From the NCBI GenBank assembly GCA_904063045.1, contig CAJFCJ010000002.1:1882422-1946421 (forward strand): DNA of 64,000 nt, given 5' to 3'. A program made the translations under genes and the position numbers. Shown here one piece after another: positions 1-64,000 of this stretch (position 1 is its first letter; each line of letters opens with the position of its first letter). The notes under the pieces are model-generated. The model saw only the letters and a list, made by a program, of their open reading frames with translations. It did not search any database and was not told the DNA's origin. The DNA comes from Dimorphilus gyrociliatus (Eukaryota > Animalia > Annelida).

Positions 1-372
1 TCTATAGATAATACGGTTGTTGTATAGAGTTTGTTATTTCTTTAGGTTTTCAAGCGAACTTCATCTATTTAAGGAATCGTGTTTATTTTTAAATAGAGCG
101 TGTTATTTTTAGAATTATCAATAACCTTTCTCGCACCTTCTGTTTAAGCATATAAATATATATATATAAAGTGTATATATTTCAAATACTTTATACAAAA
201 GCAATATTAAAGAAGAAAACTTTTATTTATTTATTTTTTGTACATAAAAAAAGGAATATTTATTTATAAAAACTGGTTAAGTTGTTAATGTTTTGTATTT
301 TACCATTTTGTGCAATTTTAAACGAAGTGTAGAGACCAAATTTCTCTGTCTTTACAATTTATTTCTGACGAA

Positions 373-1726
373 ATGGAAATTATTGTTGGAACATATGAAG
401 AGTTATTATTAGCTTATAACTTGGTTGACTCTGATAAAGTAATAAAATCTCTTATAAATACTATACAATTATGTTGAAAGCGTATTTATCCATTTATCGC
501 TCACAAACATGCTTCTTTTTTCTTAAAGGGTTTTACACTCCAGCAAAGTTTCACGAATCATAATCACACGGGCTGCATTAAATGCTTAAATGTATCAAAA
601 AATGATATCCTCGTGTCCGGTAGTACAGATGAAACAATTCAATTAATAAACCTAAAATCTAGGAAAGAAACAGGATCTTTGATGGAGCATTCAGGTTTTT
701 TATTAAATAATTCTTTAATTATAAATATTTCGTGAAAATAAACAAATCTTATTAATAAACACATAGGTACTGTTACTAGTCTAAACTCTTTCGACGATTA
801 TCTCATTAGCTCCAGCGAAGATGGAAGCATTTGCATATGGGATGTGAAGTCTTGGCAGTGTTTAAAAACCTTAAAAAAACACAAGTATACTTCAATATAT
901 AAAATTATTAGTATTAGAATAAAAAACTTATATTGTTATTTCTTACTATAGGAGTGCTGTTTTCGATGTAGCTATTCATCCTAGTGGCAAATTAGCTATT
1001 TCGTGCGGAAAAGACAACACATTACGAACATGGGATTTAACGAATGGAAAATGTGCTTTTGTTATTAATACTACAGCCGGTAAAATTAAGCAAATTAATC
1101 ATTATGATATAAAAAAAAACTATGAAAGAAGCTTTTTTTTACTTATTATAGCGTCTCTCAAATGGAACGAGACAGGGAAACACTATATAGCAATCACTGG
1201 AAATAAAATAGATACGTATGAAATGGAAACGGGGAAGAAAACAACAACTGAATTGTCCTATCCCATATGCAGTTCTCTGTTTATTTCGGTAACTTATTCA
1301 GTTTTTGTTATTATATAATAAAAATACCATTTGGATATTCTTTAGGAAACCGAACTTCTTGTTGGAGGGGAAGGAGGTCACTTAGAAATCATTGATCTTA
1401 TTTCGGGCGAAAAGCGATTATCTATAGACTCACAAATGAAAAGGTAAACAGTTTGTATAAAGAATATTGATCAATGATTATTTTCCTTTTTTTTTTTATT
1501 TAGGGTGAAATGTTTGACGTGCAGTTTAGTTCAAGAAGGACCTAATAATCCCTGGATAATAGCTGGCTCATCCGATGGTATGATAAAAATCTTTAGACTA
1601 GATAAAGAAGGATCAACTTGGAGCTCTTCACTGGTAGCCAAGCATGATACAAAATTTAGATTAACTTGTATAGCCATAAGAGAAACGGGTCCTGTGTCGT
1701 GTGAAAGTGATGATAGTACCGAATAG
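373..1726 (+). CDS. PAK1IP1: PAK1-interacting protein 1 (MAK11-like WD40 60S biogenesis factor), multi-exon
   Basis: ATG at 373 gives MEIIVGTYEELLLAY. Exon from 529 gives GFTLQQSFTNHNHTGCIKCL...LVSGSTDETIQLINLKSRKETGSLMEHSG. Later WD40 repeats include VAIHPSGKLAISCGKDNTLRTWDL and IIAGSSDGMIKIF. GT-AG introns join in frame; stop at 1724-1726. Confidence 0.9.
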
Positions 1727-1978
1727 AATGCTGCAGTTATTATTATATAACCCTATAAAAAATTTTAAGTTTAACAACCTACTAAAGAATAAGATTGACA
1801 AAAACTTTGTACACATAAAAAAAAAATTAAAAACATTTTTTCTTACCAGCTGTAATAAATTCTTTATAGGCTTACTTGAATGTATTATTACATAGCTTAA
1901 TAAAACTTCTTAGTTCTTCTTGAATATTCAAATAAATAGAGAAAATAAAAGAAAATATTTCTAAAGACTAGGCATAAT

Positions 1979-2833
1979 TTAATAAATATTTGGGATATTT
2001 TTATTCTTCCAAATATTCTCCATTCTTTCGGCTGCTAGATTTGAATTTGCTTCGTCGAAGGGAGTGTTAATGTTAATTCCTTTGGCAGGGAGTGCAATAT
2101 CATCCTTTGAACTATCAGATTGTTCTGATTCGAACTTATTAACTGCTAAACACTTTCCATAAATCAATTCGCTTTCTTCATTAGTCTTAATATCCTTGGG
2201 AAAGCTGCGATAGTATTCTGTACAGACTACAATTAGGCAAGGTGTAGATAAAGCGAGTGTTATTGTATAAAAAATTCCAATAACTAAATGCAATTGCTCC
2301 TTTCTTAACTCATATTTTCTGCCTTTTAACTCTTGAATGACACTTGTTTTATTCAGTTCCTTTTCACTACTCTCTCTTATAGTAGCAGTCTCGCTATTTT
2401 TGTCATTGGGTCTCTGTCTATCCTTTTCTATCCTTTCAAATACGCTTTTATCAGTTGGAACTCTCATATTACAAAGATTCGATTTACAACAGCAAAAAAC
2501 CTGAACAAAGTTTAGTGTCTTTTCAACATAGAAAAATAGATCTTTCTTAGTTGAATCGCCAAGACAGAATCCTTCGTTTAATTTACATAAATTACCATAT
2601 TGTGGTTGTAGACAACCAACGTATTTCCATCGTTTTATTTTACCCTCGCGTAACTCTTCCGTCCAATAAACAAAGCAATATTCGTGAACTAAACATTCAA
2701 CTTTACCTACTTTGCAGTTGGTATTAAAATTATTATCTATTTCGCAATTAGTTGTATTTTTACCACAAATTAACATTTTCGAAGAGCTAATTATTATTTT
2801 TAATATTATAATTAAGAATTTTAAATTATTCAT
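1979..2833 (-). CDS. Intronless single-pass membrane protein with activin/BMP type II receptor-like ectodomain and no kinase domain
   Basis: Hydrophobic N-terminal signal; 10-Cys three-finger pattern with CFVYW...KYVGC and the Cys-box FCCCKSNLCN; TM LHLVIGIFYTITLALSTPCLIVVC; about 80-aa tail; stop at 1979-1981. Confidence 0.8.
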   Translation of the reverse strand: MNNLKFLIIILKIIISSSKMLICGKNTTNCEIDNNFNTNCKVGKVECLVHEYCFVYWTEELREGKIKRWKYVGCLQPQYGNLCKLNEGFCLGDSTKKDLFFYVEKTLNFVQVFCCCKSNLCNMRVPTDKSVFERIEKDRQRPNDKNSETATIRESSEKELNKTSVIQELKGRKYELRKEQLHLVIGIFYTITLALSTPCLIVVCTEYYRSFPKDIKTNEESELIYGKCLAVNKFESEQSDSSKDDIALPAKGININTPFDEANSNLAAERMENIWKNKNIPNIY

Positions 2834-3266
2834 CACTTAAGTGGAAATCATAACAAGAACGGAACGTTTTATTATTTTATTTTTAATTAATTCTGTGTTG
2901 GTTTTTTAAAAAGAAGAAAAAAGAAAGTTTTTGCTAATTCTTTGGTAAATGTTTTTTTAAAAATAGACCATACAGTTGAAGGGATAAGGTTGAAAAACGC
3001 TTCATTGACTTCTATCTATACTCATTAGACGGATAAAAAATAGGAGAAATAATGAATCTTAAATTATCGACCATTTTTCGATTGGTGAAGGGAAAGCCTA
3101 TAAAATTTTATAGTCTAATCGATTTCACTTTATTTTCCTTTATTTTCAACTTTTCAATGAATCGATTACATCTTTTCCCTACAAAATTCCGCTCTTTTCC
3201 CCTTTTACAGTATTTGCATTCTTCTCCTTGAAACTGAATAATCACTGATAAACTTTTTAAACAAAT

Positions 3267-5011
3267 ATGTCAAGAATAGCCTATCCAGTAGGTGACAGGT
3301 GAGTAAACGGATAACGTAATTAAACTATTTAAAATAATAGACGAGAATCGATCGGAATAGCTCGAAAAGAAGTCATTCCCAAGGATTAAATAGGCCTTAC
3401 ATAAACATTAATATAAATATATAAAAGTAAATATACTGTATATATGATTTAATCAATAGATTTGTTGAAGACTTAGTGGCTCCCTGTACATCACCTGCTT
3501 CTCCCTTACCGCCCGAAATACATATCGATCTAAAAGCTTTAAATTTAAAGATAGATACGAAAGAAGATAAGAAAGGATCAATTAGTTGGTCAAGGGAATT
3601 AACAAATCCAAGAGAACTATATAAGATACCAGTTCCTAGTAAATTCTTCGTTAAACTGCCATCTATTAAGAATGGAAAGCAATATTTTAAAGTAGCGGCA
3701 AAAACTCCTTTAATCTCGTTCAATAATATTTTTCTATTTACTCCTTTCCTTTTATGACTTTCGAAAGAAAAATATAGAAAACTAGGTTCTTGTCGTCTTT
3801 TTCTTTTATCAAGGTTATATATAGGTTTATTATTACAAAATCAAGTATTAACTCTATGCTAAAATCTATTTACCCAAAATACATAAATTACGTGATTTAA
3901 TCAAATAAAATTAAAGAAATATATCTAAATTTGTATAGGAGCAGGTTACCAAAAAAGATATATATATGCCGAATATTCTATTTTTAAGTATAAAGAGTAA
4001 AAACAAGTAAATAATAAAGAAGAGAGAAAGAGATTATTTATCTCTCGTATATAGTTTTTTTCATTGTTATGTGTAGGCGTGTGTGTGTGTGTGTGTGTGT
4101 ATGTGTGTTTATATATATACTAGTTTTTTTTTAAAAAAAAAAAGAAATTTCTTTTTTGAATGTCTTACGAAACGTTTGATTGAAAATAAATCTTACAAAT
4201 AATCCTTTATTGCATGTAACAAGATATAAACATATATCTTTACCTCTACTGTATAATAGGTGAATATAATGGTACTATTGTTGGGTAATGTTTATATGAT
4301 ATTTATATATAAATATATTATCTAATTCATTGAAAATTTAAGGAGTTTTTTCTTGCTACTTTTCTTATTTAAAAGCCTAATGAAACTTGGAAGGAATTAG
4401 CTGAAATTGGAGCAAAGAAAGAAGTTAATTTACTTAATATTCCTGATAAATTACCATCTCCTATTGAATCTTCGATAAGATTGTCGAGTCCAGTTGCTAC
4501 AATTAAAAAGACGACTAAACAAATGCAACTTAGACAAATCGATATGAATATATCAATTACACCAAGAGAGGTTCTTCAGCGTCGTCATCACGTTCGACAA
4601 GTACAAGAAAAATTGCAAAATATTCTGCACCAAACTAAACACTCGAATAAGAGACGTGCGAAGAAAGTAGGCCTAAGGGATGAATTCTTCCGGCAAAAGT
4701 CTATTTTAGGTTTAAATTTATGCTGCCCGAACAATTTACAAATTGATATGAAGAGGTCGAAAACAGGCTTGATACCAATACATAATAAGCTTATTGCAAT
4801 GGAGACTAAATCTGTAGAGAAATCGAATACATCTGAAATGAATGATTTAGCTATTATTTCTAGCCGTTGGCCTCAAGCTAGAGAAGAAAAACGGAATAGT
4901 CTAACAACAGCTAATATAGAAAAGCCATTGAAATCTAGTGCAACTGCAACACCGAAAGTTTTTAATATACTATATATCAACAAAACAAAGCAGAAAGCTG
5001 TTCGAGAATAA
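3267..5011 (+). CDS. Hypothetical protein, probably 3 exons (3267-3298, 3460-~3691, 4376-5011)
   Basis: ATG-MSRIAYPVGD|gtgagt joins in frame to R-FVEDLVAPCTSP (ORF 3476). An acceptor at 4375 opens PNETWKELAEIG..., continuing into ORF 4481..5011. The second donor is uncertain and no family was recognised. Confidence 0.5.
4079..4108. repeat. (GT)n microsatellite
   Basis: Directly visible GT run in an intron of the 3267..5011 gene. Confidence 0.95.
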
Positions 5012-5167
5012 ATAATTTCATTAATAAAGTACTATCAAATTGAAAAATTCCACTGTTAAGTTTGTTAAATTATAGGCTTAATCAAGAAATTCGAAAAAGA
5101 AATGATCTGAAGATTAATCCGACCGATTACAAAGTTATTCGACTTTTAATAATATAGATACATCTCG

Positions 5168-5182
5168 CTCTCTCTCTCTCTC
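5168..5182. repeat. (CT)n microsatellite
   Basis: Short CT run between converging 3' ends. Confidence 0.8.
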
Positions 5183-5318
5183 GTTTTTTTTTCTCTTTTT
5201 GCTTATTTATCTTTGCAATTTTATTGGATAGCTAACAATCAACTGTATAGTTTTAAACACAGAAATGTAGATAATTTTGGCTAGTTTCCTTCAGTTATAT
5301 TGCTTAAATGCCCTTACT

Positions 5319-6599
5319 TCACATAGTACTTGATTCGACAAGATCCTGTTTCAAAAAAGTATTTATATTATAAAAATTTAAATAAAACTATTTAAAGATT
5401 AATTATAATCTTACTTGATTATCTTTGATAATTTTGGTCCAGTCTTTACTTGCAATAACTGGGATAGCATGTAAAATCAGTTTACTTGCTCGATCAGCGT
5501 TCTCCTTCATTTGTTTCATAACAGACTCAACAGACACTTCTTCATTTTCTTTCCAGCAATCGTAATCGGTTACAAGAGCAATAGAAGCATAACTCATACC
5601 TAATTCTTTTGCTAATGTCACTTCTGGAACAGTTGTCATATTTACAATATCACAATTCCAGCTTTTGAAAAGGAAACTTTCCGCTTTTGTACTAAATCTA
5701 TTTAAGAACAAATTAACACTTGTGACTTATTATATTTCAATGCTTAGAGTTTTTTATTTAACCTTGGCCCTTCAATAGTTACTGTTGTTCCTGTTGAGTG
5801 AAATGGAAGTTGGAGTTCCTTTGCACAGTTTATAAGAACTTCTCTCAAGTTGTTACAAAATGGCATTCCCATAGGAATATGGCATACCCCCTTCAAAGAA
5901 TTCTCTCCTCCGTCAAACATAGTTAAAGGTCTTTTGTTGGTTCTATTTGAAATGTAGCAAAAAATTAATGCAATGTTATAATACTAGCGCCATCTGCAAT
6001 GAGAAACTTGAGATGTCTAGTAAAACTATGAAATCTAAGAAACAATCGCTACCTATCGATGAACTGATCCAGAAAAACTAAATGTCCAGGAGCCATTTCA
6101 TCCTTCAATGATCCGCAGGCAGTTGTTACGATGACATGACTACAGCCCTCTTTCCAGAAAGCATACATATTGGCTTGATAATTTACATTTGTCGGATTTA
6201 TATTATGCTTTCTTCCATGTCTATATGTATTAATAACAGTCTAATGTTAAAAACTAGTTCTCTCCGTCTGAGTAGCTCGTTACAGCGTTTTAGAAAGTTA
6301 ATGAAAAAGTTGCATGTCGATTACCTGGACAAAAGAACACATTCAATATTCTTTATTCTTCCAACAATTAATTTATCAGAAGGCTGAAAAAATATTGATA
6401 CTTTTTATTAATTTTTACAATATTATTTAAAAACTTAATACCTTTCCATAAGGAGTATCGACATCCTTTTCCACTCTGTTTTCCCATAAATGAGGGTCAT
6501 CCATCCCGGTTCCGCCAATAATGCCAATTTTAACCTATAAATATGTTTTAGCAATTACTTAATTTATTTATTTGGAGTTATGAAAGCTTTTTTTACCAT
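5319..6599 (-). CDS. MTAP: S-methyl-5'-thioadenosine phosphorylase
   Basis: ATG|gt then [14 protein letters not shown]...[24 protein letters not shown]...[14 protein letters not shown]|[30 protein letters not shown]. Last exon DLVESSTM* has its stop at 5319-5321. Confidence 0.96.
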
Positions 6600-6806
6600 T
6601 TTTCAAGTAAAAGCTCGGAAAGTGACAGTTTTGTAATTTTGTCGTACTTCAGCGAACACACATGCTCAAAAGGTCAAGGCCATGTAAAATATGCAAAATT
6701 AAAAATCAAGCACTATTCTAGATATTATTATTTAATTTTAAAATAAAAGCCAAAATAAAATTATTCTAATTAAAATTTTTTGAAAAAATGCGACACCTTG
6801 GCTGAT

Positions 6807-6820
6807 GTTACCATAGTGAC
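6807..6820. promoter_or_regulatory. RFX X-box-like motif in the MTAP/calcyphosin divergent promoter
   Basis: GTTACCATAGTGAC resembles the GTNRCC-N2-RGYAAC consensus and lies about 250 bp upstream of the calcyphosin ATG. Confidence 0.5.
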
Positions 6821-7070
6821 AACGCTATCGACAAGGTGTAACTTGTAAAAGTAGCAGAATCCGCACTGCCAAGCGCCATATTGTTTCAAGAAAATCTTAT
6901 CTGAATAGTAGCTAATCTTATCACAACTTATCTATTTGAGAAAATAAGTAAGTACTCTTGAGAGGAGTATTGGCGCGTTTTTTTAATTGAAATTTTCGAA
7001 TGAAAAACGAGTTCAAACGTGTAGTTCTTTTCGCTCCACAGTACGAAATAGTCTACATTGAAATCTCCAT

Positions 7071-8709
<1,639 letters not shown>

Positions 8710-9320
8710 AAAAAAAAACACACACACACATACAAACAAACAAAAATATTCAATATAGAATTTATGAATAATATTAAAATATGAAAGATCATAATTCTAT
8801 AGTTTTCTCAACAATTCCATTTTTACCTTCTCGTTCATATTTTAGTTCTTTCAAGGAATATCTTTTAATTTATTTTGATATATTTTAGCATGGAAAAAAT
8901 TCTCAATAGTCTTGTTTTTTTTTTATTGAAATTATAGCTTTTTATTATTTTGTTTTTTCGTTATTTGAAAAAAAAAAGGATGTTTTCTAATATATCTAAT
9001 GCTGAGAAAATATGTATTAATAAACTAATGAATGGAGATTAAAGAAATTTATGAATAATAAATGAATAAAGTGTAAATTGAATGTATTTATTATTGAAAA
9101 ATAGAATAAACGTAAAAATTCATCACAGAAAAAATAATGAATGAAATAGTTATAATTTCATCGTAAGTTAGTTAATTTCCTACAAGTGTTTTATATATAT
9201 AATTTGTAACTTTTACATTCGTTTTTGCCTTATTTTTTTTTTTAAATTAAAAGAAAATATGTATGTAAATCATTTTGTAAACATTTTTCAACAATAAAAA
9301 ATAACTCTAGGCCTTACGAT

Positions 9321-12300
9321 TTAGGAGCCAAACTCTACTGTATCGTCTTCAATTGGTTTAAATTCAAATTTCCCTCTTCCATCCATATGTAAGTAGTACT
9401 AAAATGAAATAATTATAGTATTAAAGTTATTATATAAATAGAATATAAGTCTATAATAAATACCTCGTGATGTTTCCACAAACTCTTTCTATGCGATACT
9501 GTAAATAGAGTAATTCCAACTTCTCTACAGTGATTATACATGTAACCTTCAACGTCAACGCTAACAGCGCTTGTGCATTCATCCAAAATTGCGAATTGTG
9601 GTTTATGATAAAATAATCGAGCCATCTATCGAATAGAAACAATATTTTAGAGATGAAATATTTTAAGAATCATTCAACACTTACGGCTATTCTCTGCTTT
9701 TCTCCACCACTCAATACATCCATCCAATCTTGTACGGATTCCCAACCGCCTTCACGTTCCAAAATATATGATAATTGTACTTTTTCTAATATATATTTAA
9801 GATCCGCATCGCTAATTCCTTTCTTTAATTGACCTAATTGATCATCTGGATAAATAATTTGATCTCTAAGAGTGCCCAGAGTCATGTATGGCCTCTGAGG
9901 AACATAGAAAAGATTTGCTCCAGCAGGTTTAGTTAAGTTTCCTCCAAATAGTGGCCAAAGTTCTCCCAATATTCTGAAGAGAGAACTCTTTCCGCAACCG
10001 TTCGGTCCGCAGACCAATACATTTCTTCCAGCTGGCACCTCAAAGTTTAATTCCTCAACAAGAACATCTCCATTGGGAGTTATCAATGGTACACGTTCAA
10101 ATTTAATCAAGTGATCCTTAATTAAGACTTGACCACTGTTTGGTTTCAATTCGTCTAAATGTCTAATTGGGATGGGTTTGTCTTCGTCAAAATCTCTATT
10201 CTTATCGGATTTCACCATTGTTCTTTCATATTTTCCCTTATTCAAATCGTCTAGAACTTTCATAAACTCAGTTACACGAGCGGCAAAACTGAAAATTTAA
10301 ATGAAAAGATAAAATATAGAGTGTGTAATTCTACAAAATTTATATACTCTACCCAGAAAGTCTTGTCATTTCCCTTCCAGCAAGAACAACTCTTCCAATA
10401 GCCTCTGCCATTCTTACTAACATTCTTCCACTTTGATAATAATCCTATGTGAAAGTTATAAATAAATTCCAAAGTGGTATATACTAATATGAAAATACCT
10501 CGAGTCTTTCAGAATGTGAAGATGTCAAATGTCTAGGATCAGCAAGACTTAAGAATGGACGACTTACAACCAAATATCCAACAACAGTTGCCAAATCTAT
10601 AATTTGATAAAGGAAAAGAAAAGGATTTATTAAGAAAGAATAAAGAATTTAATAAATCAATATAATATTCACATTTAGCTATGATATTATCGGTGAATCC
10701 CATATTAAAACGGAATTTTATTACACTTCTAACGTGATTGACCTATAGCATAAGAAATTATATTATAAAGGTATATTTTAAATAAAATATTAATAATTAC
10801 CAATCTTGAAAAACTAGACAATACAATTTCTTTCTCTTTTCTGTTGCCTTGATAAAATGCTACTTCTTCGCTATTTGTTATTAAACGAGAGTTAACATAT
10901 CTAAATTCTCCTTCTAATTTTTGTTCATCAACGGTCATTCTACCCATTGGTCTTCTTAATCTATAATAAATTTTCAATAGATTCTTTATTTATTGATAAA
11001 TTGTTTTAATTCCAAAAAAGTTTACCTAGTTAGTATTAGTCCTGAAACGACTAAATATAATATCATAAATCCTGGACCTTGAGCACCGATAGCTCCCGTA
11101 AGTTTTGTGGTATAGATGACAATATCAAGCATAGGCTGAAAAATTAATAATTATTCATTAACTATGAAATATAAAAAAACTATATTTTATATATTTACTT
11201 TACTCAAATTGGAATATAATTCTGCTACAGAGTCACAAAATTTATCAACATCCTGAGTTAGTAACTGATCAGGGTTAGCAATTCTATTATCCAAGTTATT
11301 CATCTTATAGTACGTAAAACCCCTTTAAAAGTCCAAAAAAAAATATTGTAATTTCATAGATAATAACTTAATCTCTATAACCTTTACACTAACACTTACG
11401 TCAAATACTTTTTATACAAATGATTTGTTAATTGGGTTCTAAAGCGAAGTTTTAATTCATTTAATCCATATTTTAACAAGTTATTAACAACTGAGATCTA
11501 AAAGAAAATGAAAAACAATATCAACTATATGAAAATTCTACGTTTAATTCTACTTACCAATGGCATGGCATAGATGAATTTAAATAAATGTACTTTAAAT
11601 AATTCATTATTTCGTCCAATAATGGCGCTATATAATGAAAGAGATTTTTAATTATTTTAACAGTAAAATAGCAATGTATACTTTGTACCTTTCTATTGCT
11701 GTACCATTCTGAATCATCCATACGTCGGCATATGTTCTAGAGGCAAGAGCAAAAGCTACCATAGCAATATACCAAACCTATATTTTGTTATTACAATTAG
11801 CTATAATCATATGTTGTTCCATAGTTTGATTTTATTCAATACCTCTTTTGAAAATAAGCCGGGAATGAGAAGTTTGAGAATTTTTCCCATACGTCTATAA
11901 AATAATCAAATTAGCTGACCAATTAAATAACTAATTTTCAATTAATAAAACCTAAAGAAGACCATATCAACGGCTGCTCTTTCTTTCTTATTTCCATTCT
12001 ATAAAAAAAAAAGTTTAAATTTTAAAAGATCATATAAAAAGTAATAAAATTAATATTAACCTCTGTGAAGATAATTGCCTTTTTGTCTTTTGATTTTCTA
12101 TAAAGAAAACATAATAATTCTATAATTCGATTTGTTAATAAACTTAAAATTTAACTCTTTAGACGAGTCACAGTTTTTGACTTTATCTATATAGTACAAT
12201 TGGTTGAACTACAGCTCGTAGTAATGTAGATGTATCATCATTAAATTAAAACAATGATTTCGAACCTTTTCTTCTTTTCATTTATTTTGTCAAGAAAAGA

Positions 12301-12381
12301 GTAGAGAACAGCCCCAGCTGCAACTGCTATAGCTGTGTTTTTCGGCGTAACAACCGTTTGTAGTTTACTGAGTACCACCAT
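9321..12381 (-). CDS. ABCD3: Peroxisomal ABC half-transporter PMP70
   Basis: Start MVVLSKLQ; EAA-like region [23 protein letters not shown]; Walker [10 protein letters not shown]; signature LSGGEKQR; Walker [10 protein letters not shown]; C-terminus EDDTVEFGS* matches the ABCD3 end. Confidence 0.96.
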
Positions 12382-12480
12382 TTTGAAGAGTAACAGACGA
12401 CGGAAATTTAAATAACACAAGCAAAATATAGCTGAGCGATATTGTAGATAATTGTATATTCACTATCTTTGAAACATAAA

Positions 12481-14688
12481 ATGGTAGTTAGAGCAGTTTT
12501 TATTCTTAATTTAAACTGCAATAAGTTGCTATACTATAAGTAAGAATAGAAAACATATTTATCATTTCAAAATTAATAATAAAATTCTTTTTAAGGAAGT
12601 TTGAAACAGTTGAAAAGTTATGCGAAGAGAGATTAGGAAAAGATTTTGTAGCACTGCCAAATGGGGAGGATCTTGAGAGATCTGTTATACATTTATTAGA
12701 TTTAGATAAAATTACTGAAAACGTTTGTAGATCAACTATAACAATAATACTTGTAATTATAATAGTAATATAATAAAACAATATTCTAATCGTATATAGG
12801 ATCTAGCAGAAAAAGATTCTTGTTTAACAGAAGATCAAAAGCCACTTTTTAGACTTAAAACGGAAGAAGGTTACATTTGGCCTCTAGCTATAATCGTTCA
12901 ATTTAATTTATTATACGGTTGTGTTGGTGTTTGCGATAATGATGGACCAGAAATATTCGGAGATTTAAATAAGTAAATAAATTAATGCTCTTATTAGTTA
13001 AGATAAATATTAAGATAAAAAGTTTAAAATATCTTTAGCGGCAGTATCTCTGAAAGTCTTTCTCTATTAGCATCGGCGGCAGAATTTCTAGGTAATCCAC
13101 CAAACAATGTGGATCAAGTTTGTATTTATTAATTTAATGATTGATATAAGTTTCTATTGTTTCTTTTTTAAAAAAAAACTGAAAGTCCTGGATGAAATTA
13201 TTAGAACTTGAATTATATATATCCGAAGCTTGTCCTTTCGGTTTACTTCAAGAAACTGATACATTTAGAATAAAATCTATAGTCAACAATAAACTTACTC
13301 CAATTGTTTCGGATGTTAAAGTAAAGTACCAAAAATACATCTTTTTTGGCTGTTTATATACAAAGATATTGTATTAATTTAATTTTTAGCAACCATGTTG
13401 GAGAAATATTGGAAAGAAAGGAGTAAATAATTTGGACTTTATTCTCTCTGAAAATATAAAATACGTTCAGGTTTGTTAAATTAAAATTATTTAAATAGAA
13501 CGATTGATGAATATCATTTATATATTTTAACATTTATAGTATGATAAATTAAATCTAAGAGACGATTGGATAGTTTACGGAAGTTTGTCAGTTCAAGGAG
13601 ATATTAGCGATTCTTTTAATCCAGAAGTTTCAATAACTATAATTAATAAGAATTATTCAAGCGAAAATGTAATTGATTCTCTAACAACACATCCAAATAT
13701 TAAATCAGTAGAAGGTTTGATCAATTACAACTGTATTTAATAATATTTTGTTTATTCCCTATTTTATTCATTTTTGAATAGACACTAATAGAGAACGCGA
13801 TGGTAAATTTACTAAAAAGTTAAAATTCAGTCTACCATCGCAGCCATTACTTCCAATTTGTAATTATAGTTGCACTTATAATGTTATTGAACCTCCTATT
13901 TTGGCATTCTACAAAGCTAGAGTAAACTTTTTAATAAGTTTTTTTACGCCAAAGAAAATACTAAAATGAATAACAATTTGTTATTAATAGGGAAAAGAAA
14001 ATGTTGAATTTATATTACAATTAAAGATATCTCAGCGAATGAAAAATAATTTTGAACTATTAGAACTTCGTTTTCCCTTCTTTCATAGAGGTTCTATCAA
14101 AGATTCTAATATTAATTGTTCTCAAGGTCAATATACAATAAGATCTAATGTTCTTTTATGGAATGTTGGTTAGTGTTTATTATAAATTTTTATTAACGGT
14201 AATAAATTGAAAAATTTCAATCATTTTCTTTTTCAGGTAATAAAATAAATAATAAACAACTTGAAGCCTTTATAAAGGGAAATTTGAATTTTGCTAAATA
14301 TGAATATAACATTAATCAAGAGCAATTTTGTATTGAGAACAATTGTTACGCGCAGGTATATTTAACAACAAATTAATATAGATTGAAATGATCTAACCCA
14401 GATATTACAATGTCTATCGTTCATAGGCCACATATAAAATCAACGATTATACTGCCAGTGGTTTGATGGTCGATAAAGATAGCTTTAACGTAACGCCACC
14501 TGTTAAAGTTAAAACATCTTTTAGTTAGTACAATAGCTTTTTATTTAATTAATTACCTTTTAATAGTATATTTAACTTGTTTGCTTTTCATTGTAGATAG
14601 AGGGTTTTCATCTGTAGAACACAAAATCTGGAATTCTAAAGGAGATGTCCCACACTGTTTTACGGCACCTGATGAACTTACTCAATAA
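12481..14688 (+). CDS. AP5M1: AP-5 complex subunit mu (MUDENG)
   Basis: MVVRAVFIL...KKFETVEK, EEGYIWPLAII, LYISEACPFG, QPCWR...LSENIKYVQ|YDK...DDWIVYG and the C-terminal HKIWNSKG all parallel AP5M1; multi-exon. Confidence 0.88.
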
Positions 14689-14802
14689 ACATGTGTTATA
14701 TATTATTTATTACTTAATATTAAACAATAGATATAATAGCATAATATAAAACCAAAACTAGAACGAAAACTAAATTTATATATATTTAAATATAGAACTT
14801 TG

Positions 14803-17800
14803 TCATCCATTATCTTTTTTTGGGGTAATTGGAAATTGAAGCTTGTACTTTTCAGTATCATTTTCCAATAAATCTTCCAATGGATTTGATATTACACTTC
14901 TAACATGATAATCTTTGTTGTCATTGTCGATTAGTGAACAATTTTGAGAACAAGCTTTCGTACAGCTATAGCTATTTTCAATTAAATTTTGGTATTCTGA
15001 TATTTCAGATTTTGCACTTTCTTCAATTGTATTAGAATTTAAAGTAGATGCAATATCATTCTCCAAAAGTTGACTTCCAGTGAAGTGAGGAGACATGGGT
15101 TTTGTGGGGAGGGAAATTGATAACTCTGGTTGGATTTTAGGTAGAGAGCTTCTGAAGTTGTTTATCTGTGTTATCTTTCGATTACTCTCTTCTAAAACTG
15201 AATTTCTAGCTTGCGGTAAGAGAGATATCTGCTCGTTTAAATAGTTTATGCCAAATGATCCATCCTCTGTTTCATTAAAATTATCTATTAAATCAGGAAA
15301 CTCTTTTCCATATACTCTTTTATTAGGATTTAATGCTGATTTAAGAGAATCAACAATACTAGCTCGATTATTAATTATGTTAAGTTCATCAGGGCCAATA
15401 GTATCAATTATATTTGGCTAAGGATAATAACATTGCCTAATTAGTTCATTAATTACATTCAACTTTCAAAGTAAATACTCTATCTTTAGTTGAAAGTCGT
15501 TTAACAGACTGTAGAAAGCTATTTCTGGAATTAAGTTTATTTTGCTGTCCGAACGATGCATTCCTATCATACTGAATTGTGTTTTCTGTCCATTCCTCAT
15601 CCTCCACCTCATTACCATCGTAATTTCCGTATTCTTTCCTCATTTCCATCATTTGATTGAATAGAAGAGGTTGATTCTCTACAACTTTTGTGATTTTTTC
15701 ATCAGCTTCCAACTCATCCAGATGATCAAAAATATTAGGTAAATGACATCTTACAATCATAGATAAAATACGTATTTTCCGAACATTACTTAGCCAGACA
15801 ACATCATCTTGATGAGATCTAACAATAAATGAGGAAATGTAATTTCAATAACTATTAAGCTATTATGAATGGGAAACTAACTCTACATATTTTGCAAACA
15901 GAAAACAGCAAATGCAACTAAATAGCGAAAAAGTTGCCAAGCCAATAGTAGAGAAAATAGTAATATATGTATAAGGAAAGCTTTCATCATTAGCTTTTGC
16001 TTCAAGTATATTTTCATCTGGACTTGATTGTGCAGTTATAATAAAACTTTTAAAAATTTGATCATGACCAAGATTTGAATTTCGGATAATGCAAGAATAG
16101 ATTCCCTCATAAATGGAGAATTCATGACGAGGAGTTAGTTGTAAATATGAAATGTATGATCCCAAGTCCCTATCTTCACCTAAAGTAAAATCACCAGTAC
16201 TCTCTTTCAGAATAGTACGGTCTTTGACCCAGATTACGCTAAGTGTATCATCAAATTTAATAATATGACTCAAATCGCAAGCCATTTTCGTTTCAATATC
16301 TTATGATAGAATTATATTTATAAATCAAACATTTTAAAGATTTAGATCTACCTCTAAATACTGGAGCATATACAACATTGGCAGCTTTTCCGAGTCCAGT
16401 CAGCCATTTTGCTTTTCCATCTAAACTATAAAGTAACCCATCATACAAGCTATATGTTTTAGAATTTAAAATGATCGAATGGATATAACCATGAAATCCG
16501 TTTATCATAAATGATTTATTATCATTTAATACTTTTGCCGCATTTAACATTACTGATCCTCCTATCGGTGGTTCAGTATTACCAAAATAGACTGTTTGTC
16601 CAAAGATTACTGGCCTAGGAAAAAGTAATTTTTGAACCATAGATCTCCTATTGTTAATCATTACAGTCACAATAGTATCTTTAGGAGTAATACGAATAGA
16701 TAACGCCAGATTAACATAAGCATTAATTTTTGTTGGATTGACAATACATCGTCCTTGTAATTTTAGTAAAAGCAGGCTTTATAAAACAGAGTATCTTAAG
16801 AAAACAAAACTTACTCATTAGAATGTCTTGAACGAGATAAACACACGTTTTTATTTGAAAATTCTTTAGTCCAACTATAAAACCATATAAGCTGGAAGCG
16901 CTGTGTAGAACAATACCATCTCCTACATTATCTGAACTTTCAAAATCAATTTTTATAATACTTGGTGATGATCTCCTCCAAGTACCAAATTTTAATGGAA
17001 AATAATGAAAACCAGTTAATTTTGGATAGGAAATTTCTTTTATATTCCCACTTTCTACTATTGTAGGAGGCTTAGCTCCATCAATAATCATTGGCTTTCC
17101 GTATCCGTGATAAGTTGTAGATCCTAAATATGAAAAAATCTTTCTTATTACGTACCAATAATATTAAAAGAATGTATGAAAATACCCGGACGGAGTACCA
17201 GTTCTCTCTGTTGAATTCTCAAATGTGCTATACTTCCATTGAAACCTTCGCATGTTTCGAAAAGTGGACAACGACCAATAAACATTAATTGGTTGAAATC
17301 TAATGTTTGCATTGTATTTAAACCATACTTCTCAAAAGGAGCCACATAGTCTATTCCGTTAACTTGAAGAACCATTTTACTATGGAAAATTGTGAAAGAT
17401 ATATCTAACCAAACATTTTCAGGAACAATCTCTTGAGCCTTAACTTTTGTAACAATACCAGAGATATTTAAGATGCCTTATTTTTAAATAGAATAAAAGA
17501 GAATAAATACGTAATTCTTAAATGGATAATTAGTCTTTTCCCACCTGTAAGTTGTTTATTTTCAAGGGATAAAATGACAAAACTACAAAATTTTCTCAAT
17601 CTCAAGGAATTGTCCGGACAAGATTCTCTCCAAATAATCACACCTGAACCTTTCAGAGTGAGCAATCTGCACGATAAAACCAAAGCAGGAAATTTTAGAG
17701 GTATATCTAAAGCTGGTTCAAATTTTAATATTGATAATCCATTAAATTTAACTACACCAGTTGAGTCGAGAAAAATATTCGGGCATCTCTTAGCAGTACA

Positions 17801-20320
17801 TGGTCTTATTTCAGAACCTTGACCACTACAAGTATAATTTCTATTGGGTAAAGGTCTAGAGCATGTTCGCATTCTCATTGTTATACCACTGCCACAAACT
17901 GCTTGACATTCTTTCATATATTGACTCCACTCGGACCATCCACCTTGCCAGTGTTGCTTACAACTGTTGAAACAGATATCTAAAATACATCAAATTTGTT
18001 TCTTATTAAAGTTTACATAACAAATATATAAATATATATTTATGAATGTAAAATGTAATAAATACTGTATTCTGTGTGATTGCCTTGACATTTATTATTA
18101 TCCGATAAAATGCCCTCGGAATCCAGACAGACTCTTGACCTTTTCCGATAAGATTCTCCACAGGTTCCTTTACAGTTTTCCCATTTATTCCACTCTGACC
18201 AATGACCACCGTTTAGACAGGAGCGAGATGTACATTTCATTGATTCAATGTTGTTGTCGCAAAGGATTTTCATATCTGGTGCGCATTTCCCGGCTCTGTT
18301 TCGCACTCTTATGCCATCGCCACATCCAGTTGAACATCTCGACCAACTAGTCCAACCACTCCAAATGATTCTATTTACCAAATTTGGACATCCTTCCCTA
18401 GTTCTAAAACAAACGTAGCCAGTCCAGAACATTTGTACATCTGCCGAATGTCTAAGAAATGGTTGATAGATATCTCTCTGTAGTTCAATATCATTACAAA
18501 CGAATGCGCCTTTTAATTGACAAATACCATTTAATATTGTATTGGAACCATATCGATAAACAGTTTCTTCAGCCCACTTTAAAGATTCTTCCAAATCGAG
18601 ATATCCATCATAATTATTAAGAGATCTTTTTCTTCTAAGTTTTATTCCTTTACCAGGGCAATACCTATCCTCTTCGTCTACTCCTAAGCAAATATTGCAA
18701 TCATTCTTCTGTTTACAGCTTCTCTTTCTAATACTTTTATTAAATATATTACATTTAGACCAATTTGACCAAGATAACCATTTACCATTTTGTCTCAATG
18801 AGCATAGATATAACTTATAAAAGTTTTTCTAATGTTGAAAATACATGAGCAATATATATAAATAATAAAAAATATCATTACTGCTAAAGTTCTTTTCTCT
18901 ATTAGATTCATATCCTTATTCTTTACCCAAAATAAAAGTTTTAAATAATGAGATACAGTATCAAAATCACAAGATGGAAATTTCCAACATTTCTTTAAGA
19001 ATCCATCCTTCTCTTCATTCGTTAATATCATTAACTCTTTTTCTAATGATTCTGGAACATCTGGAGGAGTAGCTACAAATTTTGGCCATGTAGTTGTTAA
19101 GTTTTTGATAGAATCTTAAATATTTTATAGATTAGAAATGTTAGTCAATTTTTCTATTTGTTTAGATATTTAACTTACTTGTACAACTTTCGTTTGTCTT
19201 ATTTAATCTTATGCAAAGATACAATTCATAGATAAATTTTCGTTTATTTGTTGAAAAGACATTTAAAAATACGGATTCAAAACTAGGAGTTTCTGGAAGA
19301 TCATCCATATGACAAATATAACTTGAATTCCAGCATTTTTTTAAAAAAATTCTAGTTTGCTCAGTTGAAAACAAATACAACATCTTTAATAAAATTTTAC
19401 CAAAGCGATTTCCTTTTAAAAATGGTAATATATGAACATTCATTTGGTTAATTGCGTCTCTATCAATTCTATTGGCTTTTCGACATGAACAAAGTTGCTT
19501 CTCGTATCCTGAACCGAAACACGGAAGACTCTCATTAGAATGGGAACGTATGCACGAACGTGTTCTTATCTGAAAAGAATCAATTGAACAATCTTTACAA
19601 ATTGTCCACTCGGACCATGATTCCCATTGTCCGTCAACTAATTGAATAGAAAACTGTTAAAGTTATAATCAAAGGATATTTAGATCTACCTGGACAAACT
19701 TTAAGGAGAATAGTGCATTCGTATCGTTTATAGAGTGCTAATCTAAAGTTCTCAAATCCAATGTACCTATCCATAATATCTGAAGATATTTCAGGTATAT
19801 CTTCTAATTTACAAGGTAATTCTATTAAATTATTGTTATATAAAGCCTTTCGAAAGATATCTTTATAATAAATCCAACAATTTCTCATAAATTTCTCAAT
19901 AATCACCGAGTTAAAAATGTTAAAAGCTCTCGCAAAATTATAAGGGACAAAGTAAGTAGAGAAATTGGTATTCATTTCGTGATCTAATTTATCTTTGTTG
20001 TTTAATCTTTTATACAATGTCCATAGTTTCTTTTTATATAATAAACTTCCTGGAATATTTGGCAAGTCTTTAAAATTGCAATCATAATTTTCTGGCCAAC
20101 ATTTTTCTAAGAATTTTATAACTTCCGATTTAGGAAATATTAACAAAGCTGATTTAAGAGTATAAGGTGCTAATGGCAATGATTTTAAATATTCGTCTAA
20201 CTTATCACCACCTTTTGATACGTCGTTTGAAAGACTTAACATAAATGATCTATCCATTACCTCAGGAAATGATAAAATCATCTTTTTCAATGAAAGTATA
20301 AAGATTAATATAATTAACAT
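14803..20320 (-). CDS. Large type I membrane protein: signal, Cys-Trp helical repeats, TSP1 repeats, furin site, 2x laminin-G-like, Ig-like, TM, cytoplasmic tail
   Basis: I joined ORFs 19634, 19162, 18795, 18040, 17468, 17148, 16723, 16293, 15863, 15449 and 14803 with phase-compatible GT-AG introns. TSP1 motifs WxxWSxW...RxRxC occur 5 times; Ig motifs are IWVKD and GIYSC; TM YTYITIFSTIGLATFSLFSCICCFLF. Confidence 0.8.
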
Positions 20321-21005
20321 TGTTTACTTCGAATAATGTCGTAATAAACTTTATGGTAAACTTTACGCTATTTTTTATAATTTTGAATTTATTAATATTT
20401 AAAAAATGTCACTTGTATTTATTCATCACGGATTCTTTTTTTTCATGAGTACTTTCTCTAAGAAGACTTACCATCTTCCATTTTTTCTTTAGGGTAGACA
20501 TTTGCTCAATACAGTATAGTATATTAATGATATAAAAAAAACTTCTTTTTTGTCATTCTAAGAGTAATTACTACATTACAAAGTTAATAAAATATATTTT
20601 TGAAAGGTATTTTAATATAAGCTATACTTTAATTTACTTGTTAGTTAAAAAAAAAAGCACTTGATATTAATTAGATGTGACGTAAGAAATTAAATATCCT
20701 ACCAGCTTTGAGCGATATTCAGAAAAGAAGTTTAAACCGCATTGATTAATTACTTTTTATTCTACAGTAAATTCATATTACTTTCCTTCTTATTTACCTA
20801 AATATGAATAATTTATTATAATTATTATAAAATATATGTATAAGTAAAAATTAATATACAAAAATAAAGTTACCTAGTAACTATGTCATATTGATAATTT
20901 AAATAAATATGGATATTAATAAGGTCCATAGGCTATTATAATTAATTAATGTGTGATGTTAAACATTGTCATTTATCAAATAAGTTTGTCTAAAGGCCAA
21001 TTAAC

Positions 21006-23375
21006 ATGGATCTGCCACCAGGAGTTAATTGTTTAATAGAAAATTGTAAAGCAAGTACACTGATTAATCCTTATTTAGGATTTTTCCGCTTTCCGAAGGA
21101 CGAACAAAGGTATCATATTTTTTTTATTTTCTTATATTCTTATTCCACTTTTTGAATGTCTGCTCTCGGTTCAAGGTGTTTACAATGGATTTGCGCAATT
21201 CCAGAAGAGAGAATAAGTATATTCAAGAAAAGACCATTATTTATGCATTTTAATTATTGGATTTGTGAGAATCACTTTGAAGATAATCAATTTGAATCAT
21301 GGGTAATTAATTACTAACAATAATATTCTTGATATATTATTTTTGCTTTTAAACTAGTGCCAGCTGGTAAAAACAAAAGATGGAGTGAAAAAAGTAAAGA
21401 GACTTAAGGAAACAGCCGTTCCAACTTTATTCTATTTTGATTTTGTAAGTAGAACGAATGATGAAGATAAAATTAGGGTAAAAATTCATATGGATGATGT
21501 TCAAAAATTATCAAAACATTCTGAACTAAAATTGAGCGCTTCTTCCGATTTGAATTTTGAGAAATCCGATCAAACACAAGACAACAATACAGAAAATCAA
21601 TGTTCAGTAAGTTTGATATCTATCGACCATAACTATCTTTCTAATTTCAAAACACATGCTTCAAATAGGGAAACGTTGGAAATGTGAATAGACCTCGTCC
21701 AACATATGGACCTATTCGTAAGACCTTTACCCGTATAGCAAAACGTAATTCAAAAGTTAAGAATGGACCAATTAAAGTGATAGTAGAGCGCAAAAAAGCC
21801 AAATCTGATCATCATAATCCAACCTCCAAACTAGTAACGAAACATTCAGTTGACTACTATTCAAAGAGAAGACAGACCGTAAACTTCTTTAAAAAGCAAA
21901 AGCGCATAAGACATGGCGAAAAGAAGAATCAATTACGTTTAACACCCGGTTCACAGATTATTTATAGAAAATTTAACGAAAGTTTTGATAGAGTGTTTCA
22001 AATTCCATTTGATTCGAATGCTGCCCAATGTATTCGTGTAGTTTTAAGGGATGTTAAGATTAAGTCAGTTATATTAAGGGAGAAGAGCGCAAATACCATT
22101 AATGGTAAGTCTACTAATCAGCATTCTGATAGGTTAAATTATGCAAAATTAACAACTTCAACAGATAAGGATATTATGGATAGTGTGTCGGAGCACAATT
22201 ACCATCAATCTCATGAAATATTAGTTAATAACATTATTTCACGAAATAGCAATAGGTCTACGAATAAGGTAATATCTAAAACGAAGCAGGATATATATGA
22301 AGAAACTGAACAGGAAGACAAATATGAAAATGTGGAAATAGAAATAGTAAATCAAGAAGTTCATTTAAAACAAGTTATAGCTACAAAAAGATTGTATCAG
22401 AATCGTATTAACAACGATTCAATTGAAGAAAATCATAACAAAACAATAAATGTCTGTAATCCTATATCGGAAAATAAGACTAAAGTTAGTCATATCTGTA
22501 GAAAACCTATTGCTTTACATAGAGGTATTAGATCCCAAGAGCCGCATAAAGAATATTCGAATAGAAATATTGAAGTAGAACTCATCGAACGAGATGGTTT
22601 CTTAAACAATACTGTTACTCGCTTTCAATTAGATAAAAATAAAGTGAAAAATACAAATGTTGATCAAGAACCTAGAGTTTCTAAATTATTCCCAAATAAA
22701 GTTCGCTTTAATCAAGCAGCAGTTGCTCATAAAGACACCAAGCCAAAAAGAATCCGTCAGAAACCGTCAGCAGGGAGACATGTATCAAGAAAGAAAACTA
22801 CTCTAGCACACGGCTCTAAAAATAATAGTAAAATTTCCACGTCCGATGTTAGTACATTGACTTGTCTTACTTGCGGAGAAATTTTGAAAGATACAAAAGA
22901 CTTAAGAATTCATATGAGGAATGTTCACGCCAATAAGGTATTTCTTTGTAATGTAGAGAACTGTAATTTTTCAACCTCAACTAAATTTGAAATGGATAAT
23001 CATAAGTCTCTTATTCACCCTTCGGGATTGACGGAAAAACAGAATGTCGAGTTTAGTTTTTCAAGCTCTGATAGCGATGTTGTTGAGGTTATTTCTCAAA
23101 TTGAAAGCATATCGCCAAAGACACGTCATGCAATTAAGAAAAAAGAGAAAACTAAAAACCCTCTAGTTCTTCACTCGCAGTCTAAAAGCAGTAGCTTGAT
23201 AACTACCTTAACCAACGTTCATCCAGATAGATATAAAACTGCAAAAGTATTTTGCAACGTATGTAATAAAACAAATAATTGTTACACAAAGACAAGTAAT
23301 GAAAAATCGGGCTATAAAAAAAACTCGAAATCATCACTTGGAGATACAGTATTCTATGTTTTACCAAATAAGTAA
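21006..23375 (+). CDS. THAP-domain and C2H2 zinc-finger protein
   Basis: THAP C2CH signature spans three exons: CLIENC...FFRFPKDEQR|CLQW...ICENHF...AVPTLF. A 62-nt intron (21607-21668) joins ORFs 21385 and 21684. C2H2 fingers are CLTC...HMRNVH and CNVENC...HKSLIH. Confidence 0.88.
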
Positions 23376-23718
23376 CAAATTTATTTTTTCTGTTAATCCT
23401 ATTAATTTAAAGTTTTCAACAAATTAAACAATTACTTTATGTTTTGTTTGTAATTTTTCGTTTTGCTAACTTAACTTTCAATTATATAATACAGTTCTGG
23501 GTTTATATGAAGGAATTCTTCAACATTTCTATTAGACTCAACAGTGTATTTCTCATCTCTTCTCTTTGAAAAGTACTTTTCTACTGTAGAAATTTGAAGA
23601 TAAGGCTATTGTTGAAACCTGAAAAGATTGCAACAAAACAATTTTAAGAGTATCGTGTTACGTGAACTTTGATTCATGTATAAAATCTAACGAATATCCT
23701 AAATACACGATAGTGAAA

Positions 23719-25338
23719 ATGAATAAAGCTTATCTGTGCTATAATGACAAGGTAGAGAAAAAATTTGAGACGCTTATTGAAGCAATTAACGAAACATGCA
23801 AACGAAAGGGAAGAAATGAAGCATATGTTTGGTATGATCTACATTCTAATAGGACGTCTTTAACCTATAATGAATGGTTTTCTAAATCGATGATCGTCGC
23901 AAAACACTTGGTTGATTTCATACAAAAATTCGATCTTATCTTGCTATTTTGCAAGAATACTCAAGAAGCAATCATTTCGTTCACGTCACTACAAATAATT
24001 GGCTCTAATACTATGCTTATTGGAATGAGAGACCACTTTCTCAACATTTTATCATTATTCAATTCAAAGATCAAAGCAGTTTTCATAGATGAAGATTTCT
24101 TATCAGATGATATTCTTAATTTATTATCCGAAATCAAAACGATAGTGCTGGATAGAAATGATAACAAATTAGAAAGTGAAAATATCGTGAACTTCTCTCA
24201 ATTTTTGAAAAGTAATTTGTCTATCAATGACAAAAATCTTCCTTTTGTCGATCCGGAGGATCCTACCATTATTCTATTGACTTCAGGTTCAACTGGTCAG
24301 CCCAAAATGGTTCAAAAAGACCAACTCAGCTATTTAAATTTATCACTTTATTTAAGTAATATGTTTAAATCAGATCGATTCTTTAACGATAGAGCCTTTA
24401 CTCATTTTGGTGGATTTTTTTCGGTATTCTCATCGTCTCTGGGACAAACTATTGTTTCTACCAATATACCATCTGTGTCGGAGAAAAATGATATTTTAGA
24501 AATATGCAAGAGGGAACAATGTGATGGAGCACTTTTTATGGCGTATAACATTAGCGACATTATCGAGAAAGATGGAGAATATTTAAGAAACAGTTTAGGC
24601 AGTATTAAAACTATTTTAACTTCAGGACAAATGGCTGATAAAAATATTCTGAACAATTTGAAAAATCTATTATCATCCAAAATAGATATTATTGATTCGT
24701 ATGGTTCAACGGAAGCGGGAGCTATTTGCTACAGGTACTGGAAAAGAAAAAAAGACTTTCATCTTTATCCCTATGTTGAACTGTCCATTAGAGGTGAAGA
24801 TGGTCAAATAAAGCAAAGAGGCGAGTACGGAAATATTTGGGTTAAGGGATGCTTCAATTTGAAGAATTTCTTTCCTCCTAATTCTAAAGGTAGAGAAAAT
24901 CATACGTCAGGTGTTAATTCTGGGTGGTTGAATGTTGGTGATGTAGGAATGATTGATGTTGAAGGTACGTTGACTTTGTCAGGAAGGCAAAATGACGTCA
25001 TTAAAGTGGGCTGCTTGAAAACCTATCCGTACAAATATGAGGATAAGTTAAACAAGTTAGATCGAGTTAAGAAAGTTATAATAGTTGGTATCCCTGATAA
25101 AAGATTGGGAGAAACTTTAGGGGCGGTCGTTCAATTTCATTCTAAGCAGTCATCTTCAGAAGATCTCCAATATTTTCGAGAAAAATGTAACGATTACATA
25201 AAAGCGGATGAGAATTACGGATTAATGTTGAAAATAGAAAAGATTTTAGTTCTTGAGACGGATTGGCCTATGACATTAATGGGAAAAGTGAAGAGAAGCG
25301 AAGTTCGACAGCTTCTTATGGATTCTTACAAAGAATAA
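23719..25338 (+). CDS. Intronless ANL-superfamily acyl-CoA synthetase (ACSF2/luciferase-like)
   Basis: Adenylation motifs LLTSGSTGQPK, SYGSTEAG, GDVG, GRQNDVIKVG and TLMGKVKR. The first in-frame ATG is at 23719; the frame is open from 23623, so an upstream exon is possible. Confidence 0.9.
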   Translation: MNKAYLCYNDKVEKKFETLIEAINETCKRKGRNEAYVWYDLHSNRTSLTYNEWFSKSMIVAKHLVDFIQKFDLILLFCKNTQEAIISFTSLQIIGSNTMLIGMRDHFLNILSLFNSKIKAVFIDEDFLSDDILNLLSEIKTIVLDRNDNKLESENIVNFSQFLKSNLSINDKNLPFVDPEDPTIILLTSGSTGQPKMVQKDQLSYLNLSLYLSNMFKSDRFFNDRAFTHFGGFFSVFSSSLGQTIVSTNIPSVSEKNDILEICKREQCDGALFMAYNISDIIEKDGEYLRNSLGSIKTILTSGQMADKNILNNLKNLLSSKIDIIDSYGSTEAGAICYRYWKRKKDFHLYPYVELSIRGEDGQIKQRGEYGNIWVKGCFNLKNFFPPNSKGRENHTSGVNSGWLNVGDVGMIDVEGTLTLSGRQNDVIKVGCLKTYPYKYEDKLNKLDRVKKVIIVGIPDKRLGETLGAVVQFHSKQSSSEDLQYFREKCNDYIKADENYGLMLKIEKILVLETDWPMTLMGKVKRSEVRQLLMDSYKE

Positions 25339-25548
25339 TAAGAATAAATTAATTTATAATTGTTCATCGTTTTCATAATAACGTAGTCTTTTTAGGTAAA
25401 CAAATATTGAAGTTTCTAATACTCCAGTTAATAAACAATTCAAATATATTAAACTTAATGTGGTAACCTGTTCACGTTATCAACAAGGTGAGATTAAGTA
25501 AACACGGAGTATTTACCAGTTTACTTTAAAATACGAAACAAAAACTTC

Positions 25549-26016
25549 ATGTTCAAGATTGGATCTATCTTATCGCATCCTTATAAGCAGATTCGGAGAA
25601 TTTCTTGGCTCTCAGCAACTGCAAAATATTACTTAGGAACGACGGCAAATATGGCTCAGAAATTAGAAAAAACTGTTAACCATGATCAGAATAATTGCAA
25701 TTTTTCAATTACTCTAGAAAATGATGAGAATGCAATGCTATATTATGAAAAAAGAAAGAATAACGTTTATGAAATCACACATACATATGTTCCAGATAGT
25801 TATAGAGGTCAGGGTATAGCTGGCATATTAATGAAGGTAATTTTTTAAATAAATTCATTGAATAACATCGATATAAAAATAATTTTATTCAAACAGACTG
25901 CTTTGGAATGGATAATTGAAGTGGAGGGTAGAGTACTTCCAACATGTTCATACGCCAGTGATTACATTAAGAGGAAGAATAACGATTCATATAATTCTGT
26001 ACTAATTCAATTATGA
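25549..26016 (+). CDS. NATD1: NATD1 / YjdJ-like minimal GNAT acetyltransferase, 2 exons
   Basis: VNHDQNNCNFSI...YEITHTYVPDSYRGQGIAGILMK|TALEW...RVLPTCSYASDYI; contains the acetyl-CoA motif RGQGIA. Confidence 0.88.
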
Positions 26017-26445
26017 AGTATATTGATTTATTCCTTTAAAAAACAATTCAATCTACAGTAATACAGTTTTAGGCTGGACGGAAAAAATATAGCAAAAAAA
26101 CCTTTTAAAAACAATTATTATTGCTGAAAATTTGTTGTTCTAAAAACTAAGACTACTAAGAAAAGGATTGACAAGACGAATTATTATGAAACAGTTGTAC
26201 TACTGGCCAAAAAGTGTCATAGTAATGCTTTAGTAAAAGTTATAAAGATAAGTTAAAGATCAAAAAAAAAAAACTGTAGATATTGAAAATTTTTCAGAGT
26301 TCAACCAAGCTCTTTTTCTATTCTTCTACCTGGAAAAAAATTACAATGATGACGTCAGAAATTTAATTAGAATATATATATATTGTTTTTTGAAGTTTTA
26401 TTGAAAAGTAAGGTATATTTGTTGAATTATAGATTTTTGTGATAT

Positions 26446-27882
26446 TTATCTAAATGATGCCCATTTTGGCCACTTACATCTTTGACATGAACTATCTGAT
26501 GAGAAGCTAACGCTAACGGCTATTTCATATAGATCATCATTCTCGCTCTCCTCTATTAAGGCTTCATGTAATTTAGATCGATGTCTTTGGGAATTTTTTG
26601 CCCATTTAGGTAATAATTCGTCGGAGAGAGCTAATCCATTCTTAGTTTTTGATGCTATATTCTTTTTTACATAATATTTGGGATGTCTAGATTTTGCAGA
26701 TTTATATTTTCCGCTATTTCCTTTCGATTTATCGTCTAAAGGAACTTTTGTTATAATAACTTGATCATCGTAGGAATCTCCGTGTGATTGCGGAGCAAAT
26801 GCAGTCGAGGGAAGGTTCTTTTGTAATGATTCTTCCGGTAGCAAACCAAACCACTCGGTGTCTTTTGATGGTCTTAATGATCTGACATTGGCTTTGAGAG
26901 TTGATTTATCTTTCTTTTTCGTGAATGATGAGGTTAATTTACCAACAAAATTAGTATCTTTCTTCGTAATCGAATCAATTGTTTTGTTCCTTAGAGGACT
27001 TTCATTGAGAACTCTTGGAGAAAGGCATATGATTTCTTTCCCGTCTTCCTTTTCCTCCTCTTGGTCCTCCTCGTCATCGTCATCATCATCGTCACCATCG
27101 TCACTAATCTCTAGTCTGCTATGGCGGAATGCACTATCCGCCTTTCGTTTAGTATATTCTTCAATATTTGAACTATCATTGGCTCTTTCTGATCTATATC
27201 TTGACATAGTTCTTTTTAAGACTTCATCTGCCCTCGACTGTAACTTTCTGAATTTTTCATTTAAATTAGCCAATTTATCGCTAATCTCCATTGATTTTTC
27301 GGGAATGTTATCATTTAGAACAGATTTTTCACCTCTTTTCCTAATTTTTTCGCTATGCTTCTCGCATTCCTTGCAGACAAGTTTGAAGACTGGCGTTGGA
27401 TAATAAACACGTTGTTCTTCCGATTTCGAAGTTGAATTTTGATGAACTGAATCTCTGGGTGTTGAAGTTGTTTGAATATTCTTTACGAAATTTTTCTCCG
27501 TACTAAAACTTCTATGCGAATCTTTTTTTGTTACTTTTCTCTTAGATGATTTTAAACCATTTTTAACTTTACTATCACTTTTTGTACCATTTTTTATTGA
27601 ATCGATAGACTCAGCAAGTTTATCTTCAATTTCTTTCCTCCTAATAATCCCTTTATATATTGAATTATCATCAAGAATTCTAGGTAGACTCTCTTGCCAT
27701 TTGTCGCAAACTGCCCCTTCAATTTTGGCATAGATTTCACCTTCTTTACAGTCGGTAGCTAATTCTCTTGGTGGCGCTACAATTCGAAATTTCACTTGGC
27801 AAGGTAAAGTAAAAATTTTTGAAGACGAACCATTCCGCTTCTGACTTGGATTTTTTGATTTATTTTTATTTGTTTTTACCAT
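26446..27882 (-). CDS. Intronless 478-aa hypothetical protein, Lys/Ser-rich with an acidic tract
   Basis: Long ATG-initiated ORF in AT-rich DNA; no domain recognised. Confidence 0.65.
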   Translation of the reverse strand: MVKTNKNKSKNPSQKRNGSSSKIFTLPCQVKFRIVAPPRELATDCKEGEIYAKIEGAVCDKWQESLPRILDDNSIYKGIIRRKEIEDKLAESIDSIKNGTKSDSKVKNGLKSSKRKVTKKDSHRSFSTEKNFVKNIQTTSTPRDSVHQNSTSKSEEQRVYYPTPVFKLVCKECEKHSEKIRKRGEKSVLNDNIPEKSMEISDKLANLNEKFRKLQSRADEVLKRTMSRYRSERANDSSNIEEYTKRKADSAFRHSRLEISDDGDDDDDDDEEDQEEEKEDGKEIICLSPRVLNESPLRNKTIDSITKKDTNFVGKLTSSFTKKKDKSTLKANVRSLRPSKDTEWFGLLPEESLQKNLPSTAFAPQSHGDSYDDQVIITKVPLDDKSKGNSGKYKSAKSRHPKYYVKKNIASKTKNGLALSDELLPKWAKNSQRHRSKLHEALIEESENDDLYEIAVSVSFSSDSSCQRCKWPKWASFR

Positions 27883-28090
27883 AACATAGTCCTTTGTTTA
27901 CTTTTATTTAAATAATTTCAAATAGCTAAATAGTACTGTATATATATATATATATTTAATTATTATAATATTATTATTCAAGTAATCTATATCGTCTATT
28001 GACGATTTAATTCAACAAATATACCTCTATCATAGACAAATAAAGGCATGAATATGGAATATTTTTAATTTGGCCTATTATTTTAATACA

Positions 28091-28115
28091 ATATATATAT
28101 ATATATATATATATA
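28091..28115. repeat. (AT)n microsatellite
   Basis: Visible AT run just downstream of the predicted SPATA6 stop. Confidence 0.9.
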
Positions 28116-28120
28116 CCTTT

Positions 28121-30800
28121 TTAATAATAAGGATAATATCTTCGGTTTTTGGCCAATTCAAAGTCGACAGCCAAATGATCAAGCGAATCGAAAGAAGTTG
28201 CCTAATAAAGAATAAAAATTCCGTATAAAATAAAATTAATCTCTTACTCAAATATAATAAAATATTTAGTTGAAATTGAAAAAACTTTTCTTACATAATC
28301 GGCAAATCTTTCCTTTAAACTTGGACGGTGCAATGTTGGGCTCGCTGATCTATAAGAAGGCCTATAATTCCCATTAGTAGTAGCCAATTCGGGAACATCT
28401 TCATCAGTCCAATCATCATCGGAATATTCGTGAAAGTGAATATGAGTACCATTTGGTTCTTTCACAACCTATTCCAGAAAAATCATTGATACAGTATACA
28501 AGAATGTAATGTAAAATAAGGGATTTAAAGGAAAGTAAACGATTGAGTGTTTGTCTACTTCCATTTATTTTTTTAAAAGTATAATAAATAAGACCTAAAA
28601 ATATAAACTGGTTGTTTTTTTTTCGTTGTATAATTACTAATAAACAAAAGAAAAAAACTGCACAGCAAAAGATGAACACCAACCTGATACCTTTTCCTAT
28701 TTCCCTTACCTGTAAGCAGTAAAAAGAAAACCGCATGCATTAAAATTAAACTATTTCTATAAAAAAAATTAAATATAGGCGTAGATAAATAGATCTACTA
28801 TAAAAAAGTAAACCTTTCCTTTTCAAGCTCATTAAAACCCTATTCCTGTATTATTCTATTTATCTACTATAAAGAAGGTTATTATTAATATATCAGTCTC
28901 TTGTTGTAAATGTTTGCATAGTTTGTTGTTTTGTTTGTTTTATATTTTTGTCTTTTTTTTTTTGGGCCAAAAAAAAAAATTAACACGAAATTATAAAGCA
29001 ACAACTGCACCACTGAAAGAGTATCAAATAAAAAAAAACTGTCAACTAAAAAAAAAGTGTTTCTATTCCTCTCCTCAACTACAAATTTACCTTTGACTTG
29101 ATTTTTTTATGAAATAATGGATGGCCGATGTAACTTTTTCCAAGATATCGTTTATATAAGTGACAAACTGCGCATTTTTTGTCGAGAAAGGGTGTAGAAA
29201 CGTGCGAACACTCACTCTGCTTCGATTTATTCTTCTTCCTCTTCGAACTATAATCCAAACCTCCAGGTGTTCTGGAAATTAGCGATTTTTCAACCTGTGG
29301 TTATAAAATAAGAATTTTAGTATTTTCTATAATTTAAATGTTTAAAGTTGACCTTTCTAACGACAAAAGGTGGTCTAGTGTCCGTATCTGTTTCGATCGG
29401 ATTACCATTACAAATATCAAGGCAACTGAATCTTCCCTCCAAACTTGATCTGCAGTGATTTGCAGCAGCAACAGTAGGCCTACTGTACGAAGGAGAGTAA
29501 CCAGGGGAGCTGTGGCACCGGACTTTTTAAACGTATATTTTTCTATACAATTTATTTAAGATCCTCATAGAATAGGCGGATTAATAATAGATCAATAAAT
29601 CAAAAAAAGGAAAAAACTGCTGGCGGATTTAGGTAAATAAAAAAAAAAGCTTCTGACGTAGAAAGTTAATTTTATAGAAAAAAATATGGAAAAAATAGTC
29701 TGGTGCCACTAAAAGTTGAATATAAATGAGGGAAAAAGGAAAATTTAACTAATAGTAATATTGAAGGGAGGAGAGGAAGGTAGGAAATATATAAATACAT
29801 AGCAAAATAGCTGAAAGGGAAATATTTATAAGGGTGGAGGATATTTGGGAGGTTAGCAGGTGGTAGTTTGTCTAAATGTATATGACTATTATCTCACCTA
29901 CTGTTACTTCTACGAGTCGGCGAAGCTGATCTTATTCTTGATCGTGACTTTTTAGCCATCTGTTTATCGGTTAAATTTATTTACACGACATAGTAGAAAT
30001 TTACTTTGCAAATAAGCACCTTTTTGGTAAAAATCGACGGTTCGAATCCAGTTACAGCGGCAATACACGTTTCTTGTATATTTGTTCTTGTTGAAAATTC
30101 CATTTTTGGAGATATTCCCTTTTTTATTATTTAATAATTAAGGATTATTTTATGATAAAAGGAAAGATTAACTAGCAGCTATTTTTAATATTTTTTCGAA
30201 AATAATTTGTTATTAATACTTACGGGGAATGATAGACCACGTTCTAACAGAATTTGCCGATCAGTAGAGCTATAGGAAGGGCTAAATGTTGGGTAAGGAA
30301 AGAGAAACTCCTTTGCAGATATCTGGTATTCTGCCAATATTCTCCGGCCGGCTCTCGTATCCGACAGTTGAACCAATTCGATATGGACAAGTTCTTCTTC
30401 CATACGATGACATAATTGTTCCGGTTTATAGGCGGTATAGAAAATCTAATCAATTGTTATATTAGTATATAATTAATAACTTTGACTATAATTATTTCAT
30501 AAATATTCGACAATTACCTTGTCGAATGTAAAACTTTCGTTGAATATTAACGGAAAGATCGGTTCAATCAGTTGAGTACATCGATATTGTCCAAATAGTC
30601 GAACGCACAAGTAGACTTGTTCTTTATGAGGCAGCCAGACCCCAGGACAACTTATCTGTGATGAATAGCATCCTTAGCAACCGAATATATCAGTTTAAAC
30701 TTTTGCCACTACGCCGTTAAAATAATCCAGAAAATACTTAAAATTATCTTACCGAATGAATATTAATATCAACTATACTTCTTAATGCCTTTGGTGGCAT
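28121..30800 (-). CDS. SPATA6: Spermatogenesis-associated protein 6
   Basis: MPPKALR...|ISCPGVWLPHKEQVYLCVRLFGQY...FPLIFNESFTFDK, EFLFPYP, GISPKMEFST, YSRPTV, DTRPPFVVRK|VE and SASPTLHRPSLKERF each parallel SPATA6 segments. The last exon (ATSFD...YYPYY*) is less certain. Confidence 0.85.
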
Positions 30801-31091
30801 GTTGATAGCTAAGAGACGTGCAGAAGAACAAGTAATATCAGAGCGGAAATGCTTCTAGGGCCACAGAAGAAAACTGGTATTTTCTATTGGTAAAATTGTT
30901 TTATTTCCGGTAATTTCCCGCCATCCCCTATTTTCTTCTTAATTCAACTTAAGCACGCTGTTTATGGGTTATTATTTTATTTGTAGTCAATTTTTGAGCT
31001 TTTTATTTTTCACATAAAAAAATAATAATAATTATTATAATCTTCAATGTTTATTTAGATTAAAATATCTCGATTGAATAGAGACTTTCGT

Positions 31092-34000
31092 TCAGCATAC
31101 AAAATGCGACCAAAGAAAGAAACAGCAACAGTCAACAAATTCTTCAATATGATCATACAGTTCTGACAAATCGGTAAACGTTTCATCCGTCTGACCTTTT
31201 GACTCTGATATAGGTTTCTTTTGAACAATACTCACTTCTGTAACTCCCATCTCATCTTCAATTTCTAGCAAAATTAGTATAGTCTTATTCTTGCTAATAA
31301 CAATGGAGCATCTTGAACCTTCGCTAATGTATTGACGGAACTGTAAAGATTTCTTTTGCTGTATGATATCAACAAGAGATATATACTGGCTTAAATTTAA
31401 ATTCTTCAAAAAGCTAAGTCTACGATCAATATGGGTGATGTCTATCCTTTCGACATTTTTTAACGATTGATTAATACTTTCAACAGTTAAAGGTTTTAAT
31501 TCTTTCTTTTTAGATCTTTTCTGTTCTTTCGTAGTCGTAGGTAATTCCAAAATCCTATCCCAAAGAGCGTCAATTCGTTGGTGCATAACAAATATCTAAG
31601 AAAAAAACAACAAAAGTTGTAAAAAATAGATAATATTCGATATAAAATTACATCAGTAAGTTCTACAATCTTTTTACGCAATCCGTCAGCTTCTCTAACA
31701 GCAATATTATAAACGGGTGTTTGATGGGCGTTTGAAAATCCCATATAGTTTGTTTTAGGATCATAAACAACCTCTTTATCAGCCCCTAAAAAAATGAAAT
31801 AAATATAAAAGAATGAATAAACAATATAATATAATAAAATAGTGATAATCTACAGTGAAGTATACTGTAGTTATAATCAATTGTTTTATTTATATAAACA
31901 ACGGCAATATATAAAAATATATCTGGTGCATGAAAATACACTTTATTAAACTAAGATATTTCTATTATTAAGTTACAAACTAAGACAATTATAAGAAAGA
32001 AAAAAAAAGAAAATAAAAGTTTTTATTATACGTCAATCGTTGTTTTCTTTTTTTTTCTTAGTGGAAAACTACTATTAGTTGGCAAAGAAAAACTAGAAAA
32101 GGACGATTATTTTCACTCCTTTCTACTTACAAATATGGTCATCTAATGACATTTTTAATTGATCAGCTGTAAATATTATAATTGTTTTTTTTTTTAAATT
32201 GATATTATTATGTTTGATCATTTCTTTTGTTTTTTTTCTTGTTAGTTATTTAAATATCAATACTGTATATAAATATATATATAATGTATATATGTAGTCG
32301 ATAGTCATGTTTGGTTCTCTGTACATAGACATCTAGAGTTCTTATTCGCTGGTGTAGTTTGCGAATTTCGAACCCTAACCTTATCCTCTGAGTTTGAGAA
32401 GGGTTAATATTGTGTCATATATCGACATTTAGGAGACCGTTAATTTATGGCATACTGTGAGGATTTTGTCACCATCGACTACATATATCTATATATAAAT
32501 TATATATATGTAATAATAAATATATAATTACTCGCGCTAAAAGTTTCATCTGACATCTCTTCCGTTACTTTTTTCTCGTCAAACCAACTTTGATTCGGAT
32601 ACGTTACAATCTCCGTTGTTAATATAACGAAGAATGTAAATTTCAGACGTTCAGGTGGAGTGGAAAGATCTCTAGATATTATTGTAGTAACAACATATTC
32701 CGGTATATTATTTGGAAGATTTTCTCTATCAATTATCTTTTGAGCTACCAATGCTCTATCGTCCGTTGCCTAAATTGTAAATGTAAATTTTAGAATTAAT
32801 AAGAATTTAACCAAAACAATGAAAATATGTACAGAGAATGAATGAAAATCGTCAGTTTTCCTTATTTTAATCTCAGTTAAGCCAAACGTTTTTCCATGGG
32901 CTAACATATATTCAAAAACTTGTTCACTATTTGTTCCTGTTAGAGCTTTTGAGAATTCTCCTGAAAGAAATGAGAAATCAAAGAAATAATTATCATCTAT
33001 CCGTATAGATTTAATGAAAGAAAACTTTTTGAGTACCTCTTACAACGTAGTTTCTAGCAAAAGTTGGTGGATACTGAAAGTAATGAACTAAAGAGTGGAG
33101 GAACGTAATGATATCAAAATCGACTGCTGTCTTTTGTCCATTAAGTATAGCCTTAACATCTTCAGATAATAATCTCAAATGAAAATCATTCGAGAATGAA
33201 TGCACGTGAGTAATTTCTTTATATTTGTCGCAGTCTTTCGTAAATAAATCTGAATGATAGGGAAACTGCCGGTAACTCATATGCCGATTGCATTCGTAAG
33301 CGAATACATTAACAACAAAACTATTCGAACTAAAGCCAATTTCCAAAAGAACAATTCCACCAAGAAAAGCAACTTTTTGCAGATAGGTTAAATATTGTAA
33401 ATTATTTGATAGAACACTACTCCGACGTCTAGCCAAAGGTTTTGATGTAGGAGGACTAAAATAAATGACTTCAATTAGTTTATTTAATTATTCGTATTTA
33501 ATTAGTTCTCTACCCTGAATCCATTGAAAGGAATGTAACTCTCTTAAATGAGAATTCAGTCTCAAAATAGTTAATATATTGGAGTATAAATTCAAATTTT
33601 ATCTTATTTAGGCAAGAATCTTCCTCCGATTTCAATTTAGCTACAACATCATCAATTCTTTTATCTACTTTGACATTTTTATTGCTCGCTCCCGAATTAT
33701 GCCTTGATTTCTTTTCAAAATAGAAGGCTATTGCTTAAGCAGCTGTAATAATTAATGAATTTCGTCTACACTTACTATTCTCCTACCATTGCCATCTGTA
33801 TAATCAGAAGTTTGTAAAGATGGCCTCCGGCTGGTAATTGGTACTTCTCTCTTGGGTTGTTCGAAAAGTAGTGGTGTTGATACTTGATGAATAAGACGTG
33901 ATTTTTTCTTAATTAATTCAACAGTGACTCTCTGAGTTAAAAGATAAATAAAAATCAATAAGTTAGCTTTAGAATTAAACTTAATTTCTTACGGATATAG

Positions 34001-37000
34001 GCGGTGGTCCAGAATATTTATTCTTATTCCAATTATTTTGGACTTGTCTTAAAGTTTCGTTTTCTTCGCGTTCTAGAATAGAAATTAGGTCAAAATAAAT
34101 TGCAAGAAAATTAGAGATATCTTATAAGTTTACCGATAACAGCCCCTCCTCGTAGCTCCAGCATTTGTCCACCATGCCTGTGCAAAGGATCCCTAAGTAT
34201 ACCATATTTTGGATCGGCATGCAATGGCAATGGCGGATTTCTTCCTCTGTGAATTAATATAATATAAACTTATAATATTACAATAGGTAAAAATATCTTA
34301 TTACCTATAAATAGCATCGAATCCTCCTTTCTCTTCTAATCTACTTTTAGAGTTTGATAGATTTTGTTTCGACCTAGATCTCTTATTTAATTCATTTGTA
34401 GGAGCAGACGTATACTTTACTAATAAATCTACTTCAGACGAAGCCGTAGTAAGATGATTTTTACTCTTAAAATAGATAAAAATAGAAGAATTAGCAGAAA
34501 GAAAGTATACATTAGCGTTCTATATATAAATATGTTTAATAATACCTTTAATTCGTTGGGTAACTCTGTCATTTTTTTATGTTGAAATAGGCCCATTTTC
34601 TGATGAACGATGCTATTCAAAACGTGATCTCTAAGATTATGCCAATGAATTATCTTTGTTAAATAATCCGATAAAGTATCCATCGTCTGTGTTACCCAAT
34701 TATAAGTCCACAGATTAAACGTTTTATCACTTTCTGTTAGGAATAGGAAATTTTGTCTAGGGATGAATTGTGATTGCGATTTCTCCGTTGCATCTTCAGC
34801 AAGAGCAGTATTCGAAACGCCTTCCCATTTTTGCAGATCCTTTTTACCTGTTAAGTTCTTTTATTAATTTATTTTTCTATTTGTTTGTTTTTAACTCTAA
34901 CGTTTTTTAATAGACTTAATTGGATCGTGTAAATTATCGTCAAATTCGATAAAACTGCACCAATGATCGTAATCTCTTGCAACTAGAATATAGTCAATCT
35001 TTGCTAGTTCATCAACTTTGCATTGGCTTGGATTTTGCATCTGTTAAAACGTTTGTGAACAAAAGAATAAATATTTATGTAAAACTTACTAGTATTGGTG
35101 ATCGACTAGGCTTATAGTTAACATAATCGTTCTGATTATTTCTTTTGAAGACGCGACATGTCAAGAAATAAGGTAGTGTTTGTATTTTTACTCGTAAATC
35201 GTGTAGCACGTAATCGATGGCAGTTTGTGATTGAAGATTGAGAGAAACTTTTTTAATTGATGGAACTCCTAAAGATTCACAACAGGAGAACCATTGGGGC
35301 ATGAGATCAGCCATTATGTAATGTAAATTTCCAATTTCTCCTTTCTCGTATTTCAAAGCTATATGATGTTGATCTTCGGCATCAATGGACGATGGAACAG
35401 CTCTTAAGAGACTTACTGGTTCCAACTAGAAGAGAAATTATTATATAAGTGTAAAATGACTATTTAAAGTTAAATACCTGTAAGTTTACTTTTGGAACAG
35501 AGCTACCACTTTTCCATCTTGATTTGGCTGTTTCACCAAATATAAAAGATTTAGACCTCTTTGTTTTGAGATTGGTGTCAAATTGCAATTCTCTCGCAAC
35601 CGGGCTTAATGACTCTAGAGAAGCAACATAATATTTATTGTCGACTTAAAAATTATCATTCTATTCTAATAACAGCAATTCTACCTGCTTGATGAAATGG
35701 TCCATATTTTTTGCAAGATGGAGAGGGTGGAGCTGACTTAAACGAGTCCATATTTCTATCAGATTTATCAGATTGGCAAATTGGAGCGGTTAAAATCTGA
35801 TATTCCATAATGACATCACAGATAGAATGTGTTAGCGCAAGGATAAGTTGGTCTCTTAATTGTAATAAACCAACTGAACCTCTTTCCCAAATACTAAATT
35901 TAATTAGAGCAGTCGGACCTGGAGATTGTTTAGCTTCTCCTTCGTAAGGAGATGCTGCTACAACACTAAACAATGAATCTAAATAATAAAATAGGAAATT
36001 ATTATAAAACTGCCAATTTAATAGTTTAATTAAATTAAAAAAAAGTTTATCAACCTTTATGCGGAGAGCTTTTATAGTTATCATATCTAGGCTTAAGATA
36101 ACTGCGTAAGAACTGAGTTTCTTTGCCCGACCCATCAACAACTGACAAATGTATTACAGCCAATCCTAAAAAAATTCGAGATTTATCTTAATTTATAGTA
36201 ATATATTGTTTTTAAAAACCATTTACCTATATTGGTATTTGATCTATTCATGAATATATCCGTTTCCTTAATAGGCGGTGCTGTATCTATTGTATAGTTT
36301 CGAAACAAATTATCCTCGTCGTTACTCCTATTTGCATTAGTATATTATTAAACCTTCTAGAAAATCGAAAATAAATAGATTTTTGCGTGACGTACAGATA
36401 TTTAGGCGTATTAAGGAAAACTTTTAAGTTTTGCCGTAAATAATACATTAGGGATTCTCCGTTTACCACAACTATTGGTAGCTGAGGTATATTCACTTGT
36501 ATTATTTCTGCAGGTTGATCGTCAATAGTTTCACCTTGAAGAAACTGTATAGTAAGTTATAGGTTCATTAATAAACATACTGTTGTATACGCTGTATATG
36601 TATTGAACAAACGCTATAAATATAAAATTCTTTCAAATACCTTGACATCTTTGGAATTAAGTCTAGCCGATACATTTCTTCCCAGTAAAAGATATAATAA
36701 ACTCAATACTTGATCATCTAAAGCTTTTTGTATATGCTTAACTAAATCTTGAGTTACGGCCGAAGCTAAAGAAAATATTTAAAAAATGTTTAAATTAAAG
36801 AGATATAAACACTTAAAGCAAGTACTTGGTTCAGAGATTCCGTAAACAACTAATTCCACGTATTCAGCCTAAAAATAAGCATAGAAAGAGATAAATAACG
36901 CATAAATAAAGAATATAGTTAATTATTATACTTCGCTACTTCCTTCTTTAGACGATCCAGATTTTTGTGGGGCAACTACAAACAAAATAATAGATATTAT

Positions 37001-40000
37001 TTATTTATACAAAAAGTGTGTTTCCAATAAAAACTAGCAAATAAATGTAGATATACTGTATATACACTATATATATACATATAAATTTATATTTATACCT
37101 TCTTTATCATCCTTATCTTTCTCTTCCAATCTGTTAAGAATAGAAAACAAAGAAAACAGAGCAATTACATAGATTTTTAAAAGGATTGAAGAATCTTATT
37201 TTCTACAAACGTAAAATAAAACACTCGATTTTTTTCCTCATCCTTAAGAACGTATAATTTTCCGCGATTCTTAACCTTAAAAGGTCTCATAACCTTTTCA
37301 AACACATTCTTCAAGTCTATAGTAAGACAATAGAAAAAATGTATAAGCTAATAAAAATATAAGATATAGCTTAATTATCTTACTCGAAGTGGCTCGTTGT
37401 TGTAGTCTCTGATGCAACTTAAATTCGTGATGCCAAACACTATCGCAAGCAAAGAAACCCGGCTGGTAAAACCTTCTATCAAATATATTCTTTTCTTCTT
37501 CATGATCCGATTCAGAATCGGATCCTCTTTTCTTATCATTCGCATTTGACCATTTTACATCTCCTTCATCATTATCAACTAAAAGCATATCACAGATTTT
37601 TGTGTTAAATAAATCGTCTAGTAATAATTTTTGATTGACTGTCTTATTATTTTTTTTAATTTGTCTTATAACGTCTGTGAATAGAGATTTATGTTTGGTG
37701 TTTGTCACTTCATTACTCCACATTTCTCTATAATAATAAAAAAATTGTTAAATTTCGTATAATTAAAGTAAAAACAAAAACATTAACAAACAAGATATTA
37801 ACCTAGTATGCAAATAGACTGTAACTTTATCGTGCTCCAGTTTAAATATAAGCCAAAAATTATATGGTGTTGCATTTAAGTGTTTATCGTGTGGACCAAT
37901 ATCAATATCAGATTCACCTATGTTACTCTCATCCCCATCGTATCCCTCTTCACCTACCGCACTCCCTCTACTTGACAAGTCAACTGTTGATAAGGGTGTA
38001 TGCAGTCCGCTATGATGCCTTGATCTAGTTCCCGAAGGTTGTCTGCTGACCGGAGTACTGATACTCTTTTTTAAATCATTAACTTGCTTATTAACCGTCG
38101 GAATTGAATCAGATTTAACTTTTGTTTTATCTCTGGTAGGTGACTGGGCTAAAGTGTTATCTCTAATTTTCTCCACTTTTTCGGCGGCCAGAAGAAGGTT
38201 AGAAGCAGTGTCTTCTCTTAGCTTAGGATTTTCAGTAAAACCCTCTTTGAACGACGTACCTACAACTGTCAAACTTGAAGCACATGATGCAGTTTCATCC
38301 AAACAAAAAGAGCTCCTATTTGAATCATCATCGTGCAATACTAATATTGAGCTACTACTTTCAGAATTTGGCGATGATGACCTTGATTCTGTCGTTTCCA
38401 CTATCACTTTTGTTGCTTCCGAGATTGGGCAGCTATTTTGTCTTATATATTCTGTTATAACGGGCTCAGCTCCACTATCTGTTATCACCAGAATATCATC
38501 ATTTTCATCGCTTATTTCAGCAACTGTTATTGGTATTTCATTAGAACAAGCATAATAAAATTGACCCATTTTCTCTAATTTGTAACTTTTCAATTCAATA
38601 TTTTCAAAATGTTCTACGAAATGTTCATAGCTCTCGTCCGGTCCAAAAACAAACCTTAAAGGAACTTCCTCATAATAAAATGTACTTAAGTTTAAGTCAT
38701 TGTCAAAAACTTCTTCGGTTCTCATTTTTCGAGTACCGTCAACATGATCTGCAACCATAGATAGGCTATGCTCAGAAACTGGTAGAGAACGTTTAGCAGA
38801 GACAATTTCATCTTCCAAAAGCCATTGAATACGCTTGCGACAACTTGATAAAGAATTTTGTTGTGATTGAGGTATATTTGGATAGTGATGATGAGAAAAT
38901 ATCATCTTCGTACTGTTGAATTGATATAGTTTTATTTATATAAAAGAGTCTAATTAGCTTACTGAATATCTCCGTATTCTTCAAGCGTTTCCTCATCCTC
39001 GGCTTTGGGTATTGTTGTGTCAATATAATCAGAATTAATAGAGGTCATTCTCTGTAAAAAACTGCGATCTGCTGAATCTGATAATACGTCTTCATCAACC
39101 GGTGATAATGTTAGGCAATATATGTCGAGGGTAATGCGAAAATCATTCAGATTTAGATCCTGTTCAAGATCTATGCAATCATCTAAATTTTCTATAGAGA
39201 AATTACATTGATTAATGAGCTTGTAACCCGATGAAATTCAAATACAGTAAAATACTCACTAAAGCAAACAGGTAAATTTGTTAGGGGCATACTATCCATA
39301 TCTAAAGACTTTTTTGATAATCTTATCTATTTGAAAGAAAAGTGGCCATGATTTCTAGTGAATACTTCTCTTTGTGTTATTTAACTTACTGTGCACCAAA
39401 ACGTGACAAATAACGGATTGACAGCTTCATTACATCCCAATTCGCCATCAAATTGAACCAAACTAAAGTCATCGTCATCATCTTCTTCCGATGTACTCTC
39501 TTCATCCTTAATTGATAGATTTGAAGCTTTATCTTCAGGACAAGTGGCAGTATTATCAAGAGATTTATCATCAATTAAAGAAAACTTAAGAATTTCCTCT
39601 GTATCAACTTTAAATGTTTCCTCATATTGTCCTTTCTGGGGTTTATTACCGCAATAATAATATAATTCTGGTGCAGTCGGGATTTTTTGAAAATATTTAT
39701 TCAGTATAGCTTGATAGCGTTCCTGAATATTTTGATGTAGATCACTAACTTTTTCGCAAAGATCTTCATGAATATTTATTAGCTTTGTTACACTGCTAAA
39801 AAAAAATATTCAAGTATACTTTAACAAATGTTGAATGAAATCGGTCACCTGTCATCTTCATTTTCCTCTGTAGTACAATGACCGCATACATGCTGAAGGA
39901 ACAATGAAATATCTATTTCATGAAGGATATGCTCTTCACAAATCTCGTTAATTCGTTCTGCATCGTTTTTGTCTACATAAAAGTTTCTTCTTAGGCTCTT

Positions 40001-43000
40001 AAAAATTCCTAAAAATAGAATGCCCAGTTAAGTAGGTGAACAGGGATAATGGTAATGAGATTGTGTTAAACTCCTACAAACCTGCTACGAAGCAACGTAA
40101 ATAGGTTTCCCTTAGGTATACACAAAGTTTTCTTGTTGTGGCGTCGTATATGTAATTTTTGTCACCAGATTTACTACGTTGTCTACCCTTCCAACTGGAC
40201 TCACTCTCATTTCGACAGCGTCTATCACCCTCAGAATCTAACCGCTTCTTTCTATATGGACTGTTTATTCTTCTATTTTTATCTTCTTTTGAATTTTCGC
40301 TTGATTCTCTATTAGGTTGACGTTGAAAGGTAAAATTATCGTAAACATCGCACGGCCTAGAAGCGTCTCTTCGATATAGAGATTGTTTTAAGCTATCTAA
40401 ATTGGAGCTGAATACGTAAACAGGTATAATTAATGATTTCCAAGAATATTGACTCCCTTTCTCTGTACAACTATCTATTTCCGGGAAGTCTCGTTTTAAG
40501 TCACTATCAGAGTCAGTAATATTTTTCGCTGAGGATTCGTCTGTGGAGGGGCTACTCTTAGGTGATAGGCCAACATCAGGGCCCTTATTTCTACTTCTAC
40601 GTCTGCTAGGTTTTTCGCTCCTTTCCTTTATAAATTCATTATCGCAGACCAGCATAATAAAATCGGCGTAGGACTTTGGGACGAAGGTTATTGACAATTG
40701 TTGACCTTGATTTTCTACAGTCTTTAAAAAACATTTCCATTCTGGTACATCGCTATCACTGCGATCAAATAGTATAGGACAAGAAATAGCATCGTCACTT
40801 CTACGACGTGCCTTGATCAATTCAATTAGTTGTTCACAATCACTTTTTGTTAAATCATACTGTTTATCATGTAATTTTTCTATTGAGCTTAAGAATTGAT
40901 TATAAAGTATCTCAATTGGATGATTTCCATCTTCATCAATTTTTAAATATGAGGTTTGGGAATGACTTAAATTTAACTGTTTATGAAGTTTAGAATTCGT
41001 AATCGGTAGGGAATTTAAATCTGAAATGAGTGAAAAAAAAATGTTTTTTGTACAAAAATCCTTATTTTCACTGCAAATCTTGACAAACCCTGTACATAAG
41101 AAGAAAACGTAAGCTCAACTAATTGGCAATAGGGAAGTAAGAGAGGAAGATTAAATGAGAAAGGAATATACTCCACTACTCCACCAAATTGCACTTGCTT
41201 CTTTTCGCCTGGTTTTTCACAGGCTTTTTTTACGGCTTGACTGTTGCAAATAACAATTTTTTTTAATTACTTTTAACGTTAGACTTTTAAATATACGTCA
41301 TGTGACTATACAATTGTTTGTCTCGAACAATGCGATACTACTTTTGATAAAAATGTGTGTATATGGGCTATATGCCTAAGAGCATCATCTTTATGAATAA
41401 TGAATGTGGTAGGAAGCTTTAGGAGATTTGACAGTAATAAATTTCTGCCTGTAATTCAAATCCCGAAAGGCAACGGCTGTCTTTATAGGCCTAAAAATCA
41501 CATGACGTTTAAAATCTTGTAAAGCATACCAAAAGTTTACAGCTGCTCTAGTCTTATCGGATTGTGAATAGGTAAAAAGATGTTCAAAGGTTAACAGACA
41601 AGATACGCATTTTCTATCTGAGCGATCGAACTGAAAGAAAAAATAACGGTAGGAATAAATTGGCGGGAAAAAGATAAGAGAAAGTTCCATTCGATACTAG
41701 CCACCTACAGTGTTTTGTATTGTAAAGATATTGTTAAATAGGATACTTTATAAAGACAATTCATTTCCAAAGGTTTAATACTGAATTATTGGACTTTAAA
41801 TGGTCCATTTTATTCTTTTCTAAAAATTTAACTTGAATGTTATAAATAATAAATTAAAACAGTAAAACATTTAAGACATTTATTTTATAATTTTAAAAAT
41901 CAAGTGTTCTCTTCTACACCGTTATTACATTCGGCATTTGACGATAATCGGACGTTGGTCAGTTGGAGGAGTTGAATCTCAGCTTTAAGATGAGATAGAA
42001 CTCTCTCCACTGAACACCGAACGATCTTTTGGTAAAAAAAAAAAGTAAGAGAGAATAGAAATCTAATTTGTCCCTTTTAAACGAAAATTAAGATAAAATT
42101 GTTGATTATCATTTGAATTCTCCTCGTAAATATCAAGTTAAGCTGATATCGTTGCTGATGCGAGCTCTTTCAAATAATCCATACTATGACAAACAACAAA
42201 CAGTTACTCTCCAACCAAGAAACGGACAGAAAAACTAAACTGTTTGCGCCAAACGTAAACGATTAGCGGAAAGCGACAAAGTGACAAGCGCATGCGCATT
42301 GACCTAGCGCACGTGATCCAGACGTTATCTGATACCAAGAGATAAATGTGCACAAGTAAAATGAATGTTAGGAAACCAGACCATCTACAATTCGAGCAAA
42401 CAATGAAAACATTTAGTAAATCTATAATACTAAGCTGACGAATTTTTTCCAAAAATGAGAGAACTTTTAGAGATTACGAAAACGCAAAAACAATGCAATA
42501 AGTTATTTCCCACAATGATAAAATTAATGATAAAATACTTGTACATTGAACATTTTTATCTCTTGAACGCACAGCATGTGCTCGTGCGCATCCATCTAAT
42601 ATGCTAAACAAATCTATATAGTCTTTCAGTATGCGAGTATAAACATACATTTATAGAAAATGTTTGTCTTGCTCATCGTATATGCATATTCTCCGTCTTT
42701 GTCCCTGTCGCTGTCTATGTCTCAGTCTGTCTAAGTCTGTCTCTGTCTATCTCTAGCTTTATCTCAATGAATCACAGATGGTGAAATAGCAGATATTTGG
42801 CAGAGGCGAAAATAAGTTGTCACCAATCCGACGAAAAAAAACTAATAAACATGCTCATTAAAACCAGCAACTTAAGATTTAACAAACAAACCAAACATTT
42901 TTCTGCTTTCTATTATCAAATAAAACATACAATACCACCTGAAAATTACGACGTTAAGTTGGTCGGTTAACAAGCTGGAAGAGTTAGATCTGGCAACTGC

Positions 43001-46000
43001 TGACTGCAAAGTGCCATAGACCTTACCTTCCAACTGGCCAACTCGTCATAAAATCTTCAATGTCTCATCATTACCGATCATAAAATCATCATAAAATGCA
43101 CAAGTAACCTGTCACTTAGCGTTATTTACGACGGAGACCGTCCTTATCAGTAGTCAAGTCCATTTTTGTTCGTAAAGGGATGTCATCCAACACAACATAC
43201 AAATTTTACCTATTTATTGCTCAAACGAACGAACTGTATTCTGCGGCTCTGCGACAACTAACTATACTTGTGCATGACAAGCAACACAAGCCGTTATTTC
43301 AATGAGACTGCCCAAGCCCAACACAAGATGGCGAGAGTTGCCCTACCAATTAGTTAACATAAACTTGTCAAAATAGAAAGAACAATTCAAAGTCTGCTGA
43401 AACGTCCTCTGCATTGACTCGATTTGATGATAAGAATTGATAAAGATAGATAAAATCGCCCGATACGATTGTACTTGTATCTACTTCAATTTTATACTTA
43501 AAGAGTAGCATGTTTCAACTCGTTTGTAATTTGATTCGGATGCATGAGCGTTTACGAGTTATTACTGGTTGCTAATTAGGGTAAATTATTCATCAAAGTT
43601 TGTAACGCCAAAGGTAAAGTTCAAATTTCTTAGTTTTATTTTATCTTAGAGGAGTTGGCCGTTATCAAATGACCTCACGCCTCTTTTTTAAATATGCAAA
43701 CTAATTATCAAAGCTATATGTATTGTACCAAGTCTTATATATCACTTCATAACCGCTTGCGTTTACTGCACAAATACAAATATCCCCCTCCTAGATAACG
43801 CCTTGCCGAATGATAACGGTGTAAATAGAACAACTGATAAAAACCTAAATTTGTCGACGAGTTAAGATTTGATAAGAATCAGTTAACTTATTTTAACGTC
43901 ACAATTTTTGACTTATTAGCTACTGAACTGAGGGTGTATCAATTGGAACTTTCAGTTTAAATATTGTACTAATTAAATTAATATATATATATCGTTTACT
44001 TACAGCTTTTGTTATTTCCTGAGATGTACATCCTGCTAAATCCTGCTTTTCGTCATCCTCCGTTTCTACAAAGCCATGTTGTGGTTCAACCTAAGTGCAG
44101 ATAGATCTGTATTAAATTTCCTTATTCTAAACAGAAAAGATTCTTTACCCAGCACTCGGTAATTAATTGCAATTCCTGATCCGTCTCCGAGTTCTCGTTG
44201 TCTTCCTCTTCTCCATTTTCTGATATTCTGATGATAATTAATTGTTATTCAAACACTAGATCAAAAAATTCTTTCAATTTATTCTACCTTTCACTTGTTC
44301 CATGCATATTTGATGTTGGTGGTAACAAAACATACTGAACCAAACAGGATAATAGTTCATTTTCTCTGGGATCATTTTCTAATGAACAAGATGGTATTGT
44401 GCTATTCTTTTCCTATTAGACGATAGTGTATGAATTTTAATTTCTATCCTATCATTCCATTAAAAGTGTATGGATGTGTCTTACCGTCATATCTAGTTCT
44501 ATAACCATATTAACAAACCCTTGGCATCCGTAAGCAAATTTAAAACCCTCATTCTGTCTTTTCCTGGAAAATATGATACAAGGTCCTTTTACATAAAATA
44601 GTAATGAATGCGAATGGTTACTTTGAAAGCACTGAAGCAATCATTCCTAAACTACGGCTGCTTAAGGAATATTGTGAACATGGCTGAATTGTCCAAATAT
44701 TTCGGCGATATAGCAAGTATTTAAGGGCTAAATGACTTTGTAAACTAGCTGACGGTGGGCTATCACTTTTTCCGTTAAAAAGATCGTCGTATCTATAACA
44801 AAATATAACATATTATATTTCGTTTCTTCGACTGACAATTTTTATGGTCATCATACCTGACTAAAGCATGTTGTAATGGGGTTTTAATTTGAGTACAAAG
44901 GTTAATCTGAAGATTAAAAAAAATTGTAAAGGGATGATATTTACATAAGATTGTGTTAAATTAATAATAGTAAAGTCAATACTTCAACAGCACTTCCTAC
45001 TCTTGATCTAGATTTTCCTGTCTTGCCCAACGATTCATTTAATGAATGATCATTTCTGAATTGCTTTTGAATACTGCGACTAAAATTTTCTCTCTCACTA
45101 TCAGAAATTGGAAGTTTTAAATTTAACAATTTCATACGTAAATCATTGTACGTCTGTTAAAGAAGAGAATTAAATAAATTACTATAAAATTAAGGATTTT
45201 CTATGTAAAAATCCTATACAAATAGTATATTCAGACCTTATGACGAATTACGCTACTGGTTCCACCCAAGAATGCTAGTTTTAATATAAATAGTGGACCA
45301 TTAGCAGCCACTTTTATAACGCAAAATGAACAAGGTTTCTCTGACTTTTCATCATCCCTAAAATAAAGAAGTTATAGAAGTTTTATTTGTAATTTGAAAA
45401 ATTTCCTCATACTAACTCGTATATGAATTTTATATATGAGAGGCTCTCAACCAGGACAAATGAAGAATACTGTCCAAGAAAATGTAAAGTGATGTCGGTT
45501 GTGGCTTTTCGAGCTGTTATTGATACATATCTTCCACTGGCATTAGGATAATATACATTTTCTGCAATAGGTCTTTCATGCTCCAGTACAAGAATTATCT
45601 GATGTACATGTAGCCATTTTCTCCTTTTCAAAGTTTCAAATAAAGATATTTTAGTTTTTTTTTCTATTTGAATAATTTATCTATATAAAAAGTAAATTAC
45701 CACATTCTTATATCAATCATGACTGTTGGCTCCCAGAAAGCAGCGAATTCACTTAGTTCTACATCACTAAATTGTTTTAAATAAAGTTATTAAAAAGAGA
45801 TTAAAAATAATTCATCCACTATTTCAAAATATATTCTTTTAACAAACTTTGGATTTAATTGCGTTGATAATTGAGGAGTTGACGATGCATTGGGATGGCT
45901 GGCTAAATCAAATAAATTCACACCTTGCTTTAAACTATTAGGAATGTTAAAGAATATAGGATTTGACAAAAAGGACGTAAAATGTAGCAGAAGCTTGTCG

Positions 46001-48221
46001 GTTTCCGTAAGACTATTTAAACAAGAAAAGCGAATATTTAGTTAATAATTAATATTCTATTTCAATTTAACAAACCTAGCTAAATGTTTCCAAAACTGAG
46101 TTTTCATTAAAGTTAATAATTTGCTTGGTAGTGCTTGATTTCTGGCACAAATAAGATCATGAAGCACACTATAGTTTCCTTCTATTGATATATCAACATA
46201 AGTACTTCTAAACGTAAAATAAAAAAACTTTACTTGTATAGTCAAAATTTATATAATGAATAGATACATACTTATTATTATTGAACGGCCAAGGTGAACG
46301 AATAATGTATGCAATTTTCACTGAGTCCCTCCACGGTACAGAGAGGTAAACATTAATTTGACCTTCCCCTAAAACATTTTTATATATTATAATCTAATAC
46401 ATCTAGACACTAATTTTAATACCTTTTGGTATTAATTGAAGTCTTTCAATAACATAACCCTCTCGCAATCGAACTGATATTAGTTCAGCAGCATTCACTT
46501 TTACAGGAAATCCTTCAATATATTTTTTCTTTAACTGAGGAAATTCAAACTTCGATTGATGGACTACCCCAAACAAACTTAGAGGTTGAATTCGAATGAA
46601 AAACAATCGCTTTTGGCAAATATTAGCAGTTTCTTTTGAAGTTCTATCTATTAAATCTATATCTCTTTTTGACTAATGAAAATAAAATGTGACATATAAA
46701 TAATTCAATTACGCTATTTTCATTTCGAAAATTTTTATCATACCAAGCAAGCACCAACAGTTGCTGTTGTCAAGAAATGAAGAAAATCTGAGGAGGATAG
46801 CACCCCAAAGTCATTCAAAGACGATGGATTTCCATTGTTTACTTCGGACATATTAATCACGAACACTCTTACAGATGCATTTCTTAGTTGAGTAAGTAAT
46901 TTGTCCAAATTAATAGGATCAGGCTGACTAAAAACACCATCGGAAACGATAACAATTCCTGGAGAGTTTCATCAGGATATTAAAAATACTGAACAATAGT
47001 TAGAATAAAAAGTTTACCAGGGCTTGCTACATCTGGTAATAGATTCATTGCAAAAAATCCATATGTTATCATGTTTATAAGATGGGCAGATGCATGAGGT
47101 ACTTTTCCCATTTGATCAACATCTAATGGGAAAGAGTCTTGCCCATTGTATTCTTCATTTATTAAGCACCTAACCTGATAAGATTTTTTGAAAGAAAATG
47201 CTTCAGATATATCTAATGTAAAGCATTTAATTTATATTATTTACCTCTATAAAATTGCTAATAAATTTATCAAATTGTTCTTTAAGACTTTTTGTAACTT
47301 CTTCTATGTTTGTTTCAGTAGTACAGACCCCTTGTAACAGCACCTGTAAAAAGAAAGATTAATGATAACTATGCATAATAAAAACAGAAATATTGTAATA
47401 GCAAACCTGACTAACTAGAGGTTTACAATGAGGACAAAACGCTAATACTGTGATATAAACTTTTGGTGAAAACGAAACTTTAGATGATATTGGACACTGA
47501 AAAGAAAACATAACGGATTATGAGTATACGTATATGTATATTACAAAAAAAACTATAAACTTTACCGAGCTTACTAAACTTTTGATTACACCTATCACAG
47601 TTCGAATCATTTCATTAACACCCAGATCAGACTCACTTCTTACCTATAACAAAACTTGTTAGAGTATCTAAATACAATGTTCGTAAAATAAAGACTTACA
47701 GAAGAAAACAGGGACGGTTTCATATCAAGGACAATGACGAATTTATAAAAATTAGAAAGAAATGTTATTTTTGTTGAGGGTATAATTTTCAAGTGAATGG
47801 AAGCATTTTCAATGTCTTCATGATTAGCAATTTCATCCTCGTGAACTTTGCTAAGTCCAATTGATAAAATTTCAACTTCTTCATCAACAGCACCAAGCTA
47901 GTTTAAAAGATGAAATTAATATGATTCTTGTTTTTTTAAATTTAAGTTTTAGATTTCTTTTACCATAGCATCAGTTGTCAGCGGTAGTGGTTTATTTAAG
48001 TTATTAAAATACCAATATACTGCAGCATTTCTCGATAGCGGATATTCATGCCTGCTTTTAGCATATACTTCCTGAACATCAATTATCTAGAAGTAAACAA
48101 TTAATACAAGTCTGATGATTTCAGATTTAAAACCACATGGTCATTTGTTATGAAATTATAAAAAATGTCAACAAAATTTTACCTTATACCCAGATTTCTC
48201 TATTTTTTCTGACTCAGACAT
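31092..48221 (-). CDS. SZT2: KICSTOR scaffold SZT2, many exons
   Basis: N-terminal YPLSRNAAVYWYF, IIPSTKITFL...FVIVLDMKPS, GIIVIVSDGVF, ELISVRLREGYVI, WLHVHQIILVLEHE and EGFKFAYGCQGFVNMVIEL; C-terminus CCCFFLWSHFVC*. All parallel SZT2. Individual exon boundaries are not fully resolved. Confidence 0.93.
32288..32488. mobile_element. 201-bp intronic element bounded by ~20-bp imperfect inverted repeats (MITE-like or structured RNA)
   Basis: ATATATGTAGTCGAT (32288-32302) is the exact reverse complement of ATCGACTACATATAT (32474-32488), 18/20 when extended. Flanks are TA-rich, there are internal hairpins, and all minus-strand frames contain stops. Confidence 0.5.
42288..42315. promoter_or_regulatory. 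NRF1-type palindrome plus E-box inside the long SZT2 intron
   Basis: GCGCATGCGCA at 42288-42298 and CACGTG at 42310-42315. Confidence 0.45.
42700..42755. repeat. Degenerate (CTGTCT)n simple repeat
   Basis: Repeated ctgtct/gtct units within the SZT2 intron. Confidence 0.6.
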
Positions 48222-48891
48222 CTTTATTTTTGCATATATAACTAATTGACATTCTCGAAAATTTCTCAATTTTATCCTTTAATCGCCATTATTGTTTTGG
48301 TGTACTCGTTTGTTCTAGTTTCAGTCTAAAAATATACTTTTAGATTTATTTTACAATTGCATTATCGAAAGGTGTTCTTATATCTGTGCAGTATCCAAGA
48401 AATGCGGTATACTTAAGAGTCCACCTTATCGTTATTGTTTATCCAATAATTATCAATCTGGGGATGCAATACCAATGTATTTAATCAGTGAAATAGATAA
48501 ATAAATAAATATTAATTTATATATAGGTTATATGTTATTGTTTGTTTTTGCTGAGTTTATAGCTTCAAAGTATTGAATGCTTCGTTCCGTCAAAAAATAC
48601 AAACTTCAGTTGCCCAATTATATTACCAAAAAAAAAATTAATTACATAAAGAAAAATTAAGGCTCGAAAGTGCTGACACAGCAGACAGGTTTCCAGAGAA
48701 AACTGTTAGACTCACCTGGCATTAATCAATATACGAAAGATATCACATGAGAGTGAATTAGTCGTTCGTGAGGTTGGCGGCTGTGAACAAGAATACAAGA
48801 ATAATTTTGGATCTGGTAGGGCTTTTTTTGCACCAATCGCCGGATATGAGACTGTTCTAATAAAAAAATAATTTTAAAACAAGCTTTCAAC

Positions 48892-50475
48892 ATGGATCCA
48901 ACCATCCCCTGTAAGATATGTTCAGATAAATCGGCTGGTGTCCACTATGGGGTCGCTTCGTGCGAAGCTTGCAAGGTAAAACCCTAATCAAAAATTGTAG
49001 GTGAGGTTAGCAATCATTAGAAGTGAACTTAAAACGAAATTTAGGGTGTATTTTATGTATTCAGTATAACTACGTCTTACTCATAGTGGCATGATCAGAC
49101 TATATATAAATGCTTGTCTGCTTTTTATCGTTTATTGATCTTCACAACGTATAAAACTATATCTAGTGTTATGTGATACGAGATTTTGTCTTGGTTTTCT
49201 ACAAGACTATCATTTTACAGAGTTTCTTTAAACGGTGTAACCAGAAACCTCCTGAAGGCAACAAGTGCCGTAAACCTGGATATTGCACAATTGTTCCAGC
49301 TCGTCGAAATAATTGTGCTGAATGTAGATATATAAAATGTCTTGCCGTTGGTATGTCAATAAACAATATTAAAACTGGACGATACTCGGCTAAACAATTG
49401 GAGGAAAGCAGAAGAGAAGTTGAGAAATTGCAAAGACAGAGAGAATTAGAGAAAAATGGATTTTATGCTAATCACACGCTAAAAAACGAAGATATAGAAA
49501 AAATTGTTAAAACTTTAGTGGAAAAAAGATCTGTAATCAAAAAAACCTTTAATCCACAACTTGAAAGATTTGCAATACCATTCAAAGTCAACAGGCAAAA
49601 CCATCATAGACCTATGAGGGAGCGTCTTACAGCTTCTTGGAAGTTTAGAAAACCAGAAGTTTTCAAAACTATTGTATTCCAAGTAACACAAGATATACCT
49701 GGATTTTCATCTTTAACGCAAGAGGATCAGAATGAAGTAATACCACTCTAATTAATATAGAATTCTTATTTCTTATTTGATATTTCTTTTTCAGCTTATT
49801 AAGGTCAACAGGGTAGACTTTCGTATGATTTACAGCCTAGTAAAAGTTGAAGATAGTGGAAAATATCTCTTATTTAACGATAAGATTGTATGCGCTGTAG
49901 AGGATGTTAGAAAAACTGAACATTTAAGTGAAGAAGTAGTTGAAAGAATTAGAAACGTTAGGAAAAAACTCGACGCATTACAACTTACTGATGAGGAAAG
50001 AGTTGTGCTCAGTGGTCTCACATTAACCCATACAGACCGTTCAATGAAAGTTGAAGATAGAGTAAGCATCGAAAAGATACAAAACACATTGTTACAATGT
50101 CTAGAATATTGTGTGGGGAAACAGTATGACAGTACACAGAAAGGTAAAAGAGTAGCGAAATTATTAACTGTTTTAGCAGACTTGAGAACTTGTTCGGATG
50201 ATCTCATTCAATCAAAACATAATCTACTCTTCAAATATCCAGATGTAGATTTTCCTCCTAGTATACGGGAAATGTGGTATAGTGATCTGCAGGAAGCATA
50301 TGATATGGACAAGATAAGATCTGAATTACAAAATATAGATTTAGACTTTGTATCCGAAAATTCATCACCAGAAATGAGCACCGCAAGTGATTTGATAGAT
50401 CTAGGACCAGACCTTGAAACTTTTCTTTTTGATACTACTATTTTCCCAGATGATATAGATACTGTGTTTAAATAA
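48892..50475 (+). CDS. Nuclear hormone receptor (NR1-like), 3 coding exons
   Basis: [28 protein letters not shown]|SFFKR...CRKPGYC...[14 protein letters not shown]; T-box IKTGRYS; LBD signature [15 protein letters not shown]|LIK; AF-2-like FPPSIREMW. Confidence 0.93.
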
Positions 50476-51071
50476 TATGCAAATTAGATCGCATTAAAAC
50501 TTACACTGTTAGTCAAATAATATATTCTTAATTGATTTTAAAAAATGTGTTGATTGAAATAAAACAAAACAACTGAATGTAAAATAAATCTAGTTATATC
50601 TATTGATAATATTAATACATTTTAAAAATACTCTATCTACAACATTTGTTATTTTCAATCTGTTCTATTTATTTTCATGCTTCTTTTTTTTAGGCCTATA
50701 GAACGCTTAATATATTTTTTTAAAGTTATAATTAACAATTACGTTATTAATAATAATTATTTAATCAACAAATTATTATTTAATAAGTAAATAATCATTT
50801 TTTAAATGATTAAAATAGTAATGAGGTATTAAGATAGTAAATATTAGAATTGAGAAGAGGACTATATTACATTGTATGCTCTCTAGCTTTTTGCGCTGTA
50901 TTGAAAAAAGTTCTCGGGGTATTTCTACGCGGTTGAAGAGACTGTCAACATTTATTGTTAGAAATTTGCCAGCCCCTTCAGCAGGACATTTCTCACATTT
51001 ATCTGGAGGTAATAGGTATTGTCCTAATTGGAAGACGTTGAATAATGTCGATACTACGAAAATTGGGAAAA

Positions 51072-52995
51072 ATGGCGTCTTTTGACGAGACGCACTCGGA
51101 AGCAAGAAGAAAATCAGAATTTCAAATTAAACTGATGGAAAGAGACCCAAGCGAACCGAAGGTGGTTTTGATTGCAGCAAAAAATAGCCAACATTGCGAG
51201 TATAGCTTCAAATGTAAGTATCAATAAACAAGATGGTACTGCCATGAATAGTATAGAGTCAGCTGTATAAAAATAGGCCTATTTTATCACTTAAAAGTCT
51301 TTGCAAGTCATTTCTATAGGATTGAAAGGAATATTCATGCTAGATTTTTATTAGTAAGCTATTGATTAACTCTCCTTAATTAAGATGATATTTAAATTCT
51401 TCTACTTAATCATTTCAATCCATCACAATTTTTTTTTAAAAAGAAATGTAAGGTGATTAGGATTGATGATTGATTTTTTCCCTTAGCATCTTGCTCCACT
51501 TCCTGGTTCCTTTTCTTTGTTCATTTCTTTTTTGATATAGCTTTGTTGTCAAAGAAAGGTTTTTTTTAAAACCAAGCTAAGATAATCATAGTGATTATAT
51601 TTATATACTTAATTCTAACCATATTGGAGAGGGAAACTAAAGGATAAAAAACAATAAAAGAATAATAGGAGTTGGAAGTTTTAAATTTCGCCTTTTCCAC
51701 TATTGTTCTAAACAGAATAACAAATACTGAACTACATTCAACAAAAAAAATATACTGGCAATGTGCTTTTCATCCGCTCTTTTGCGTACATAAAAAGTAT
51801 CCTTGTGTATCCGTCTTGTTCTTGATAAATTTCAATACATTCTTATTTCTGCCTCTCATCTAATAATATTTTTCTTTTAACAGGGTACTTCGATAATATT
51901 CATAGAAAAGGTAATCAAGTCGTTATTGTCTATATTATCGAATTACCGGAACAGAGAACCTCATCATCTAGTAAGTGAGATAAGCATGTTTTTATACTGC
52001 TTGTATTCTTTTTCTCTATGCTCTTGATAGATAAAAGTACTTGGGAAAATACTTTTTTTTTCTGTCAAGTTGTTTATTTCCGCTTTTATTTTATATTTTT
52101 CTTTTCACTTGAATAGAACATGTTAGTGGTAATCTAACACATACAATGGGTAAGATATGATAAGCATGAATACTGCACATATTAATATGTAAAAAATATT
52201 AAATGGCAGCTTTAATTCTAACGACTATATATATACAGTATATAGTAATAACTATATGTTCATGTAATCTATACTATATCTAAAATATGTCACTAATGCT
52301 ATTTTGTATTTAAATATCCACCAAGTACATAGTATTCATTATTTAGATATTATATCAATTATTTCGTCTCGTATAAGCTAATTTATGGTCAATCTTATAA
52401 TTAATTTTTATATGTTCTAAGGAAACATGCATGTATCTCCCAAAACGTTGCAAGAACTATGGCAAAAGGAGGAAGAGAGAACATTGGAAATAGAAGACAC
52501 GATGAGACGCCTGCTTCAAGAAAAGAAAGTATGTAATCAATACTTAGTTTTATGAAAATTTTGTTACTTTCTAAAACGGAACTTGAGTATTTTGTTTTTT
52601 TTGTTTAGTGTAGCGGAGTTCTTAGAACAGCCGCAGGCAGACCTGGTGCGACGATTTGCAAAGTCGCACATGAGGAAAGTGCCTCTATGGTAATAATTGG
52701 GGCACGCTGCGAACACAAGATGAAGGATCTGTTTGTGTCTTCTATTCCTGAATACGTTATTCAACATGCTCCTTGTCCCGTTGTCATAAATCATTTACAA
52801 CCTATCCAACGTAGAGCATCTAGTTCTGATATTGATGTACGTACGCGTCACTTCAGTGATAGTACGCTAGCAACTAACAAATCCAGGAAGAAGAAGTTAT
52901 CTTTTATTGATCGTGTTAGATACAAGAGTGCTCGAGATAAATCTTCAACTGATGAGGTATTTGAAGAAGAGAAAGAAAATCAGAATGCGTCTTAA
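51072..52995 (+). CDS. Universal stress protein (UspA-domain)
   Basis: Exons 51072-51213, 51884-51970, (52117-52149), 52422-52528 and 52609-52995. Motifs: KVVLIAAKNSQHCEYSFK|WYFDNIHRKGNQVVIVYIIE, GRPGATICKVAHEESASMVIIG and YVIQHAPCPVVI. Confidence 0.88.
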
Positions 52996-53913
52996 ATTTT
53001 ATGGTTTGTTTAATATCTTCTGCAAAGTTTTCTGATCATTCTGTTTATTTGTTGTGACATAAATGTAAAGTTGAATATTATTTTCTGGTTACGATGTGTT
53101 TCAATGAAGTTCAATTCTATTATTCTTTCAGGAAGTATTTTTCGACTCTATTTTCTATTGTAAATTGTGCTTTCAATTATTCTTTAAGCTTTTATATAGC
53201 TGACCTACGGAAGTTTTATCTATGGTTTCTGTTTATCTCTAAGTATTTTATGCATTAAAATGCTGTACAAAATTTATATTTTTCACTTGTTCAACCTTTA
53301 TGTTGAATAAAGGCAATATTCTTTAAATAGTATATTTAAAAATGTTTTTATAGTCATATTTTATGATTAAGTATTTCTGTTTTCGACGTAACTTATGGAA
53401 ATAGAAATATGAGTAATCTTTATGAATTACTTATTTAGTTCATATAACAAAGTAATTCTGATGTAATTCTACATGAGATGATCGATATTATTATTCGAAA
53501 TATTGCGACATCGCACCTACGAAATACGTAGTTGGAAAGAAACAACTTTTTTCTGTACAAACTATTTTTATCAAAAATAAAGAGTTAGCTCTAATTTTAG
53601 GATGAAAACAGTAAATTTATTTCCATTATTGTTCAAAATCTAGTCTTTATCATATTAGAGGTCTGCTCTCACTTTGTAGAATTGATTATCTAAATGGAAG
53701 GGAAGAGTACATTGCATGCATGATTTGACATTAACTAGATATTAATATATATTCCATTTTTGTTATATTTGGATTAGAAATATTGCTAGATTTTATTCTT
53801 GTAGTAAATTTCACCATTTTAATAATATTTCATAAGATAAAGCCCCAGCTGTATTAGTTTTTTAATAACAGTTTTCCAGAAGTTTAGCTAAAATTTATGA
53901 GTGTTTTGCCGTT

Positions 53914-55574
53914 ATGTCAAATTTACAAAAACATCTTCAAACTAAGTTATTACCCTCGAAGGGTTTAAGTAAACCACCCGGTGGACGCAGGTAACTTATT
54001 AATTATAGTTTTTATGTATATGGCTACCTCGACCGGTTTATTATAACAACTATATCTTAAGAAACTTATCTTTGTTAGACCCTCTCCTGAGCGATGTTAT
54101 AGTAGATGAATTTTTCTATTAATGAAAAACTCAAGACGCTTATACTTAAGCTAGTTTTTCCTTCAGAGGTCCCATGAAAAGAGATTATACACCATCAAAA
54201 TGGAATGATTACTTTGATCGCAAAGAAGATGTTAGCGTTGGTGACGATGTAAATCTTCCTTACTCGAATTTATTTAATCTCTGAATGATTATTTGATTTT
54301 GCCAGGTATTTCGGATTTATCTAGCTGGATCTGAAGGTCCTGCATGTGTATTCCTACACGGTGGTGGATATAGTGGACTCTCTTGGGCCGTTCTTACAGT
54401 AAGACAGTAGCAACCATGATTGAACGTTAAAGTTTTCTATTAAAAGTTATTTCTTTATTAGAAAGATCTGATTTCAAGTGTAAGGTGTAGGGTCGTGGCT
54501 ATAGATCTTAGGGGACATGGTAAGGTTAAAGTTAGTTTTTAAATCATTTCTCTATGCAAAATATATTCAAATTAGGTGACTCCAAAGCCGAAGACGAAGA
54601 TGATTTATCTGCAGAAACACTATCAAGGTATATTTCTTTATAAGTGCTTTAGATTTAATATATCTATATTTATGTAATTTACTCTTTAGGGACGTTGGTA
54701 ATGTGTTAAATGCATTTTATAAAGATGAGATACCTCCTATTGTATTGATTGGGCATAGGTTTGTTCAAACTTCTATACATAGCACTTTTCATATACATTA
54801 ATCTTTATCATAATAGTATGGGTGGTGCTATTGCTGTTCATGCGGCTGTGAATAATCACATACCTAATTTGGTTGGTTTATGCGTTATTGATGTTGTGGA
54901 AGGAACAGCTATGGATGCTTTAAGTCACATGCAAGGTGTTTTGAGGGGACGACCAAAAACATTCAAATCCTTAGAGTATGCCATTGAGTGGTGGTCAGTA
55001 TATTAATGCACGTTTGGAGAGGCTTTAATAAATACTAAATTTAATAACTGTTGTAGTGTAAGAACCGGTCAAGTGCGAAATGTAGAATCAGCAAAGGTTT
55101 CAATGGTTGGTCAAGTTTTGAGGTATATATTCTGTCCTACATTCATGACGAACATATGTTATTGCTTATATAAAATACTTTTTTAGAGCCGATACACATG
55201 AAACAGCTACAGAAGAATTGGAGCACTCTTCAGACGTAATTCAAGAAGAGCCTATAAACGAAATTCAACAGGAAGAAACTGAAGCCACTTCCCAGACACA
55301 TCACTACATATGGCGAATTGATCTCTCTAAAAGTGAAAAGTTTTGGAAAGGATGGTTTGAAGGCTTATCACAAAAATTTTTATCCGTTTCCGTTCCAAAA
55401 GTACTATTACTCGCAAACACGGACAGGCTTGATAGAGATTTAACGCTTGGCCAAATGCAAGGAAAATTTCAAATGCAAGTTTTAATGCATTGTGGTCACG
55501 TTATTCACGAAGATAATCCAGATAAGGTTGCAGAAACTTTGGCTGCGTTTCTAACGAGACATAAATTTTGCTAA
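53914..55574 (+). CDS. PPME1: Protein phosphatase methylesterase 1
   Basis: FLHGGGYSGLSWAV, AIDLRGHG, nucleophile elbow IGH|SMGGAIAVH, IDVVEGTAMDAL, LLANTDRLDRDLTLGQMQGKFQMQVL and CGHVIHED. Confidence 0.96.
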
Positions 55575-55916
55575 TAACTCCATTTAAGATAAAGCATTGA
55601 ATACCCCCTTCCCACTCTCTGATTTTGGACAATTTTATATATTTAATTATAAAATCTTTTCAAACTATCAACGAGAAATTGTATTGCGCATTGCACCTAA
55701 AAGATAAAAAAATAAATTATAAAAGAATGTGAGACAGTGTTCTAACAAAAAAAAAAACTAAAGTCTTTAATTATTCGACATAAGATCGTCGGTTGAATAA
55801 ACATTCTCTTTAGAATCGTCGAGGCTGCAGTCAAAAGGAAAAAATAATCATAAATTTAAATAAAAATGGGTGCTGTGCAAACTGAATTATAAATATAAAT
55901 AAATTAATAACAATAA

Positions 55917-58900
55917 CTACTTTTTAACACTTTTATCAAATTGACGCTTCCTTTCTCTTGTTAGGTGATTGGCGATCTAGAAATTATTTAAGCAGTATAT
56001 CAATTATGTATATTTTATAGTAAAGTAGTTACAATCTTTATGAATACCTGCATTGAAGTACGCTTAGCCCTGTTTTCAGCTTCTCTTACACGATCTTCCA
56101 TATTTTTAATATTACGACTATATTCGGATATTAAACTTTCAGTCTGTAAAAGCAAATTAGAAATATTCTAATATATGTCGTATTAATTCTTAAAACTGAC
56201 CTCCATTGCCTTATCTTTACTGTCTTTGAGAAGGCGTTTTAACTCTTCATTCCTAATTTTTTCTCTAGACATGTCCTCCCTTAGATCCTTGACCTTTAAT
56301 TCATATTTTCTAGATATAGTTTCACACTCTTCTTTCCACCTAAATGGATTATTTACGACAATTAATACAAATTTTAATAGTGTAAAGTAATGTAAGAAAA
56401 GAGATTATAAAAAAGTAAGATTAATATATATTAATCTTGTGACTTCAATGTGAAAGTTTGTAAGAGAATATTAAAATTTTCGTTTACATTTCATCAAATA
56501 TTTTTGTTGGAAACTGTCAAAGTTTTTTATTCAATGAAATTGAGATAGACTTATTAAATTTGTACGCAAACCTGGCACTCATCTTTTGTTGAGCAGTAAG
56601 CATATTTCTTAAATCTTTCATAGCATTCCGATGTTCGTCTTCGGATGTATGAATTCTTATTTCAAATTCTTCAATTTTTAGTTTTAAGTCTTTTTCAGCA
56701 CATGTAAGCTTTGAATATTGAATAAAGAATTTAAAAAAGATTAAATTAGAGATTTAGAGCAATGCTTTAACTGATTGAATTGATTCTCACTTCTTTTTGT
56801 AATTTCCTACATGCTGAGTCTCTCTCCGAACTTAACGATGAACACCTTCTCTTCAAATCATCTACTTGTTCCAAGAGTTTTACTCTATCGTCATTAACTA
56901 AGTCAAAATCAATCTTTAATTTATTAAAGTGACCATTTAATTGTTCGAGTTCACGTTGAACTTGTTCTTTTTCTTGTTTAAATTGAACTTCGTTGCGTTT
57001 CAACTGATTTTTAAAAGACTCTGCTTTTATTGTTGCTTCGTCCCTTAGGCGTTCGGCTTCGCAAGCCCTTCTATTTAATTCTTGTAAAGCTCCTGTGTCC
57101 TTAGAGCCTTGAATACGACCTTCTTGATATAACTTATCTAACTCAGCTTCAACGGCCCTCTTTTCTCTAATAGACCTCTCTAATTGAGCCGTTTTCTCTG
57201 CATTTTCAATCTCTAGAGCTTTCAAATCCTCATTCATTCTATTCAACTTTTGAATATATTCATTCTTTATCAGATCAACTTCCTTAACAGTTCTAGCACC
57301 TGCTTCATCTACAAGTTTATCAAAAGCATATTTTAATCTTTCAATTTCTTCTAAGAGCTGTTTTTCACGCATAAGGGATTGATCTCTCTCCAATATGGCA
57401 TTTTCTACAAGAGAAACTCCTTCCTTCATGTGAGTAGATGTTTCTAAGTCCTTATTAAGTCTCTCCGAGCTAGAAAGTGAGTAATGTAAAGTATAAAAGT
57501 CCTCCATTCTGCGCTAATTGTGTACATACCTTAATTTTTCGAATCTTAAAATTCTATCTTCTAGGAAACCTTTTTCAGACCTCAATTGCTCATTGGCTTC
57601 CAAAGACTTTTGAAGGCTAATCAAAAGAAAAGCGAACGTTATGACTATCAATGTTTTATTAATTTATCTTTGAAAATTTCAAACAAATTATACTAAAGTG
57701 GGAAGTGCTTACCTTTCTTCAAGGGCTGATATCTGCTTCTTAAGCTCATGGGAAATACTATCCGAAGGCTCAGTCTGAAATTTACGAGAAATAACTACTC
57801 CTTTCGTATTAGGAATGTATATGAACATGTCACCACGTGGAAGACAATGGCGAATAGCGCATAATTTTACGTCCCCAGTTCAATGTTTTAATTATTTAGC
57901 ATATTCGCTATTGTCTCTATAACAAACAAGCGCGTACATGTTTTACAGTTCAGTTATAATTAAGTTAATTTAGATAGGAGTTGAAAGAAAACGAGTACAA
58001 ACTTTAAAATATTGGGAGATCATGCTAAACTACCCGGCAAAAACGCGGGGCTAGAAAAGATATGAATCGATTACCTTTTTCCCGATTTATATATCAATCG
58101 ACTTATCGATTCAACATGCTTTTAACAAACTAGGCTATATATTTATTCAATATTAATTTAATCTCTTAAGTAGACTACTTATTCCAGAATAATTATTTAT
58201 ATTCCTTTAAGAAATATAGTAGTAATATAATAATTATTTGTTAGTGCAATGTTTTTCTTCTTTTCTTTTAAACTGTCTATTGAAATCTTATACATCACGT
58301 GACATCTTCTTGTTTGACACCCCTAATAGTCGATACAAACGCAATTTGCTCATATAATGGAGTTCAAAAGTATAAATCTATAATAATAAAAGTTATACGC
58401 AAGATGGCGTAATACTAGCTGAATTCTTTCTCTTAGAGTTCGTTTAAGATTTCTCACATGCGATATTTTTTAACAATTTAACGAAAATGAGGAATAAAGT
58501 GAATTTATACTTACATTATGAGGCATTGAAAATTTTTGCACGCTATGGCATCTGTTTTCGAAGCCAGAACTTCTGAAAAAATGATTCTCGGATTTAGACT
58601 TTTCCAATTCAATCTGCAATCTATTGATTTCAGCGTGTAATTCGGCAACAGTCTCTGTATATTGGTCTTTTAACTGTCTGGCTTGCTGATCAAGAGCTCT
58701 TATCTTAGGATGATATTGATGGGCCTTAAAATAAAGATATAAATATTATTTGTATTATTAGGGCTATAACTTGATAAGACAAACTTACTTTTAGTTTAAC
58801 TTCTAATCTATCCACTTCTAATTTTTCTAATTGCCACATTTCAATTGCACTTTCTTTCTCCTGAAAATTTATTGTTAGTTAGTTAACATCCGTGTTTGTA

Positions 58901-60008
58901 ATTTGATTCGAAATTGTTAACCTTTTGGAGAAGTTGGAGTTGAGTTTGTAGATTAAGTAATATTTGATCTTCTGAAAGCGTATCTTTTTCATGAACAGGA
59001 TGAATATCTAATTGATTTTGCATTGATTCTCTAAGTTCACGATGAAGCCTCTGATTTTCTGCGATTAGACGATGAACTTCCGTCTGTAAGTCGTCTACCC
59101 TAGACTGAACGTAAAAATTGAATGCTTCATTTAAGAGTATTGTTAAAATTCAATAATTGTTTAAGCGAACAATGCCCAATCATTAAAACTATCAAGGGAT
59201 TTTTTGTTTCATCAAAAAACTTACATCCATAGTTATACTGTTAACGATTGATGAATCTCGAATAATACTTTATTTATAAAGTACTCTACCTGCAAGGTGG
59301 AAGTTTCCTGTTTTGCCATCGCCATTTGGGTGTCATATTCAAAAAGAAGAGGAGCGAGGTGACTGTTTATAAATATATATAATTTTATAGTCACATATCG
59401 AAACTTTAAAGATCATAAATATGTTATGGGCTTCAAAAGTAAGTCGATTAATCTTATTAAGATTTGTAAAAGTTTAATCATTATTTTTAAAATTGTAATT
59501 TAATCATTTCTAATATTAATAATGAAAGTTACTATAAATCCTAATTGTTCATAAATAAAAGTTCAGTGGATTTGACTAGTGGATTAAAAACGTTCCAACT
59601 TCTATCATTGATTATATTTGTAGTACTAATTTTTAAATAATAGATGAAAACTGGTATTTTGTTGCCATTGACAACTGGCTTGTCATAATCGTTTGTTTCT
59701 TTGTTTAAGAGATGTAAATTAAAATATTACGCTTTATCCGTTAGCCATGGTGGAGTAGGTCCTTCAGGTAACGAATTCTATGTAAAGAAAGTAGGCGATG
59801 TTATAAAAAATTATATTCTTAATATTCCAAACTCAACTTACGTCATTCCCAAATCCAATCGGAGGATACTTTTCTTGATACTTTGATAATTCATGATTTA
59901 ATCTCTTAACTATTTAGAAGAATGGAAACTATAGAACCATACAAGTTGTAGCACGTCTAAAAACAACTTACTCTGATCATTTAAAAAAGCTACATCAGGT
60001 GATGACAT
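55917..60008 (-). CDS. SCLT1: Sodium channel and clathrin linker 1 (centriolar distal appendage coiled-coil protein)
   Basis: MSSPDVAFLNDQ|IKRLNHELSKYQ, HLAPLLFEYD, LIAENQRLHREL, KTAQLERSIREKRAVEAELDKLYQEG and VREAENRA parallel SCLT1; splice phases check. Confidence 0.85.
59661..59675. promoter_or_regulatory. RFX X-box in SCLT1 intron 3
   Basis: GTTGCCATTGACAAC is close to the canonical GTTGCCATGGCAAC and sits in a ciliary gene. Confidence 0.55.
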
Positions 60009-60294
60009 TCTGAATGGTTCAAAGATACTTTCAATTTAAATTCTATATTAATAATTTTGCTTTGATTAGTTATCTACTAATCGATCAAAATAATTATTCG
60101 GTTTTTTGTTTCAAATTTAATATAAAGATCGCCATATTGTAAACATATTGCAACGTCAGGTCCGCGCCAAAATATTCGTTCTTACTAAAAGATGGGTCGA
60201 AGATTTTTAATCAAATATCTATTTTCTATTTTATGTAAAACTGCCTTGGAAAACATAAATAACAAAAAAAATATATGAAATTTCTTAATTTCAG

Positions 60295-63215
60295 AACAAG
60301 ATCAACGACTTAAAAATATGGACAGATAGTATAACAAAGAAAAGATCCGATTTGAATATAGAATCAAATTTTGAGAACGAACAAAAGTTCTTTTACGTCA
60401 TTCAAACTGAATTTCAAAAGCATTTATTAAAAAAATACAATTTTATAATTGAAATAAATGCAATTCACAATATTTCAAGGTTTCACCCTATAATACTAAC
60501 GATAATATGTAATAATTAAAAAATAAACTATCCTTTACTTGTCTCCTAGATTAAAATTCTCACTTTTTGAAATATGCGTATTCACAAATTCTGGTCTAAA
60601 ATCTGGTGCAATATTTTTTACTCATTCAAAAGATTTAGTAGGAATTCAAAGAGGTTACGAAGTAATTATTGAATGGAATGAACAATGGGCTAGAAATGCT
60701 CGTTTAGTAATTATTAATGAGAATAATCAGAATCATTTATTAGCTTTAAGACAAGTTTTTCCAGGTATGTAGTTAATAATCTATATTGTACATTTATAAT
60801 ATTTAATAACCATTATTTGTAAATAGATGCCTTCATTCGAATATCTGAAAATTATACTAATCAAATATGGCAAAAGATGTCAAAGGATAAAAATGTTCAA
60901 AACATATTAAAATCAATTGCAAGATCAGGTTTATAAGTCAATATTCGATGAAATTGAGACTTTTTATTACTTTTTACAGAAAATAAGTGTATTTTGGAAA
61001 ATAATATAAAAAAATTACACTCGCATGATATATGGAAAGATGAGAATTTTCAGAATAATTACAATGATGTCTGGTCAAAAGAAATCGAGGTAGATAAGTA
61101 ATTAACTATATATTTAATATTTTTATATAAGTATTAACCTACAAATAATTAACAGATATGGTGTAAAGCGTACTTACCGAAGGATTGTTCATTACTGTTA
61201 AAAATAACAAACTGCTTACAGAAAAGGGAATTTTTTTCTATAAAACTAACAGCTTCTGCAAATATTTGTATTAGAAGAATTATATTGAATTATCTTCCTA
61301 AAAGTGAAAGAGAGTTAATAACTTTTTAATTTTAACATATACAGTGTATATACATATATATATACTGTATATATACACATGTTTATACAGTTACATAATA
61401 TTACATTCATGTTTTTGTTTCTTTCTTTCGCCAGTTACGTAATGGAAAATTTAAGAATGTCTTTTAGAAATGATAACTATGGTTTTAATTTGCCATTTTA
61501 TCTTAAAAATCGACCAAGATGGTTAATTAAACTTATTATGGAGAAACGAGAGTTTTGTGGTACTATTATTAATAGGATAGACACTACTACAAGGTTTGAA
61601 TTTCTTCACAGAAATATGGTGGAAAGTCAAGTAATTGTATACGTTTTTATTATTATTAGCTAATGATTTATCCGTATCTTTTTCCTATTCAAAGATTTCG
61701 TTTGAAGATGGAGAGATATACTGTTCGTGCGATGATTTTAAAACAAAAACATTCTTTTGTAGACATATTACTTGTGTATTGAGACATAAGTTAACTAATT
61801 GGTCTGATTTAGGAGAATGTATATTGAAGAATCCTATTTTTTATGTTGATATTAATTTAGCCAGCCTAATGTATTGTCCAAAGGTAATGAAACATGTAAT
61901 GAATCAATCAAGAGCTCATTATAGCATTCATACTACATATACAATATAGTATATATAACTATTTAGAGATCTCTTCTATTCTTACAAATAGGTACTCCAG
62001 AGAAAAATGACATCATTAAAGTCCTTGCTGCATAAGAAAAGTATTTTTAATAAGTGTATGAATTCTAGCGACAAAGATTTGTCTAAGCACAATATCACCA
62101 ACTCTTTTTATCGCTGGTTGAATGTTTTCCTTCAGTTAGTTAATAAAATTCTATGTTATACATTTTGTTACAAAAATGTATAAAATATATAATTTTCCAG
62201 TAAATCTGGAGACTATTTTGAAAATACTGAAAGTCTTCTACAAAGTGTTGAAAGTCAAACGGATGGCTTTGAGCAGGATTTTGAGGACGCCCCATTTGAT
62301 CCAATATTTGCAAGTAAAATCAGGATTTAGATTTAATTTTTCAGTAAGGAAGTAATATTCGTGTATCTATCATTAGATCGAAAAACATCTGATTGTAAAG
62401 ATTTGAAGAATAGTGGAGAAGTTACTATTGATGATACTGCATGGGTTACGAATGACCAGTACAAATTATTCAGTTATCATAAGGAAATTCTCATAAAGCG
62501 AAGCGAATTGACAGCAGACGTTATTAATTATGGAATGGGATTGATAAAAAAGCAATTTCCAAATGCAGCTGGGTTATTTAATATTGAGCACGTGTATAAA
62601 TTAGATTTTCCACGTTGTTCTGATAGATTTATTCAGATTCTTCATTGTGGATCACGGAACCATTGGATTGTAGCTTCAAATTATCATAAATTCGGCAAAA
62701 ATCTTATTCATATTTATGATAGTCAACATGATCAAATAAATGAAGATCTAAAGACGCAAATTTGCAATATTTTACATTCAAATTTAAAAACTGTATATTT
62801 TCAATGCTGTTCTGTCCAACAACAGGTAAACTCTACAACTTGCGGTTTATTCTCTTTAGCTTTTACTGTGGATTTGCTAAGAGGAGAGGATGTTATTGAA
62901 ATTGAATATGATGAAAGCGATATGTTTAATCACTTGATTCATTGCCTTAATTTGGGGAAAATTTGCGAATTTCCTAGAAAAACGGGAAAATCGTCTCGAC
63001 CAAAACCGATTCTTTCTGAAGTAAATGTTATTTGCAAGTGTCGGATGCCAAGTAATCGTTACCTAACTTTTAGAGAATCAAATGACGAAGAAAAAGGACT
63101 TGTTGCATGCTTAAAATGTAAAGAACATTTTCATATGGAGTGCGTGGATATCTCAAATGAGAATTTTAAATGTTACTTTTGTGCATTCGATAGATTTAAG
63201 ATTATTAAAGCATAG
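60295..63215 (+). CDS. Mutator(MULE)-transposase-derived protein with SWIM finger, Ulp1/C48-like protease and PHD-like finger; 5' end unresolved
   Basis: About 9 phase-compatible introns. FYVIQTEFQKHLLKKY, LPFYLKNRP and WSDL...NPIFYVD resemble MULE transposases. SWIM CSCDDFKTKTFFCRH; protease NHWIV/IYDS/QQQVNSTTCGLF; PHD-like CKC...CLKCKEHFHMEC...CYFC. Confidence 0.75.
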
Positions 63216-63370
63216 TTTGAAATAAGTTTTAACTACTTTTTACACGTTAACCTATAATAATATTATCGAAAACTACACAGGCTCTCTTATTTCAAGCATT
63301 CTTGAACTAAAACAACTCAAAATATCTAGTAGAAAAGGTAAAGGTTGGTGCACGCCATTATTTAGTAAGT

Positions 63371-63387
63371 CCAATCAGCGCATGCGC
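63371..63387 (+). promoter_or_regulatory. CCAAT box plus NRF1-type palindrome upstream of the last gene
   Basis: CCAATCAGCGCATGCGC lies about 200 bp before the ATG at 63588. Confidence 0.55.
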
Positions 63388-63587
63388 TCCTGTCTTATGG
63401 GGCTGCTATATTTTACATCTTAAAGCTTTATCTTTTTTTATTGTTTTTCTGGGTACTAAACGCTGCTTAAAGCAGCAAGGTTGGTAATAATAAATGTTTT
63501 AAGAATCGATTCACTCAAGATTTCGATTGTAAACATTATACTTACGTAAAACAGAAAAGCAAACATAGAGGGCGATAATAGGACGTA

Positions 63588-64000
63588 ATGAGCACTAAAC
63601 GCCAAATCTCAGCCGAAGAAGGAAAAGCCAGACAAAGCGTTTTTGCCCGTTTAGGTCCGGGAGCCCCAAATCGAGTAAAAGAAATTGAGGTATAGACGTA
63701 ATATGTTAAAATTTGGTAATATCGCAGATTTTTTTTTAGCAAACAAGGTGGGAAAAAGCAATACGAAAAGACGAGAAGAAAGTTAAACTATCGTCCCCCA
63801 GTGCATCTTCCTCATCTCCTAGTCCAAAGGTATGTTCCGTTATTCTGTGATTGCTAATACCATATTATTTAGTAGTTTGAAGCAATTCAATTCTTGCTTT
63901 GCTTGAAAAAGATTGATTATAAATCATATTTCCTTAATGCAACTGTTGACATAAAAGAGTGGAGATTTTAATATAGCACGAGGATTTAATTTTTTCTAAA
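63588..64000 (+). CDS. 5' part of a gene, possibly ZC3H13/Flacc-like; runs off the window
   Basis: Exon 1 MSTKRQISAEEGKARQSVFARLGPGAPNRVKEIE resembles the ZC3H13 N-terminus (RPSVFERLGP). Exon 2 (~63740-63829) is Ser-rich. The SVFxRLG motif also occurs in other RNA-processing proteins. Confidence 0.45.

Follow-up and report, generated by a model that had tools for sequence, protein, structure and literature searches.

Gene structure and neighbourhood

Our analysis of the window, a 64,000-nucleotide stretch of the Dimorphilus gyrociliatus genome, revealed a gene of 10 exons and 9 introns on the plus strand (positions 60295-63215, Table 1). The predicted model, built anew on GT/AG splice sites and open reading frames, has introns of 55-121 nt, a coding length of about 2.25 kb and a TAG stop at 63213-63215. 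It agrees with the original prediction, made from the letters alone, of a spliced open reading frame with about nine short introns. The upstream neighbour is a gene for a coiled-coil protein, putatively the SCLT1 named in the original prediction; it lies on the minus strand and is arranged head-to-head with this one, as had also been noticed.

The promoter block between the two genes is almost invariant relative to the orthologous locus of a related species (L013), while the intergenic DNA around it is about 73% identical or unalignable. Its CGCCATATTG motif is one that we take to be YY1-like. Upstream of exon 1, the candidate first coding exon is the sole in-frame ATG exon. Neither alignment nor reading of the sequence revealed conservation of this exon, or any alternative ATG...GT exon, in L013. 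Trans-splicing has been reported to be absent in D. gyrociliatus (PMC7854359).

The analysis was run exon by exon, and the Pfam scans were on single exons. No exon matched MULE or C48 in these scans, and the SWIM and PHD fingers scored 17.3 bits (cut-off 19.6) and 21.3 bits (cut-off 24), respectively. The domains were assigned indirectly, through relatives, profiles, fold and shared introns. They lie in the order MULE-like core, SWIM, Ulp-like protease and PHD-like finger, as originally proposed, and the proposal was right.

Table 1. Positions of the features of the gene and its upstream region in the window.
Feature	Position	Strand	Residues or evidence
Shared bidirectional promoter block	60128-60189	.	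Near-identical non-coding DNA relative to L013; contains CGCCATATTG
Candidate first coding exon (uncertain)	60193-60234	+	ATG, 14 codons, phase 0, donor GTAAAA
Exon 1, start of RNase H-like core	60295-60479	+	Asn 60457-60459 replaces first catalytic Asp
Exon 2, core strands, ends in 'VFP' motif	60550-60764	+	Asn 60716-60718 replaces second catalytic Asp
Exon 3, former CxxH motif	60827-60928	+	S..Y: Ser 60844-60846, Tyr 60853-60855
Exon 4, helical insertion of core ('VW.K...' motif)	60980-61089	+	Against L021 exon B, P=0.006
Exon 5, region of third catalytic residue	61156-61313	+	Lys 61222-61224 replaces Glu
Exon 6, conserved stretch before SWIM ('LP.YL.NRP')	61435-61630	+	tblastn and shuffle test
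Exon 7, SWIM zinc finger CxC...CxH	61695-61883	+	Cys 61722, Cys 61728, Cys 61758, His 61764
Exons 8 (61992-62134) and 9 (62201-62313), linker	61992-62313	+	Poorly conserved
Exon 10, protease, then PHD-type finger, stop	62377-63215	+	Relatives, profiles, AF2, Foldseek
Ulp/SENP-fold (CE clan, C48-like) protease, predicted	roughly 62436-62978	+	His 62661, Asp 62718, Gln 62823, Cys 62841
PHD-type C4HC3 finger	63033-63182	+	Pfam PHD 21.3 bits, family profile

Relatives of the gene

The protease and PHD module has 4537 related proteins, several with the full architecture and many consisting of the module alone. Among its nearest Atlas clusters, Chordata and Cnidaria were the commonest phyla. P0075, P0162 and locus L021 combine ZSWIM1-3_RNaseH-like/MULE, SWIM and C48 domains, and P0075 has a PHD finger too. 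The family core of the relatives retains D, D, E and CxFH, and L021 carries an N-terminal ALS2CR8-type region. The C-terminal module of the D. gyrociliatus gene is about 30-34% identical to that of these full-architecture relatives.

BLASTP search of the exons against the genome's own intact MULE ORFs (L001-L010) gave no match. These ORFs belong to a different Mutator lineage and were excluded as relatives. No terminal inverted repeats (TIRs) were found around the same-architecture relatives L020, L021 and L027 in their short contigs. Another element, L026/P0178, is flanked by 336-nt TIRs; it was rejected as an element of the same architecture and is only a cousin, because its protease module is undetectable. 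No target-site duplication was readable at this element.

RNase H-like core

Exons 1-6 are colinear with the exons of L021 (shuffle P 0.0005 to 0.03), and three introns have the identical position and phase in both: after exon 2 ('FP' plus 1 nt), at exon 4 (phase 0) and at exon 5 (phase 2). Using hhalign, exons 1, 2 and 7 were set colinearly on the family, exons 1 and 2 falling on the two Asp motifs. With the family HMM, for which distant full-length relatives were used, exons 3-6 did not score significantly, and they were resolved by the closer relative L021 alone; several of the exon-level alignments are weak when taken singly. By homology, the region belongs to the MULE / ZSWIM1-3 RNase H-like core (PF10551, PF21056).

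In exon 1 (local alignment to L021, shuffle P 0.012), hhalign places the Asn on the D of the family motif 'DaTY', and the ortholog in L013 has Asn at this first catalytic position too (IIQVNMIQ). Exon 2 gave P=0.007 with hhalign and P<=0.0005 against L021 in both species. Its catalytic position is Asp in the ortholog, the change from D to N being found in D. gyrociliatus only; this position has a one-residue uncertainty, as a gapless alignment from 'FP' would put Glu 60719 there. Both replacements had been called by eye (AAT 60457 in IEINAIH, AAT 60716 in VIINE), with exact coordinates, and they hold in profile and pairwise alignment. Pfam, which had been suggested for confirming them, could not do so directly because no exon had a MULE match.

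Exon 3 has a gapless 16-residue match to L021, from 'P' to 'W', in which ISENY stands against ICDFH. The CxxH motif is thus absent, as originally noted, and the ortholog reads S..F at this position. Exon 5 is the best-conserved exon (77% identity to the ortholog, omega 0.14; P=0.03 against L021 exon C). The family motif 'TNNrVES.N..K' corresponds here to TNCLQKREFFSIK, which has the same T-to-K spacing and, in both species, Lys for Glu. The best local alignment of the ortholog's exon 5 to L021 (P=0.01) spans another stretch than that of the window's exon. For exon 6, tblastn found L020 (E=1e-5) and L021 (E=2e-4), with shuffle P<=0.0005.

In place of D-D-E and CxxH, therefore, D. gyrociliatus has N/N/K and S..Y, and the related species N/D/K and S..F. 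Judged from these residues, the core is dead: DNA cutting would be impossible because the catalytic acids and CxxH have been lost.

SWIM finger and linker

The SWIM signature CxCxnCxH (PF04434) is present in exon 7 as CSC...CRH and in the ortholog as CTC...CKH. This exon was recognized by the family HMM (shuffle P<=0.003) and matches the SWIM fingers of many relatives. In the linker that follows, exon 8 shares 33% identity with its counterpart in the ortholog, and exon 9 is alignable only at a conserved acidic motif, (E/D)QDF(E/D)..FD.

Such poor conservation of the linker exons (33% or less) could mean that the model has fused the relic of a transposase, in exons 1-7, to an independent protease-PHD gene that consists of exon 10 and perhaps exon 9. 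The uncertainty of the only start-codon candidate and the many database relatives that are the protease and PHD module alone fit this possibility as well. However, L013 also has in-frame introns of the same phases, so that exons 7 through 10 are joined in both species, and the relatives P0075 and P0162 have the same domain order in a single ORF. There is no ATG-initiated independent frame, and an intron of just 63 nt precedes exon 10. We therefore consider a fusion of two genes highly improbable, and treat the ten exons as one gene.

Protease and PHD-type finger

The protease residues named in the original prediction, including the oxyanion Gln, were all found, with exact coordinates. They correspond to H95, D114, Q149 and C155 of exon 10, which stand in columns conserved in 60/61 relatives (at least 98%) and are all kept in the ortholog, as are the Trp after the catalytic His (W96) and the Gly after the Cys. 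The family profile matched SENP1, Ulp1 and SENP8 at about 3e-8 to 1e-7. An AF2 model reached pLDDT 89.7 from a 63-sequence alignment (pLDDT 35 from a two-sequence alignment), and its top 27 Foldseek matches were SENP1, 2, 3, 5 and 7, Ulp1, NEDP1 and another deSUMOylating protease (5lnb), all with probability 1.00. The modelled structure thus indicates a Ulp1-type fold (CE clan) for exon 10. Exon 10 itself gave no match to PF02902 even at E<=10, while relatives pass the cut-off of 20.7 (P0068, 32.9 bits; P0155, 31.3 bits; P0157, 31.5 bits). The genome holds three separate canonical C48 loci.

In Ulp1 and SENP1, a pair of tunnel Trp residues clamps the Gly-Gly tail. Here, the Trp of the His-Trp pair (W96) is kept and that of the N-terminal motif is replaced. 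The family clamp motif WL.D..IN reads EL.A..IN, with Glu43 for Trp and Ala46 for Asp in both species; among the 61 relatives, W was found in 32/61 and D in 40/61. Because the first clamp Trp and the adjacent Asp are lost, the activity or the substrate of the protease may have changed. We suggest that the protein most likely acts on a ubiquitin-like modifier as a cysteine isopeptidase, SUMO being the leading candidate. The gene had been proposed to encode a deSUMOylase; the Ulp/SENP fold stands, but the SUMO specificity was overstated, since NEDD8- and ubiquitin-specific CE-clan enzymes also match the fold and the clamp motif is altered.

All C4HC3 ligands of the PHD-type finger (C219, C221, C244, C247, H252, C255, C265 and C268) are present in both species. 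The family profile matched the PHD fingers of PHF2, PHF8, DIDO and BPTF with E values down to 3.5e-13 (PHF2), and at family level the finger belongs to the H3K4me3-reader PHD subtype. However, the aromatic cage is lost: its two positions are I218 and H250 in D. gyrociliatus and H and T in the ortholog, while among 61 relatives they are Y/F in 45/61 and W in 47/61. Because both cage residues are gone, the chromatin targeting that had been proposed for the protein is not supported.

The degraded clamp motif and the lost PHD cage suggest that ancestral binding functions have been remodelled. They would also fit a domesticated protein whose protease is no longer an enzyme and which serves as a non-catalytic scaffold or a Ubl-binding adaptor. 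Catalytically dead CE-clan relatives usually lose the Cys or the His, but here both species retain the four catalytic positions as well as the Trp that follows the His and the Gly that follows the Cys. A non-catalytic role is thus unlikely, and we prefer an active isopeptidase.

Copy number, synteny and selection

The gene is single copy in the genome by sequence and by profile, and no ZSWIM1-3-type element in the genome passed the threshold. A search for TIRs around the gene revealed only AT-rich imperfect inverted pairs, in agreement with the original prediction, which had seen none. The TIRs, target-site duplication and multiple copies that mark an active Mutator transposon were not found at this gene, nor were the many TIR-flanked copies that would have spoken against a host gene.

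The ortholog in L013 lies in synteny with both neighbours, and its exons all have open frames and can be spliced in the same phases. Over the whole gene, pN was 0.27 and pS 0.67 between the two species (omega about 0.2, at saturated dS), and pN was well below pS in every exon. The dS of the neighbour gene is about 1.7, indicating a long divergence of the two species, and the protein evolves about five times faster than this neighbour (dN 0.34 vs 0.06). The orthologs compared are those of two related species. A syntenic ortholog with dN/dS<1, which had been proposed as a check, is thus present.

The lost catalytic residues, the absence of TIRs, the faster protein evolution than in the neighbours and the absence of the family otherwise from the genome might be expected of a Mutator copy that is dead and decaying, a molecular fossil whose frames are open by chance and which has no function in the host. 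This explanation is largely refuted, and we regard it as very remote: with the neighbour dS at about 1.7, the 10 exons, roughly 2.25 kb of coding sequence, have open frames in both species and their splice phases are conserved; pN is well below pS throughout; and invariant family columns such as H, D, Q, C and the zinc ligands have all been kept. The whole frame has been kept by selection, including the dead core, the SWIM ligands, the His-Asp-Gln-Cys of the protease and the eight PHD-type zinc ligands.

Single copy number, orthologous position and purifying selection were found together, as in domesticated genes, and the recruitment of a transposon by the host, as first suggested, was borne out. 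At the sequence level, domestication is well supported because the ortholog is flanked by both neighbours in synteny, has every frame open and gives an omega of about 0.2 at saturated dS.

Origin of the gene and comparison with known systems

In our judgement, it is quite probable that a Mutator transposase gave rise to this host gene, whose core is dead and whose frame is under selection, and which likely encodes a Ubl cysteine isopeptidase. Its ancestor would have been a Mutator-superfamily (ZSWIM1-3/MULE-type) transposase that already had a C-terminal Ulp/SENP-like protease and a PHD finger, an architecture that persists elsewhere in relatives whose core is intact. One copy would have been fixed, in the dinophilid annelid lineage, beside the coiled-coil gene and would have lost its terminal repeats. 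The N-terminal DNA-binding domain was apparently lost too, because the upstream room is too small. Loss of the catalytic acids (N/N/K; N/D/K in the sister species) and CxxH would have ended DNA cutting. The dead core, SWIM and finger would then be binding or targeting modules, and the protein neither a transposase nor a methyl-lysine reader.

We tentatively raise the possibility that the accessory Ubl protease, rather than the part that bound or cut DNA, was the selected cargo of this animal domestication and that the dead core was re-used as a new module for substrate or nucleic-acid recognition. If so, the gene would encode a Ubl isopeptidase that is specific to the lineage and is targeted in a way that no SENP is. 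The presence of Ulp1- or OTU-type proteases in many DNA transposons (Mutator, Ginger1 and others) still awaits an explanation. In a host-kept copy whose transposase is dead and whose protease is conserved, the two activities are naturally separated, which suggests that the protease module can be useful alone; the protein is also a tractable one with which to study what transposon proteases cleave. The animal genome in which this well-documented domestication lies is very compact and poor in transposons. The gene was found in two related species, which limits its reach, and it is a lineage-restricted but clean example of a known process.

FHY3/FAR1 retain their N-terminal DNA-binding domain and use it as transcription factors, whereas the annelid gene is without a DNA-binding end and has, in the accessory protease, its conserved candidate for an enzyme. 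Plant FHY3/FAR1 and MUSTANG, vertebrate ZSWIM1/ZSWIM3 and animal FHY3-like genes (PMC10027918, PMC6446971) are domesticated MULE transposases, and the annelid gene is like them an immobile single-copy host gene with a Mutator core and SWIM under purifying selection. The survey of animal FHY3-like genes (PMC10027918) mentions no Ulp/SENP module.

Mutator transposases with Ulp1(+PHD) are known in hydra and lancelet, from Repbase entries cited in Bao, Kapitonov and Jurka 2010 (PMC2836005). Transposases of this type (P0075, P0162 and L021) match the annelid gene in domain order: core, SWIM, long linker, C48-like protease and PHD. However, they keep D, D, E and CxFH where the annelid gene has N/N/K and S..Y, and the latter is single-copy, without TIRs, with a syntenic ortholog and with no room for an N-terminal DNA-binding domain. 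The suggestion that such a fusion might be undescribed in animals therefore does not hold for the architecture, and the protease and PHD module has thousands of relatives; the domesticated, DDE-dead derivative alone appears to be unreported.

Plant ULP-like genes have been spread by KI-MULEs (Hoen et al. 2006 and van Leeuwen et al. 2007, as cited in PMC2836005), in which, as in the annelid gene, a C48/Ulp1-type protease domain is tied to Mutator elements. KI-MULEs are of plant lineage and multi-copy, while the annelid gene is an animal, syntenic, single-copy and DDE-dead fusion.

With SENP/Ulp1 and SENP8/NEDP1 (CE clan, MEROPS C48), the annelid protease has in common the predicted fold (Foldseek probability 1.0, TM up to 0.67 on the target), the His-Asp-Cys residues, the oxyanion Gln and the His-Trp pair. 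Unlike SENP/Ulp1, to which it is about 15% identical, it has no direct Pfam C48 match, carries Glu where the first clamp Trp would be, and forms one predicted protein with a dead transposase and a PHD-type finger.

Gene model and its setting

The gene model was rebuilt from open frames and GT/AG sites, which gave 10 exons and nine introns with a total of 749 codons, and all codon coordinates of the original prediction proved exact in it. The window has a G+C content of about 30% and very short introns. The published D. gyrociliatus assembly comprises about 350 scaffolds, with a genome of 73.8 Mb, a median intron of 66 bp and no trans-splicing (PMC7854359); as searched here, the genome was 77.9 Mb in 349 contigs.

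Exons of the gene studied, and example MULE loci elsewhere in the genome
Feature	Position	Strand	Support
Exon 1	60295-60479	+	open frame, GT/AG
Exon 2	60550-60764	+	open frame, GT/AG
Exon 3	60827-60928	+	open frame, GT/AG
Exon 4	60980-61089	+	open frame, GT/AG
Exon 5	61156-61313	+	open frame, GT/AG
Exon 6	61435-61630	+	open frame, GT/AG
Exon 7	61695-61883	+	open frame, GT/AG
Exon 8	61992-62134	+	open frame, GT/AG
Exon 9	62201-62313	+	open frame, GT/AG
Exon 10	62377-63215	+	open frame, GT/AG
MULE locus L004	C192:61255-64533		Pfam MULE
MULE locus L005	C203:12686-15964		Pfam MULE

The sole candidate ATG exon found (60193-60234) sits after a 62-bp promoter block and is itself not conserved in L013, the orthologous locus of a related species. 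The non-coding block (60128-60189; L013 about 7840-7905) is almost identical between both species despite saturated synonymous sites, lies in the bidirectional promoter, and is probably a shared core-promoter or 5′-UTR element. It contains CGCCATATTG, similar to a YY1-type core. The upstream neighbour (56770-60008, minus strand), head-to-head with the gene, encodes a coiled-coil protein, proposed to be SCLT1, whose matches to CCCAP and TPR_MLP1_2 stayed below threshold. The start codon of this neighbour is only about 285 bp from exon 1, and therefore there is no room for the N-terminal DNA-binding region of the relatives.

Transposase core and SWIM domain

Searches with this gene were run one exon at a time, and matches refer to single exons. 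Of the four Pfam models proposed for confirming the domains, SWIM (exon 7, 17.3 bits vs. a cut-off of 19.6) and PHD (exon 10, 21.3 bits vs. 24) gave sub-threshold matches, and MULE and Peptidase_C48 matched no single exon. The predicted order of MULE-like core, SWIM, Ulp1-like protease and PHD finger was borne out by relatives: P0075 carries the full architecture (ZSWIM1-3_RNaseH-like/MULE, SWIM, C48 and PHD). P0162 carries the core and C48, and in L021, a marine metagenome locus, an ORF with ALS2CR8, ZSWIM1-3_RNaseH-like and MULE lies directly upstream of the SWIM-protease-PHD ORF P0025. A further word search found 14 proteins, 13 besides P0010 (the cluster representative of P0162), and 13 had the ZSWIM1-3/MULE core type.

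The motifs DaTY, mtDKD, iC.FH and TNNrVES.N..K are kept, where complete, in 15 of 15 aligned members of the core family. When hhalign was run against the distant family, the first Asp motif fell in exon 1 (P=0.02), the second in exon 2 (P=0.007) and SWIM in exon 7 (P=0.0004), all colinear; exons 3–6 were not significant against this family. L021 is a closer relative, and each of exons 1–6 aligns with its L021 counterpart (shuffle P of 0.012, <=0.0005, 0.02, 0.006, 0.03 and <=0.0005, respectively), with introns E2/E3, E4/E5 and E5/E6 identical in codon position and phase. This alignment agrees with the claim of a dead DDE core, reading N/N/K in the window gene. The first catalytic Asp is Asn and the catalytic Glu is Lys in both the window gene and the ortholog; the second Asp is Asn in the window gene and retained in the ortholog, its mapping being ambiguous by one residue. 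CxxH has become S..Y and S..F, respectively.

Protease and PHD module

For exon 10, the word search gave a single relative, P0001 (64% identity), whose contig holds L013. An exhaustive search with this pair returned 4537 proteins at E<=1e-3 (1484 at E<=1e-10), most of them matched over the protease-like and finger parts together, and several relatives of the module passed the Pfam C48 and PHD cut-offs. In a 63-sequence alignment of the module (A3), H95, D114, Q149, C155 (numbered within exon 10) and eight zinc ligands are conserved in 54–61 of the 61 relatives, and all but one of the zinc ligands reach >=90%. All are kept in the window gene and its ortholog, so the predicted protease catalytic residues are indeed present.

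Against the PDB, the A3 profile matched Ulp1-like protease, SENP1/2/8 and yeast Ulp1 (E 3e-8 to 1e-6), and, with E values as low as 3.5e-13, the H3K4me3-reading PHDs of PHF2, PHF8, DIDO1, BPTF, Spp1 and TAF3. The AlphaFold2 model built with A3 was confident (pLDDT 89.7, pTM 0.86), and Foldseek matched it to SENP1, 2, 3, 5, 7, Ulp1 and NEDP1, each with probability 1.00. In the ESM Atlas the module falls in PHD+C48 clusters, whose members of known phylum are most commonly Chordata and Cnidaria. The proposed role as a chromatin-targeted deSUMOylase was not supported: both PHD aromatic-cage positions, Y/F and W in most relatives, are lost (I and H in the window, H and T in the ortholog), and the N-terminal clamp motif WL.D..IN of the family reads EL.A..IN in both genes.

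Conservation as a host gene

Throughout the genome, exon 2, exon 10 and the A3 profile matched this locus alone, the remaining profile matches being ordinary PHD fingers or one canonical SENP. No ZSWIM1-3-type core was above threshold anywhere in the genome, and no TIRs were found around the gene, in line with the original observation.

The syntenic ortholog sought in the original prediction was found in L013, where every exon is present in unchanged order with its frame open, and both flanking genes are syntenic. In L013, in-frame introns of matching phase span the linker, which is poorly conserved. Nei-Gojobori counts between the two, added up exon by exon, gave pN 0.27 vs. pS 0.67 for the whole gene (omega about 0.2, with dS saturated), omega 0.34 in the dead core and 0.14 in exon 5, and pN 0.22 vs. 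pS 0.76 in exon 10. A neighbour-gene exon had dN 0.06 and dS 1.7, the gene studied evolving about 5 times faster. At such divergence the frames of a neutral relic would not have remained intact, so the gene must be evolving under purifying selection. Domestication of a Mutator-type transposase as a host gene is thus well supported.

Within the linker, conservation is confined to an acidic (E/D)QDF(E/D)..FD motif (62260-62313, in exon 9; L013 about 9944-9983), a possible short linear interaction motif. In the downstream gene, the first exon (63555-63695; L013 11235-11375) has 97% protein identity and a pS of only 0.16, vs. about 0.67 in other genes of the region, suggesting that this short exon is constrained at the nucleotide level, by RNA structure or regulatory overlap.

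Relation to known elements

Bao, Kapitonov and Jurka listed Ulp1 domains in hydra and lancelet Mutator transposons and aligned Ulp1 and PHD domains from Ginger1 and Mutator transposases (PMC2836005). The combination has thus already been described in animals, contrary to the original suggestion that it might not have been. Both plants and animals have known host genes derived from MULEs (PMC6446971, PMC10027918); a derivative that is DDE-dead but protease-intact was not found in the literature searched.

No TIRs were seen around the same-architecture relatives in their short contigs. A cousin element of about 9 kb (L026:1764-10814, ENA assembly) is flanked by terminal inverted repeats of 336 nt, 99% complementary. 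It encodes P0178, with a MULE/ZSWIM1-3 core, SWIM and C-terminal PHD, and an upstream ZSWIM3_N-type ORF; no protease module was detectable in it.

The DNA transposons of D. gyrociliatus are Mariner and MULE only (PMC7854359). Pfam MULE had at least 171 matches in the genome, none at the gene studied, and the three canonical Pfam C48 loci all lie away from it. BLAST of its exons against the genome's own MULE ORFs showed no similarity. Among the MULE matches, on many contigs, open frames of 412 aa and 470 aa recur with identical scores, an indication that a Mutator family of a lineage other than that of the gene studied was recently active.
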